Position numbers and translations under genes: made by a program. 64,000 nucleotides of DNA from Ascidiella aspersa. Its lineage: Eukaryota. The notes under the pieces were generated by a model, which did not search any database, was not told the origin of the DNA, and saw only the letters and a program-made list of their open reading frames with translations. How positions within the stretch are numbered: the stretch's first letter is position 1; every line of letters begins with the position of its first letter. Of the stretch, positions 1 to 64,000 are shown one piece after another. The stretch is from the NCBI GenBank assembly GCA_963924565.1, contig OZ004607.1:9486001-9550000 (forward strand). Reading direction: 5' to 3'.

Positions 1-1926
1 GTACGCGAAAACCTGAAGCTGGAGAAAAAATAGAAGGTTTGGGGTTTTCTTCTGCCTGGTGTTTTTGGTGGTTCGAGGAACCAGTTGGCGAATTGCTGCG
101 AGTTAACGAACTTGTGTCAGCGGAAAGGGTTGTTTTGCTGTCCGTGTGCTATATTTAGACGGATGTTCGGTCAGATTCAAAGTTTGTGACTACGATTTTC
201 GGAACACGAGGTTTTGGTTAATTGCATGATAGAAATTTTAGGAAGAGAAATCTTAACAAAATACATTGCGTCCTTCAGCAAAAAATTAGATTTGAGCACT
301 GAAACATAGTCTCCTGTCAAGATTGACTTTTAAAAAAATTGTTTATTTTATATAAAAAAAATAGCAGGTCAGTAAAGAATTTCACTCTTCCGTAATTAGA
401 TTGGCATTAGAAACAGCAAATTTGATCGAGTACTGCTAAGCTCAGTGTAGCGGGTGCGATTTTCGTCATTTCGATTGAAACAAATATCGTCTTTGTGTAT
501 CACAAGTTGTGTAACTTTTAAACTACACTCGCGCACCTGTATTTTTACCTGACGCGTGAAGAAAAATAACTTACGAAAGCCGATATTGTAGCTTGGGGGG
601 CGGTCGTCAAGGTCAAGTTTGTATTTCCCGCTGTTAAAAGGGTTTCTATTGTACAAGTAGCTTTCGCGCCGGAACCTATTGGTTTCACGCCTTGCGCTCC
701 TCTATCTTCATACCTGTGCAAGTTTAAGCTGCAGGGCTTAAGGTGCCATTGACGTTTACAGTGGAACGCGAACCGTTTTATTTTCGCCTCGTTTAATCGG
801 GCGTAACGCGATGATGTAATGTCTTCTGCATCCGTGCTGTCCTGGGCTTGTAGAACTTGTGTCTTGTAAGAGGCTACAAAAGCAATTTGGCGATATACGG
901 ATGTTTTTTTGCGTTTTTACCATCAGTGACCCAATTTAGACACTAATAATTGAGCAGATCGTGCAAATAAGAGTTTAAACTAAATATCGCGTGTGTTTTC
1001 CATTGTAGTTTGTGGCTTACGCTTGCAAAACGTCAAAACGTAACACAATGGTTTGTAAGGCAATAAGACCAATATATCGGTTTGAACAACAAAATCAACC
1101 CTATTCGCCATATTAACACAGTACAAATAATAAAATAGTCTCCAAGTCCCAAAATACGGTCTACAGTCGAGAGCCCCCCTGCACTGAAAGCCACAAAACT
1201 TTGACCGCATTGCATTTGGTTTGAGCTTGTGTGACTGTAATCGACACTGGCCGTTGTTTTTGTTCGAGTGGAGGCCCCTCAATTAAGATTGAGTAGCTCT
1301 CTGTTGAATGTGTTGTTATTTGGCGAAAATCCTCGGGAGATGCGTGACGTTATCACGTAGATTGCGAAAAGGACACCCGGAAAAATATTTTTTTAAATAT
1401 ATTTTTTTAGATCAAAAATTCAAATACCGTTATAAAAATAATTTTTTTGAATTAAAGTTATTGTGATTCCGATCCCACATTTAATCCTTAAGAAAATAAA
1501 AAACACGTGTACTTAATGCACTTAATTTTCTTGTCTAAGATTTTAATTCTTAAAAAAAACACATTTTAGCTGCTCTGTCGTTGCCAATAAGAGAAAATGT
1601 TGTTTTACGTTGAGGGTTTAGCACCCCAGGTTGCGACCCATTGTATAGAATTACCCCATGAAGTACTTTGCAATGTGCAGTAGGAATTTGCATCCCACCG
1701 ACGATTGGTATTTTGCGACTTGACTGCTAGTCATGCGTTAGTAAGGTCTCGTTAGTTGTAAAGCGCTGGGTGCATATCACGGGCGAGGTATGGCGCGATG
1801 TAGGCCTTTTACAATTATCGCCCTCTTGCGATTCTGTGTATATGCCTTGATAATAATGAACCGTTATCTTTTATAAACGCCCCTTTTTTTTACAAAAAGC
1901 AGTGAAAAAAAATCGATTCGACAATA

Positions 1927-2256
1927 CAAAAGCGACCAAATTTCGGCGGCAAAAAGTGCAAACCTTTAAAAAAAACGGCCTCTCTTTAAAGCAACAAGAC
2001 CTAATAACAGCATGTACGACAGGGGGCGCGTTGATGTGCGTACTGGCTGTTGTTTAACAGTTATCTATTTATATTGAATTTTTTTTCGAGGTGATTATTT
2101 ACATTAGCTTAACAAAAGCCTTAAAATCGTATTTGGCAACGCAAAAGCGACCAAGTCTCGGCAACGAAAAGTCCAAACACCTAAAAAACGGCCTCTCTCT
2201 AAAGCAACGAGACCTAATAACAGCATGTACGACAGGGGGGCGCGTTTGATGTGCGT
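1927..2256. repeat. Local ~115-bp direct duplication (1927-2041 and 2142-2256)
   Basis: caaaagcgaccaa...aaacggcctctct.taaagcaac.agacctaataacagcatgtacgacaggggg.cgcg.ttgatgtgcgt occurs twice. Confidence 0.85.
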
Positions 2257-5200
2257 CGTTACCTCACAAAAACCGCTCGCTGCTTGACGCTTCGCGCCGC
2301 TGAATAGAAATCTCCCTCGCAAAGCGTCGCCTCACAAACACCCAGCGCCAACGTAGCGTGTCTGGCGGAAACGGGGTGCCGCTGCCTTGTGTTCCATGTA
2401 AGCCCCAGACAATGGTCCCCAGCGCCCCACCCCGCGTTTGATGTGACCCCTCGCGAACCCCGTCGTACGACCCCTGGAGAGATTAAACACGGGCGATTTT
2501 GTTGCCCAAAAAGTCAAAAAAAATTATTTTTGTTTGCGATTTAATTTGCGCCCCCTATTTTTGGTAATTCGGTCTAATTTTTTTTTTTTAATTTTGGTTG
2601 TCCATACCAAATTACAAGATTTTGTTTCAAACTTGGTATTTCAGTCTTTCCTCTAAATTCGTAAATATTTCTTATAGCCTTCTCTTTATTTAAGTAAATT
2701 GAATGTTTATTTCTCTCCAGTCTAGTAAATATGTTGTAATTTTGTCCAATGTATCTAGATAGAGCATTTTAAACAACAGCTTTCGTATGCTTGTCTTATA
2801 CACGATAGCTGAACATACTTTCGCTTTATTTAAGTCAAAATCGATTTTTATTCGTCGCGTCTTTTTATTCGAAGACCTATTTTAGTCAAATACCGTTCAG
2901 TAGTATCATATTCTCGCGTTTTGAACTCCAGAGCTCAACAGAGAAGCTGGAATTGCTGAAACCTCGTTCCAGTTGCTACGTTTTCAAATGGGTATGAAAA
3001 GTTACTGTAATTGCGCCACGGTTCGGCACACTTTTTTAGCAAGGAAACTGCGGCAATAGTGAAATATTTTTAGGCAAAACGAAATGACTTGACCACTTCA
3101 ACTATTTAAGGTGTAAAAAAGGTGCTAAAACTGGTTAAAAATTACAGCGCGACGGTTCAAGGAGTCAAGTGATCGCAATATGTTAAAGAAATGCAGCTGT
3201 AGTTGCGAAAACTCTCAAAAATTTTAGCTTTTTGCCGCAGCTCGTTTGATCTCGTAGTCGCCTGGTAAGCGCAGAAGTCTGTTCATCAGCTACCAGCGGC
3301 GCAAAAGTAGAAAGGTGCCCTTGTTGCGCCATTAGGGCCACGTAGAACGCGCCTTGCTATCGCCCTGGGGTGCGTGAAGTAAAACTGCTGCCGCTGATGG
3401 TAATGATCTTGACAGTGGTAATGACGCTGTACTTGAGCAACCTGGGTTAGTTGCTGCTTCATAGCGCTGCTGCGTTTTGTTAGCTTGGCGACTTAAAGAT
3501 CTACAGGATTGCCTTTTGCCGTTTTCCTATACTGCCGAAGACTTAGATTTTTTGTGTTGGTCTAGTTTTGCAAGTAAGTTGAATTAGGACAAGCTTTTGT
3601 TGAATTTTTTTGGTATTTTGATCAAACAGTTTGCTTTAGGATTAGGCAGAAACTTTAGGCCTCACTGTTTGCATGGGATCACTAGAAATACCAAGTTGAA
3701 TTTTATTCTCAGTTATGTTTAAAATGCACCCGTGATTTCAATATAAAATGTTGGATTTTTCAAGTTCAAAACCTGACATTAAACGGAAATTAAGTTGGCA
3801 TTTTGGTAGGCTTGTCAGTTAAACGAGTACATTATAGTTCAAAATAGGTTTGTAGATCAACTGACCGTTTCAGTAAACCGCATCTTGTGGTTAAACTTTC
3901 ATATGTCACTAAATAGCATAATAGTTTATGCAGATGCACTTGCCCGTTTCTATCATGTCCATACATACCGAACTATCACGAGCCTTCTTGAAGGCTATGG
4001 CGAGGTCATTGTGGCGTTTTAATGCGCAAAAAGGTTTCATTTAAGTTGTAATGCTGAATGCTGTTGCTAGTTTTGATTGAACGCTGCTACATCAATTGTA
4101 AGAGTAATAGAAGTTTTGTAATCTTGGTTGTCGCATCCATGCCGCGTCTCTATCGTCAAAGTAAGTGAACAATTCTTCTTTATCTCGAAAAAGGTGTACA
4201 ACAAAAGTCTCGTCAGCATTTCATATTCGATCTTCTATTTTTGTTTGTCGTAAAATGCTTTCGGAAAGGTTCGTGACCTGCATTGGCAATAACGCCTGGT
4301 CGAATTGCACTTAAATGCATTAGATGGTTGATAGGCGCCAGTCGCTAATTGTTTGTTTGGTTTCAAACGTTGCACAGATAATGAGCTGCCAGTGCTGAAT
4401 CCACTGTCGTTTTGAGTGATGGTTTAAGCCGGGTACAGTTGCACCTTAATTTTTTACCCACAACCATGCAAAAAATCACTAAGTTTTGTCCTTTTATGTA
4501 GAGAAAATGTTAACCATTTATTCCCTTTGTCCCAAAAAATAAAATCTTATATTTTTTGCATGTTTGGAAGATAAATAAATAAAATAAATGATTTTAAAGA
4601 TAAAGAAAGAACTTTGAAGCTTTTTGAAAAATCCTAAACATCGGTTTAATTTTGTTGGCAACTTTTTTAGGCATGGAGTCCCTCAGTCTGTGTAGGCCCG
4701 GATACCTTCACCCGTGTAGGTCCGAGTGGTGTAATTTAATCAGTCTTAGCGCCTTCTGTCGTTTAGCTTCCAAGGCAACTTTTGCTTTCCTCCACGAGGC
4801 ACCTGTGTTGTTATAAACGGTTAAACGGATAGCGGCGCCGTCAAGTCAAAACATTCGTCAGTAAAATTCGGGATGTGTCATACCCGCCGTATCTCAGACC
4901 TCGATCTGTTTTATCCACGTTCATTTAACGGAGATTTTCTCCTGAAAAAATAGTTGTCAGATTTCGGGCGAGTATCAGTCTTATGAAACGTTTTATTTTT
5001 TAAGTCATTTCAGTTGTTTAATTAATTATTAGGTGATTGTAAGTGTAGTTAAAAAATTATAGTTAAAAAAATCGAAAAAAAATCAGTAAATCCATTAGGT
5101 TATTATTTAGAAATTTTTAAAAGTCAAGATGATATATTGACTTAAGTACGAGTAAACTAACTTACAAACAGATACACGTCATTTAAAAAGTGGTCATTTA

Positions 5201-8053
5201 AACAGTCTTTCTCTTGAAAAAGTGCAGTTTCTATTGCAAGGAGTCTTCAAGATACAACAAAATTAACTAACAGGCATAAAATGCCAACCTTGGATAAATA
5301 TGTCGCGTGAAAAATGCCATTTAAACTGGCTTACCACCAGGCAAAAATACCGCAACCTACTTTGTAAGTAATCTCCAAGAAAGACAACAACAACACTGTC
5401 CGGCGAGGCTGGGAGATGCCAACAGTTCTTACAGAAGAAATCCCGCCTACACCGACATACAGTGTACCGGGACCAGCCAACTCGTGGAACGTAAAGGATT
5501 GTGACGACCTTAAAACCTCGTCACGCCTCAAATTCGAGGATTACTGTTAGTTAGAGTCGTAATCGCCCGGTCGCTAAATGGCCGCGCCGACCGCTGGCCG
5601 CCCATTTGTTTAAAAATCAGCTCGTGCTTGTCATTGTCGGTGTACCTCCTGTTGTAAGAAGCAGGTCATATTTTAGTATTTGAGTTTTGACTGCAGAAAA
5701 CATAGCAAACAATCGTCAGACAGATTTAGGAATATAGCAAACTGAGGTATTCTTTCTATGAGATTTTTATCTCACAATATTCAATCTATTAATTTTTAAT
5801 ATGATTCATAATCTTTTGGCGAAAGTTAATTAATAATAAATATCTTTAAAATGATCCCAGACCACCCAGAAAAATATTTTCGTTTTTGTAGTTATTTACT
5901 TGGAAGACGGGGAAATGTATTTAAAAAAACATTCAATTTGCGAAAAATGTGATCATTAAATTTTCGATTTTTTTGTGTGTTTTGCCTGTTTATGACTTTT
6001 TCTAAGAGTCGAAAGAATCGAAGTCTTCGGCTGTTTTTGTCAGTTTTAAGCGTTTTTTAGACAGATTGTGGCAGCGGTTTTATAAGCAGATGTATGGTTG
6101 CTGATTTAGCTGTGCGCTTATAGCGTCTTGCTTCCCTGGGGCAAATAAGATCGGTTATTTTTGAAAATGTGTGTATGTGTTTACTTTAGGCACGTGAGAC
6201 TAGGAAAACATACCCTTATTTAGCTTGGAATTAACGCCGTTTGTTTTTACAGCTTCTAATTTTTATTACAACCTACTGCGCTAAGAATTTTTATTTCAGT
6301 ATACTTTATGCAAAAGCGCTGTACTTTGTTTATGGCACTTGATGCAAAATAACAGTTTTCTAGTAAAGTTTAAACTTGCCAGGTCAATTTTTGGGATAAT
6401 TTATGACGGAAAGTGTTGCGTTACTTACCCTACAAGTAGGTCTGTATAAAAATTATATATTTACTCAGGATAGTGTTTGCGACGATAAAACTCTTGTAGG
6501 TTTAGGCCAAATTTAATTCCAGCATTCACTGCTGTTTGCAAATCTTAACCGCAACATTTACATTTAAAATAAACTGCTGATTCTAAGCATTCGCCTTTGT
6601 CAAACAAAAAAGTGTCCGTAAGGAGCCGGCACCGTTACACGTGCAACGTACTTCTGGCATTGACGCAAACGCCCGGCCAACTTTCACATCGTTTTAATTT
6701 CCGCTTTCGCTACACAAAAGATTGGGAGTCGCCCGCATTATACCGACGGGCGTAACTTTGTTTGCTGAGCCGTTCCCGAAATCAAATCGAGTTTTTTGTT
6801 ACGTCTGTTACTTTGTACTATTTTGCGCTTCGGGTTAAGGACCAAAAATTTACAACCTTTTAGCTCTTTCCAGCTTAGTATGAGTGACCGCTTCTAATTG
6901 GCTAATTTGTTTCATATACAAATTGTGAATTTCCTTAGTGTTTAATAGCGGTGTAAAGTTTGCCCGAAAAATTGGACGAAAAAAGGGAGCCGGCTGCTTT
7001 CGAAGTAGCCTCGTAAACTGGCTTTTGCGCCTTTCTTTGTGCGGTTGAATCGTCGTGAAAAGACGTCGAACGATATTTGCTCATTTGCCGCGCTCGCGTT
7101 TGTCACGTCACACTCGCAACGTGCCGCAAGTCGATCCGTTAAGGTTTTTTGCTTGATTTTTTGTTAGCCCAGTTTTTTGGTAAAAAGCCTTGAAACTTAG
7201 TTTTCGCTTCCGTTTTCAAATGTGGTTGTTCTCAATCGCCGTCAGCCTATCGGTCAAAAAAGCTTTTAAATCTCTTTCGGACGATCTATTATAATTAAAG
7301 AGACTGATTATATAGCATAATGGCGCATCCTGCCGTTACACACACTCGACGACTGTGTAGGTTTCTGTGCAGTTTATGAATTCAAAGCTGTTTATCAGAA
7401 ATCAAAATCAAGCTCTTTTTTAATCGAGGTTTATATTCTTTGAAAAAGTTAAAAGTTCATCTTGAAAAGAAAAATAGTGAGAAGCTTTGTTACTAGAAAT
7501 CTGCCTATTTTAGGCAGAGTTTAGGAAATATAAGAAAATGTTACATCGGTCAAAATTAAAGGGGTTCATTCTAAACCGCACTATTCTTTGATTCTGTATA
7601 TACCTGAAATTAAATTCCTAAATTTATTTCCGATCTGCCGATTTATAACCATTCGATCATCGCGGTGACCGCTCCAATTTGCAAGCCGTCATGTTTCCAA
7701 TTAACTTTCGTCGTTTTCGCGTCATCAACAAACGCCCCCATTGTGACGTGTGCAGCGGCGCGCGATCGTTGGCGGGCGTCGACGCCGAATCGCAATGCGA
7801 CAATTAACGGATTTCCTGTTGTAAAACTTCTCTCTGGTCGCTTTTGGCCGGTGTGCTTCTCCTTTCGCTACTACCGATGTGTGCGAGATATTGCGAACCG
7901 CGTTCGGTTGGTTTATTTGACAAAGCTCGCCTTTTTAAGGCTCTGTGGTGCAAAATTGGACAGGAAATAGAGTTTTGTAAGGGAAACTGTTTTTTTTTTT
8001 TTTTTTCTTCAAACTAGCCAACTTTGGCAAACACAAGGTACGAAAAAGTGGCG

Positions 8054-8086
8054 ATGGAAGTGATTAAGCTTAAGGAAAGTAACCAG
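8054..8086 (+). CDS. Possible distal alternative first coding exon (MEVIKLKESNQ)
   Basis: Long poly-T tract with an AG at 8016-8017, gcgATGG start context, CAG|GTAAAC phase-0 donor. No homology support. Confidence 0.25.
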
Positions 8087-11000
8087 GTAAACTCGCAATA
8101 GTGTCGGCTGTTTTTCAGCAACTGGTTTATGTCAGCTGTCTATAGCGTTTCAAAATATTTGAGTTTGGAAGAAGAAACTCATCTACATTTTACCCTTATA
8201 TCAGTGATTATAGAACCGGGTCAGTTGTAAAAAACAAAAGTAAAGGCTTTAAAATTGCAGAAGACAAAGCTACAGATATATTTTGCCTGTTCAGCTTGAA
8301 CAGCATCTAAAAGTGAAAATGCCAACGGGCGTGAGTTCGACTCTCACTTACACTCCAGTTTCAGACAAAGGATCAGAAAGCAAATATATCAACGGACGTG
8401 AGTGGGATTTTGCATTTTGATGCAGTTTATTTGTCTGGTTGCTATAATTTGATGGATTGTCTATACATGTGAAAGCAAAATAGTTCCCCTGTCGACCCAA
8501 CAAAAGGCAGCTTTGCCATAAAACAGCTTCTTCTCCACACCCGACCTCGGGACTTTCCGCTAACAAGTAGCCGCTAACTAATTCCAGGCGTTCTATCGTC
8601 TAGTGGCGTTCCCTCGCCAAAAGGTTCGTCGAGTGATTGCTGGATTTCTCCGACATTCACTGTCTAGCATTCTAGCGGTTGTCGCAACAGGCAGTGCAAG
8701 TGTTATAAAGATTCGATGCTCTAGTGTTATGAGAGTATCCCTGCTTTTCGTGAGATGTTGTTCTTTGTACTCGTTTGTTTTTGCAGCTTTTTAGACAACT
8801 GCTTTCCGCAAAGTGGATAAGTTTATTCTATAATATTTCAAATGGTTTAATAAAGAACAGCTCGCCGTTTTTCGAATTAGTGTATGCAGGCTTTAGCTTT
8901 AATCTCTAAGTTTTTTTATTAAGATAAATTTAAGTGCTGTTTATTTATTTAAAAAAAGTTGTGTTAGCAATAGGGCAAAACAATTTGCAACAGAAAATGG
9001 AAATTTAAATATTATTCCCTAAAGCTTTTTGTTCGTTTTTTTATTGATATTTATATATTCATATTTTTATTAATGATATCGCCTCGTGTGTTTTTAAACG
9101 AGGCCTTAAAACCTTAGTGGTTAATTAATTATGGATTAGCAACTATGTTTGGTCGTAAAAGTTTACCAACGCCATCTAGCCACAACGATAACTTGTCTCG
9201 GCTGATATCGCCTGAAAAATCGCAAAGTGGCCGAATGCGCCAACCACGAACAGAAATGTATCCGCATTTAGGCTCCTCCATCTTTCACTTCGAATTACGT
9301 TGCGCTTTGCCAGAAAAGCTCGCGTGTCAGAGCGTGGGAAAATTCAGCCCGCCGAACTTTTGACAGAGCTCTCTACCGATAAGCAAATATATATTGACGT
9401 ATGATGATATCGTGATTTGCGAAAATATCGCCCGGATCGCTCGGCACTTTAGTTTTTGCGGCTGTTGAATTGCCAAGAATCAGTCACGACTTCGATAAAA
9501 TGGGATTTGTATGATTTATGTGGCTTTCAGAAATTGGATACCTCAATTTAAGTGCAGTTCAAATGCAAAAAGCCTTATATCCATCTATCCCTTTTTGGTT
9601 GGTTTATGATAGGTTTTTACCTTTCACCCTTTTTGATCGTGGTCAGCTGAATTTTTGGCTATAAGGTTCACGATTACTCAATTCGTTTTGTTTTCTGTGT
9701 CTGTGACGTAACCGTGATGTAATGGTTATGATGATTACGAAAAAGAATCCGAAACGCAAATAGTAAGTCCCTTATTTATCGCAACTATACGCTAATTTAG
9801 CGCCGGGCCCGGGATATTTAAACGAAAGCGTAATGCAAGTGCTATTTAATTATATTTGGGAATGGGCGTGCGTCAGACGATGCATTGTAGAAAAGTTAGT
9901 TTGAAGCCGAAGAAACGTAGCAATATATATATTGGGTCAGAATGGCTTTCGCGCAATTTGCATATGCGGCGGTTTGTTTGGAATGTCAGGCTTCGTAAAA
10001 ACTGACTAACTCTGTTAACTTGCTATATATTTAAAACCTAAAAGATTTTTTGTACTATAGGGTTCATACACATAAGTAAATAGAATCTGGTTGTTTTGCT
10101 TTTTCCAAAGGGTAAATCACAGATTATTTCCTGCTACCAAAAAAGCGCGTCCAATAAATGCGCAAACGTTAAAAAAGCTTACGATTGCGAATACATGCCA
10201 AATCTTGTTTTTTCTCGCCTGAAAAGGCTCAATCGATATGTGAAAGCCTCACGACGTGCCCCGACGGTGTGGTCAACGATTAACCAGCAAGCTGCTCGTT
10301 GAACGGACGAAAATATTTTGTCAAGGGGTCGATTTATTGTGGAGCTCAAAGGAACTGTGTGCACATTACACTTGTCACGGGTTTAGTTCTGCAAATATTA
10401 GACAATACTCACCGAAACGGGCAAATAAAAAGTAATACGAAAGATAAACCATTTGTGCGCCTATGAATTGCTATTACCTGGCTTATCTCCAGCTATTCTG
10501 AACTGCAATACGCACCACCTTTTGGGGGCGATTTTGCGGCTAAAACCAGGATCCTTTAGTTTTATTTCTATTCTTTTTAACATTTTCATTAACCCAGTTT
10601 TTGACATAACTGATAGGAACACCTGCTGCTTATATTTCAACCCTATTTTCGTACCATTTACGCCCCTTGAAAAATACAACGTCAAAACGCCATGAAAATA
10701 TCCACTGATTTTTAAGTGGTAATGCACATTGGATTTAAAATTTCCTCCAAAACGTGATTTGCAAGCAGTCTGGCTCTAATGAACAAACTAATCAATGGGT
10801 AGAAATACCACAGAAGCAAGTCTTTAACAAAGAAATGCGCTATTCGAACATATCTTGTAAATCGAGCTTTGAAAGGTCCAACAGTAGACGCATTTTTTGC
10901 CTTTTTTTGCAAACCAGTCGAAGCAGTCGTGGCACCAACAGTTGACTCTTCCAAGTCGCGATTGCCTGGGATATGTTTGCACGCGACCGCTGTATTCCCG

Positions 11001-13516
11001 CTTTATTGCCAATCTGACGAGTTACCCTTGGTTTAATGCGAGCCACGGATTGGCCTTTGTCTTGTACGAGGAGCAATGAATCCAATCAGTCGATCGACAA
11101 TTCTAGGGTTGTCACAACACCAGCTTGACACTGTAGAGAGCATTATAAAGGCTGTATTTTGAGTACAAATATAAGAGAAAATTTAAAAACGATAAGCTAC
11201 TGCTAAATCTAATTTTTGTGGTAATTATTGAGCTAGGAACGCTGTTCGAAATGTGCTGTTTGCCCGCTTAAGGCCCCAGTTGCGAGGCTCCAGACTTTCG
11301 AATGACTTGACAGGCGCCTCTGTCGAGTCACAAGTGCCATTGTCATAGGTCGCGTGTGATTGGGCCTCGCATTTTTCGCCTAATTTGAACGACGCTTTGG
11401 GCGAGAGTTGGCCGCGTTTTGTCCTTCACTTTGGAGCACCGCTCTTCTGCTAATTGCGGTTGTTTGGAAGCCAAATGCGCTTGTGGAGATGATGCACATT
11501 TTAAATTGAGTATAAAACCGCCTTGTTCTGATCTAAAAATGTTTGTTTGAGAAATGTAACCGTCATTTTTCGGCCGCACTTTAACTTTAGCATTTTATTA
11601 TTTGTCCGAAAATAGAGTATTTTCGGCACTAAGCGATTTTTATGTATTTTACAGGAAAGTCACGTTTAGCCGCCGCATTATTTCGCAATTAACACAAAGT
11701 CAGTGATATCTTGAGAAAATTTAGTGCTGAAAATTTGCCTTTTCATTATTTCAATTCGCTCAATCATCGAGGAAGCTCAAGTCAGATTTAATCAACGCCC
11801 AGTTATGCACGTTTACTTGCGTAACCCAAGTCCGGTCCGATTCCGCTTGCTATTTCTGCACAGAGCGACCCGTATAAGGGGGCTTAGCGCCATTAATCAA
11901 AGTCGAGGTGTATTGCCATGTGAGCCAGGGTGAGCACGAAATACTGCAATCAATACAAGTCCCAGATTCGCACGACCGAACGCCAAAGCCTTATAAGTGA
12001 TTTTAACTTCGCGCATAAGTTGAAAATAGCTCTTGATGGTCGAAATGTGTTTGATAAGCGATAAAAATAGCGTTTTGATCACACCGCGATGGCGTGATGA
12101 GGATTGTGGAACAGCCAAGGCCGCATTTTGTAAAAACAGTTGTCAGTATTTTATATTTGCAGTGTTTGCCTTTGAAAATTGTGACACCTAGGAGACCCAA
12201 CATGGTTTTGACTATTTTAAAAAGTGGTATTTGGATTTGACCCTTAAAGGGTGTTTGACTTTTCACTATATTCGTTTTTTGTCCATTAAACATAGAACTT
12301 GGTATGCAATTCACCTGTGCAATCGATTGTTACAATCATTTTAAAACAATATGGATAAAATCAACTACTGCATGATTCCGCATTCCTCTTATATATTAGC
12401 CAACGTTAACACAAGTCAATTTGGGCTAAATGGCTTCGTTAGACGAGGTGGTACACGGCCAGAAAAGTCGAAGCCCCTATTGATTTACTACGTTCCGAAA
12501 ATAACACTCGCCGAAAAAAGTCGCCGAGCTACGGTAGTGCTAGGGAAAATGCAAGTGTGTATGCCGCAAAGAACACGCTGGAACTTTAAGCGTCGATTGA
12601 TAACCCAGTTGTCATTGTGCCGCCCGCACTTCCCGCAGTTGCCGCAATCGGCACATGACGTAATGCCGCTGACGTAATGTGTACTCGACCGTGCGCCGCC
12701 GCCGCCCTCCCCTGACGTAATGTGTTTGACTTTCGGGCCATTACATTCCTGGCTTGTCTCTCGTGCATTGTGTTTTGTGTGTGTGTGTTTGTTCGTGTGA
12801 GTTATTCGTGCGTCTCGCGCGGAAATAAAAATCAGCTCGCTTTGCATTCGAGAAGCTTTTGCGAGAGACCCTTGCTGTGTGCTATAGTTATATTTAACAG
12901 CTGAAATAACAGATAAACGCGTTTTGCCGTCAATGCAGGCTGGCTGCTTATTATATTGTTACTCAAGTATCAAACTACGGAGTTTGTGCAACAAGGTGCA
13001 GTTAAGTATTAGATAAATCGGATCCAACATAGAGCTGAAGTCTTGTGTGAAATCGATGTGCATTTCATCACATCGTGGCTTTTTCCTTGGCGAAGAGCAT
13101 GAGCCTTGTTTGTATTTGTCCCGTGTTACGCCAGAACATAATAAACAAAGGAGAAAAGGATTTGTTTTGTTGATTGGGATTTTCTAGGAAAGATTGTTTG
13201 TTGGATTTTACCCGCCTGAAGGTAAAACGCTACTTTCTATTGGAAAAGGAAAACAAACTACAGAACGAAGCAGTCCTTCGTGTTTGTTTTGGCACGGAAC
13301 TTGTAAAAATTGCAGAATGGGTGTTCCGTTGTGTGTTGCAAAAAAACGACAAGCGTTTGTTTTGTAACGAGGTTCGTAATTTGTTTAACTAAACTTTTTC
13401 TTAAAATTATGCAATCAGTGCTTGCATTTAGCAAAGATTTTATCCTCAAGGATACCAAAAGTTTAGTTTGAATCACAGTAGTAACGTAACCGATGCTTTT
13501 AGCGGTGTACATTTGA

Positions 13517-13858
13517 TAGGGATGTCTAATACTTAACATTTTATTCGGATATCGATGCTCTATATTTTGCACATAAGTATCGCTAACCGATGCGATACCA
13601 ATAACGTCAGTCCTGTGATTAAACAGGTAAAATAGATAAACATGAAGAAATGGGTATTTTTTCAGGCTTTTAAACCTTAATTTGCTTTGGGGTTAAAAAG
13701 TTTAGTTACCTCCAATTACTATTTTTTGAAAAATGTATCTTTTATTTTGAAACCTCGGCGTTTCATCACTAATCTTGGCTGAAGTTACTTATATTAATTT
13801 GGCATCTGATCGGCACCGATACCCCCTAGTATCAGGCGATTACCGATACTAACACTAG
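13517..13858. mobile_element. Degenerate MITE-like element with repeated gtatcg/cgatac motifs
   Basis: Starts with tagggatg, carries multiple ccgatac/gtatcg subterminal motifs, and ends near aacacta. Confidence 0.35.
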
Positions 13859-16800
13859 GCATCTGTAAATCTTCAGTCGTTAAAAGTTCGGCGATGGCGT
13901 GATATTTTGGGGGCGATCGTCGATCACAGTTATCACATGCTTGTTGTTTAATTTGTGGGCATCGGTCGTGATAAACCAGTGCAAGAGATTAAGTGTCCAA
14001 ACGCTGTCGGCGGCTTTTTACGAGCCTACTAAACGAGACGAGTCCTATCACGAACAAAGAAAAAAATACGTCAATGGTCGACTAGAATTTTCAAATAGGC
14101 GTGTCTACCCTTTTCGCTTACCGAACACTTGAAATACGAAAATTGTTTTTCGAAACGCTGGAAAAATTGTATGGGCTTCGATATGCATTCTACTTTAAAT
14201 CCGGTTATAGTTATATGAAGCAACCTTCTTGCAACCTTGGATACGTTGTACAATAACAACTATAGCGTATGTATTCAAAACTCAGTTTTGCAGAACCGTA
14301 ATCCCCAAATCAGTTTTTAAGCCCTGTTATCTCAGTTCAACAATGCGCAATGCCATTTGCAACAATATCCCTGCAAACTCACAAATCGAATCTCCGCCCT
14401 GCATTCAGTCGCAGTTGTAGCAATGCTGTGTGCCAAGACGGTATACGAAGCGCCAAATAGCGTCGACCGACACAATCCGGCAGGTCGCGAGTTTCGCGTT
14501 CTTGTGGGAACCTCTGACTCGATCTCTCACTCTCTCAAGCGTTTGACCTGACGGCAAGGTTGCTGGCGCTGCAGTCGACTGGAGGGGCCGGATCACGCGC
14601 TTTTGCCTGAACCTCTGGTAACCCTTTAGGTTACCCGAGAACCTTAGAAATAGGTATGTTTTATTTTGTGACACAAAATTACAACTTCGGATTTGCTTTA
14701 CTACACGAATTAAATTTAACTATTTTTTTACCTGTCTATGTTATCCCCCAGAACTTTTAGTTTATCTGTGTTAACGAGATTGTAAAATAAGGACCCAAAA
14801 TAACTAACATTTCCAGTAAAACGCCCGATATAGTAGTTGCATGTTTAAATGACTCTTTTTCTTTCGAGGAACACGCCACACATACTGATAAATCGGGTGC
14901 TAAGGAAAGTTTGACAACACCTGGTTTAGTTTGTACGGTTTCCCCTTCTGTTCAATTCTTTGGGACCCGGACGCTTCTTCGGTTCACATGGTGCCGCTTG
15001 GCGCCCGCCCAGTCCCCCCCCCCCCCCACCTGCTTTGCCGTGCCTTGCGCTCTGCTAGTTTGAAGGGCTCCACATATACGGCGTAAGTGGGCCAACGGTT
15101 ACAATCGCAATTCCCATTTGGCCATCAAGTGCAGCTTTAAGGTTTGTGCATTTTATCAACAAAAAAACGGATTGTAACTTTGCAAGCTGTCTAAACATGG
15201 ACACCCAATTGTTACCGCGTGAGGCGCGTATAGCACGGGGTTGACTCCATGATGCAAACTCCATGATGCCTTTCACAACTGCCAAATGCCTGCTTGGCAA
15301 GCCCGCGTGGTAAGTTTGCGACAAATATTTTATCGTGAGTGCAATAACAATCACGCTCGCGACTCATCTAGTCGATATTCACCCGGAAATCCACTCGGAC
15401 CCCCACCCCCCTATCGCGGGTCACGATAAACATCGCCCCATTATCACGTCACTGTCAAGTCTCAGAAAATCCCCAAACGGCTTAACATGACGCGACTACT
15501 AGCAAACAGTCGCGGTTTAGAAACGCCCACATTAAAATACAAACCCGAATGTTTTTACCGTCTTAACACTATAATTAACAAGTTTTACCGCAACAATGCC
15601 TAATTTGGGTCAAATTAGGTATAAACGAACCCGTTTTTTTTACATTTCATCCAATCTGTTGGCCTTGTAATGCGATGACTAACTGTATTTTAATATTTAC
15701 ATTAATATTCATAAGTTTTTGCAAACTAGTGCTCCACTGTGGTCAAAGTGGCTATAAAATTCTTGAAAGGGGTAACTATAGGTTCCAAACAGCCTTCACG
15801 GTTTTAAAATCTACCCTTTCGACATATCTACACAAACATGCCTCAACCCTACTACACTTTATTAAACGTAAAAAAACAAAAAGAAAACGTTAGCCCCCAT
15901 ACGCGTTAGGGCCGAGCCGTGAGCGCAACACGCCAACCGCCAGTCTGCGGCCTCGACAGTGAATAATACGAGAGCGCGAGTTTCGTGAGGCGATTGCGTG
16001 CCAGCAGTGGGTCTGCTTGCGTCGCCAATTTCTGCGTATTACGCTGTCGATTGGCCTCCTTGTCGAAGATCGTATACTGTTGCTTTCGTGTTGTTCGACG
16101 TATTCTATTTGCTTGGGCCTGGCGCCGATGCGTATTGCTTCAAAGTGAATTGGATTGACTCTTTGCAACCAGCTTAGTATTTCTATTTGTGTTGTGTTGT
16201 TGTAGTGGTGCAGTAGGATGTTTTGGCATACACTTTTACGGAGATGGTCAACAAGGGTGTGTCTAGTTGTTGCTATATCGCAACTTTTAAAAAAATCGCT
16301 TAGTTTGTAAGGATTTTATCCTAAAGCTCGAAGCCAGCAAATGTTAAAAATTGGTCTATTTCTACTTAAAACTATACTTAAATCCAGGACCGCTTAATAT
16401 AAAGAACGTTTGATGTTGTGCCCTCGTTTTAAATTTCGCAAAACATGCTCGGCCGTTAAAACCCAAAATGTTGAACAGTTTGTCCAAATCTACAGTTAAC
16501 AGACGTTAGACGTAAATCAGAAGCAGCAACAGAAACTTGTGCTGATATAATAACGAATTTTTGCCTTAACTGGTTCAGTCATGCACCTGTTAGTTTTGTC
16601 GGATCAATATAAAAAAACGCATTACATTTACACTCGAAAGTTCATATCTACAAATCGGACGCGGGAAACGGTTTGCTGTTGATTTTGAAACGCACGCCGG
16701 ATGTTTTCGAGCGTGTGTTACGTCACAATCGCAGCAACACCTGCATTGTTGATTTGAAAAAAAACGAGTTCGAAAGTTTCGCCGAGTCCCAATTGATGTG

Positions 16801-19800
16801 GCGGCGCTCCGGGACGGATTAAACGCGCCGACGCCTGCTTTCAAGTGCGCGCAGCCCCCCTGCGCAGTGGCCCCTCCCCCCGGCGACACTTTGTTGCTTC
16901 ATAGTACAAGTACATGGCGACGGATCGAAACCTCTTCATTCGCGATCGCAGTCTTCGCCCGTGTGTGTGTGTGTGTTTGTGTTTTCTGTGACAAAGTTGG
17001 GAAACCCGGATCTGAACGTTTTAGGCTGCTTTCATTGCCTGTGGATTTACAACTGATCTTTAAAAAAAGGTGGCCGCAAGCAAAATGATGGCCGCTGGAT
17101 TCGTGGTCAAGTATCAATGCAGATGTAAGTGTTCCAATCTTGGGTTTTGTGTATGCAAATTTGTTGGAAACTCGTTGATTCATGACTGGTTTAGTCTTTA
17201 GCTTGTTTCAACCATATAAAAAAACGACTAGGTTACGTCGTGATGCCTGCTTTCGCAGGAAGTTTGTCAAATGATAAGCTCCATCTTCAGCTTTCTAATC
17301 GCTTGACATTGACTGTGTAATCACATATTTTGTTAAACGCGCGAGATTATTTTGACGTCGGTTATTTCTCTCTTGATGTATGACCACAGTGAAACCACAC
17401 TTAGGGCGCAATGGAGTTTTCGGACAGTTGATCTGCGTTTTTGTCTTTCCATATTAAAAAGGCTTGTGCATTCTCCAGTTTTTCATCTTTCAAATTGTAA
17501 TATAAAGCCTACTTTAAGAAGGTTAAAGTGTAAATTTTTAATAAGTCTTCCAGAAGTCGTATTGGCCAATAATAACTCAGCACGTTTCATAGTGTCCTTA
17601 AATCATTGGGGGGCTTTATCCAAGTTCCTGTATTTAAATTTGTGAAAACTACTTTATGAGGGAGAGAGTACAGTTTTAAAAGTTTTGCAGAAGCCACATT
17701 GGGCAACAAGATTTCGGCACGTTTCAAGTACAGGAATGTCCCGGAAACTTTCGGAAATGCCTTACCGAAAATCGGTCCAATCTTAGAAACTACGTGCAAG
17801 ACTATGCGCTATGGCCAGACATGAACATAGCCTGATTGCAAATCCATTTTAAATTTCGCCGAAATAAAACAGGGAAAGTCCACAAGAACGGGTCCGCTAA
17901 AAAGCTTATACCTGCTCGTAAGTCGTAATGTTGTTTACCGGTGTCGTAACTCTGGTGTAACTGATTAAATAAGCCAGGCCAAAAGCCCATAGGCGTTCCC
18001 AGTAGTTGTGGTATACCTTGCTGCGTCAACTGCTTGGATCATGTTACGAACCAAAGGCTTGATTTAACCCTAATCATCTAACTTCTTTACCAAGCAAGGC
18101 ACAACGCCATAAGCAGTACGTAGACAGTTTAATAGCAGCTTGGAATTATTTGAACTTTTGGTTTAGGATTGTGGTGGGAAACACGTTGTGTTTAAGGTTA
18201 GTCGTTCTTAAAATGTCCGCTAAGATTTTATTTTCCGCTCAACATCTTTGAAATTAATTTACTAAAAAAGTAATTTTTCTTCTGTGATTTTTAGTTATGT
18301 TGTTTTGGTTACGAGATCCTTAGCATCACGATGAGTTCTGACAATTAAGTTATTTCAATGTTTTATATGTAACAATTTACCTGCCAATAATAGATGGGCA
18401 GAGTAACCTTGCAAAGGCGTTACGAAGAGTTCGCCCAAACACGGCCTTTAAAACTTATTTAACGTTGGACCCTGGACTCACGGAAATAAGTGCTCAATAG
18501 TGACCACAGTTCTGGTTCCCGAGCAGCGGTCATTCGTCGAAAGCGCGGCGCTGTTTGTTAGCAGTTGTCATCGCGAGCTGGCCTTGTGTCAACAAGCAGC
18601 AATCCTCGACCCGTCGTCCCTCCCGTAAGCAAGGTCCCTGTTAGCTCACATCAGCAACAACAAGTCGAATGTGGAATGTAGAACGACTGACGCAGGACCC
18701 TATGGCTGCGGTCAGGTCAGGCCGGGCCAGCGTCGCTGCGCTGACGTTCCCAACTTGTGTTAACCGTTCTGCGCGCGGAAACCAGTTTATGTTGACCAAG
18801 CTTGCGAGAAAGAAGTCGTGACGTTTTTCTGAGGCGATTTGAACACGTAGTCTTTGGGTTGAATGTGCAGTTTGTTAGAGATATTATACAGAGCGTTTCA
18901 AAGTATGTTGAAGTCTTTTTCAGCAATCTAGTTTAAGGTGTCTTTTACTTTGTTGTTAAAAGGTTGTTCCACTTTGTCGATTGATAAGGAGCCTTGCTTT
19001 TCGAAAGGCTTCAAAGTTAATGTCTTCGAGTATGAACGTTTCCTAGTTAAATTTGCCCTGGAAAAAAGCGTTTCTAAAACCTTCTTAAATCCAGTTGATA
19101 TACAGGGAACTTCCATGTTTTAAGGCATTTTTACAAAAAATGTAGTTTTAAACCTTTTCCGCTTAGCCAGTAAGTTTAAGGACTTATATTTGCAGACGTG
19201 ATTTTAGCAACAGTAAACGAATATATCCAAGCAAAACGCACAGCTGCATTCCTCATGCGTAGCTCGAGCGTTGTTGGAGTTGTTACGTCATGAATTAGTC
19301 GACCCGGGGTGGATGGCACTTCACGCCCAAGTGCGAATGTGCTTGTTTGACTCGTCCGGTAAACCCGCACCACTCTTGGCACGGCGGCTACATACTGTAT
19401 ATGTGGCCACTGGCCAGATTGCATGTGGTATTTCTTTATAATTCCGAACCTAGCACGGAAACAGGGCGAAGAGAGTTATTTTTGTGTAAACTGTAAAATT
19501 GGCATAAATTTAGATCCGGAAACAAGTTTGCATTTCCGCTTTAAAGTTAGTAGCTCGAGTTCTTTTATTTTTCCCTTTTTTGTAGAAGTTAGGCAAAAGT
19601 TGATGTTAAACAGAAGCTTATCAGGAGCCATTGTAATCGAGCCAACAATATTAGCCCAAAATGACAGCGTACATCCACATAAAGATAGTCCGAAATCTAA
19701 TTTTTTAAAGTAAAACGTGGACGAAATAATGTGTTCACTAGCCAATCCTCTATTAACCGCCAATTAAAATTGCTGACTGAAAATAGTCGTACCCCTTATT

Positions 19801-20509
19801 GCAAGAAACAAATTAAAAAGATGCCTTAATTTCGCATATGTTTTAGCTGGGGCCAAAAGACATACATATGAATCGGGAGCCTGGCGCTTGTTAAAGCGGC
19901 CAAGTACATTAGCCCGTCAACGTCAGAACGGCATATGCTTGCCCTTGTAAAACGAGCGGGGTGCGGTTCGGCATCGTCACCACATATTTGCACCCGCTGT
20001 CTGTCTGTCGCCTCGCCGTCGAAAGGCCAGCAGACGTTCAGTGGGACGGCTCGCAAATTGAGATAGCTCGCTTGCTGGCTTGCTAGGGCGTTTTCGTGGC
20101 GGCTTGAACGTTTGAGGTGGTACTTTACGCCTATACGCATTGAAATGTCGCTCGTTCAGTATCCAACCGCAACTTTATTGGAATGGAAACGCCGATGTAC
20201 AAAAAAGGCGGTTCGAGTTTTGGACGCGTTTCTGCGCCCCTGGTGGACCTTTTGTTGTTAGCTTACGTGGTTTCAGTTAGGAAATTGGAAAAATTCAGCG
20301 TTTGTTGTTTAAAGGCAAGGCTGTAATAATTGCCGTCTACATTGGCTAGAGACGCTACGCCTATCTCACTATCGTCAGGATGAAGTTATTTACAGATCGA
20401 TTTCATAGATTCGAAATTTTAAAAAATCCAAAACTATCCTGCGATTCGTTTATATTGTTTGGGCTTCATGAGATAACTTTCAAAGTGATATTAAACGAAG
20501 CATTTAGGC

Positions 20510-20780
20510 CAGTGTTTCTTAACCTATGTGTTGCCACCCAAAATTGAGTCGTCGTTTGATTTGTTTTGGTCGCCGATTGCAGCCGATTGCAGTCGATAGC
20601 ATGGTGAAAAAACTAGACAAAAAGACGTAGCTTATGTTAATTAATTTCGCACTAAGAAGAATGACGTCGTAAGTTTTGTTGACTTACAAAAGTTCAGTGA
20701 AAAGAATTGGTCGCCGAAGCTTCGTTGTTATACTTACGCTTAGTGTTTAGATCGCTGCAAAAAAAGGTTAAGAAACATTG
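20510..20780. mobile_element. hAT/Charlie-like MITE
   Basis: TIRs CAGTGTTTCTTAACC / GGTTAAGAAACATTG, with a degenerate 8-bp TSD atttaggc/atttacct. Confidence 0.7.
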
Positions 20781-22506
20781 ATTTACCTGATTTGTAAATA
20801 TCAGAACATACGGTGCATAAAACAAAACTACTGGAGTAGTATGTGTAAAGGGACATTTCCCACATCTATAAGATAGATTTATGGGGTTTTTAATTGCAAT
20901 TGCAGTTTGTTCTCTCAGTCAGCATGCAAATACTCTTCTAGGCATTGTTGAATAACCAGTACGTGATAAAATTATCCTTGTTCGTGCGCTCGTAATTAGC
21001 TGGTACACCAGAAATTGTAATGCTTTGTTAGTTCCGATTAAGGCACTGCATTTACAGTAGGCTGCGAGTTTATGTAAAATAGAAGTGTTCTGCGGTCTGC
21101 TGTAATGTTTAATAAAAAAAATAGAACGTGCTCATATAATTTGCATTTAGATAAACAAAAAGAGGTTCAAAAATGAAAGGATGTGAACTACATTTTTGCT
21201 TAGGGCAGCCTGAGAAAGCATCTATCATTGTCAAATAACCCTCATAAAATAGAACAACTGTAACAAGCCGTATCTACAATTGTCCATTTAAGCTCACTAC
21301 TTTTTACACGTGTACATTCCGCAAACAGGACAAACATCCATTCCACTTCAACCCAGCGTGTCCGTACACGTCACAGCGGCGATTGTGACGTAACTTAGGG
21401 GCTGAATTTGTTGTGATTTCCACAACCACACAAGCTAAGCACTTATACCTGCTGGAACGACTACCAGTTGCGAAATACTGGCGAGGTTTTACAGTGCATG
21501 CGCAAGTTAGATAAGGCAGCAGCCTTCGGGCGACCTTTTGCAGCCAGGGTAGAGCTAGATCACGCACGCGTCCACTAACCGCTTTTTTTCGCGGTGTTGG
21601 TTTTAAGTTTCAGGCAGACGCAGTAAAAATTTGCATGTGCAGCTAACGGATACTGTTCGCCAAGATGTACGCTTGTCAGCTTTCACTGCAGTTGTATTGA
21701 GTTAGTGGGAAAACATAACACAATATTTGGACTGTGGTTAGTCATATTATCCTATAATATTCTTGGCTAGGCCTCGAAACAGTTTCGGCAATATTATTTG
21801 GGTTATGTTGACAATGATGTGACATGCTATCTTTGACCAAAGATGGACAAAAGTAGTATCCATTCCAGATTAATTAATTTTCAATAAACTGCGTATAATC
21901 TTTCAAATAGTAGATGTTGCGAGAAAATCGTGTCGTCATATTCCGTGTGAATCGGCAAATGAATGAGTTCGTGACGAGGCAATGGCGACCTACGTTTAAC
22001 AAGCCAGTATTATTGACACAGTAAAAAACGCAATATCATCTTATTTCTTCGCGTCGCTTTACTGTTTATGCGATCGATTGATTAATTACTGATGCGCACG
22101 TTCGGTCGTTCGTATATAAAAGTAGCACGACCCAAATTTTTAAAACGTAAAAAAGCTGGTTTGGGATTATAATAACTGGAAGTTGTAGTTACTAGTAGAT
22201 TAAATAAAAGCCCATAGAAAAGTAAGTAGAATATTTAAAACGCACAAAATGCCTCCTAATTCTGTATGAGCAGTTGATATTCATTCTAATAAACGGCTGT
22301 TATAAATAAAAGCATATGGTTGGCCTCCTCCAACCGCTATATGCGTTTATCAGTCGGCTTGTATTACAAGACGGTGGGTACAAGTATGCAAGTGTAGTTA
22401 ACATGCACTTCTAATCGTGGTCTGCTCTAAATATATACGCCGATGTTGTAAGTGGGTGTGTGTACGTTACCCCATGCAGGGGGGTAACAAACTCCCCCAT
22501 CCGTAG

Positions 22507-22594
22507 TGACGTCATAGACCCATGAGAGGAAGCAGCCAATCGTTTAAACCGGTCAAGCGAAGAAATAAATTATAATTAGCGTGCTTTTATAAAA
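22507..22594 (+). promoter_or_regulatory. Candidate Pol II promoter: CRE TGACGTCA (22507-22514), CCAAT (22536-22540), TATAAAA (22588-22594)
   Basis: The three motifs occur in canonical order just upstream of the ATG at 22628 and the donor at 22638. Confidence 0.45.
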
Positions 22595-22627
22595 GCCCCC
22601 CATGTAAGCTGACCAAAATTTCAAAAG

Positions 22628-24290
22628 ATGGATAAAGGTAAGGCGCTGAACGATTTTTGAAGTGTCCTATAAATTGACCTCACCTCTTGTTTATATTTAG
22701 GCTAGGTTTGCCTTAACAAAGCGGCTTAAAGTCCGTCCAGGTGGTCGCAGTTTGCGACAAAATCGGGCCTGGACAGCTGGAAAGCTATTTTTGGCGTCTT
22801 TCACCGGTTAAGGCGTGTTCGTGTGTTATGAAGTAGGCGAAACTTCAAAACATCTCGCGGAATAATGTACTCGATTTGTCCTGAGTATCTTTGCAAAGCT
22901 ATTCATTCTTAAACCTTTTTGCGGGCCATTAAACAAGACAATGTTTTTACATCTTTGCGACCCATATTTTAACTATCTACGGTTACGAATTAATGGGACC
23001 TTAAGATGCTGCAACCCATTTACTGATTACCTGGCGAGGTTGTAGTGGTTGGGTCTTCACAAAATTAAAGAACTAACACTATGGACGTTTCTTCCCATTT
23101 TAGGATCTACAGCGTCACAGCTGACTTGAAGGTGGTTTTTGGCCTCTCGCTGTGCCAGGCATGTTGATAATGTAGTTTAGTTTTTTGTTGGACAGTTGCT
23201 TATTTGTGCTGATCCTTATGCGTGGCAAATAATACTTACTTAATTACTTCTAAAGGTATATATTTCAAGGTTGTCTTAGCATGAGTGCAGTACACGAAAT
23301 ACGCAAAACAATTTCCCCAATGAGCCCAAAACTCCCGTAGTAAATTCCGTACTCGTCGCGTTGAAGGAGTTGCCAAAATCCGTGGTATTTACTGCCTTCC
23401 CACGGGTGTACTGTACGTGGCATTGCAAACGCGCCATTGTTGTTGTTGTTTTCTATCCCGAACCTTTACGTGTTGTCTCGCCCGTCGAGTGTTCGCACCC
23501 CGCTTATCTCTTAATTCCCCGACACACCGACTGTAAAGGTGACGTTTTAGGCGACTAAATATTTGCCATTCTCCTTTGTGATATATGATGTTAGGTTTTA
23601 AATCGTTTTTGTTAAGTTACTCTAAAAATCATCCGAAGTCCACTATAGACTGTACCTTTTTTTGTCACTTGGTATACGGTTTTGCGAGTTATGCTATGCA
23701 TAATGCATGATTCGAGGTCGTTTGTTATTCCCAGTCAGACCAGTTTTTAACAGATGGTTTGACTAGTCGGCTGCTCTGTTTGTTTCTCGTTTGCATAATG
23801 TTGAGCATTGTTGCGTACGTACAGTTAGTTTGGTGACCAGATCGTTCAAATATAGCACATTTTTAGTTGTAAGGCACTAAGAGTGTCTTTAGTGTCTTGT
23901 AATGAAACTTGACTGTTTTTATGTTGTATTTTCCGTCAGGTGGCAGTAAGCGTTTGTTTTCTTTTTACAGAATTCTTCGCTGTCTGTTTGTAGGGCTTTA
24001 GGAATAAAACTAAAACTGCACCGTTTTTACAAACAGCTTAACTGCCTGTCTCTTTTCTGGCAGTTTTAAAGGTATTTTTTCAAATCATTTTGCAGGTGTT
24101 TTTACTAATAGTACGTGACAACCGAACACGACATTGTTGTATTAAACTAATTTTGTTAATCAATTTTTAAACTTAAAATTATTTGTTTAAAACAGAGTCA
24201 AAAACTAATCTTTTGCCTTTTTTATTCCCAGATTCTTACGACTCTGTGGCGTCTGATGCAAAGGAAGGAAACAGCAAGTCAAAGTTCAAG
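22628..24290 (+). CDS. Candidate RhoGEF N-terminal exons: 22628-22637 (MDK) plus 24232-24290 (DSYDSVASDAKEGNSKSKFK)
   Basis: ATG GAT AAA G|GTAAGG is phase 1 and fits the exon bounded by ttttttattcccag| and AAG|GTAAGT. That exon is phase 1 in and phase 0 out, which fits the phase-0 core exon at 35483. Confidence 0.65.
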
Positions 24291-26093
24291 GTAAGTGTAA
24301 CTCGAAACCTAATGAATATATTATAATCGAAACCAAAATACGAGTCAAACGCTGACTCAGCATCGGGGAAAATACAATGGACTTAATGCCAGTTAAGCTT
24401 TTCCGAACGAAAACTATAGAAAATGAAAGAGGGTCGAAACTAAACGCTTTCTGAAACTTCTGGAATTTGCGGGAATCAAAAATCAGGAAGACATAAGCGG
24501 AAATGGGATCGCGAATTGTTTTTCGATTTTATCCCGAACAACCAACATCGGGGTGTAAAAGGCCATCTCGGAGTTTCACAAGAAGTAACAACTTTGAAAT
24601 CTTGTGATTCGATGTTAAAATTGTCTCGGAAGAAAGTATAGGATATTTTGCCAAACGGTTAAATTCTTCTTACCTACAAAATTCCCTTTATTAGAGTTTC
24701 TTTAAAAACAACTGTAAAAACGAAAAACGAAAAATGTTTTGTCCATGGTAAACGTAAAGGGTCTCAAAAGTTTGTACAGATTAAATGCGAGAACAAAACT
24801 AATAAGGTTTTGAAACCCAGTAATAAAGTCATAATGTTGTTGTGTCGCCCAATCAGCGCACTTCTGTCCGGCGGAAACACAAGGCGATACAACGCCGAAA
24901 AACACCGCTTACATCTTGGCCGAACGCGCGCCTTCTTGCTGTTGCTATTTCCATCCGGCCGCTACCCCACTCTCCCCAATTATGACGTCACGAGTTCCGA
25001 TGGCGCTTTGCTTGCCCCCTATGCCCACGCGGAAGTAATAGGCCTCCCCTGTACAAGCCCTCGTCGCGTTTTAAAGGTTTAAGCGCCTGGTTCTGGAAAC
25101 TTCCGCCGCCGGTTTGGGGATGCAAGCCAGGTGCTTGAAGTTGTGTTTTGTTGTCGCTGTTGCTTTTTTCCATCTGTAGGTTTGTTTTGTCGGCTTCGGC
25201 GCCATTCATAGCAATTTAATTTTTTTCTTGGCACATTTGTTTTTTTGCAACTACACCGGATGACTTCGGAAGTGCTCACCGAAATGTTTCTGCCGTGTCG
25301 GGGTTACGCGACTCGAGAAGGGCTTGATCACAGTATATACACATTGTTTATATATAAATATATATTATGTATTTGCACCTAAATTGGCCCAATGCCTTAT
25401 GAGAAAATAGTTTGAAGTGAGTTTAGCCCAAAGTATGACAGTAAAGAACTTGTTTTAAACTGAATTGATCTAATAAATGCTGACAGAATGGCAAGTTCGT
25501 TATATTACAACGACCAATAAATTTTGATAAACTTTAGCATTTTCACAACAGGGTCGCTCAGTCGAATGTCGCGCACTAGATTTTTCTAAACAGCCAAAGA
25601 AGACAAAACCATTAATATTTAACTTCAAGGAAAATCGTCTATGTCGAAAAATGTGTCTGGCTCGCCTGAATCTACGTTTTCAATCTTGCAGTATCAAGGT
25701 TTCTCAGCTTTGCTGTCGCGACTTGCTAGTGTCTCGCACCTGTTATCGCCTTATACCCCCAAAATAATACCTCGAAATCAACAACCTGACCCGAAGTGCC
25801 CTCGTCATCACGTAGTGACGTCACAGCTAGACCGCGGAATGGAGAAAATTCGGCGTTTCAGGTGAAAGTTACTTGAATCGATCACGTGACACCGACAGGA
25901 GGGTTGGTTTATTTTCATTGTGAGCCGCACAATCTCGTGTGACGTAGCAATGAACGCGGGAGCGTTTGGGATTGTTTCGCATTTCGTCGAATCGATCGGG
26001 CACGAGAAAAAATAACACTAAAGCTCAGCGGCTGAAATCAAGGTCAGCTCAGCGGTTTAGCGTGGTTTAGCCGAGGCGCAGTCGCACACGAAC

Positions 26094-26117
26094 ATGTTAA
26101 GAGTGGCGCAATGTATG
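26094..26117 (+). CDS. Candidate alternative first coding exon of the RhoGEF (MLRVAQCM)
   Basis: ATG...ATG|GTAAGG donor in phase 0, lying downstream of a GC-rich island with TGACGTCA at 25816. Confidence 0.35.
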
Positions 26118-27519
26118 GTAAGGTTGGTAAAAGTTAGAAGCAAATGCAAAATTTGGAGTGAACATGTTACAAAGTTGCCAAGAATAGCTCTGGATTTGAA
26201 TGTTTTGTAAAAATGTGTTTTTGTAAAAAAAAATTGCAGGTTATTGCAGGTTAACTCCGCAGCGCATTGAACAGTAAACTTGAAATTGTAAAAATGCGAA
26301 AGTGAAATTTGAAGTCAAAACGTAGAAAACTAGCAAGATGATCTCTAATGTCAGGTTCTGTTATGAAAATATAAAAGAAAACCTGATATGGAAAAAAATG
26401 CCCCAATTTTAGACTAAACCTGAATACGGTAACGTAAATCTTTAGAAAAAAACTGTTGCAAAAATCAGGTTTAAAACTAACATTTTGTTATGAAACTGTG
26501 CCCTTTTAATGGTTCGCAGCGCCAAAACAGTTTTGCGTGTTCGCGGCTTGCACAGCCACCAATCACCAATCAATGTCAAAAACTGTCAGAGCTCATCATT
26601 AGCGCATTGTCTTTCGGTTTTTCCCAAATTTTGAACCCGCTTTGGCCATGGATTTGCAGAGACATCGTGTCTATTTTTCTCAGAGGCATTTTGTGTTATG
26701 GTTTTCGATTAAGTGAACTCTTAAACTCTTAATTTTGTCAGCTTAACAAAAGAAAAATCTGTGCAACTATAGTTTTCGATAACCTTTGCGTATCTGTGCG
26801 TCGACTTTAGGCTATTTTTAGAGCCGAAAATGAGATTGCCATTCTATTGTGATTGCATGTAGCATACGATAACCTCAGGATGGTCATTTTAAATAGATAA
26901 AGAGATACCAGATCGAATGTTTTAGCGCCAATATGGTCTTACCCGTTTTTAAAAATATCGATGGTTTAACACATATCTAGACATGTTTAGGCGTACATCT
27001 ACCGTCATGTTAGGGAAATGTAATCAGGATATAAGTTATGTCAAGGAACAATCCGAACACGTGGATGGATAGGTTATAAGTATGTTACATGATAATAAGT
27101 TGTTTATCTAAAACAAAACAGGAACCCAAGTGGTAGCTCCGCAAAACTATAAATAAAGAACGCTTTACTAATGCACCCTTGTACGCCGTAAAATTCAAGG
27201 ATGGTTAAATTATGTTTTCGCTGCATTCATAGCCACGTCGAAAAAATGTCTATTGGGCAAAGTGTCAGCCAGTTTCCTCTTCTAAGCAATAGCGCAGAAC
27301 CCAAAGCTCAGCCTTTTAGACGTAGCGCCATTGTCTCACTATCTATCGCGCGTTAATAGTGTAATGAGCAAGACTACAAAACACCAATGAGGGTGAATTT
27401 AGGTGGTCGTTAAATCCCACAGGGGACTAGGATTGAGCTAAAGGTCTACGAGTCTGAAAAATTAACAGGCCAAAAGAAGTATGAATGGTTAGTTAAAAGG
27501 CGGGTGTTAGGGCTACTTA

Positions 27520-27830
27520 AGATCAAGATTACGACCCCAAATACCACCTAAGAGTGCCAGGGGAATTTTACATCTAATTTAGGACCCCCAAAGGGGTGTT
27601 AGAAAGATTAAATTTAGGTCCCCAATACCCTCAGGGGTGCTAGGGGACACATTAGATGAGTCTGAGAAATACCCCTAAAGATTGCCAGGGGTATTTTGGA
27701 TCAACAATTTAAGACCCCCAATACCCTAAGTGGTGCTAGAGATTAAATTTTGGGCCCCCACCTTAGAGATTAAATTTGTGGCCCCACCTTAGGGGGTGCT
27801 AGGGATACATTAGATAAGTATGAGAACCCC
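27520..27830. repeat. Degenerate minisatellite-like repeat (cccc..ataccc..ggggtgctag..gattaaattt units)
   Basis: Recurring gattaaattt, ccccaatacc and ggggtgctaggg modules. Confidence 0.65.
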
Positions 27831-28883
27831 AAAGTCAATCGCAGCATCTTTGAAATATTTTGTGAGGCGAACGAAGCATTTTGAGAGTCCTTTGATTAAT
27901 TAGACTTGTGTAGTTGTGGCGTAAGTCAAGCGTCGCTTCATCTTCAGTGCGAGTGCGCGCGTGCGTACTTAGAGAGGCCGCGTGCGCGTATGTGTGCCAT
28001 GACACAACGGGGCTAGCGATCGGGCTTTTTCGTGCGCTCATGACGCGCTGCGCTTCCTGTTCTAAACCGCTCTCACACGCGCCACGAAAGCGCCAGAATC
28101 AGCAGAAGTAAAAGCAGCAGTAGCAGGCAAAAAATCCTATCTTCCGGCGATCTTTCGCTGAGACACTGACCTAGTAAACAAGCCAGCTGATGGGGAGCTC
28201 AGCGAAAGGTTTCGTTCTCCTTGTTTTTAGCCTTATTAACACAAAGTTGTTTGGGTGAATCAGAGACCATTTCGCCACAAGCGACGTCATCAGCAATCGC
28301 TTCCTTGTAGCTGATTGCAGGTTGAGTCAGTGGTAGTATAGAAAGCGCGATTGTCCAGAGTAGAGGCGAGGATATTGTCAGATTACGCAGTTGTAAAAGC
28401 CGTCGCTTTTTGCGCTGTTTTTGCAACCTAGAGTCCTAAAGGTGTAATTAGGACAAACTTTAAATATCGACGAAAACTGAAGCATTTAAACTGTGCAATC
28501 GTTCAGAATAGGCCACAATGCTCCTTTTGAAATCAATGCATTTTTTAAGTTTTTCGCCGCTTCAAAGTGTATTTAAGCCAAAGTTTAAAGATGTCGCCAT
28601 ATCTTAAAGACTCAAGTGGCTATAACGTGGTGTGGTAGTGATATGTAAGTACGTATATAGAAGCCTCAACTGTTTTGCACCAACGCCGTGTTCTATCTAA
28701 CCGGATGCGTTTTGTTTCGTTGACGCAGCTGCCTGCCTTTTATACAGTAAGAGTTGCCTACCCACCCACACACATAATAGCTGTTTAAAAAGCAATATGA
28801 AAAGCTGGTGACAAAACGCCGCAACTACTGCCGCCTCTTTTACCTCGCGGAGGACTTAGCTTAAACACGGAACACGCGGACTT

Positions 28884-29057
28884 ATGGATAACCCTAAAAA
28901 GGGGAGAAGCAGCTCCTATGGACCCGACATCCTTCGTCCACTCGCCAACGGGGAAGAAGCCCCCGATAAGCTGCAGTCGCACAGCATCTGGTATTCTTTC
29001 TCCCCCACTCCCTACGCTACCAAGCCGGTCGTTTTTAGAGAGCGAAAAATTAAGCAG
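28884..29057 (+). CDS. Candidate alternative first coding exon of the RhoGEF (MDNPKKGRSSSYGPDILRPL...FRERKIKQ, 58 aa)
   Basis: ATG-initiated open frame with coding-like composition. It ends at a strong CAG|GTGAGT donor in phase 0, matching the acceptor at 35483. Confidence 0.6.
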
Positions 29058-32000
29058 GTGAGTCGCTGAATTCCGAACTTCGGCCGTTCGCCAGGGTTGC
29101 CGGTCTGCGTGAGAATTGGTTTCAATTGTAAAGCCACCCTTGCGCCTGCCGCTGGACGTCATCTATTCAATTGGAGTTCCACGTTCTTAATTACCATAAA
29201 ATCACGGTTAAATATTGTTTGTTAACGAAACAGTTTTACGGACCACTTAATACTAAGTAAAGGCTCATTTTTCAAACCTGCTCTAATTTCTATTACTGTG
29301 GGATTACACGATGACGTTATTATTGTGTGGTGGTTTAATAATAAGTTTAACACTCCGTACTACACAACTTAACTAGATATACACCCGGATTAGGTGTCGC
29401 AAAAACATGACGCTAAACGTTGACAAAAAAATAGAGGAAGTCGAAACAGTATCACATAAAGAACGCGGTCTGTAAGCCTTTAGTTTAAAAGTGCATGCAA
29501 GAGTTTTATTAATAGATAATGTCGTAATTATTATTAACAACAAAAGTTTTGATTTGGCTTAGAACTTTCCCAATTCTTCGGGCCTACGAGCTTTATCGTG
29601 TTTGTACACAAATTAAATAAGGTAATTAGCAAATGTGACCTTCTCGAATATAACCCGATACCCGTGAACTACACACTTGGGACGTTAAACCGCCTAAACA
29701 GTACATGAAGGAGCCGTTAAAAATATCGTGAGCTGCACAGCATTACACTGGTTCGATTTGCGACCGCGTCAACCTCCCAAGACCGGGTTTAGCCCTTGCA
29801 GTAACAGCACGCAGCGTGGGAACGGAGGAAGTACCCGAGCTCACTGTAAACTGTTGCTTCTATCGCCCATATATCGCTGCCCACTGCTCTCGGCTTAGCT
29901 TGGCTAAACGGCAGCTTGTTTATATTTCCCCTATCGCGCTACCGCTAACAGTTATCATTGTAATTGGTTGGAAAAATCAGTAGTTTAACTTGGCTCAAAC
30001 TCTTTTGACAAGTGTATATTCGACAATTAGGGTTTGAGATGTTTAAATTGCCCATCTATACAGCCTTGCAGACCTCCTTTTGCTTTCCAAATCACTACAC
30101 TAGTTCTGTATAAAATTTCAATTTTGGAGAAAGAACAACGTAATACTAGTCCTAGATTTTGTTTAGCATTTGTCATATTAGTTGGTAAACATTTTCTCGG
30201 GGCCAAATAGTATTTGTTGGCTAAATTTTGGGTATAAAAGTCCGTTTATACAATAGAAGCGATTGATCTGTTAACTCAATTTCAGTTGTTATTGATAGAA
30301 GCCCAAGTATCATGACGCCTTTTCAAAAATTCGATTAAAAAGCTGGAATTCGCGGCCTGCATTGAAATACGCAGGCGAGTCTAGTCGTGTAATTGAACGT
30401 CTCGGCTACAAAACTCGCGTTCCAAAGATAGACGGTAGAAAGGCGGCCTTCCGAACCAGCCGTCAATTTATTTCGGATTCAAACCGGCGCAGTCCCGGGT
30501 ATAAATAAACCGCGCGTGTCTTGACCGGCCCGGTAGCGCCAACAGAGCGACAGCGACGCCGCGATCCCTCCATTATGACGCGACAGACAGAGAAAGCCGT
30601 GCGTCTGAAAAACACATCACCCACCCTGTCCCTTGGTCGTAATTCCTCGTTGCAGCGAAGAACCGACGCTCTGCTATTTTTGCCCGACGACCCTTTGCGG
30701 CCCTTTCCCGTGGTAAACAACTCCATGTTTGTCCAAAGGCGCGCGCCGACGATTTGCGATGCGTTATCTCGGCCCTACGACGCCCGCCCATCTTCCTTTT
30801 CTTTCATTGTCCCCTGGAAGCCATTACGCGCCCATCGATGGGCACTCGGCACGCGTATCTGTGCGTAGGTTGGAGCCGGTTAAGGGTTAGCAACGCCTGC
30901 TGATTGGATGTTGTTGTCGGTTTTGGTGCTTCGGCTATTTGGAATTGGCTGTTTTTGTGGTATGGCGCTTTGCTTTATTGACGGGGCGAGGTTTGGGTTT
31001 GTGGTGCGTCTTTTTTTTTTGCTATGTTTTTTGTCAGTGCGGAAATCAACAGGTAATTTACCTTCCTTTGTTTTTAGTTGATTTCAATTCCTAATGGCCG
31101 CTTTTTCCCGCTCATAAACACTGAGCAGTTTGAGCGGTGAATGTTTGTAGTGTAACTCAACTCTTCTTTGGGCCCATATGTTTCATTTCGAAATGTACAC
31201 CCGTATATTGGAAATTTAAGCGATGTTAAATTGCAAAGTCAAATGTTATGTTTTCGATTTGATTTTTTTTTCTGTTTTTTTTCGAAGGCTGCCATGCTAA
31301 CACGAAATACAGCGAGTATATACAACTTTACAAGTTGGCAATAGAACCTTTACTTGCAACTCATCTGAACTTTTACCTATGTGACGTGAATATCAACCTT
31401 TACTTCAATCGTTCCTTAACTTCAAAGTCTCCAGGATCAAATCGGTTCCATTTGCGTCACGCTTGCGGTTTTAACAGGGCGCATCAAAATTCGCGAGCTC
31501 AGCTGTGAATGGTGCTCGACGAACGTGGTTTAAATTGGGCGTGCTACCAGTTCCCGTTGGTTGCAGCAGCGGCGACGCTGTTATCATCACAGTCGGCCCT
31601 TGTAGCGATTAAATTGGAGTCCTTGTAAAACTGGCGGAGACCACACGTGCGGTATGACAAGCACTCGTTGGTCACATGGCTCGAATTCATACCGACGTTG
31701 CCCCCGCTATGCCCCTGGTACTCGTGTGTTGCAACAACGCGCAAAATATTGTCGCAAGATTCCGGGTGTAACGACAACATAGAATCCGAGAAATGCGTGA
31801 TTGCATTCCGCACGGTTATCTAAAGGTATGCGGTGTGATCCCTATTTATAACAACGTGCGGTAAACCTGTTTGTCTTACAATCCCAACTTGACGTTACAA
31901 TGTTAAACAGTAGTTAGTTGGAATTTTGAGGCTTTAACGGTAAAATTCGCATTAATAGGTCATGCACAACAGCGAACACACATATTTATCTACAGGTAGT

Positions 32001-34830
32001 AAAACGGTTGTTTCGGGAAATTTTCCGATTTTTGCTAACAGCTTTAGACCATTACATTATTACGTTGGTCACATCGCTGAGAATATGCGTCAGTAAAATT
32101 CGCCGCTAGCATGAACATGTGGTGTCGCATATATAAAGCGAATTTTCTCTAACGTTCCCAAGCTTGCAAGCAAAACCAGGCGACCCTTTCAACTATTGCG
32201 TGGCTTGGCAATCAGTGGCCTGATGTAAACGTGACCTCCATTCGGATGTCGACCCCTGCAGAGAAAGTTCAATTCGTGACAAAGGTGCTTGGCATCGAAA
32301 AGCAAAGGCGCCGACTGATTGAATTTTTTGGGAGCGCTTTGAATGCTACACGATGCTGATGTATTTTGCTTTGCAACAAGTTCAAAACAAGCTATATAGA
32401 GCAAAACAAGCGCAGAAATGTCGTTTTTTTCTTATTAGGTTAAAAAATAGATCATGTCATATGTAAACTTTGTAGATTTTTATGTTCTAGCTTTTGAACT
32501 TTTATTCAACTCGCAACGAAAACCCTTAAATATTGGATTTAAGTATTTACCGTCGACTGATTTCTAGAATAATGTGAGTTTTTAACCAAAACAGTACTGG
32601 ATACAACTGCATATATATTTTATATTGCGCTCATGTTATGTATTTTTTAAAGTTTTAAGAAAAATAAAAACAAATTTATACTGTTTTTTTTAATTGAATT
32701 GTATTGAAAAGACGGATCCAATTTTAGGTGTTTAAAAACCTGGAAATTTTCTTTGTCGAATGTCTTTTTTCCTAAAACTGTGTGGCAACTCTGCAGTTGC
32801 GGTGCCACTTAATCGCGTGTCCTCGTCCAATCCACAAACCCACTTAACCCTCCTTCAACCGACAGCAGCAACGCAAACACGCCCTTTGTTCGCTCACAGA
32901 CACTCGATTATTGCGTAAGAAGGCTCCGCTCGTGCTGACGTTGTGTGAATCCCTTTTTAATTGCTCCGTCGTCTGAACGAAAACTGTACGCACCTGGTCA
33001 AACAGAATAGGACGTCATCTCGTGACTTTTCAGTTTTCAGTCGACGGGGATTTAACATTTCGAAAAAATAATCACCCCTTATAAAGGCAGTAGTCTGTTG
33101 TTAGGTAAATTTGTTTTCGATATTTTTCAGACCTTGTTTGTTTTTAATTTTTTCGATATCTGGAAAATCATCCGATATTATTGGAACCGGTACAGATTCT
33201 TAGACAAACAATAAATAGCATTTCAATTTACTCGAAACGATAAACGACCTTGAAAAATGCTAGCTAAACCAATAAACATTGTTTTTCTTGTTAAGCACAT
33301 TTTCCCTGAACTTCAACTCCGACCATGAAGCCGTAGTCATAATATGCGCCAAAAATACACATTTCTTGAGTTTTTGCTGGAAACCTCCTGCGATTAATAG
33401 CGTTGTTAGACACATTTTTAACGAAACAAATCTATTGGACACCGGCTATCGCGGTCACGCATCGTGACGTGTATCAGAATGACGTCACCACCTCTTTCAG
33501 TGACGTCACTTGGGAAAGTCGGCCAGTCATCTCAACGCCTACCCTTAGCGGGTAACTTATGCGAGCTTGTAAGGCATTACCAACCGGAAGGATTGCTTGT
33601 CTAGTGTGTTATATGTTGTAAGGTATATGTGCCAGGGCTGATAAACAACGCCAAGGCTGCTGTTAAATCTATACAGTGCCTAAGTAGGGAATCAAGAAGT
33701 TAGATTGCAGCTTTTAGCTAGCTAAGTTAGTGTTTATGGGTTGAGATGAACCAAGGTGGCGCCTGTGTGTATGTTTCGTTATGTACCAGCTTGCGATTCA
33801 AGTCCCGCTTGCTCCTATGCATCTGGTTTGTCTCTTTTGCGGTTTCATATGATCCCGAAACTTAAAGAATACAATAGAATAGTTATTGGCGCATCGTATT
33901 GTATTTGAGGTCGCCCTTAGACAACGTCTACAGCACTTCGAAAATCGATCGAGCCTTTTCGATTTGTAATCCTGTTTTCGGGCCGTTTTCCCACTCCTTG
34001 AAACTGGACAGATTGGGGGAAAGCAGCCGACTGGATTTGACATAAGGGGTGGAGAAACTGGCTTTGACGTTATCGAAAATACGTAGGTCACCTTTCCTTT
34101 GTTGAGATACAGTTTCAGTTTCACTTTAAAAAAATCCGGCCGACTTTAAAATTGAAGTGCGAATCACCTGGTTAATTTAGTTGTTGAAATTCTATTTGGA
34201 AAGACTCGTTTAATTATCAAGTTCAAATCAGCGAATTGCAATATAAGCTGGAGGTTACGATTAAACGTCAAATGAATATCAAAGCGAATACAAAAGTAAG
34301 TAGCACATTTATTCTACTTTCGAAGTGGCCAACTTAAGAGGCAAAGCCAAACATCAAACTTAAGGCAAACTTATGGCTCCAAAGGAAGCATACCAAAGTA
34401 GTCAGTTGCATTCTGCGATCAAAACAAAGTGACCAAAAGGTGGTCTGACGCCTTCCATACGTGGGAGCGAAACAAAAACTCCACGCTAAGTTTAGTTTGT
34501 GACGCCTCGAATGTTATGCAGCGCAGGCCATTCGTCTATCAATCAATTTATCCGCCTCCATCCAGCATTCTGTGTTTACCGTGTAGGCAACTTACCTGCC
34601 AGTCCCCGTACAGTTTAGCTGCCAATATTTTGGCCGTTTTTGTGCTCTTTTGAAGGATAGTTTATGTTTTGTTGATGCCGTTACGTTGCCTTTGGGTATT
34701 ACTGTCGATTCGTATTACAGTTCTGAGACGTTTTTTTATTAATTCAAAGCTTTATCGGTGTTTCAAGCAGCTAAAAAACGTAAAGACCGCAAAAGTCAGC
34801 TCTGATGAGGATTTTGCTCGACTTTAACAG

Positions 34831-34965
34831 CGATACGATATAGCGGGTTTCTGTAAGGCCCATGCTCTAGGAACAGTAGATATGTCGTTTGGCAACCAAG
34901 GCAGGTACTTTGCCAAGGATGATTTCGAAGTTGGCAGCCCGCGGAAAGTCAAACTTCGAAAGAAG
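34831..34965 (+). CDS. Candidate alternative RhoGEF exon (RYDIAGFCKAHALGTVDMSFGNQGRYFAKDDFEVGSPRKVKLRKK)
   Basis: Acceptor ctttaacag|, 135 nt open in phase 0/0, internal ATG at 34882, AAG|GTGAAC donor. Confidence 0.4.
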
Positions 34966-35482
34966 GTGAACGGGATGTTGCCTGCTTCGTGTTTCCTTAT
35001 TTTCCACTAAGTTTGCAGGATGGTGCAAACACCTGGCTATGTGCCTAATATTTTACTTGCAGCGATCACGGTTCTCGGTCACTTTATCAATGTTGAGAGT
35101 CTTGTTTGATTGTGTTGTATTAAGCAGGCTGAAAAAATACTGTAAGAAATATATATACACAGCAGATTGACTTTATATAAATAATGTGAATTCAATAGCT
35201 AAAAGAAAAATTAAAAAAATTGTTTGGAAAGGTTAAGCAAAAAATAAAAAGCACATGATATTAAACATACTTTAAGGCTAAATCTGTAGCTCCCTTGTGT
35301 TAACAAGCGTTAAAGTTTCCATTACCTATTTATAGTTTATTATCCGTTCTTAAACAGAAACTGGTTTAACAGATGCGAAAACAGTTTCATTATTATGGAT
35401 CGCTTTGTTTCGCTTAGAGCCGTTTAGTTGAACGGTTTCGTTTATAAGCTTTTCCACTCACAAACCAATTTTTTTGTTGCAG

Positions 35483-38400
35483 AGGCCTTCGATTATTCGA
35501 CCCCAGAGTATGATGATCAACAGGCCCGCTCAATATTCCGGTAAGTTGACGAGAAAAACCTGTTTAAGTTGTTCCACACAATCTATTGCGTGGACTTGAA
35601 CTTTAAAGTATTGTATAGCGTCAAATAGTATAGCGTCAAAAAAGTAACATCGTATAGCGCCAAAAAAGTAATTTAGTATAGCGTCAAAAAAGTAATTTAG
35701 TATAGCGTCAAAAAAGTAACTTAGTATGTGTTAAAAACGTAAATTAATATAGCGTCGAAAAGTAACATCGCATAATGTTTTTTGGACAAATACAAAAACA
35801 ACGTGAAAAAGGTTAAAAGGGCATGGAATCACAACAGTAATTGTAAAGCCACGCGTTTATGAGCATATACTTTAAGGAAAATTTCCAAATCGTTTACGTG
35901 CTTGTTCCGCTTTTATATCTTTGTTAAAAAAGTCTGTCTTTTAAAATATCGGTGGTTTAAAACTCGAGAGGCAATTAAAGCAAAAACTGCAGCACGTGTC
36001 GTAAACTCGGGCGCAAAATAGTGGCGATACATTCGTTTTATGATAGAGTTATTTGGCTCGCTCTGCAGCCAGCCCTTGTGTGTTACCTGGGCAACAGTGG
36101 CAACAGCATCACAACATTACAACGTCGTTGTATTTACAAGCGCCCGAAACCACGCATGCAGCCGCACTTTACATATACCGCTCGTATAAATTCACGCCCC
36201 CGACATACGTAAGCACATGCACATCGGTCACCGGCCCGTTGTTCGCAGCACACAAGATCGCTTAGCGCCACGTCACTCTTTCCGCCTGTGACGTAACAAT
36301 AGTCAGCGCGCGGTCAGGCCGCTGTAGTTGCACTCCTGCTCTATCTGTCGTGGCGCAAAGGCGCAGGGTTCCATCGAAAGGACGTTCGGTTTGCTGTAAG
36401 TTTAACCGACAAACCAAGTTGCGTTTGTCTTTAAGTGATTGTTCCCCGCGTTTTCACCTTTAAGAGTACAACGAAATACCCCTATTTTTTTAAGTTGTTA
36501 ATCACACCGCGCCTTCTTCCTCACTCTAATTTGTCTTGACTGAATTTTAAGCTGAACATAAGCCCTCTGAAATCAAGTAAATATCCACTACAAAGTTAGT
36601 TGTAATGCACAAAAACCAGCAACTACTATTAGTCCAGTTTGAACTACAAATTTATACTAAAATATTGTCACCTTTAAGTCTTTAAGAGTACAACAAATGC
36701 CCCAATTTTTTTAAGTTATTAATCACCCCTGATTTCTCTTATCCGGTGACTGAATTTTAAACTGAGCATAAGCCCTCTGAAATAAAATAATCATTCACAA
36801 CAAAGTCAGTTGTAATGCAAAAACATGCAAGTACTACTAGTCAAGTTTTAACTGCACATTTATACTGAAATATCCAAAAAGTTAAATAATATGGCGCATT
36901 GCACAAACGCACAATCTAACTACCACTTATAAATGCAAGAAATTGTAAGATGAAAATAGGCCGAATTTGTCGTCGTTAGTCCGGTAACATGAAACTACCA
37001 CTATTATATTAAATAAGCCGCCTTTCAAAGCTCCAATGTTAAACTTGTTGTAATTTTGTAGGCCCTCACTCTGGCTACACTGGCGGACCAGCCAAATCCA
37101 ACGCAAGACCCATCTCCGTAAGTTATCTATTTTTCACTGTGCTAAAGTTAGTCGCCTATTTTGCATGAGGCCCCCTTTTTTTTAACGATATTAAAGGAAT
37201 GTCATGTTGCGACACCATGTCTTTCCTTTGGTATTTCTGACTAATTGTGTTTCTCCTTTCTTTGCAGAACGCCGTCAATCTTAAAGTCAGCTCAAGCGAT
37301 CTCTATGGCAACAACAATAAAAGCAACAGGTGTGTTATTAAAAAAAACGCGCAACTTTTTCTTCGTTAATTGCTCACATAAAGTTGTTTAAATTATTACT
37401 AAAAAATCAACAACACCCAGTTGAAATGAGATGTCCATTTGCTCTTCAGATCGTCCTATTATGACGAAGAAGAAGATGGGACTCCCCCTAATTCATACGT
37501 ATCCAGGTAAGATTCGCGATTTGATAGTTTTTGGGTCGAATTTAAACGTATATTTTAGTCTTTTTTATTCGCAATGTAGAATGATTTTTAAAGAACGTGT
37601 TAGAAAAGTGACTCTATACTTTGTGCTCCATCTATCAAACAACGCCTCTCTATAAAAACAAAAGTTTGGCGTTCTAACACACAAGACTTGTAGTGGTTTG
37701 TGGTCCACACTCAGGCCGTATAAGTTGTTATAGGAATGTCAACAATTTTTTTTAAATCATTGAGTGTATTCTTTTAATCAATTTTGCGGTTCTTCTGATC
37801 AATTTTGCTGGGACAAGAAGCCATGTAATTGGGTAAATGTTATTTGACAAGCAATACAATTCAAAATGCTTGCTTAACGGTTATATCAGTTATTTTTTGC
37901 AAAAAGCTTATATTGATTAAATTCGAACTTATCTATGCCGATATGTTACGTTTTGTTGGCAAAATTCAATAAAGAAAATTAAGTCGCCAGAGCTTTCACT
38001 GTTATCCTTACGCCCACTATCAAAAAGTTTGAGAAACACTGGGTTACAGCAATTAAAGCAATTTACAACATGGTGCCCTATAAATACTAACAACTCGCGG
38101 GTGGCCCTAAGCCCGCCCCACGCAGTCTCCCGCCGTGCAATGACGTCACTTTTTGTTGCTTCCACAGCGCCAAGGACCTCACCTCTGGCTCCATGGAATC
38201 GCTCGACGAAGGTTCGTTTTGTTGTTTGTGTCCTCTGTGTGTTCCTACCAACTGTTGCGTGCTTTGGGATATTCTTGTTAATGCTTTTTTAGAGGCGTGA
38301 GTCATTTAAGCCGCGGCTACAGCTATTTAGGGATTGTGACCGTATTAGATACAACGTTTTTTTCTGCTTTTTTCTTTTCCAGACACCTACATCGCCATAG

Positions 38401-41400
38401 AAAATGTCAAACAATTTGTTTTGCGTACCGTAATTCATTAAAAATTGTTTTTTCAATTTCAAAATTTATTTCCTGGGAACTTGAATATTAACTAACACGC
38501 GATTTCCTGAATAAATGTTAACTAGAAAAGTAAAACAAATCGGTAATATGTACAATAAATAAATATGTATTTTTTTTTCCTAATTTAAGTACCTGCCTTA
38601 TTTGCCAATCAAATAAAAGAAAAATTCACAATTTCAAAAAAAAAATAAAAAAAAATAAAACCTGTAATTTAAATGAAAAAACCCATATTGCTCCCCCTAG
38701 CGTCAGACAACTTGGAGTACGACAACGACCCGGATTTGATGCTGAAGCCTGACGAGCCGGACTCGTGGAGCGTCACTGCCGACAAGAAGGTGCTCAAGAA
38801 AATGTCGAAGAAGGAGACCAAGCGACAGGACAACATTTACGGTAAGTTCAAAATTGGTGACCCCGTTCCCACTTTGGCAAGAGTCAATTAAAACCAACGC
38901 CGGGCATAAACCCTTAGAAAACCCGTACTATACTCTTGCTCTTAATTAGGTAAACCTTAACGTCAACATCTAAGGTCAGTTTAAAATTGTTGTCCCCCTA
39001 TTCCTGTTCCACACTTCAACTGGATTTAAATTAGTTATTTAAAATTAGATTAAAATTCGAATTCGAGAATTTCAGTTTTCCAATTTGTTTCTAAATTAGA
39101 ATTACCGAATTCTTGAAAACTAGAAGCTAGACTATTAGTCGTCAATAAACTTGTTATTTCGACAATTAAATTGCAAAACTCTTGGTACTTCGTCTTTTAG
39201 CCAATTGCAGTTGCTAGGTTATTTTCTCGTAAAAATTCCTGTTCCAGTTCTATCTTCCCAATGGATTTGCGGTTGCCGGGAAACACAATTTGTCCTGGCG
39301 CTCGAATTGATTAGTCCAGCTAGCTTGCGTCTTTTGACGTACTCGCAAAATGAATTTCACCTAATCGAATTTGCGACCTGCGCAAAAGGTTAACGAGGAT
39401 TTTTATCAATTTTACCTGCTTTTTGTAGGCATTCGCAAATTTCTCGATTAAAATTGTCTAATATTATTTTAGTCCTGGCCAACGTATTGCGTTTTTACCC
39501 TTAGGGGAATTTGTTAAAAACATTAACTTCACTATAGACCAGTGGTCGGTCGCGGCACAAAACTCTTTTCAGAGCTGTTTCAGGATATTTGTTTGGGGTT
39601 GAAGGCATTAGAAAGACGTCACAAAGTTACGTTATACAACAATCGTTCTACTGAACCTACTTCAGTATGTGCTTTGATATCCTTACATCGTCTTACTGCA
39701 ACCGCAAACCATTATGATACAACGCATATACAATAAAAATTATACATACGCCACGACCGCCCATCTACTTAACAAAAACTCCGTTTCTTGTAGAAATAAT
39801 CCAGACGGAGCGCAACTACCTTACCACGCTGAAGATAATGCAGCGCATCTACGCGCGCGGTATGAGCAAGGAGCTCCACCTCGACCAAACCCAGATCGAA
39901 CGCTTCTTTCCGCTCATCGACGAACACGTTGAATTCGTGGCGCAGTTTGTGCAGAAACTTACCGAGAGACAAGCCGACAAAAAGGTGCGTCGCTTGTTTC
40001 TTTATGTGAACATTTGGCCGAAAATATGTGCTTAGCACATACTGCTTGCCTGTGAACAGCGGTGGTTCTTTCCTTTTCGCTACTTTTCGTATTACCCTCG
40101 TATGAGAAATTTGCCAAATGCAACATAGGGGCTAAATAGAATAGACTTTCCGTTTTTCAATCACAAATTATTCACAATTGCATTCCAGATCTGAAATAGC
40201 TTGTCGCTGTTAAAATGTTCATTCGTATTTATTGTAAAGTAAACAATGTCGGCCGCACGTTAACAACAGTGTGTCGCGAAACTTTTTGTTATTATGAATA
40301 AACGTGTCGTATGTAGTGTACATTACAAATAAACATGCACCCTACTATCGAAAGGTACATTGTAGACTAGATAAATTATAATATTATACTAAAACTAATA
40401 ATATTTTTTATTATTATATTTTCACATTGATTTATTCTCAAGTTTAAGACGAATATCTTATTTAAACATTCAGAATATCAAAACTCAAAGTAACCTTAAA
40501 ACTTTTTTTTTTTTTTTTGGTACGCATGGAATCGTACAATAAGGCAAAATTACGGGTTCTGCAAGAAATGTTGTGGGAAAAACTAATATCTTCTAGTTGT
40601 CTTTAGACCTTGTATGATTTACTCTTATATTCCAAACACCTTTAAGTGCAAACAATGTTTTATCATTTTAAACAAACAAAAAGCGTGCACTTTCAGTTTT
40701 CAAAAAGGTTACCAAATCACAAGGCTTCCGATGTACCATATAATGTTTGCATTTTTAACATTGGCCAGTACGACTTAAAAATTACTTAATCACAGATATA
40801 AACATTGTATATAATAAGTACGTTTCCCTAACAAAAATAGTGGTGAGATTTTCAAATTACAAAAAAATCTTCAACGAGTACCTATAAAAATATTTTCGAT
40901 TTTTAGGTTGTCGAGCGAATCGGCGACGTTCTGACGTCACAATGGGCTGGCGACTCTGGCGACACCATGCGGCGGCTGCTGGGCGAGTTTTGCTGTCGTC
41001 ATAACGAAATCACTTCGCTCTACAAAGAACACATGAAGAGCGACAAGAAGTTCAACACCTTTATTAGGGTCGGTTGAGCTAAAAAAAAGCATTTTGTTGA
41101 AGTATAATTTGGTTATTTTTAGTTGATTTTTATTCAATAGAATAAATATAAGCCCCGTATACAATATAGTTGTAATTGGGCCAACAAATTAACTATTTTA
41201 TATATTTTTAACACCGAATATATTTATTTTTTATTGCAATGCAATCCAACCATAATAACGTTGATCAAAATATTTAAACCAATGGACAGGAGTAGGGACA
41301 AGTGCACCTACTTCTAAAAGAGCTTTACATTTTGTTTGTGTTTAGATAAATCCGAGAACCTCAATGCTAAATACTTTTTTATATGTTTATTCAAACTGAT

Positions 41401-44400
41401 TTTAAATTTCAACGGATCGATTAACCAATTATTTTTATAAGCGTGAAATACTAGTTAAGCGAAAATAAAACCAAAATCACACTCTACATTTCTTTATTGG
41501 TGTTTTATCATTTTATGTTCTAGAAATGCGAGAAAATTCCTCACACACGGCGACAAGGCATCCCTGAATGTGCCCTACTGGTCACCCAACGTATCACCAA
41601 GTACCCCCTCATGGTGCAGGCCCTTCTCGAAAACTCCAAAGAAAAAGGTAAAAATAAGTGTAACAAGCAGGTGTTTTGCAAGCGCCACAAACGGTAAAAT
41701 AAACAAACACTTCTAATAGCTTTTGACATGCTTTTGTAATTCTGCTCGATGATGAAAACTATCCTTGCGCTCGTAGTATTGCGTCACGTGTGACGTAATG
41801 TGCAGACGACTTGGGGACCCGCTCTTCTGGCATTTGTAGCCGGAGGGGAGGGCTAGAGAGCAGCACTTATAAAATATTGCAATCCGAACAGTTAATTAAA
41901 AAAACACAATCTCAATTTTAGCGAATTGCTATAACTCAGCTGAAGTATAAAATTGTAATAAATACCGTGTTTTACTAAAAAAAGGGCCAAATAAAAAACG
42001 TCTATCCAGTATTTTTACAACACTAAACAGCAATCTTTATCAAGATAATGGTTTACAATTTTTGGCACTGTTGTTATTTCGACCCTTAATTTTTTTACCT
42101 CTTTTTTCGTTAGATCACAAGGAGGAATACGAAGACTTGACCCGGGCCCTGGAACTTTCCAAGGAAATTGCTAAGAACATCGACGACCAGGTTCAGAATT
42201 ACGAGCGCCAGAGACAGCTTTACGACATCTACGACAGGACGGAGACCAAGTCGGCGACCTCCTATAAAGGTGAGCGATTGGCAGGGGATAGAAATTTGAT
42301 AAAGATAAAAAATTTTTAAGCAACGCGTATCTCGTTGGCGTAGACTGACTTTTTTATTTGATCTTTGATCATCATAAAAGTTTGATCAATGTGTTAAAAT
42401 CTCACTTAAAGTCAGTATTTATCACAAATACTTGGTTTAGCCGAGTTTGTCGAAATGAAGTATTTCCAAGGCGTTTCAATCGATTCTTTACGATTAAAAC
42501 AAAATGACATTAAAAAGGCTTTCTGCGCCCATTGTTATTCTTATTTCTTCGTTAGTTAAGCAACATTTTAGTTACTAACATACACATTCTTACCTTACAG
42601 ATGGCCGAAAGTTCGACAGGAAAGATTTGCTGAGAAGAAATCGCAAACTGCTTTATTCCTGCAACTCTGTTCAACTCAAGATTGCTCGAAAGTTTACCGG
42701 TAAGTGATCGCTAAGATGTCAACACTAAACCAAGGTGTGATATTAACTTAGCGTTTAACTTTCAATTTTAATCCGAATAACGCCGTCTGGTTTGTGACAT
42801 TTATATTTTTTTCGTCATGCACGTGGCGTATTAAAAGGTAAAAATATCTTTTTGGTTTAGAACTTCGCCTGTTATCACGTTTATTTTTTATTACAGATGT
42901 TCAATTGCTTGTTCTCTCCGATTGCATCGTGTTTCTTCTGGAAAGTGGTGGAAAGTATTCGTTTCCTTCGGGACAGGTAAGGAAAAAGCAATTCCCTTCT
43001 TATTATTATCTAGGATTTTATAAAGTGGAGTAATGTTTAGCATATATTCTACTATTTGAATAATCTGATTTTTGAGTAGAATAGGTATTCTATCACTCTC
43101 TTTACTGTATTACGAGGAAAACAACACCCCTTTGTACTTTTAAACGAAAAAAACGTTTTTTGGGATTGGCCTCTTTAGCGGTAAATAAAACCTTTATTTT
43201 AATCAAAACCAAAAAATCCGAAAAAAGGCATGTTTCATTTTGCCTGACATATTCCTGTTCCGCTGATTTTTATTTAACGGTAGTTGAGGTATATTTGTGG
43301 AAAACGCCTCTTTGAACTTCAAAAATACCCACAACACCCCTTTGATTGCTGGCGTGATAATCTATTTCCGCTGCTTTAAAATAAACATAAGATCAGTAAA
43401 AAAATGCCAGGATCGCGTTACATCTAAACGTGCAGACTACATATCTATATAAAATTCGTACGCACATTCTTCAAGATCTAATTTCCTCCAAACTAACCTC
43501 CTCCTCTTATTTTGCAGCCGGCCGTCGTCTCGCTTCAGAACCTGCTTGTGCGCGAGGTTGCCAGTAGTGACGAGAAGGGCCTCTTCCTATTGAGTCCCGG
43601 GAGCCAGCAGATGTACGAGATGAAGACCTCCACGTCGGACGAGTGCAAGACTCTTACACAGAAGACGAGGGTGGCGGTGGGAAATTGCCCGGACGAAGGT
43701 GAGTTCATTGACAATTGAAGATGTTTAGTCGTCTTGATTTAATGCTGGCCCTAGATGCAACTGTTTTGTAATGTAATGTGCGCTGAGAGTTTGTACTAAG
43801 GATAAGTTAAAATATATTCTGTTTTCAATTCTGAGTATATTTTAATCCTTGTGTTTGCCTTAGTCTTGTTAAAAAAATACGTGTTTTATCTCACATTTTA
43901 CAGCAAGAAACATAACAACCTTAAAGCACCCATTTATTATTAATTACAAATATTTTTGATTAGTGGAAAAAAATTGCCATCAAAAATGAGGAAAAGCCTA
44001 CAAATCATACACAGTGTTAAAGAATAGGAAATATGTGGAGAAAAACAAATATGATCCCCAACAGAATAAAATGCAACAGCCAAGAATATTTTACCTTATA
44101 ACTAAAAGTCTTGACCATGTCCCCAACATTTTGTTCACAATTCTTCACCAACATATACGATATACCATTTCCTTCAAAAAACAATGTTTCCTCCACCAGA
44201 TGAGGGCATCCCGTCGGAAGACGAAGAGGAACGTCGCATCCATGAACTGCAGCTGGCCAAGGTGAGGAAGCTCATCTCCCAGCTGGAGCACAAGGATCGC
44301 GAGATCAACCGACTCCTCGCCGACAAGATGGGAGTCTTCCAGGCGCTGGCAGACTCGGTGGACAGAGGAAACCCAACCAGTGAGTAGATAACTTGTTTAC

Positions 44401-47400
44401 GTTAGGCTTTAATGAATATGCTGTTGCTGCAAGGCATTGTTTCAATTGTACAATATTGTTCTTCTGGCAAATTTTTTTGCCAACGTTTCGACTAGCTATT
44501 CGGGTAATCTTCTTCAGGGCCATACAATTAGGTTTTAAGATGTTAAGTGTTAATGAGGCCTTTAAGTTAGGTAAAGTTTAGGAAAAAAATAATACTTTAG
44601 TTTTTTGATATTACTGCTTCTTTTTTTCAGCTGTCAATATAAAAGAAACAAAAGATAATATTACTGCTTCTTTTTTTCAGCTGTCAATAAATAAAAGAAA
44701 ACAATCAATATTTTACTTATATTAATAGTACCACTTCTATTTTCAGCTGTCAATATAAAAGAAACAAAAGATAATATTACTGCTTTTATTTTCAGCTGTC
44801 GATAAATAGAAGAAAAATATTAATATTTTACTTATATCATTATTACTCCTTAATTTATAAGGTTTTATTGTTTTTACTAAACATTTTAGAAATCTTAATC
44901 TTCTTGATATGTGACAAGTATTTCTGTTGCAACCAAATAAAACTCATTTACTAATTTGAAACCAATCATCCATTTGTTACGTAGACACTCTTATACAGTG
45001 GTTCTTTAGAATAAAGCAATGTCCTACTATTCCACTTTAGCACTTTTTCTAAACTAAGCTTCACCCTAAGTCTTCAAATCTTACATCGTGATAAATCAAT
45101 CATGCGACTCGACCTAAGAATCCAACGCAAATCACTGGAAATCTTAAATCCCCCTAAAAAATTGTAATATTTTTATTTCGTTTTCAGCTCGCAACCATTA
45201 CTCGTATCCCAGCTTCGTGGTTTCTTCAGAGGACGACCTCTCCAATGCCAAGCAGTCGGTGCCAGCGTGCGCCCCAACCCTGCAGAAGGCGCTAGAACAA
45301 GGTAAGTGTGCTAGCTAAAAAATTCAAACTTAGAAGACGATTCATTGTAAGTTGAAAAAAAATGAAGTCGAGCCATAATAAGTTTTTCGTTTTTTAATGA
45401 CAAAATATTGATGATGAGCAAGTTAGTTCTAATTACGTAAAATCTACAATGCACTATACCTACAAAAAAGTTTAAATTCTTTCACACGTCAGGAATTTAT
45501 AGAAAACAACTTTGCGTTTTTACCCAACTGTTTGTTTTCAACCAACCCCAAACTTAGCAAGTAATCCTCGTATTTTTCTGTTTTTCCCCAGTCACCAAAC
45601 TCTCGAACGCCATATACGGCGCCGGGGGACTTTCCCGTCACCCCTCCAGCGTGGGTGAGCACGACAGTGGGACCACGACGACCCCATCGCTGCCAAAGAG
45701 GTCCGACACCTTTGGGGGCTTCGACAACGGCAAGGAACCGCCTTCGCCACGCAGTGAGTGTTATTTAAGGCAGATTTTAAATGATGCGTTTGATTGTGAC
45801 GTCGTAATAATCGTTTGTTTACCGGAATAAGAGCTGTTGCTTACAAACATATGAGTGTCGGCAAAAATGTAATAAATCGTTCGTTTACAATCTATTTTAA
45901 TTAATGCTATGAATATGACGTAGTAAAGGTTGTTTTTTTTACTCGAAACATAGATCTTTGCAAAAGTTTTAGCTTAATTACAACTAATATGTTTGATTAA
46001 GGTCGAAATTGCTGGTTTACTGATATAATTTTATTAAGTTTTATAAGATAATGATATGGAAATAGAAAAGCTATCAAATGTATGTTGTTGTTTGTTTACA
46101 ATTTGCGGCCAAAAAATAACATAAGAAAGAAACAGCGTTAACACAAATATAAAAAATAGCGATTTAATCCGCTTATTACTTAAGTAAGTAATTGAGAACA
46201 AATAAAAAGACCCTTAACTAAGTTGGGAGTAAAGTTGCTGCACAAATATTCGAACCACGCCAGTCATTGTTGCGTCATCACAAATCTGTTTACGTCACAG
46301 CGAAATACATGAACACGTCGCAGAGCGACAGTCGTCTGAAGGAGCTGGAGAACTCCTCCGTGTCCGAGTCCTCCAAGAGAGACTCCGGTCTGGTGGATCT
46401 CGACATCACTGTGGGAAGGACCGACTCGCAAAGCAGTATACCTAAAGCATGGGTGAGTTTGCGGTTGTTTTTGATATTTTTTCCTGTTCGTTATAAAGAA
46501 TAATACTAAAATTGGTTGAATTGCGTTTTATCTCTATTAAATAATAAATCAAAATAATTCTAATGTTAATTAAAGCATGGGTAAGTTTGGGCTGTTTTTC
46601 TCCGCTGTTTTCATATTGTTCCTGTCTGTTATAAAGAATAATACTAAAATAGGGTAAATTGCGTTTTATCTCTGTTTGGTTGTAAATAAAAATAATCCTA
46701 ATCCTAATCTGGAAACGTTACCCTATCCTGTAAAATTCACGCTTGGGCAATTCGGCCGAAAAATTAAATTTACACAAAAAAAATACTGTTGTTAACCTAT
46801 TCTAGTTGCGACTAAAAAACTTTGACAAAATCACGTGTTTAGTTTCTATATATTTCGGCTTTAAAACAGTTTTAACAAAAAATTAAAAAAAATATCATAT
46901 TTTCACATATAATGTAAAACTGCCTTTTTGCTATTTTCTATCAAACTCAACGTATTTAGTTTATATATAATGCGCCCTTAAATATAACGACAAAAAACGT
47001 ATCTATGTAATTCCCCAAAATGAAACATCATTCAAACATATTCGTTTTGTAAAACAACCCTCTGGTTAAAAATGTAATATTTTCAAATTTAATGTAAAAT
47101 TGCCTTACCATGACTAAAAATTTGTAGTGTGTAATGTAACCACTATGATCCTACATGGTCTTACATTTGTTGTAACCAAGTTCTTCAACCTTAGTGTTAA
47201 CCTTTGAACTTTGACCCCAGCCGCCCAGCAACAACAGCTCGAGCCACAACCCCTCACCCACCGCGAGCCAGCCCCCGGACGAGGAATTCCCCCTTTTGCC
47301 CCCCACCACTGACCAGGTGACGGCCCTCACCCAGCTTAGCAACCTCTTCAACAGTTTCCTCTCGGTCGCCTCGCAGAAGGACACCCACATGGAAAGGTGA

Positions 47401-50400
47401 AATAGCGCTGATTGGCATGGTTATTGGATATGTGCAAACCTTTATTTGGAAATGTAAAATCGGTGAAATGGCTCGCATTTTCAAATACAATGTCGAACTA
47501 AATGTTAAGAAACAAGAATTTTCCTGCCCCTTGCTAGTAAATGAGGAATTTAGAGGACTGACTTTTAGATAATATTTATATTTTCAAATGCATTGCAAAT
47601 AGCCACATTTTTGCCTTATGTTAAGATATTTAGAAAGGTAGATAAAATGAAAAAAAAACAGCTAATATTGGTTTAAAAGCTAGATTTTTTATTACTTTTA
47701 ACCGGTACAATGGTACATCAAAATACAAAAATACGTCAATATTAGTAAAATATATATCTATATTTTTTTGAAACACAAAAAGACTGAATGTGCTTAGTAA
47801 TCAGATTTACGCTACAAGCGGCGCAAGGGACATACAGGAAAACGAACTTAAAAAAATATTTTCCATATAACCAATAATCGAGTAAACCACCCTTTTATGA
47901 GAGTTCTAAAAGCACTTATAACATAGCTAAATTCGAGTAACTCTTGGTAAAGACCCGACGTTGATCTTTATCATTCTTCTTCATGGCAGGTTGCACCTCC
48001 AGCTGATGCAGGATCGCGGATCGATCACCAAGAAGCGATCCGGGACGTTGGCGGATGCTGAGATGAAGCGGAACCAGTTGAAGCAGCAGGAGCAGATGGA
48101 CGACCTCAGAAGACAGCAGGTAAAAAACAAAGAACGATCGAGTGTGAAACCGTTCTTCCTATGTAATTCCAGATTTGAAAAAAATTGTCATAAGTATACA
48201 CAATACTTTTCTTTATCATCATCTTTTAATCTTCCATTTCATTCCTCTTAATTTTTATTTTTTTTAAGTCTTTTTTATTATCTTTACGCTATTTAACTTT
48301 ATCATTTAACCAGTTATCTATATTGTTTCTTTATGTGATCCATCTTCTGTTTCTCCTGATCATCCAATTCTTTACTTCCTCCTCCTAGCAACAATTCAAG
48401 TCGGAACGCGAGCAGTTCAACCGCACCAACGAGCGCTTCCAGCGATCCATCGACCGCGAGCGACAAGAAATGGATGATGAGAAGAGGCAGATCCTCCGGA
48501 GCAAGAAGGAGATCGACGAGCGTCTGGAGGAGGTCACCCGCCTAAAGGATGAGCAACAAAAGGAGCTCACTCGCCTCCGGGAACTTCAGAGAAGGTCCCA
48601 GAACGAGATGCACACCTCTGCCTCCTCCTCCGCAATCTCTGCCTCCGCTTCCAACCGGAACAACAGCAGCAACAACCTGGACACAATCGACTCCAAGTTA
48701 TCCCTGGATGCGGCTGGAGCAAAGTCCTCTTCTTCGGCTCTCTCCGGGAGCAAGTCCTTCTCCAGCCTTCACGTGTCCAATTCCGCCGCCAACGCCGACC
48801 CATCAGGGAAACCACCCGCTTCACCCACGTACGCGAGCGCCGCCGATTACCCCCGGACTTTCCCCGGGATGAAGAGAGACTCGGCGTCGATTGTTCCAAA
48901 CCCGGGAGCGGGCCACCACCCACTTCCCATTCATCTGCAGTACAGCGCAACGAACCAGGTCACCGCTTTGCAGGTGAGTCGTGCGCCGTCTTTTTGCTAA
49001 ATTTAGTGTTTATTGACGATTTGTTTTTTCCTATTTTGATTGCAGTTTTAATAAAGGGATGTTTTATGACGACCTACAACGATTTTTCGTTAACCTGGTA
49101 AAAAACGATATTACCGTTCTGCTTTAAGCTGATGTCTTTTAATTTACATGCTTAGGACTAAATTCTACTTTAATTTAATTTTATGTAGACTTTATTTTTT
49201 TGCCCTATCCCGACGAACCTTGATTCGTTTTTACTAAGACTACAGCTAGCTTCTAAATCTAAAATCTAAATGCTATTAACATTTACCCGAAAATTCGGCT
49301 CTTTGTAAGATATATAAAATAATGTCAGTAAAACTTGTCGTATTATAATTGATGTTTTTTCTAAAAATTAAAAAACGTAATCCTAATAAAAACACGCATC
49401 TTATTGAAAAAACAAAAACGATGTTCTCTTAAAAGAAACAAAGTGTTCCTTGTTATGTAAAAATTACAAAAATGAGGCCGTTTTCGCGGACAATCTCAAA
49501 CGCTACTTCCCGTAAAAAAAAAAACTAACACGCTGTTTTTTTCGTGCACCGACGAAGGCCCCGAAGCCGCAGACCCTTCCCTTGAAGATCGCCACCCAGG
49601 GCAAACCGGAAAAGCACGGCGTCCACCAGATCATACCAAGCAAGCTGTCCAAGCTGGCCTCGGGCGGTCAATCGTCCGGCCACCAGCACCCGTCCAGTAA
49701 GAAGCTACATATTGTGTAGAAGTAAGTCGGCCCCGGGCCCCCAAACCCCCCTGGCATCCCCCCTTCGCTCGCCCCACCTTTTCGCGGCGAGCGATGCAAC
49801 TCACTACTCACTGACGATTGAACTCGCACTACTCGGTCATGCGGCATGACTCGCGTCGTCTTTACTCGCACGCGCGAAATCGCGTCGACTGCGATGAAGA
49901 CTGCGAGCTAGCTTGATTTGTTTGCCCTACTTTTGGCTTGTTTTTCTTTTTTTCCGGCCTGGTATTATTTCCCGAAAACATGCCTTTCTAACATTTTTGT
50001 TGTGTTGATATTCACCGCATTGATTTTGTTTTCAATTTTTTTTTTTAAAGTCACAATCACATTTCACTAATAACTCTATCGTTATGTTTTACGAGTTTTA
50101 TTACAACCATCAAAAAAAAAATCTTTATTTGTCCCAAGTTTCTGACATTTATGTTGTAGTTAAACTTAAAACAAAAAAAAAGTGCTGTTAAAAAAAGCTT
50201 TTTTAAACTTTTTAAAAAACAATACAACGCATTTCTTTAATCATTTTAACTCAAAAGACAAAAAAAAATTAACTTTGTTACTCTGAAAACCCTTGTAATC
50301 AAAAATAGGTTTGAAATTGAACCCAACGGACCAAAATATCTTCCAGTAAACCATATATGCTTCCTGCCTCTGTCAAACTTACTGGCCTGAGCTTGCATGT

Positions 50401-51110
50401 GTTTCGTAGCAACTAGCAATAAAACTAACTAACTGCTTTTGATTTATTTCCAAGAAAAAAGTCCTCACGTTTTGATTTGTTTTATGATTTTACCCTTTGA
50501 AGCTAGAATTGAAAATAAAACGATTTGTCCACTCTTACAACATTATATAGCTATGAATTATTGTACATTTAATTTGAATGTTTGGTAACTCTTATATATA
50601 TCGCCAAAAAGTTTAAATAAGAACTTTTCCCACACTGGCGTTACACCTTCTTTCATTATTTTTTGTTTGCTTGCAAATAAAAAATTGCCGCATGGAATGC
50701 TTCTTCCAATAACCAAACTCGCTACTCGAACGCTCGACTCGTTTTCCTAACTCGTGTCTCGCCACCCAGGTTCTGACCCGCGAGTCCGCCTTCCTTTCTC
50801 GCGCGTCCACCACAAGCGCTCCAGCAACCCGGAAATAACGTCATCGGCTTCTCTGTCGTCATCGTCCGGCGCCAACCTGCAAGTTCCCGCGGGCGCGGCG
50901 CCCATTGGTCCAAGGTCGACCAATCACGGGCGCCTGTCGCCCTCCAACGCGACCAATAGCGTGTCGCCGTCACGCCTGAGCGACGACGGTTCTGTGGAGC
51001 GATCCAACTCCTCGTCTTCCTCCAAAGACGGAGATAAGCATCACTCCGCGAGACACTTTAACTTCCACAGCAAGCACGACCGCGAGGAGTCCATGGAGCT
51101 ATTCTTTTAG
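35483..51110 (+). CDS. ARHGEF18: Lbc-family Rho guanine nucleotide exchange factor (ARHGEF18/p114RhoGEF; AKAP13/ARHGEF28/ARHGEF2-like), core spliced CDS of 22 exons, 1129 aa plus a variable N-terminus
   Basis: Exons, all AG/GT bounded and phase-consistent (total 3390 nt): 35483-35540, 37062-37117, 37268-37329, 37450-37506, 38168-38211, 38701-38841, 39794-39984, 40907-41068, 41524-41647, 42114-42269, 42601-42699, 42897-42976, 43518-43698, 44200-44379, 45188-45301, 45592-45753, 46301-46452, 47221-47396, 47990-48119, 48389-48973, 49558-49696, 50770-51110. Family motifs: pre-DH DSWS..KK..KRQDNIYEIIQTE; [19 protein letters not shown]; [24 protein letters not shown]; CPDEDEG; [12 protein letters not shown]; coiled coil; [12 protein letters not shown]; C-terminal MELFF. 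Assignment to the family is firm; the exact vertebrate ortholog is less so. Confidence 0.92.
35612..35772. repeat. ~24-bp tandem repeat (gtatagcgtcaaaaaagtaatttag), about 6-7 copies
   Basis: The units are directly visible in the sequence. Confidence 0.9.
36458..36874. repeat. ~200-bp tandem duplication
   Basis: ctttaagagtacaac...gactgaattttaa..ctga.cataagccctctgaaat...gttgtaatgca...tttatact.aaatat occurs at 36458-36665 and at 36680-36874. Confidence 0.85.
38701..42269 (+). CDS. ARHGEF18: RhoGEF DH (Dbl-homology) domain exons
   Basis: Five exons translate to ...[27 protein letters not shown]...[13 protein letters not shown]...EFCCRHNE...[27 protein letters not shown]...[24 protein letters not shown]. 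Confidence 0.95.
42601..43698 (+). CDS. ARHGEF18: RhoGEF PH domain exons
   Basis: Three exons translate to [17 protein letters not shown]...[23 protein letters not shown]...[26 protein letters not shown]...MYEMKT, matching the Lbc-type PH domain. Confidence 0.93.
44607..44850. repeat. Intronic tandem repeat (atattactgcttc-tttttcagctgtcaatataaaagaaa), 4 degenerate copies
   Basis: ttttcagctgtc(a/g)ata is repeated four times. Confidence 0.85.
46443..46702 (+). repeat. ~128-bp tandem duplication including the exon 3' end and splice donor
   Basis: taaagcatgg|gtgagttt... at 46443 is repeated as taaagcatgg|gtaagttt... at 46571, with shared gttataaagaataatactaaaat and ttgcgttttatctct. Confidence 0.85.
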
Positions 51111-52640
51111 GAATCACGCGGTAGAAAGACACGACCGTCAATGGATCACTAAAGTGACCATAACCATTTTATAATGCTCATGGTCATGTCAAGTCAAATG
51201 GCATGTGTTTAAATCAATACTCGCATGGTTCTATATTAACCTATCAATTTCTCAAGTCCATTTGCGTCTGTGTCTAGATTTGTCCCAAGTCAAATCTTGC
51301 TCATTTCAAATCTATTAGCGTCGGTGTTCCAATCCGTTTGCGGTCGTGTCTTTCTGGGCAGCAACAAACCACAATAGTTTACCAAGTTCAGCATACGTCG
51401 TCGGCCTAGTCCAATAGTCCCGGCCGCGCGTTGTAACTCCGTTAGAGGTCGTCGTCGTTTCGTTTGTAGTCTCTCTCGCAGGAATGCTCCTAGAATTCGT
51501 GCCGTTCAATTCCCACTGCTCGACAACTCTCAGTCTTTTGCTTTACTTTCTCGCCAGGTCTAGTTAATTCACCCCCATCACCTAATCCCTCTCTTTCTCT
51601 TGTTTCATAAGTATGTAGTCGCCCGTTATCTTTCCTTTATCGCGTTCGCCGCAATCATGGTCCGTAGTCGTTCGTTTCTTTTTATCAGCCACCTTATGTC
51701 GTCGCAGACGGCGCGCCGTTTTTACTACAAGAGAAAGTGTATTTTTTTACCAGCGCGAGTTTCAAATTTGTGTGGAAGGTAAAAAGGCGCATTTGCATCG
51801 CTATGCAACGCGCATTTTGAGACAAAAATATGCGAAGTTTGCGGCCACTTTTCTATCTATCTATTATATGTCTTATATAACATTTATAACCTACCAGTAT
51901 GCCGACATCGTCCTTTTGTTTTCAGCTTCAGTTTGGCTCATACGCATTTCCGGCTTTTTCAACTCAATAGAGATTTGCTTTTAACGCCCAATTCGCCTTC
52001 TTTAAAACCTCCTATATATTAACACGGTTGCGTTTATTTAGCTTTTTTCTAACCGGACTGTAGCTTAATAGCTCGGCTTTGCTGTTAGCCTCTTCGCTTA
52101 GCCGAGCAGATTTTTTCCCTGCACTACTCTCTTTCTCACATCTCTATTCTTTTGCGCTTTTTCGTTCAACAGAGACATTTGATGGAATTCTTCGCCGCGT
52201 CGTTTACGTTGTTATTGTTGTTTTACTCCTTTTTTCTCGCCGTCGCAATATGATGCTAGCAAAGTTAAAACGTGTCTGAAGTTGATGTTAATTCGCGAGG
52301 GTTGAAGGATCATAATGCCGCTATAATGAAGCAACAGTGGCATGCATAAAACTATAGAGACTTTATTTATACGTCTAAACATGACAGCACAGCGTTGTAG
52401 ACATGTCATTTTGAGATGACTTGAGTCGCCAAGTACGAGCCTAAGTATAAAGTCATTTGAAAACAGTGACTTATTTGCAAGTAAAGTTATCTTGCCTGCT
52501 CGAATTATTACACTGGTCTTATAAATCTGCGAAGTTGTAGAGAAAAGAGGGCCAATTAGTAATAGGACATCAAATCTTGACCCATTGATAAAGGGAAGGC
52601 AGATCCATATTAATAATAAACATTGCTGACTCTTGAAACA
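51111..52640 (+). other. Probable RhoGEF 3' UTR with poly(A) signal AATAAA at 52615-52620
   Basis: Follows the stop at 51108-51110. The AATAAA lies just before the convergent MRPL42 3' end. Confidence 0.45.
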
Positions 52641-52993
52641 AATTTTTGAACAATAATTGCTTTATTTCGATCTTGATGACGAACAGGAAACGTTTGTTTA
52701 TTGTAATAATTACTTTGCTTCCAAAATTGATTCTTTGACTGATAGATCGCCCTGAACAAGTTTAAACAATTTAGGGTTAATAAGCGTTTTTTGGTTGGAA
52801 GTAAAATATCCAGTACGACTTACATACATTGGTGCACCATAGTCAAATATATCTAAAGTAGAAACAAACACAAGTAGTCTGGTACACAATTTATCCCCAC
52901 GTGGTTTTGTGGCATGCGTTTCTAAATTGCAATACGCTGCAGTATGCAAATTCATTACAGATAAAACTTTACTGACACAAAAAATGAAAAATG

Positions 52994-54084
52994 TCATGTA
53001 AAAGGCCGGTCCACTGGAGGCTCCCATCGCCTTTTGGGTTTCTTTTTGTTGACAAACCACATGTGCTTTGAAGTGTGGAACATCTCTGCCAAGTTTAGAA
53101 CGGTCGGAACAGTGTCACGATCGTACAGAGGCCAACCATGCTCGATTGCGGGGGCCTGGACTGGCTTCGAACCGGTATCGCTTTCATCCAATTTGTGTCT
53201 GAAAACAGGCAACATTAGATTTCACCACAGTTTTTTATAGTTTTGGTTCAGTGACCAATAGGAAATTTAAGAGACTGAAACTTTGAATTCTCTAATGTAT
53301 TTACAGGGTTGTCGAGTTGCAGAAGTTAAAAAGCTTGAAATATGTATTGATCTTAAATATGTTGTTATTAAAAAATATGAACCACCTTTTTATCAAAAGC
53401 ATGTGGAAATCACATTTTACTTAATTTTGCATATTCAACTAAAAACTTACTTGACCAATGTGTTTACATTATCAAACGCAGAATATCTTGGGTCGTCTCG
53501 TGGTATTGGAATAGTTTTCTCATATTCAACTATTGTTCGAGGATGATACATGCAAATGGTTTGACCATCCTTGCACAATGCTACTCTTGGTACTCTGTTT
53601 GCATAGTGTTGCTTCAGTGTATATTTAAAATACAGAACATTCCATAATATATACAGTTTTAGTTGTGTACTTTAAAAAATGTACTTTAAAAAGGCTCTTC
53701 AAATTAAACACTGTTCTGTTCAATTAAGTTTTGTTTTAAAATCTTATCCAATTTTACAAATAAATATATTTAAACTTACCCTGGATCGTCAAAACTGTCT
53801 TCATGCGATGACTTTGAAGCAACACAAAACACTAAAAAAGTCAACATTTTGGTACAGCTTTTACTACTTGTATATATTATAATGACAAAACACATGACAA
53901 AGTGCTTAAATTAAATTGAAAAAGTAAAAGGATTAGGGGCTGGTCCACAATTTAATAAATTTGGTTGTCTGCAAAACCTCTACAATAAGTTTGTAAAAAA
54001 ATATCCACTTTTTATTTTACCTGTTAGTAAGTTACTTCTTCTTCCACGCAACAAGTTAGACGGAATTCTTCGCAAACAAGCCAT
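52994..54084 (-). CDS. MRPL42: Mitochondrial large-subunit ribosomal protein mL42, 4 exons, 154 aa
   Basis: Exons on the - strand are 54084-54021, 53831-53780, 53594-53451 and 53198-52994, all GT-AG and in phase. Translation: MACLRRIPSNLLRGRRSNLLT (Arg-rich, acid-free mitochondrial presequence)...VALCKDGQTICMYHPRTIVEYEKTIPIPRDDP...LAEMFHTSKHMWF...PPVDRPFT. This matches the mL42 motifs LALTSDGRTIVCYHP/YEHTKPIPR, LSKMFFTTKHRWY and PPKDR. Confidence 0.92.
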
Positions 54085-54300
54085 CGGCAGGCGTTTAAAA
54101 TTGATTGAATTTAACTAAGTCCCAACAGTTGTTTTTCATTTTCGGTCACACATGTAAAGTTTGTTTTCCTAATACCAAAGTTGAGGAGGTCACCAGTAGG
54201 AAAAAAACGCAGGATTGAGTCGCCATTTTTGGTATGCAACTTTGTAATAATCTTGTGGTGAAACTAACCTAACGTTGCTTATGTGTGAACTGTAATCCAA
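54085..54300. promoter_or_regulatory. Candidate bidirectional promoter region of MRPL42/ARL2BP with a YY1-type motif CGCCATTTT (54221-54229)
   Basis: The two genes are head-to-head with ATGs ~1.5 kb apart. The YY1-like motif is followed by a possible + strand donor G|GTATGC at 54232, and there is an acceptor aacag at 55603 ahead of the ARL2BP ATG. Confidence 0.4.
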
Positions 54301-55629
54301 CAAATAATATATTTTATAAAGCGTACGTATAACTCCAGAACTGTTTAATAAGCCCAACGTTGGGAAATAAAAGTGATTAAGTTATGAACAGTAACAAAAA
54401 AATCAAATCATCACCAGCCGTTGTTAAAATACCTCGCTATTTGTTGTGAGTTTCGTTGGTAACTCTGTGTGAAATCGAATTCAAAATGACTAACTTTTAA
54501 TGTGTAATTTAAAGCTTGTCATTTTATGAAGGTGACTTGTTGAATTATTTTCACTATAATATATAATGTAAGATGTATACTTTATAAACTATGCTTCTTG
54601 CCAGGCCACTTTCTTGTTTTAACCAAAGGTGCCCTAACCGTTTTACTTACTATACTATACACAGTAAGAAAGTATAGGATAAACAAAATGTGGTTGAATT
54701 CTAGACCAGCGCCGATGTGTGTTCAGAAGCTACGCAGCATGCCTGGCAATTTTCTTTATGATAATGAGAAGTATATTTTAACCATAAGGGCCTGAACTGT
54801 TTTACTAACAATACATCTTTTTGTGGCCGTATTTGTCTAATTCTAAATAGAGTAATCAGGTGGCACTATGTAAAGACAGATTGTGTTGCATTCTCGACAA
54901 ATTTTTACACAACCGAATTTTATCTGGTCAAAGTAGAAATGAAAGCATTTAAAATGCACTTGTAGAAACACAAGCGGGAGCAAAAGGTCTAACATAACCT
55001 TGATAAAGTCCTACATATCCGCACTGACTACACAGTATCGGATAGACAAACTATTCTATTACCAAGACATAACAAATCATAAACATGGATGGTTTAAATA
55101 TTTATTTAAAGAGAAACTTTCCCATACAATTCTTTAAATGTAAAGGATCCATTCCATTAATTTGTTGCTGAAATTTATTTTATATATTTAATCTTCGAAG
55201 ACCAACATGAAAATTAAATTTATAAAAATGTAAATTGATATTAATAAATTATTTGATTGAAACTATGTCTAACTTAAATAATTCTAAAACTTTCTACATC
55301 ATGAAAGACACAATTTATTTGCATTTTTTTAATCTACTGCTATAAATAAATTTACTAACTGATAGTCATTATATTTATCATTTATTTCTTCCTATATATT
55401 GTCACTCACAAAAACCAAAAGGAATCAATAGTAGTATAAATGATAAAGATCATTAAAACCTAGAGCATATATTGACTGTTAATTTTTTTATAAAATTTTT
55501 TTTTTTATTTCTGTCTCTCTTTTAAAAATAATGTAAATACTTAAATCATTAATGCAAAATAACTCGAGCAGCCACATATTTTTAGTGTATTACTAGTTAA
55601 CAGTTTGAAAGAATAATACCAAAACAAGA

Positions 55630-56121
55630 ATGAATCCACACAATCTTCAAGTTGAGCAAATGGAAATCACATTGGATGAAGGATCTTCATCGGAAGACAG
55701 TCGAAGATTCGACGAACTAATTGGGATAATACAGGACACCATGATGAGTGAATCATTTCAGCAGATCCAGTACAACTTCATGGAAAAGTACTACACTGAG
55801 TTTGAGGACACAGATGAAAACAAGTTCATCTACACAGACATTTTCCAGGAGTATTCTGCGATCATTGAAAATTACCTAGAATCTCAGTTAAAACTCCGAA
55901 TCCCAGGATTTTCCATGACTAAATTCTCGGCCTCACTAAATGCGCACAAGCACGAGATCACCGACGACATTTTCGAAATGTTCTTGACCTTCACTGACTT
56001 TCTCGCATTCAAGGAAATGTTCATCGATTATCGCGCTGAAAAGGAGGGAAGGCACGTAGACCTGGCACAAAACTTTCTGGTACAGCCCTTGGTGCCTTCG
56101 TGTTCTGTAACTTCGAGTTAA
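55630..56121 (+). CDS. ARL2BP: ADP-ribosylation factor-like protein 2-binding protein (BART), 163 aa, single coding exon
   Basis: FMEKYYTEFEDTDENKFIYTDIFQEY...RIPGFSM...DIFEMFLTFTDFLAFKEMFIDYRAEKEGR is nearly identical to the ARL2BP signature as I recall it. Confidence 0.96.
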   Translation: MNPHNLQVEQMEITLDEGSSSEDSRRFDELIGIIQDTMMSESFQQIQYNFMEKYYTEFEDTDENKFIYTDIFQEYSAIIENYLESQLKLRIPGFSMTKFSASLNAHKHEITDDIFEMFLTFTDFLAFKEMFIDYRAEKEGRHVDLAQNFLVQPLVPSCSVTSS

Positions 56122-56577
56122 AAAAGTGTTACCACCCTTTAAACCTCAAACATATCAGACATTTCCATCCAGTAAACCGTATCTGTGTTGCTAAGAAGAA
56201 AACTCCACAAACTAGGTTTAGTTTGTATGCTTTTAATGTGGGACGAACTCAGAGTGTAAAACTTGCTTATTGCATTGTGATTGATTTGTGTACTGTACAT
56301 ATATACAACATGCTCTTCCATGCTTTCTATTGTTCGAATAACAATAGCTTGTAAATTTGTTTCGTTGTGCCTTGTGATGTTGCAATGTTTTACTGCATAT
56401 ATTATAACTTATGAAATTACTGATTTTGGGAATTTCTGCCAATGAGTCTGGAATGGAAACAATAAGGTTGAGAACTGCATTTCTGGCCGGAAAAGAATAC
56501 TAATTTTCAGTTTAAAACCAGAAATCATCATTATGTTTTTTTTAAGGTTTCAACCACCTAAACCAGACTGTTGATAC

Positions 56578-57110
56578 ACCCGATCCGTTAGAAATTAGTG
56601 CATTTCTAAGCAAAAAGGTCTACGACAATTAGTGCATCCAAAGTATCAAAAAGTCCGACTTTTAGACTTTGAGGTCTCGGTACCCAAACGCTAACCAGCA
56701 CCCTAACCAAATAATGTGCGTTGAATTAATAATTACATAAACGCTTTAGGCCCTAATATCTCATTTTGTGCCGTAACAATCCTGTATGTGTATACCATGG
56801 ACGAGAAACTATCTTATGCCCACCGAAAGTTTGTTTTTTTCCCCAGCATTCAAATAATTATTACATTAACGCACTTTATTTGGGTTAGGGTGGGTCAAGT
56901 GTTATTAATGCCATCTCACACTTTTTGTAATCTTTTGTGAATGTTCAACGAATATTTTCAATTTATCTACGCCGGGAGTTTACCTAAAGGTCCAAATTAG
57001 TACATTGCCACGACCTCAAGGTCTAAAAATCTAGACTTTTCTGCCATTGGATGCCCTAATTTTCGTAGACCTTTTTGCTTAGAAATGCACTAATTTCTAA
57101 CGGATCGGGT
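56578..57110. mobile_element. Non-autonomous DNA transposon/MITE with ~110-bp TIRs (Mutator-like)
   Basis: The left end acccgatccgttagaaattagtgcatttctaagcaaaaaggtctacga is the exact reverse complement of the right end ...tcgtagacctttttgcttagaaatgcactaatttctaacggatcgggt, and similarity continues for ~110 bp. Flanks are tgttgatac and tgttgatat (8 of 9 identical, a TSD). Confidence 0.85.
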
Positions 57111-57581
57111 TGTTGATATCACTTCATATTCCGTTAAAAATAGGTAAATAAATTGAATAATGTACAAATAGTTTGCAATTATTTTGAAATTAAACAAATT
57201 CGATTTGGTGCAATCAATCAACTATAAAATACGAAAAAACAAAATGTGGAAATCTGATCGTTTTACGTGCAACGATTAAAATAAGTCACTCAATTTTATA
57301 ACGAAATGTTAAATAAAAACACTAATTTCAACTCTCATTTGAATCAAATGACAAGTCAAGTCCTTTGTCAAAAAACCTAAGTCAAGCCATTTGAAAACAG
57401 TTACGTAAGTCACTACAATACTGACAGTTGACAGTATTTTTTTTCATAAAGAAGTTCAGCGATGTTAGGCAGCTTTGTTTAACAACGATAAAAAATATAC
57501 ATCACAAAACCGTCAGTTTTATTCGGGTAATTTTAGCAGTACAATTTCTTTTTAAAATGGCGTAATTCAGATATTGCACCC

Positions 57582-57967
57582 CAGGGCTGCGAGTCGGACT
57601 CGGGACTGGACGGAGTTTGGTTTGTTTTACTAGAGTTGTCGTGACTCGAGTTATAAGACCACGTAAATCTACCCGAGTCTGACATGCGCATGCGCAGTAC
57701 CAAATTTCGAAGCTGATATTGCCGCATACTGTAAATTTTAAAGATGGAAGGTTGGATATTTTCTAATCATGTATTTTGGATGGGTAAATTATATGACACC
57801 CGGGTGAGTCGTTAGTGGAATGTCCACCTTAAATTAGTCACCTAAATTGGTCAAATACAGGCTGAAGGTTCGGAGCCAGTACTCGGGACTGGACGAAATC
57901 GCACATTAGGCCGTAGTCGGACTCGGGAGTTGGACTCGGGTTATTTTTAACCGACTCCGCATCTCTG
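57582..57967. mobile_element. MITE with CAGGGCTGCG-AGTCGG...CCGACTCCGCATCTCTG termini and internal GGACTCGGG repeats
   Basis: Imperfect terminal inverted repeats and repeated gactcggga subterminal motifs. No clear TSD. Confidence 0.6.
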
Positions 57968-59672
57968 GTCTTGTCACAACGAATTATCAAGTAGGCTATA
58001 AACTGTAAAAAGTAAAGAACCTGTAGACTGTAGAGTTATGATATGCTATTAGCTAGTCAATGTTTTTGCACTTAGGTGCTATGACGTCTGTGTTATTTTT
58101 CAATGTTGCGTGGTGTGGCATATTTATTTGTCTTTTTTGTTGTCGAAGCAGTGGTAATCAGCATTTTGTGTTGGTTTCATAAGTGATTGGGCTTAGACTT
58201 AGAGTCAAATTTAACAACCTTCATATCTTGTGGTCGGCTCGCGAAATAATTACGTCAATTAGAACGCCCTTTCATTGAATTAACAATATGAGCTCAACTT
58301 ACCAAATCAAGCACCACAAACCCACCCTTGGAATGCCTAACGTTAAAGCAAATCGCTGCAAGTGTAAATGGCTGATGTCAAGGTCCAAGCAAAAGTTCTT
58401 TGCCTGAAGTGATTTAACAATTTTTCCTCCATTTACCTGTAAGCCGCGTGTCGAATTAATGAAGTTTTGTGTCATTTAGGCTTGTGATTTGCCAATTTTA
58501 TGTAGTGCCTATAGTTCAAACAAGGCTTTCCTATGTACTTTTACAGCAATTAACAGGAAACGGCCTTTTTTCAGCGACATGAAGCTTTTTTTTTTTTTTT
58601 TTGACTGCCTTGATAGAAACCTCAATACCACCAAACAAAGCAAGAAAATCCACAGCTATGATAATATATACATGGACAACATTTTTAACTGCATTATATC
58701 TTGATTAGAGCAATATACGATATACGCGAACCGGCAGGATTTACCACGTATATAGCCTACTCGTATAGGCCTAGGCTTGGTTTATCGCATAAATTTCAAC
58801 TCGAAGCTCGTGTTTTCTTCAGATAGTTGTGTAGTAGGCTATCTCTGATTTGGACAAATGTATTGAACAATATTCTCTGTCGTTTTTGGTGGTAATTTGC
58901 AATTATCCTAGTATCCTACTTGGTATATTGATAATAATCTGCAGGTCGTTTTGCTTTTTTTTAAGCTGTAACATGAAAAGTTGGTCTAATAATATTTATT
59001 TTTTAACACGACTTTGGCCTTTAGAGTTCCTTGCACATGTTACCTAATAAATCAACAAAGAAAACGTTGCAGTTTATTTTAGTTTAAGGCTTTTTTGCCT
59101 AAATTAACTGGACTATAGAATACAGAGCTGCTACAAGCATCCGGGTTCGTATTTTGACAATTGTTTATTTTCGGCCAAATTCCTTTTATGCGGTCCAACG
59201 TTCTGTCAAATAGCCTGAAAACAAAATGTGTACTTTTATTATTAGGCTTGTTAACTTTAAAAAATGTTTATTTGTAACGACGTGGCATATGAAAACAGTG
59301 GATGTTTTAATAGTTTATCTTTAAGGCCGGTAGACTATGTGGTTACAGAAGTGTACTTACATGAGGATGTTTTTACTTGAGACACCGCACCGAAAATTCA
59401 ATAGACCTTTGATTCTACAAAATACCTTTACCGAATTGTTTTGTGTTAAAAATAATGCAAAGGAAATTAATCTAGCCAGAAAATTGTAATTATCTTGCAC
59501 GATTTCGCGTGTTTTACGTAATTTTTATGCAGCACCTTTTAACAAAAAACAGAGCGCATTCGATTGGTTTTCATATGCAGAGCTTTAGTGTTTGGTATGT
59601 GTTGTTGCACGACCCATTTCTAGGTTGAACCACTTACGTTTAACCGATACGAAACAAAATACACGAAAGGCG

Positions 59673-62243
59673 ATGACAACTGTAGCTGTTGTAACATGGA
59701 AACTGAAGCTAAAGTGTGTGATATTTGCTGGATTCGCTTTCACCGTAATATTTTGGATCTCTTTGCAACGGTATGAAAAAGGCTTAAAATTTGAGTTCGT
59801 AGCCAATTTTCGTGATGTTTAATTTGTATCACACAGTTTAAATCAGTGGTAAAACTAAACTGGAATAGTAAAATAATTTCTCGTGGAACGGCGGTGCGGT
59901 TAAATAATTATCAGGTAGGCCCATATGCGAACCGGTAAATAATGTTATTTTTACCTGCGGCCATGTCCCTTTTTCACCAGTCCATCCCACCATCTCCTTA
60001 ACTGTGATTTAACTAAGATTTAAGTTGCATTTTTGTGCATTACATCGAACGATCGCCTTTTTGGCTAAAATTGTCAAACATTACACTTTAGGTACATACA
60101 ACATATTCATATATTACTCAAAATAACAAAATTTGTACGGTAGTTTAATTTAACAAAATTTGCACTTTATAGAGTTTATAAGTTTACACGACGTACCATG
60201 TCGTCTATGGGACGATCAGATTACTACAAACGGACAAACATGTAGCAAAAACAGATAGAAGTTCGCGTGAAACTCAAAACGATTTTTGCATAATAGTGAA
60301 GTTAGCAAAAATATAGTTTGGGGGTACATTACCTGATGGCTCCTTCAGGATCGACCCATGGCTGTAAGTTATAAAAGATAATTTTGTTATTGAAATACAC
60401 TTGATTCATTTAGGTCCCGTTCCGATTATTCAACGAGGCCTAGGTACCTACAAATTTCGAGGCGACCCAATAACCGAAGTCCTAGCAACCAGAATTCAAC
60501 TTCGTCACGGCCTAGCAACCGATCCGAAGTTTTTACAGGTCAAGCGAAGGTTCAGAAAGGAAAACCAAATCCAGCTGTTAACCTTTCTTTATTCCCAGCT
60601 AAGGTAAAAGCAATATGATGTTGCTGACCTATTGCAGAGATCGGGTTTGACATGCTTCTTCAAACCTATGCCAGTGTTGTAATGATCTAGGTCATTTACT
60701 AGACTTAAGTACACTTTTATCGCTGTTCTTAAATACCTTGACTTGACTTAAGCAGTTTAGGCAAATGACTTGACTTTAAGTGAAAAGCTATTGTTTTAAA
60801 TATTTTTGAGTAAAATTTGGCTAGTTGTTCACTGCAGTTTCCTCCTGTAAAACAGTTTGCTCGCTGAAATATTACGCTTTTTATGTTTGCTAATATACAT
60901 CTCGCTCGGGATCAAACGAGTTTGCCAATTTAAATAGTTTAAAATTTTATTCAAATGACTTCATTGACTTGGACTTGAGTCATTTCAAAATTACAAAATT
61001 ACTTACGTACAAACCTGACAAATGCTACAAGGCGATGCGTAGCACAAAGCTGTAAGTCAAAATAATAGTTAACAGGGCTAATATTAGTTACAAAGCATTT
61101 TTTTATTTGTTAAAACAATCAAACAGTCAACTTTACACGCTAATCGACCGAGCTTGGCTGCAGTGCTAAAAATACGAAAAAAATCTTAGGGGCAGTGTAT
61201 GAACTCAAAAAAGTCTTGATACTTCACTATGTAGGTGATTCTAGCATGGGACACTTTCAAGACCCCAATGGTACCGGACAGCAGTCAATGTGGCAAATGC
61301 AAGGTCACGCACGACCGAACAAAGGTAAAAACGGTTTTCGTTTTATGCTAGCGATTTATCAATTGTTTATGGTGGGCGTTAATGATATATTTTGAAATTA
61401 TTTGTTGAAGGGGGGTTTATGAAAGTTTGTTTATCTTTGACAATTTTAGCTGGACCATAAGGATACAGCGGCTGTGGTAATTTACTTCAGGGAGTTATTA
61501 GAGAACTACCCCGTGAAGAACAGCAGGTACAGGCCTATATACATTTTTATGACAAAGTACGTGCAGTTTATTCTAAAAAGTTAAAAAAACGCCTACTTTG
61601 AAAAATCCACGTGGACCAAACGTTAAGTGAATCAGTTGGACAAAAACGGTTAAAGTACAGCAAAATAATGGGATATATATAGTGGTTATATTATATGGAC
61701 AACTTACATTTCAGTATAAAAAAATATCAAAATCAGTTTAACCCTACAAACAATTAATCAAACCTTATACTCACGGCTGTTTTAATTAAAATGTGGTCTG
61801 GTCCAATTTTATTTTTTTTCACTGTGTTAAATTACCTCGTTACAATATTGTCATCCAAGGCTATATAAGGTGTACGATTGCTTCATTTTGGTTTATAGGC
61901 TTTATTCAAAAGTTAGCTCCAGGAAACGGTTTTACATCATAAAACAAAAAGCGCATTAAGAGATCAAGATTATATTTTCTCAATAAGGCCTCATTAGATC
62001 GGCTTTAGACACTGCTGACACTTTCACAAGCGAAATTCGTGTGCAGAAACATCCAAGTAAATGTACAAGTTTTTTTAAACCACTGTTAAAATAATAAACT
62101 AAAGGTTGTCCGAACAGGAGGTCTTCGCAACTATTTGTATGGTGGAGTCTTCAAAGCCCATCCAGAACACAGAAAACACTTCAAAGTAACAACAGCCTCT
62201 ATAAGCTCGATGATTACTATTTCAATGCAACTCTGTCGTACAG
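59673..62243 (+). CDS. GT10 alpha-1,3/4-fucosyltransferase-like type II membrane protein, 5' partial (continues beyond the window)
   Basis: Exons 59673-59770, 60414-60603, 61235-61324, 61450-61526 and 62118-62243 are all in phase. They encode an N-terminal TM (CVIFAGFAFTVIFWISL), a Ser/Arg/Pro stem with N-glycosylation sequons, then VILAW...CGKCKVTHDRTKL...AAVVIY...RSSQLFVWWSLQSP...YFNATLSYR. This matches the GT10 N-domain motifs ILxW, CxxTxDR, QxWVWxxxESP and FNxTxSYR. Confidence 0.88.
60690..60990. repeat. Interspersed gacttga/caagtc(attt) repeat family member
   Basis: Clusters of gacttgactt/aagtcattt. Related patches occur at ~5120-5200, ~52408-52490 and ~57335-57410. Confidence 0.45.
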
Positions 62244-62444
62244 GTTTGTAGCCCGAGTTGTACTGTAATATCAACGTGTTTGAGCTATCCTTAAATATGC
62301 CTTATTCCGCTTTTGCTTTTACAAATATAAAATACATACTGTTTGACTGTTCTTGAATAATTGACATTTAACCAAGACCTTTCACTTTATCTTTATTTTA
62401 TTTTGTAGCTAAATGTAAGGACTGTTTGGGCGTATAGGTTAAAT

Positions 62445-62710
62445 CAGTGTTCTCAACATTTTTACGTCAGGGAGCACCTGTGTAACTTTATAAACGAGGT
62501 GGCGCACCTGGCGAGCAGAGCGCAAAATATTTTGGGTATACTGGTATTTCCATTAAATTGTTTGCAAGTTTTGGTAGGCCTCGTGGTTCTGTTGTAGGCT
62601 TAAATAACTATGGGCTTAATGAAAAGCCGAAATAAAAAGTAAAAAAAATGATAAAAAATATATGTCGAATATTTTTTCATTGACCTGCGGCGCACCGGTT
62701 GGTAAAAAAA
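62445..62710. mobile_element. Degenerate hAT/Charlie-like MITE
   Basis: Left end cagtgttctcaac, internal repeated g(c/a)gcacc motifs, decayed right end cggcgcaccggttggtaaa. Confidence 0.4.
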
Positions 62711-62826
62711 AAATATGCAATTAATAAATCAACCGTTAAAAACAGTTTTTTCAAATAACTTTTTACATTGCGCTACAAAAGAATAACGAAACCCACATTA
62801 ACAATACACCAGGCGGTGTTTGAAGG

Positions 62827-63895
62827 CAGTGGCGTATCCAGGGGGGGGAGGGGGTTTGGACCCCCCTTTTTGAAAGTGACATTATTGTTTTTTGTTCGTT
62901 TTGTCAGCGTTTAAACTCACCGTCCGAAGCTACGTGTTTTCAAATGTAACTGGGTCACGCGTCTTAAGCTAATGCGAAACCAAAATCAAACGCAAAAGTT
63001 TCTCGCTGTTTGTTGTCTGCGTTAATATCAGATGTTCAGATGTTGGTGTAAGACTGGGGTCGGCAACCTACTGTGATTCATCAGGCCCGTCGCCTCTTTG
63101 ACATACTATACACGAGTTCATTTTAAATACTTTTTGACTATTTTAACTACGTAAGTGCGTGCAAAAAATTTTCGCGCTTGGCGCGAATGATCTCACTACG
63201 TCCGGTTTGTTAACGTTTTGATGCTGTATTTTGAACTAGATCAGTCCTTCTTTACCGTTGCGCCGTGGAAAGCTGCCAAGTGCGTCGCGGACAAACCGAA
63301 AACGTATTCAAAAATATTTGACATTTATTTTGTAACATTTTTTATTTTCGGCAATGTAATAAAAACTTGCAAGAAATTTAAAAGAAATGCCGTTATACCA
63401 AAAAAAAATAACGCTGAACTAGATTAACTAACTATTAGAGTTATCGCGTTTCTTCGAAGTAGTTTTATATGTTGCGCTAATCGAAACACCCGGGAAAACG
63501 ATCTTCGTTTAGTATTGCAGGTGGCGAGAGACGTGCTTGTAATTTAGCCTAGTCCCATACATGGATCTACCAAAATCAATCACATATATTTCACGGTCTT
63601 GGTTTAGTTATTGGCCTGTAAACCTTCGCACACTAAGCGGTTTCGCAGCTGGCTGGCAGGATTGTCGATAACGCACGTGTTCGCTTTGCGTCTAAATGTT
63701 CGCTTTTGCTGGGCGTTAATTGGCTGTTTCGGATGATTTTTTTTCTTGTTTGTGACGTCATTACCATCGCTATTTTATGACGTCATATCCGTCACTGTTT
63801 TATGACGTCATTAACCTCAGACGAAAAAACAACGGGGAATTCCCTAAGTTGAAAATTCGGTACCCCCCCTTTTTGAATTTCTGGATACGCCCCTG
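62827..63895. mobile_element. Non-autonomous hAT-type element (~1.07 kb) in a fucosyltransferase intron
   Basis: TIRs CAGTGGCGTATCCAG / CTGGATACGCCCCTG, with a perfect 8-bp TSD tttgaagg at 62819-62826 and 63896-63903. Confidence 0.88.
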
Positions 63896-64000
63896 TTTGA
63901 AGGTAAAGCTCTGGAGTCCAATCTCCACTAACGGCCTATCTTTTTAAAACAGTTCTATTTTTCGAGAACACCTTAATTTAATGCTTAAGAGGTACGAGTT

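Follow-up and report, generated by a model that had tools for sequence, protein, structure and literature searches.

The GT10 fucosyltransferases share a glutamate base that is near-invariant from bacteria to plants and humans. A review names Glu137 of human FUT9 as the likely base and assigns donor and transition-state roles to Arg202, Lys256, Asn195 and Asn246; the role of the Glu, like the mechanism as a whole, is proposed and not validated (PMC12717137). Loss of the base is costly in two other GT10 enzymes: the E158A mutation abolishes the activity of Arabidopsis AtFUT11 (PMC12929593), and Glu95 mutants of H. pylori FucT are virtually inactive (PMC4202792). In simulations of AtFUT11 the acceptor hydroxyl touches the pyrophosphate, and proton transfer comes after the transition state (PMC12929593). 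POFUT1 functions without an acidic base, with the amide residue Asn51 at the expected base position and the donor beta-phosphate acting as the base (PMC12717137). It belongs to another family, however, and its acceptor is a protein Ser/Thr, so that it is a mechanistic precedent only.

The available text of PMC11949838 contains nothing on the base residue. In the literature consulted, no E-to-Q mutant data for any GT10 enzyme turned up. Nor did literature searches, mostly over openly accessible papers, return a natural GT10 that lacks the base, a pseudo-fucosyltransferase of that kind or a GT10 that uses the donor phosphate as its base. Biochemical data on the ascidian FUT6/FUT9-like GT10 clade were likewise not found in these searches. 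Glu-to-Gln changes usually inactivate general bases.

The gene described here, from the ascidian Ascidiella aspersa, has Gln in place of this Glu. It lies at the end of the 64,000-nucleotide stretch of DNA that was analysed (the window, C1:9486001-9550000) and runs past it. By sequence, the gene belongs to the GT10 alpha1,3/4-fucosyltransferase family of ascidians. Seven predicted coding exons, with AG/GT at every junction, give a protein of 459 amino acids with no internal stop and with Gln at residue 169. The splice model is a prediction from sequence, with no RNA reads supporting it. The exons, the Gln codon and a repeat in the last intron are:

59673..59770, + strand: coding exon 1, with the ATG, a short tail on the cytosolic side and then a type II membrane anchor at about residues 15-31; GT donor; predicted
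60349..60363, + strand: possible 15-nt microexon (second exon), phase 2/2, optional; AG/GT ends; predicted only
60414..60603, + strand: Ser/Arg/Asn-rich stem exon; open frame, AG/GT ends
61235..61324, + strand: exon starting the acceptor-binding domain, a strand with the conserved Trp106 and then CxxC; predicted
61450..61526, + strand: acceptor-binding domain exon (TAAVVI strand); AG/GT ends; the sister gene has a homologous exon
62118..62243, + strand: catalytic-base motif exon, phase 2/2, AG/GT ends; Pfam Glyco_tran_10_N match
62152..62154, + strand: CAA codon for Gln169, which corresponds to FUT9 Glu137, the proposed catalytic base
62827..63895, no strand assigned: high-copy element in the last intron, 1069 bp, with terminal inverted repeats and an 8-bp target-site duplication without mismatch
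C1:9550046-9550829, + strand: last exon, past the window end, 784 nt, with the GDP-fucose domain (PF00852, E 5e-47)

In the predicted model the membrane anchor (the most hydrophobic 17-mer begins at residue 15, mean KD 2.36) is followed by a polar stem, and the frame is still open when the 15-nt microexon is left out. Translated from 62119, the motif exon reads RSSQLFVWWSLQSP...FNATLSYR. On its own (42 aa) it matches Glyco_tran_10_N (PF17039) at E 5e-06 with 27.4 bits, slightly below the whole-protein cut-off, and a genome scan gives a match to this N-terminal acceptor domain above the cut-off at C1:9548104-9548271 (34.1 bits). The last exon scores 160 bits with PF00852, against a cut-off of 23.9, and its FEN...DY.TEK motifs are intact. 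It is one of 63 matches from 72 candidates in the PF00852 genome scan and was found there as a match that begins 161 bases beyond the window end.

A preliminary description of this DNA had called the frame, the anchor and the splice phases intact. The same is true once the last exon, past the window end, is included: it is free of stops and frameshifts and retains the ENx..DY.TEK motif, so the gene is not an ordinary pseudogene. The classical marks of one (stops, frameshifts, broken splice sites) are absent from the reference and from the differences listed for two further samples, X2 and X9.

The element in the last intron has terminal inverted repeats that start CAG(T/G)GGCGTATCCAG, and read depth over it is more than 100 times that of the gene. 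It resembles a non-autonomous hAT-type element. The neighbouring gene upstream, on the + strand, has a single open frame at 55609-56121 that encodes an ARL2-binding BART domain (PF11527, E 4e-32) and is a useful synteny anchor. An open frame of 203 aa at 48389-49000 (+), coiled-coil-like and then Ser-rich, is probably an exon of an upstream gene; Pfam returned no significant match for it.

The Gln codon is present in every read set that covers it. A contig set possibly from the source sample (X1) covers the codon with 0 differences. For another sample of the same study (X2), one contig across 61900-62460 has five differences, all intronic, and leaves the codon unchanged. Raw DNA reads from a third sample in another study (X9, depth about 3-4) show a silent C>T at 62131 as the sole exon difference, and a low-depth contig (X5) over 62146-62262 shows 0 differences. 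The earlier reading of CAA at 62152-62154 within an intact exon is thus borne out by the sequence and by several read sets; GAA, which would have marked an assembly error or a rare allele, was looked for, and X1, X2, X5 and X9 have CAA instead. The motif exon occurs once in the 9.5-kb locus. The gene is single-copy in the assembly and has no recent duplicate, with closest DNA matches of 69-70% and even read depth across its unique parts. With the same codon in all four sets and a single motif exon in a single-copy gene, it is highly improbable that an assembly error, a rare allele or an alternative Glu-bearing exon explains the Gln. An artefact is refuted for the samples examined, and a Glu allele may still surface in wider sampling.

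Two forms of rescue at the RNA level were considered and rejected. RNA editing is ruled out by reasoning, as C-to-U editing of the codon gives a stop and A-to-I editing gives Gln or Arg. As for alternative splicing, a nearby alternative acceptor merely drops one Arg codon, and skipping the motif exon keeps the frame and loses the motif.

Human FUT9 (PDB 8d0o series) is the best solved-structure sequence match of the last exon (E 7e-21), and it shares the type II anchor with the gene product. The closest named relative, the Phallusia mammillata fucosyltransferase A0A6F9DCP6 (P0002, 49% identical), which marks the genome as ascidian, was used as a structural proxy for the spliced protein; its AlphaFold model (pLDDT 89) has FUT9 as its top Foldseek match, with E 1e-18 and a TM score of 0.72 on the target. 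The WWSVESP of P0002 aligns to WMNLESPTH of FUT9 (8d0o), in which the Glu is chain residue 100; with an offset of 37 (a hand count) this is FUT9 Glu137. At this position, which is also that of AtFUT11 Glu158, the gene product lacks the Glu base and has Gln169. The preliminary description had given the family motif as W-x(3)-E-S-P. The W-x(3) portion is not constant among family members, and E-[S/T/P/N/G/C]-P is a better description.

By alignment to FUT9 the donor side is complete: WFVSN (Asn249), Arg259, FEN (Asn308) and YITEK (Glu318, Lys319) provide the equivalents of FUT9 Asn195, Arg202, Asn246 and Lys256, with the Glu directly before Lys256. On the acceptor side the Tyr168 and Phe329-Trp330 equivalents are present by alignment. 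Besides the Gln, the gene differs from FUT9 in having Arg for His141, at a position that is variable within the clade, in the length of the Phe73 loop, which is unmappable by sequence, in an ascidian-clade C-terminal insertion and in having several coding exons. The loop after Trp106 is also about 3 residues shorter than in P0002 and in the sister paralog on C8.

No replacement acid stands beside Gln169 in the sequence. The only acids in the motif exon are two Asp residues 19-20 codons downstream, the second of which is also present in relatives. Judged by alignment alone, the possibility raised earlier that another acidic residue takes the base position finds no candidate adjoining the Gln. 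Three columns that are otherwise invariant in a 12-row clade alignment are changed in this gene alone, and each lies at or next to an active-site position: the E>Q itself, an S>A that follows Asn308 and a W>F that precedes Trp447. The S>A state occurs in 44 of 326 rows and the W>F state in 21 of 274, Glu-bearing relatives among them, so these two changes need not be compensatory.

Gln at the base is a rarity. Sixty stretches of the gene's own genome were examined and gave 52 motif-exon matches, of which two are partial, with the site outside them; the 50 that cover the site have Glu in 49 cases and Gln in one, this gene. A set of 315 database proteins gave 232 aligned stretches across the site, with 227 E, 3 D, one each of H and V, and no Q; the V and one D sit at fragment starts. 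A Gln-bearing ortholog was not found among the best 150 of 8637 matches in one search or in 79 of 424 metagenome loci, where the motif was read in 38 loci (21 stretches, all E), and a further weak ortholog search with one candidate gave the same result. As these searches gave no ortholog with Gln, the change from Glu to Gln has no fixed date and may be young.

A tree of 23 sequences over 296 columns places the gene beside a paralog at C8:1.97 Mb (UFBoot 95), then with a paralog at C2:30.5 Mb (100) and then with Phallusia P0002 (97), all of which bear Glu. Because the gene nests among Glu-bearing genes, the Gln arose on its own branch, and its descent from Glu-bearing ancestors is shown at the sequence level. 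Over the motif exon and last exon the gene is 64% identical to the C8 sister and 59% to the C2 paralog, and the identity to P0002 is 49% over 364 columns. Splice positions around the motif exon are the same as in these relatives from the ascidian FUT6/FUT9-like clade, but all of the relatives have kept the Glu.

The GT10 family is expanded in this genome, with at least 50 motif-bearing copies, tandem clusters (for example at C2 27.5-27.7 Mb, C4 10.48-10.51 Mb, C6 9.7-9.8 Mb and C9 5.07-5.10 Mb) and some broken copies. A stop interrupts the motif exon of one copy at C2:27735273 and of another at C2:27589106, and a copy near C9:15295600 is frameshifted; these broken paralogs keep Glu wherever it is readable. 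Other ascidian GT10 proteins also depart from Glu. Two from Clavelina and Ciona, XP_076821230.1 (P0206) and XP_002123254.3 (P0245), have Asp at the base and intact donor motifs. The Clavelina protein CAK8682057.1 (P0261) has His; like the present gene it lacks the Glu, but its donor motif is eroded (LED/YITAE), whereas here the donor motif is kept.

Several observations bear on constraint. GC3 of the gene is 0.61 (0.58 and 0.67 in two sister paralogs), against an intron GC of 0.31-0.36, and identity to the sister is 37% at fourfold sites against the 64% given above. By these measures the gene is old and its branch was under long constraint, at a time not datable relative to the Gln. The haplotypes with Gln differ by 5 silent SNPs and 3 replacements (R59P, T374I, D424E), where a ratio of about 1:3 would be expected (p 0.017-0.038, pN/pS about 0.2). 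The test is fragile, resting on 8 sites from the 40 of 347 differences listed; up to 3 further X2 differences could be coding, and p would rise to about 0.1 by hand calculation were every one of them a replacement. The divergence of X2 is 0.29% at replacement sites and 0.84% in introns (Fisher p 0.03). The indels among the differences listed are 0 in coding sequence and 5 in unique intron parts. These statistics suggest that the gene is still under purifying selection. Diversity flanking the codon is about 1% among haplotypes that all carry Gln, and thus shows no trace of a very recent sweep. One of the three replacements, T374I (last exon, beyond the window), is found in all X2 and X9 coverage and abolishes a predicted N-glycosylation sequon of the reference.

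Expression and branch length give a different picture. An RNA run (X10) had 0 exon reads in 7.8 million reads (about 6% of the run; one sample, without a paralog control), which sets an upper bound of about 1 FPKM; RNA reads of this run did fall on the intronic repeat. The gene's branch is 1.8 times that of its sister (0.455 vs 0.258), with 35 private changes against 21 (p 0.08). The longer branch and the shortened acceptor loop fit equally well with relaxation and with a new function. Branch dN/dS between paralogs (7 taxa, 297 codons) was tried and set aside: branch lengths reach about 50 and fourfold-site identity is 32-39%, and the omega values are unusable because silent sites are saturated. 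For the Gln branch as a whole an omega of 1 can be rejected (p 0.001), a result that says nothing on the date of the change. The early judgement that this is not a decaying gene is thus suggestively supported by the 5:3 ratio of silent to replacement SNPs, the lack of coding indels among the differences listed and the GC3 of 0.61, with the RNA run without exon reads standing against it.

We consider the best explanation, with a probability of roughly 45%, to be that this intact, single-copy ascidian GT10 gene, with Gln for Glu in every sample, encodes a catalytically crippled Golgi protein that is still constrained, binds GDP-fucose and transfers fucose poorly or not at all. The predicted product would sit in the Golgi as a type II protein, fold like FUT9, bind GDP-fucose normally and probably bind an acceptor glycan. 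With no carboxylate at the base position, it would fail to deprotonate the acceptor hydroxyl, and if the family mechanism holds, the SN2-like transfer would be stalled or very slow. The Gln amide is isosteric and may preserve the binding geometry. Such a protein might hold donor or acceptor glycans, or partner active paralogs, and thereby tune fucosylation. Cosmc-type non-catalytic glycosyltransferase paralogs have an enzyme fold and work without catalysis, in a family and fold that differ from those of this gene. By analogy, the inactivity of the base-loss mutants AtFUT11 E158A (PMC12929593) and H. pylori Glu95 (PMC4202792) strengthens the case for a crippled enzyme. The preliminary description had proposed a catalytically dead or altered Golgi protein; what the sequence supports of this is an intact GT10 lacking its base, and the decoy, lectin or regulator roles that it suggested would be speculative.

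The gene could instead be in early decay, a possibility to be taken seriously though we doubt it. A one-base G>C change in a partly redundant family of about 50 genes would then have been fixed by drift, leaving the gene functionless, with stops and frameshifts yet to come. Birth and death are evident in the family, in the stops of two C2 motif exons and the frameshifted C9 copy, and the more degenerate Clavelina P0261, with His at the base and LED/YITAE, gives an example of a GT10 further along. The lack of exon reads in X10 and the longer branch also fit decay, and GC3 and the 64% identity may reflect just the earlier history of the branch. Against this, SNPs are skewed to silent among the differences listed, the indels listed are outside exons, and haplotypes about 1% apart around the codon all have Gln. 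A conservative first change precisely at the base would, moreover, be one of several hundred possible inactivating ones.

It seems unlikely, though the chemistry offers a route, that the protein is an active enzyme with another mechanism or substrate. Gln169 might act as a proton shuttle with the donor beta-phosphate as the base, as in POFUT1, perhaps on a different acceptor. All the donor and transition-state residues are retained, the three private changes cluster at the active site, and the acceptor loop is remodelled. POFUT1 is a precedent for catalysis without an acidic base (PMC12717137), and the hydroxyl-pyrophosphate contact in the AtFUT11 simulations would suit such a mechanism (PMC12929593). 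However, loss of the Glu inactivates both AtFUT11 (PMC12929593) and H. pylori FucT (PMC4202792), Gln is found in no other GT10 among the 232 stretches, and the S>A and W>F changes also occur in Glu-bearing relatives.

The crippled but constrained Golgi protein remains our preferred reading. Tentatively, and at something short of even odds, we would also suggest that this Gln-base GT10 is expressed and selected, either as a pseudo-fucosyltransferase, a binder of GDP-fucose or glycans and a regulator of its many active paralogs, or as a catalyst with the donor phosphate as its base. By its sequence the gene is a GT10 that lacks the defining feature of an active one, and the Gln case is so far confined to one species. 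For a residue as widely conserved as this Glu, a natural variant that has Gln in its place and an intact donor site offers a direct way to test its role. If the protein is inactive yet selected, it would be a pseudo-glycosyltransferase of Golgi fucosylation and would offer a natural scaffold to trap donor-acceptor complexes. If it is active, there would be a second mechanism within GT10, and if the change is neutral, it would be a common first stage in the loss of a gene from an expanded family.
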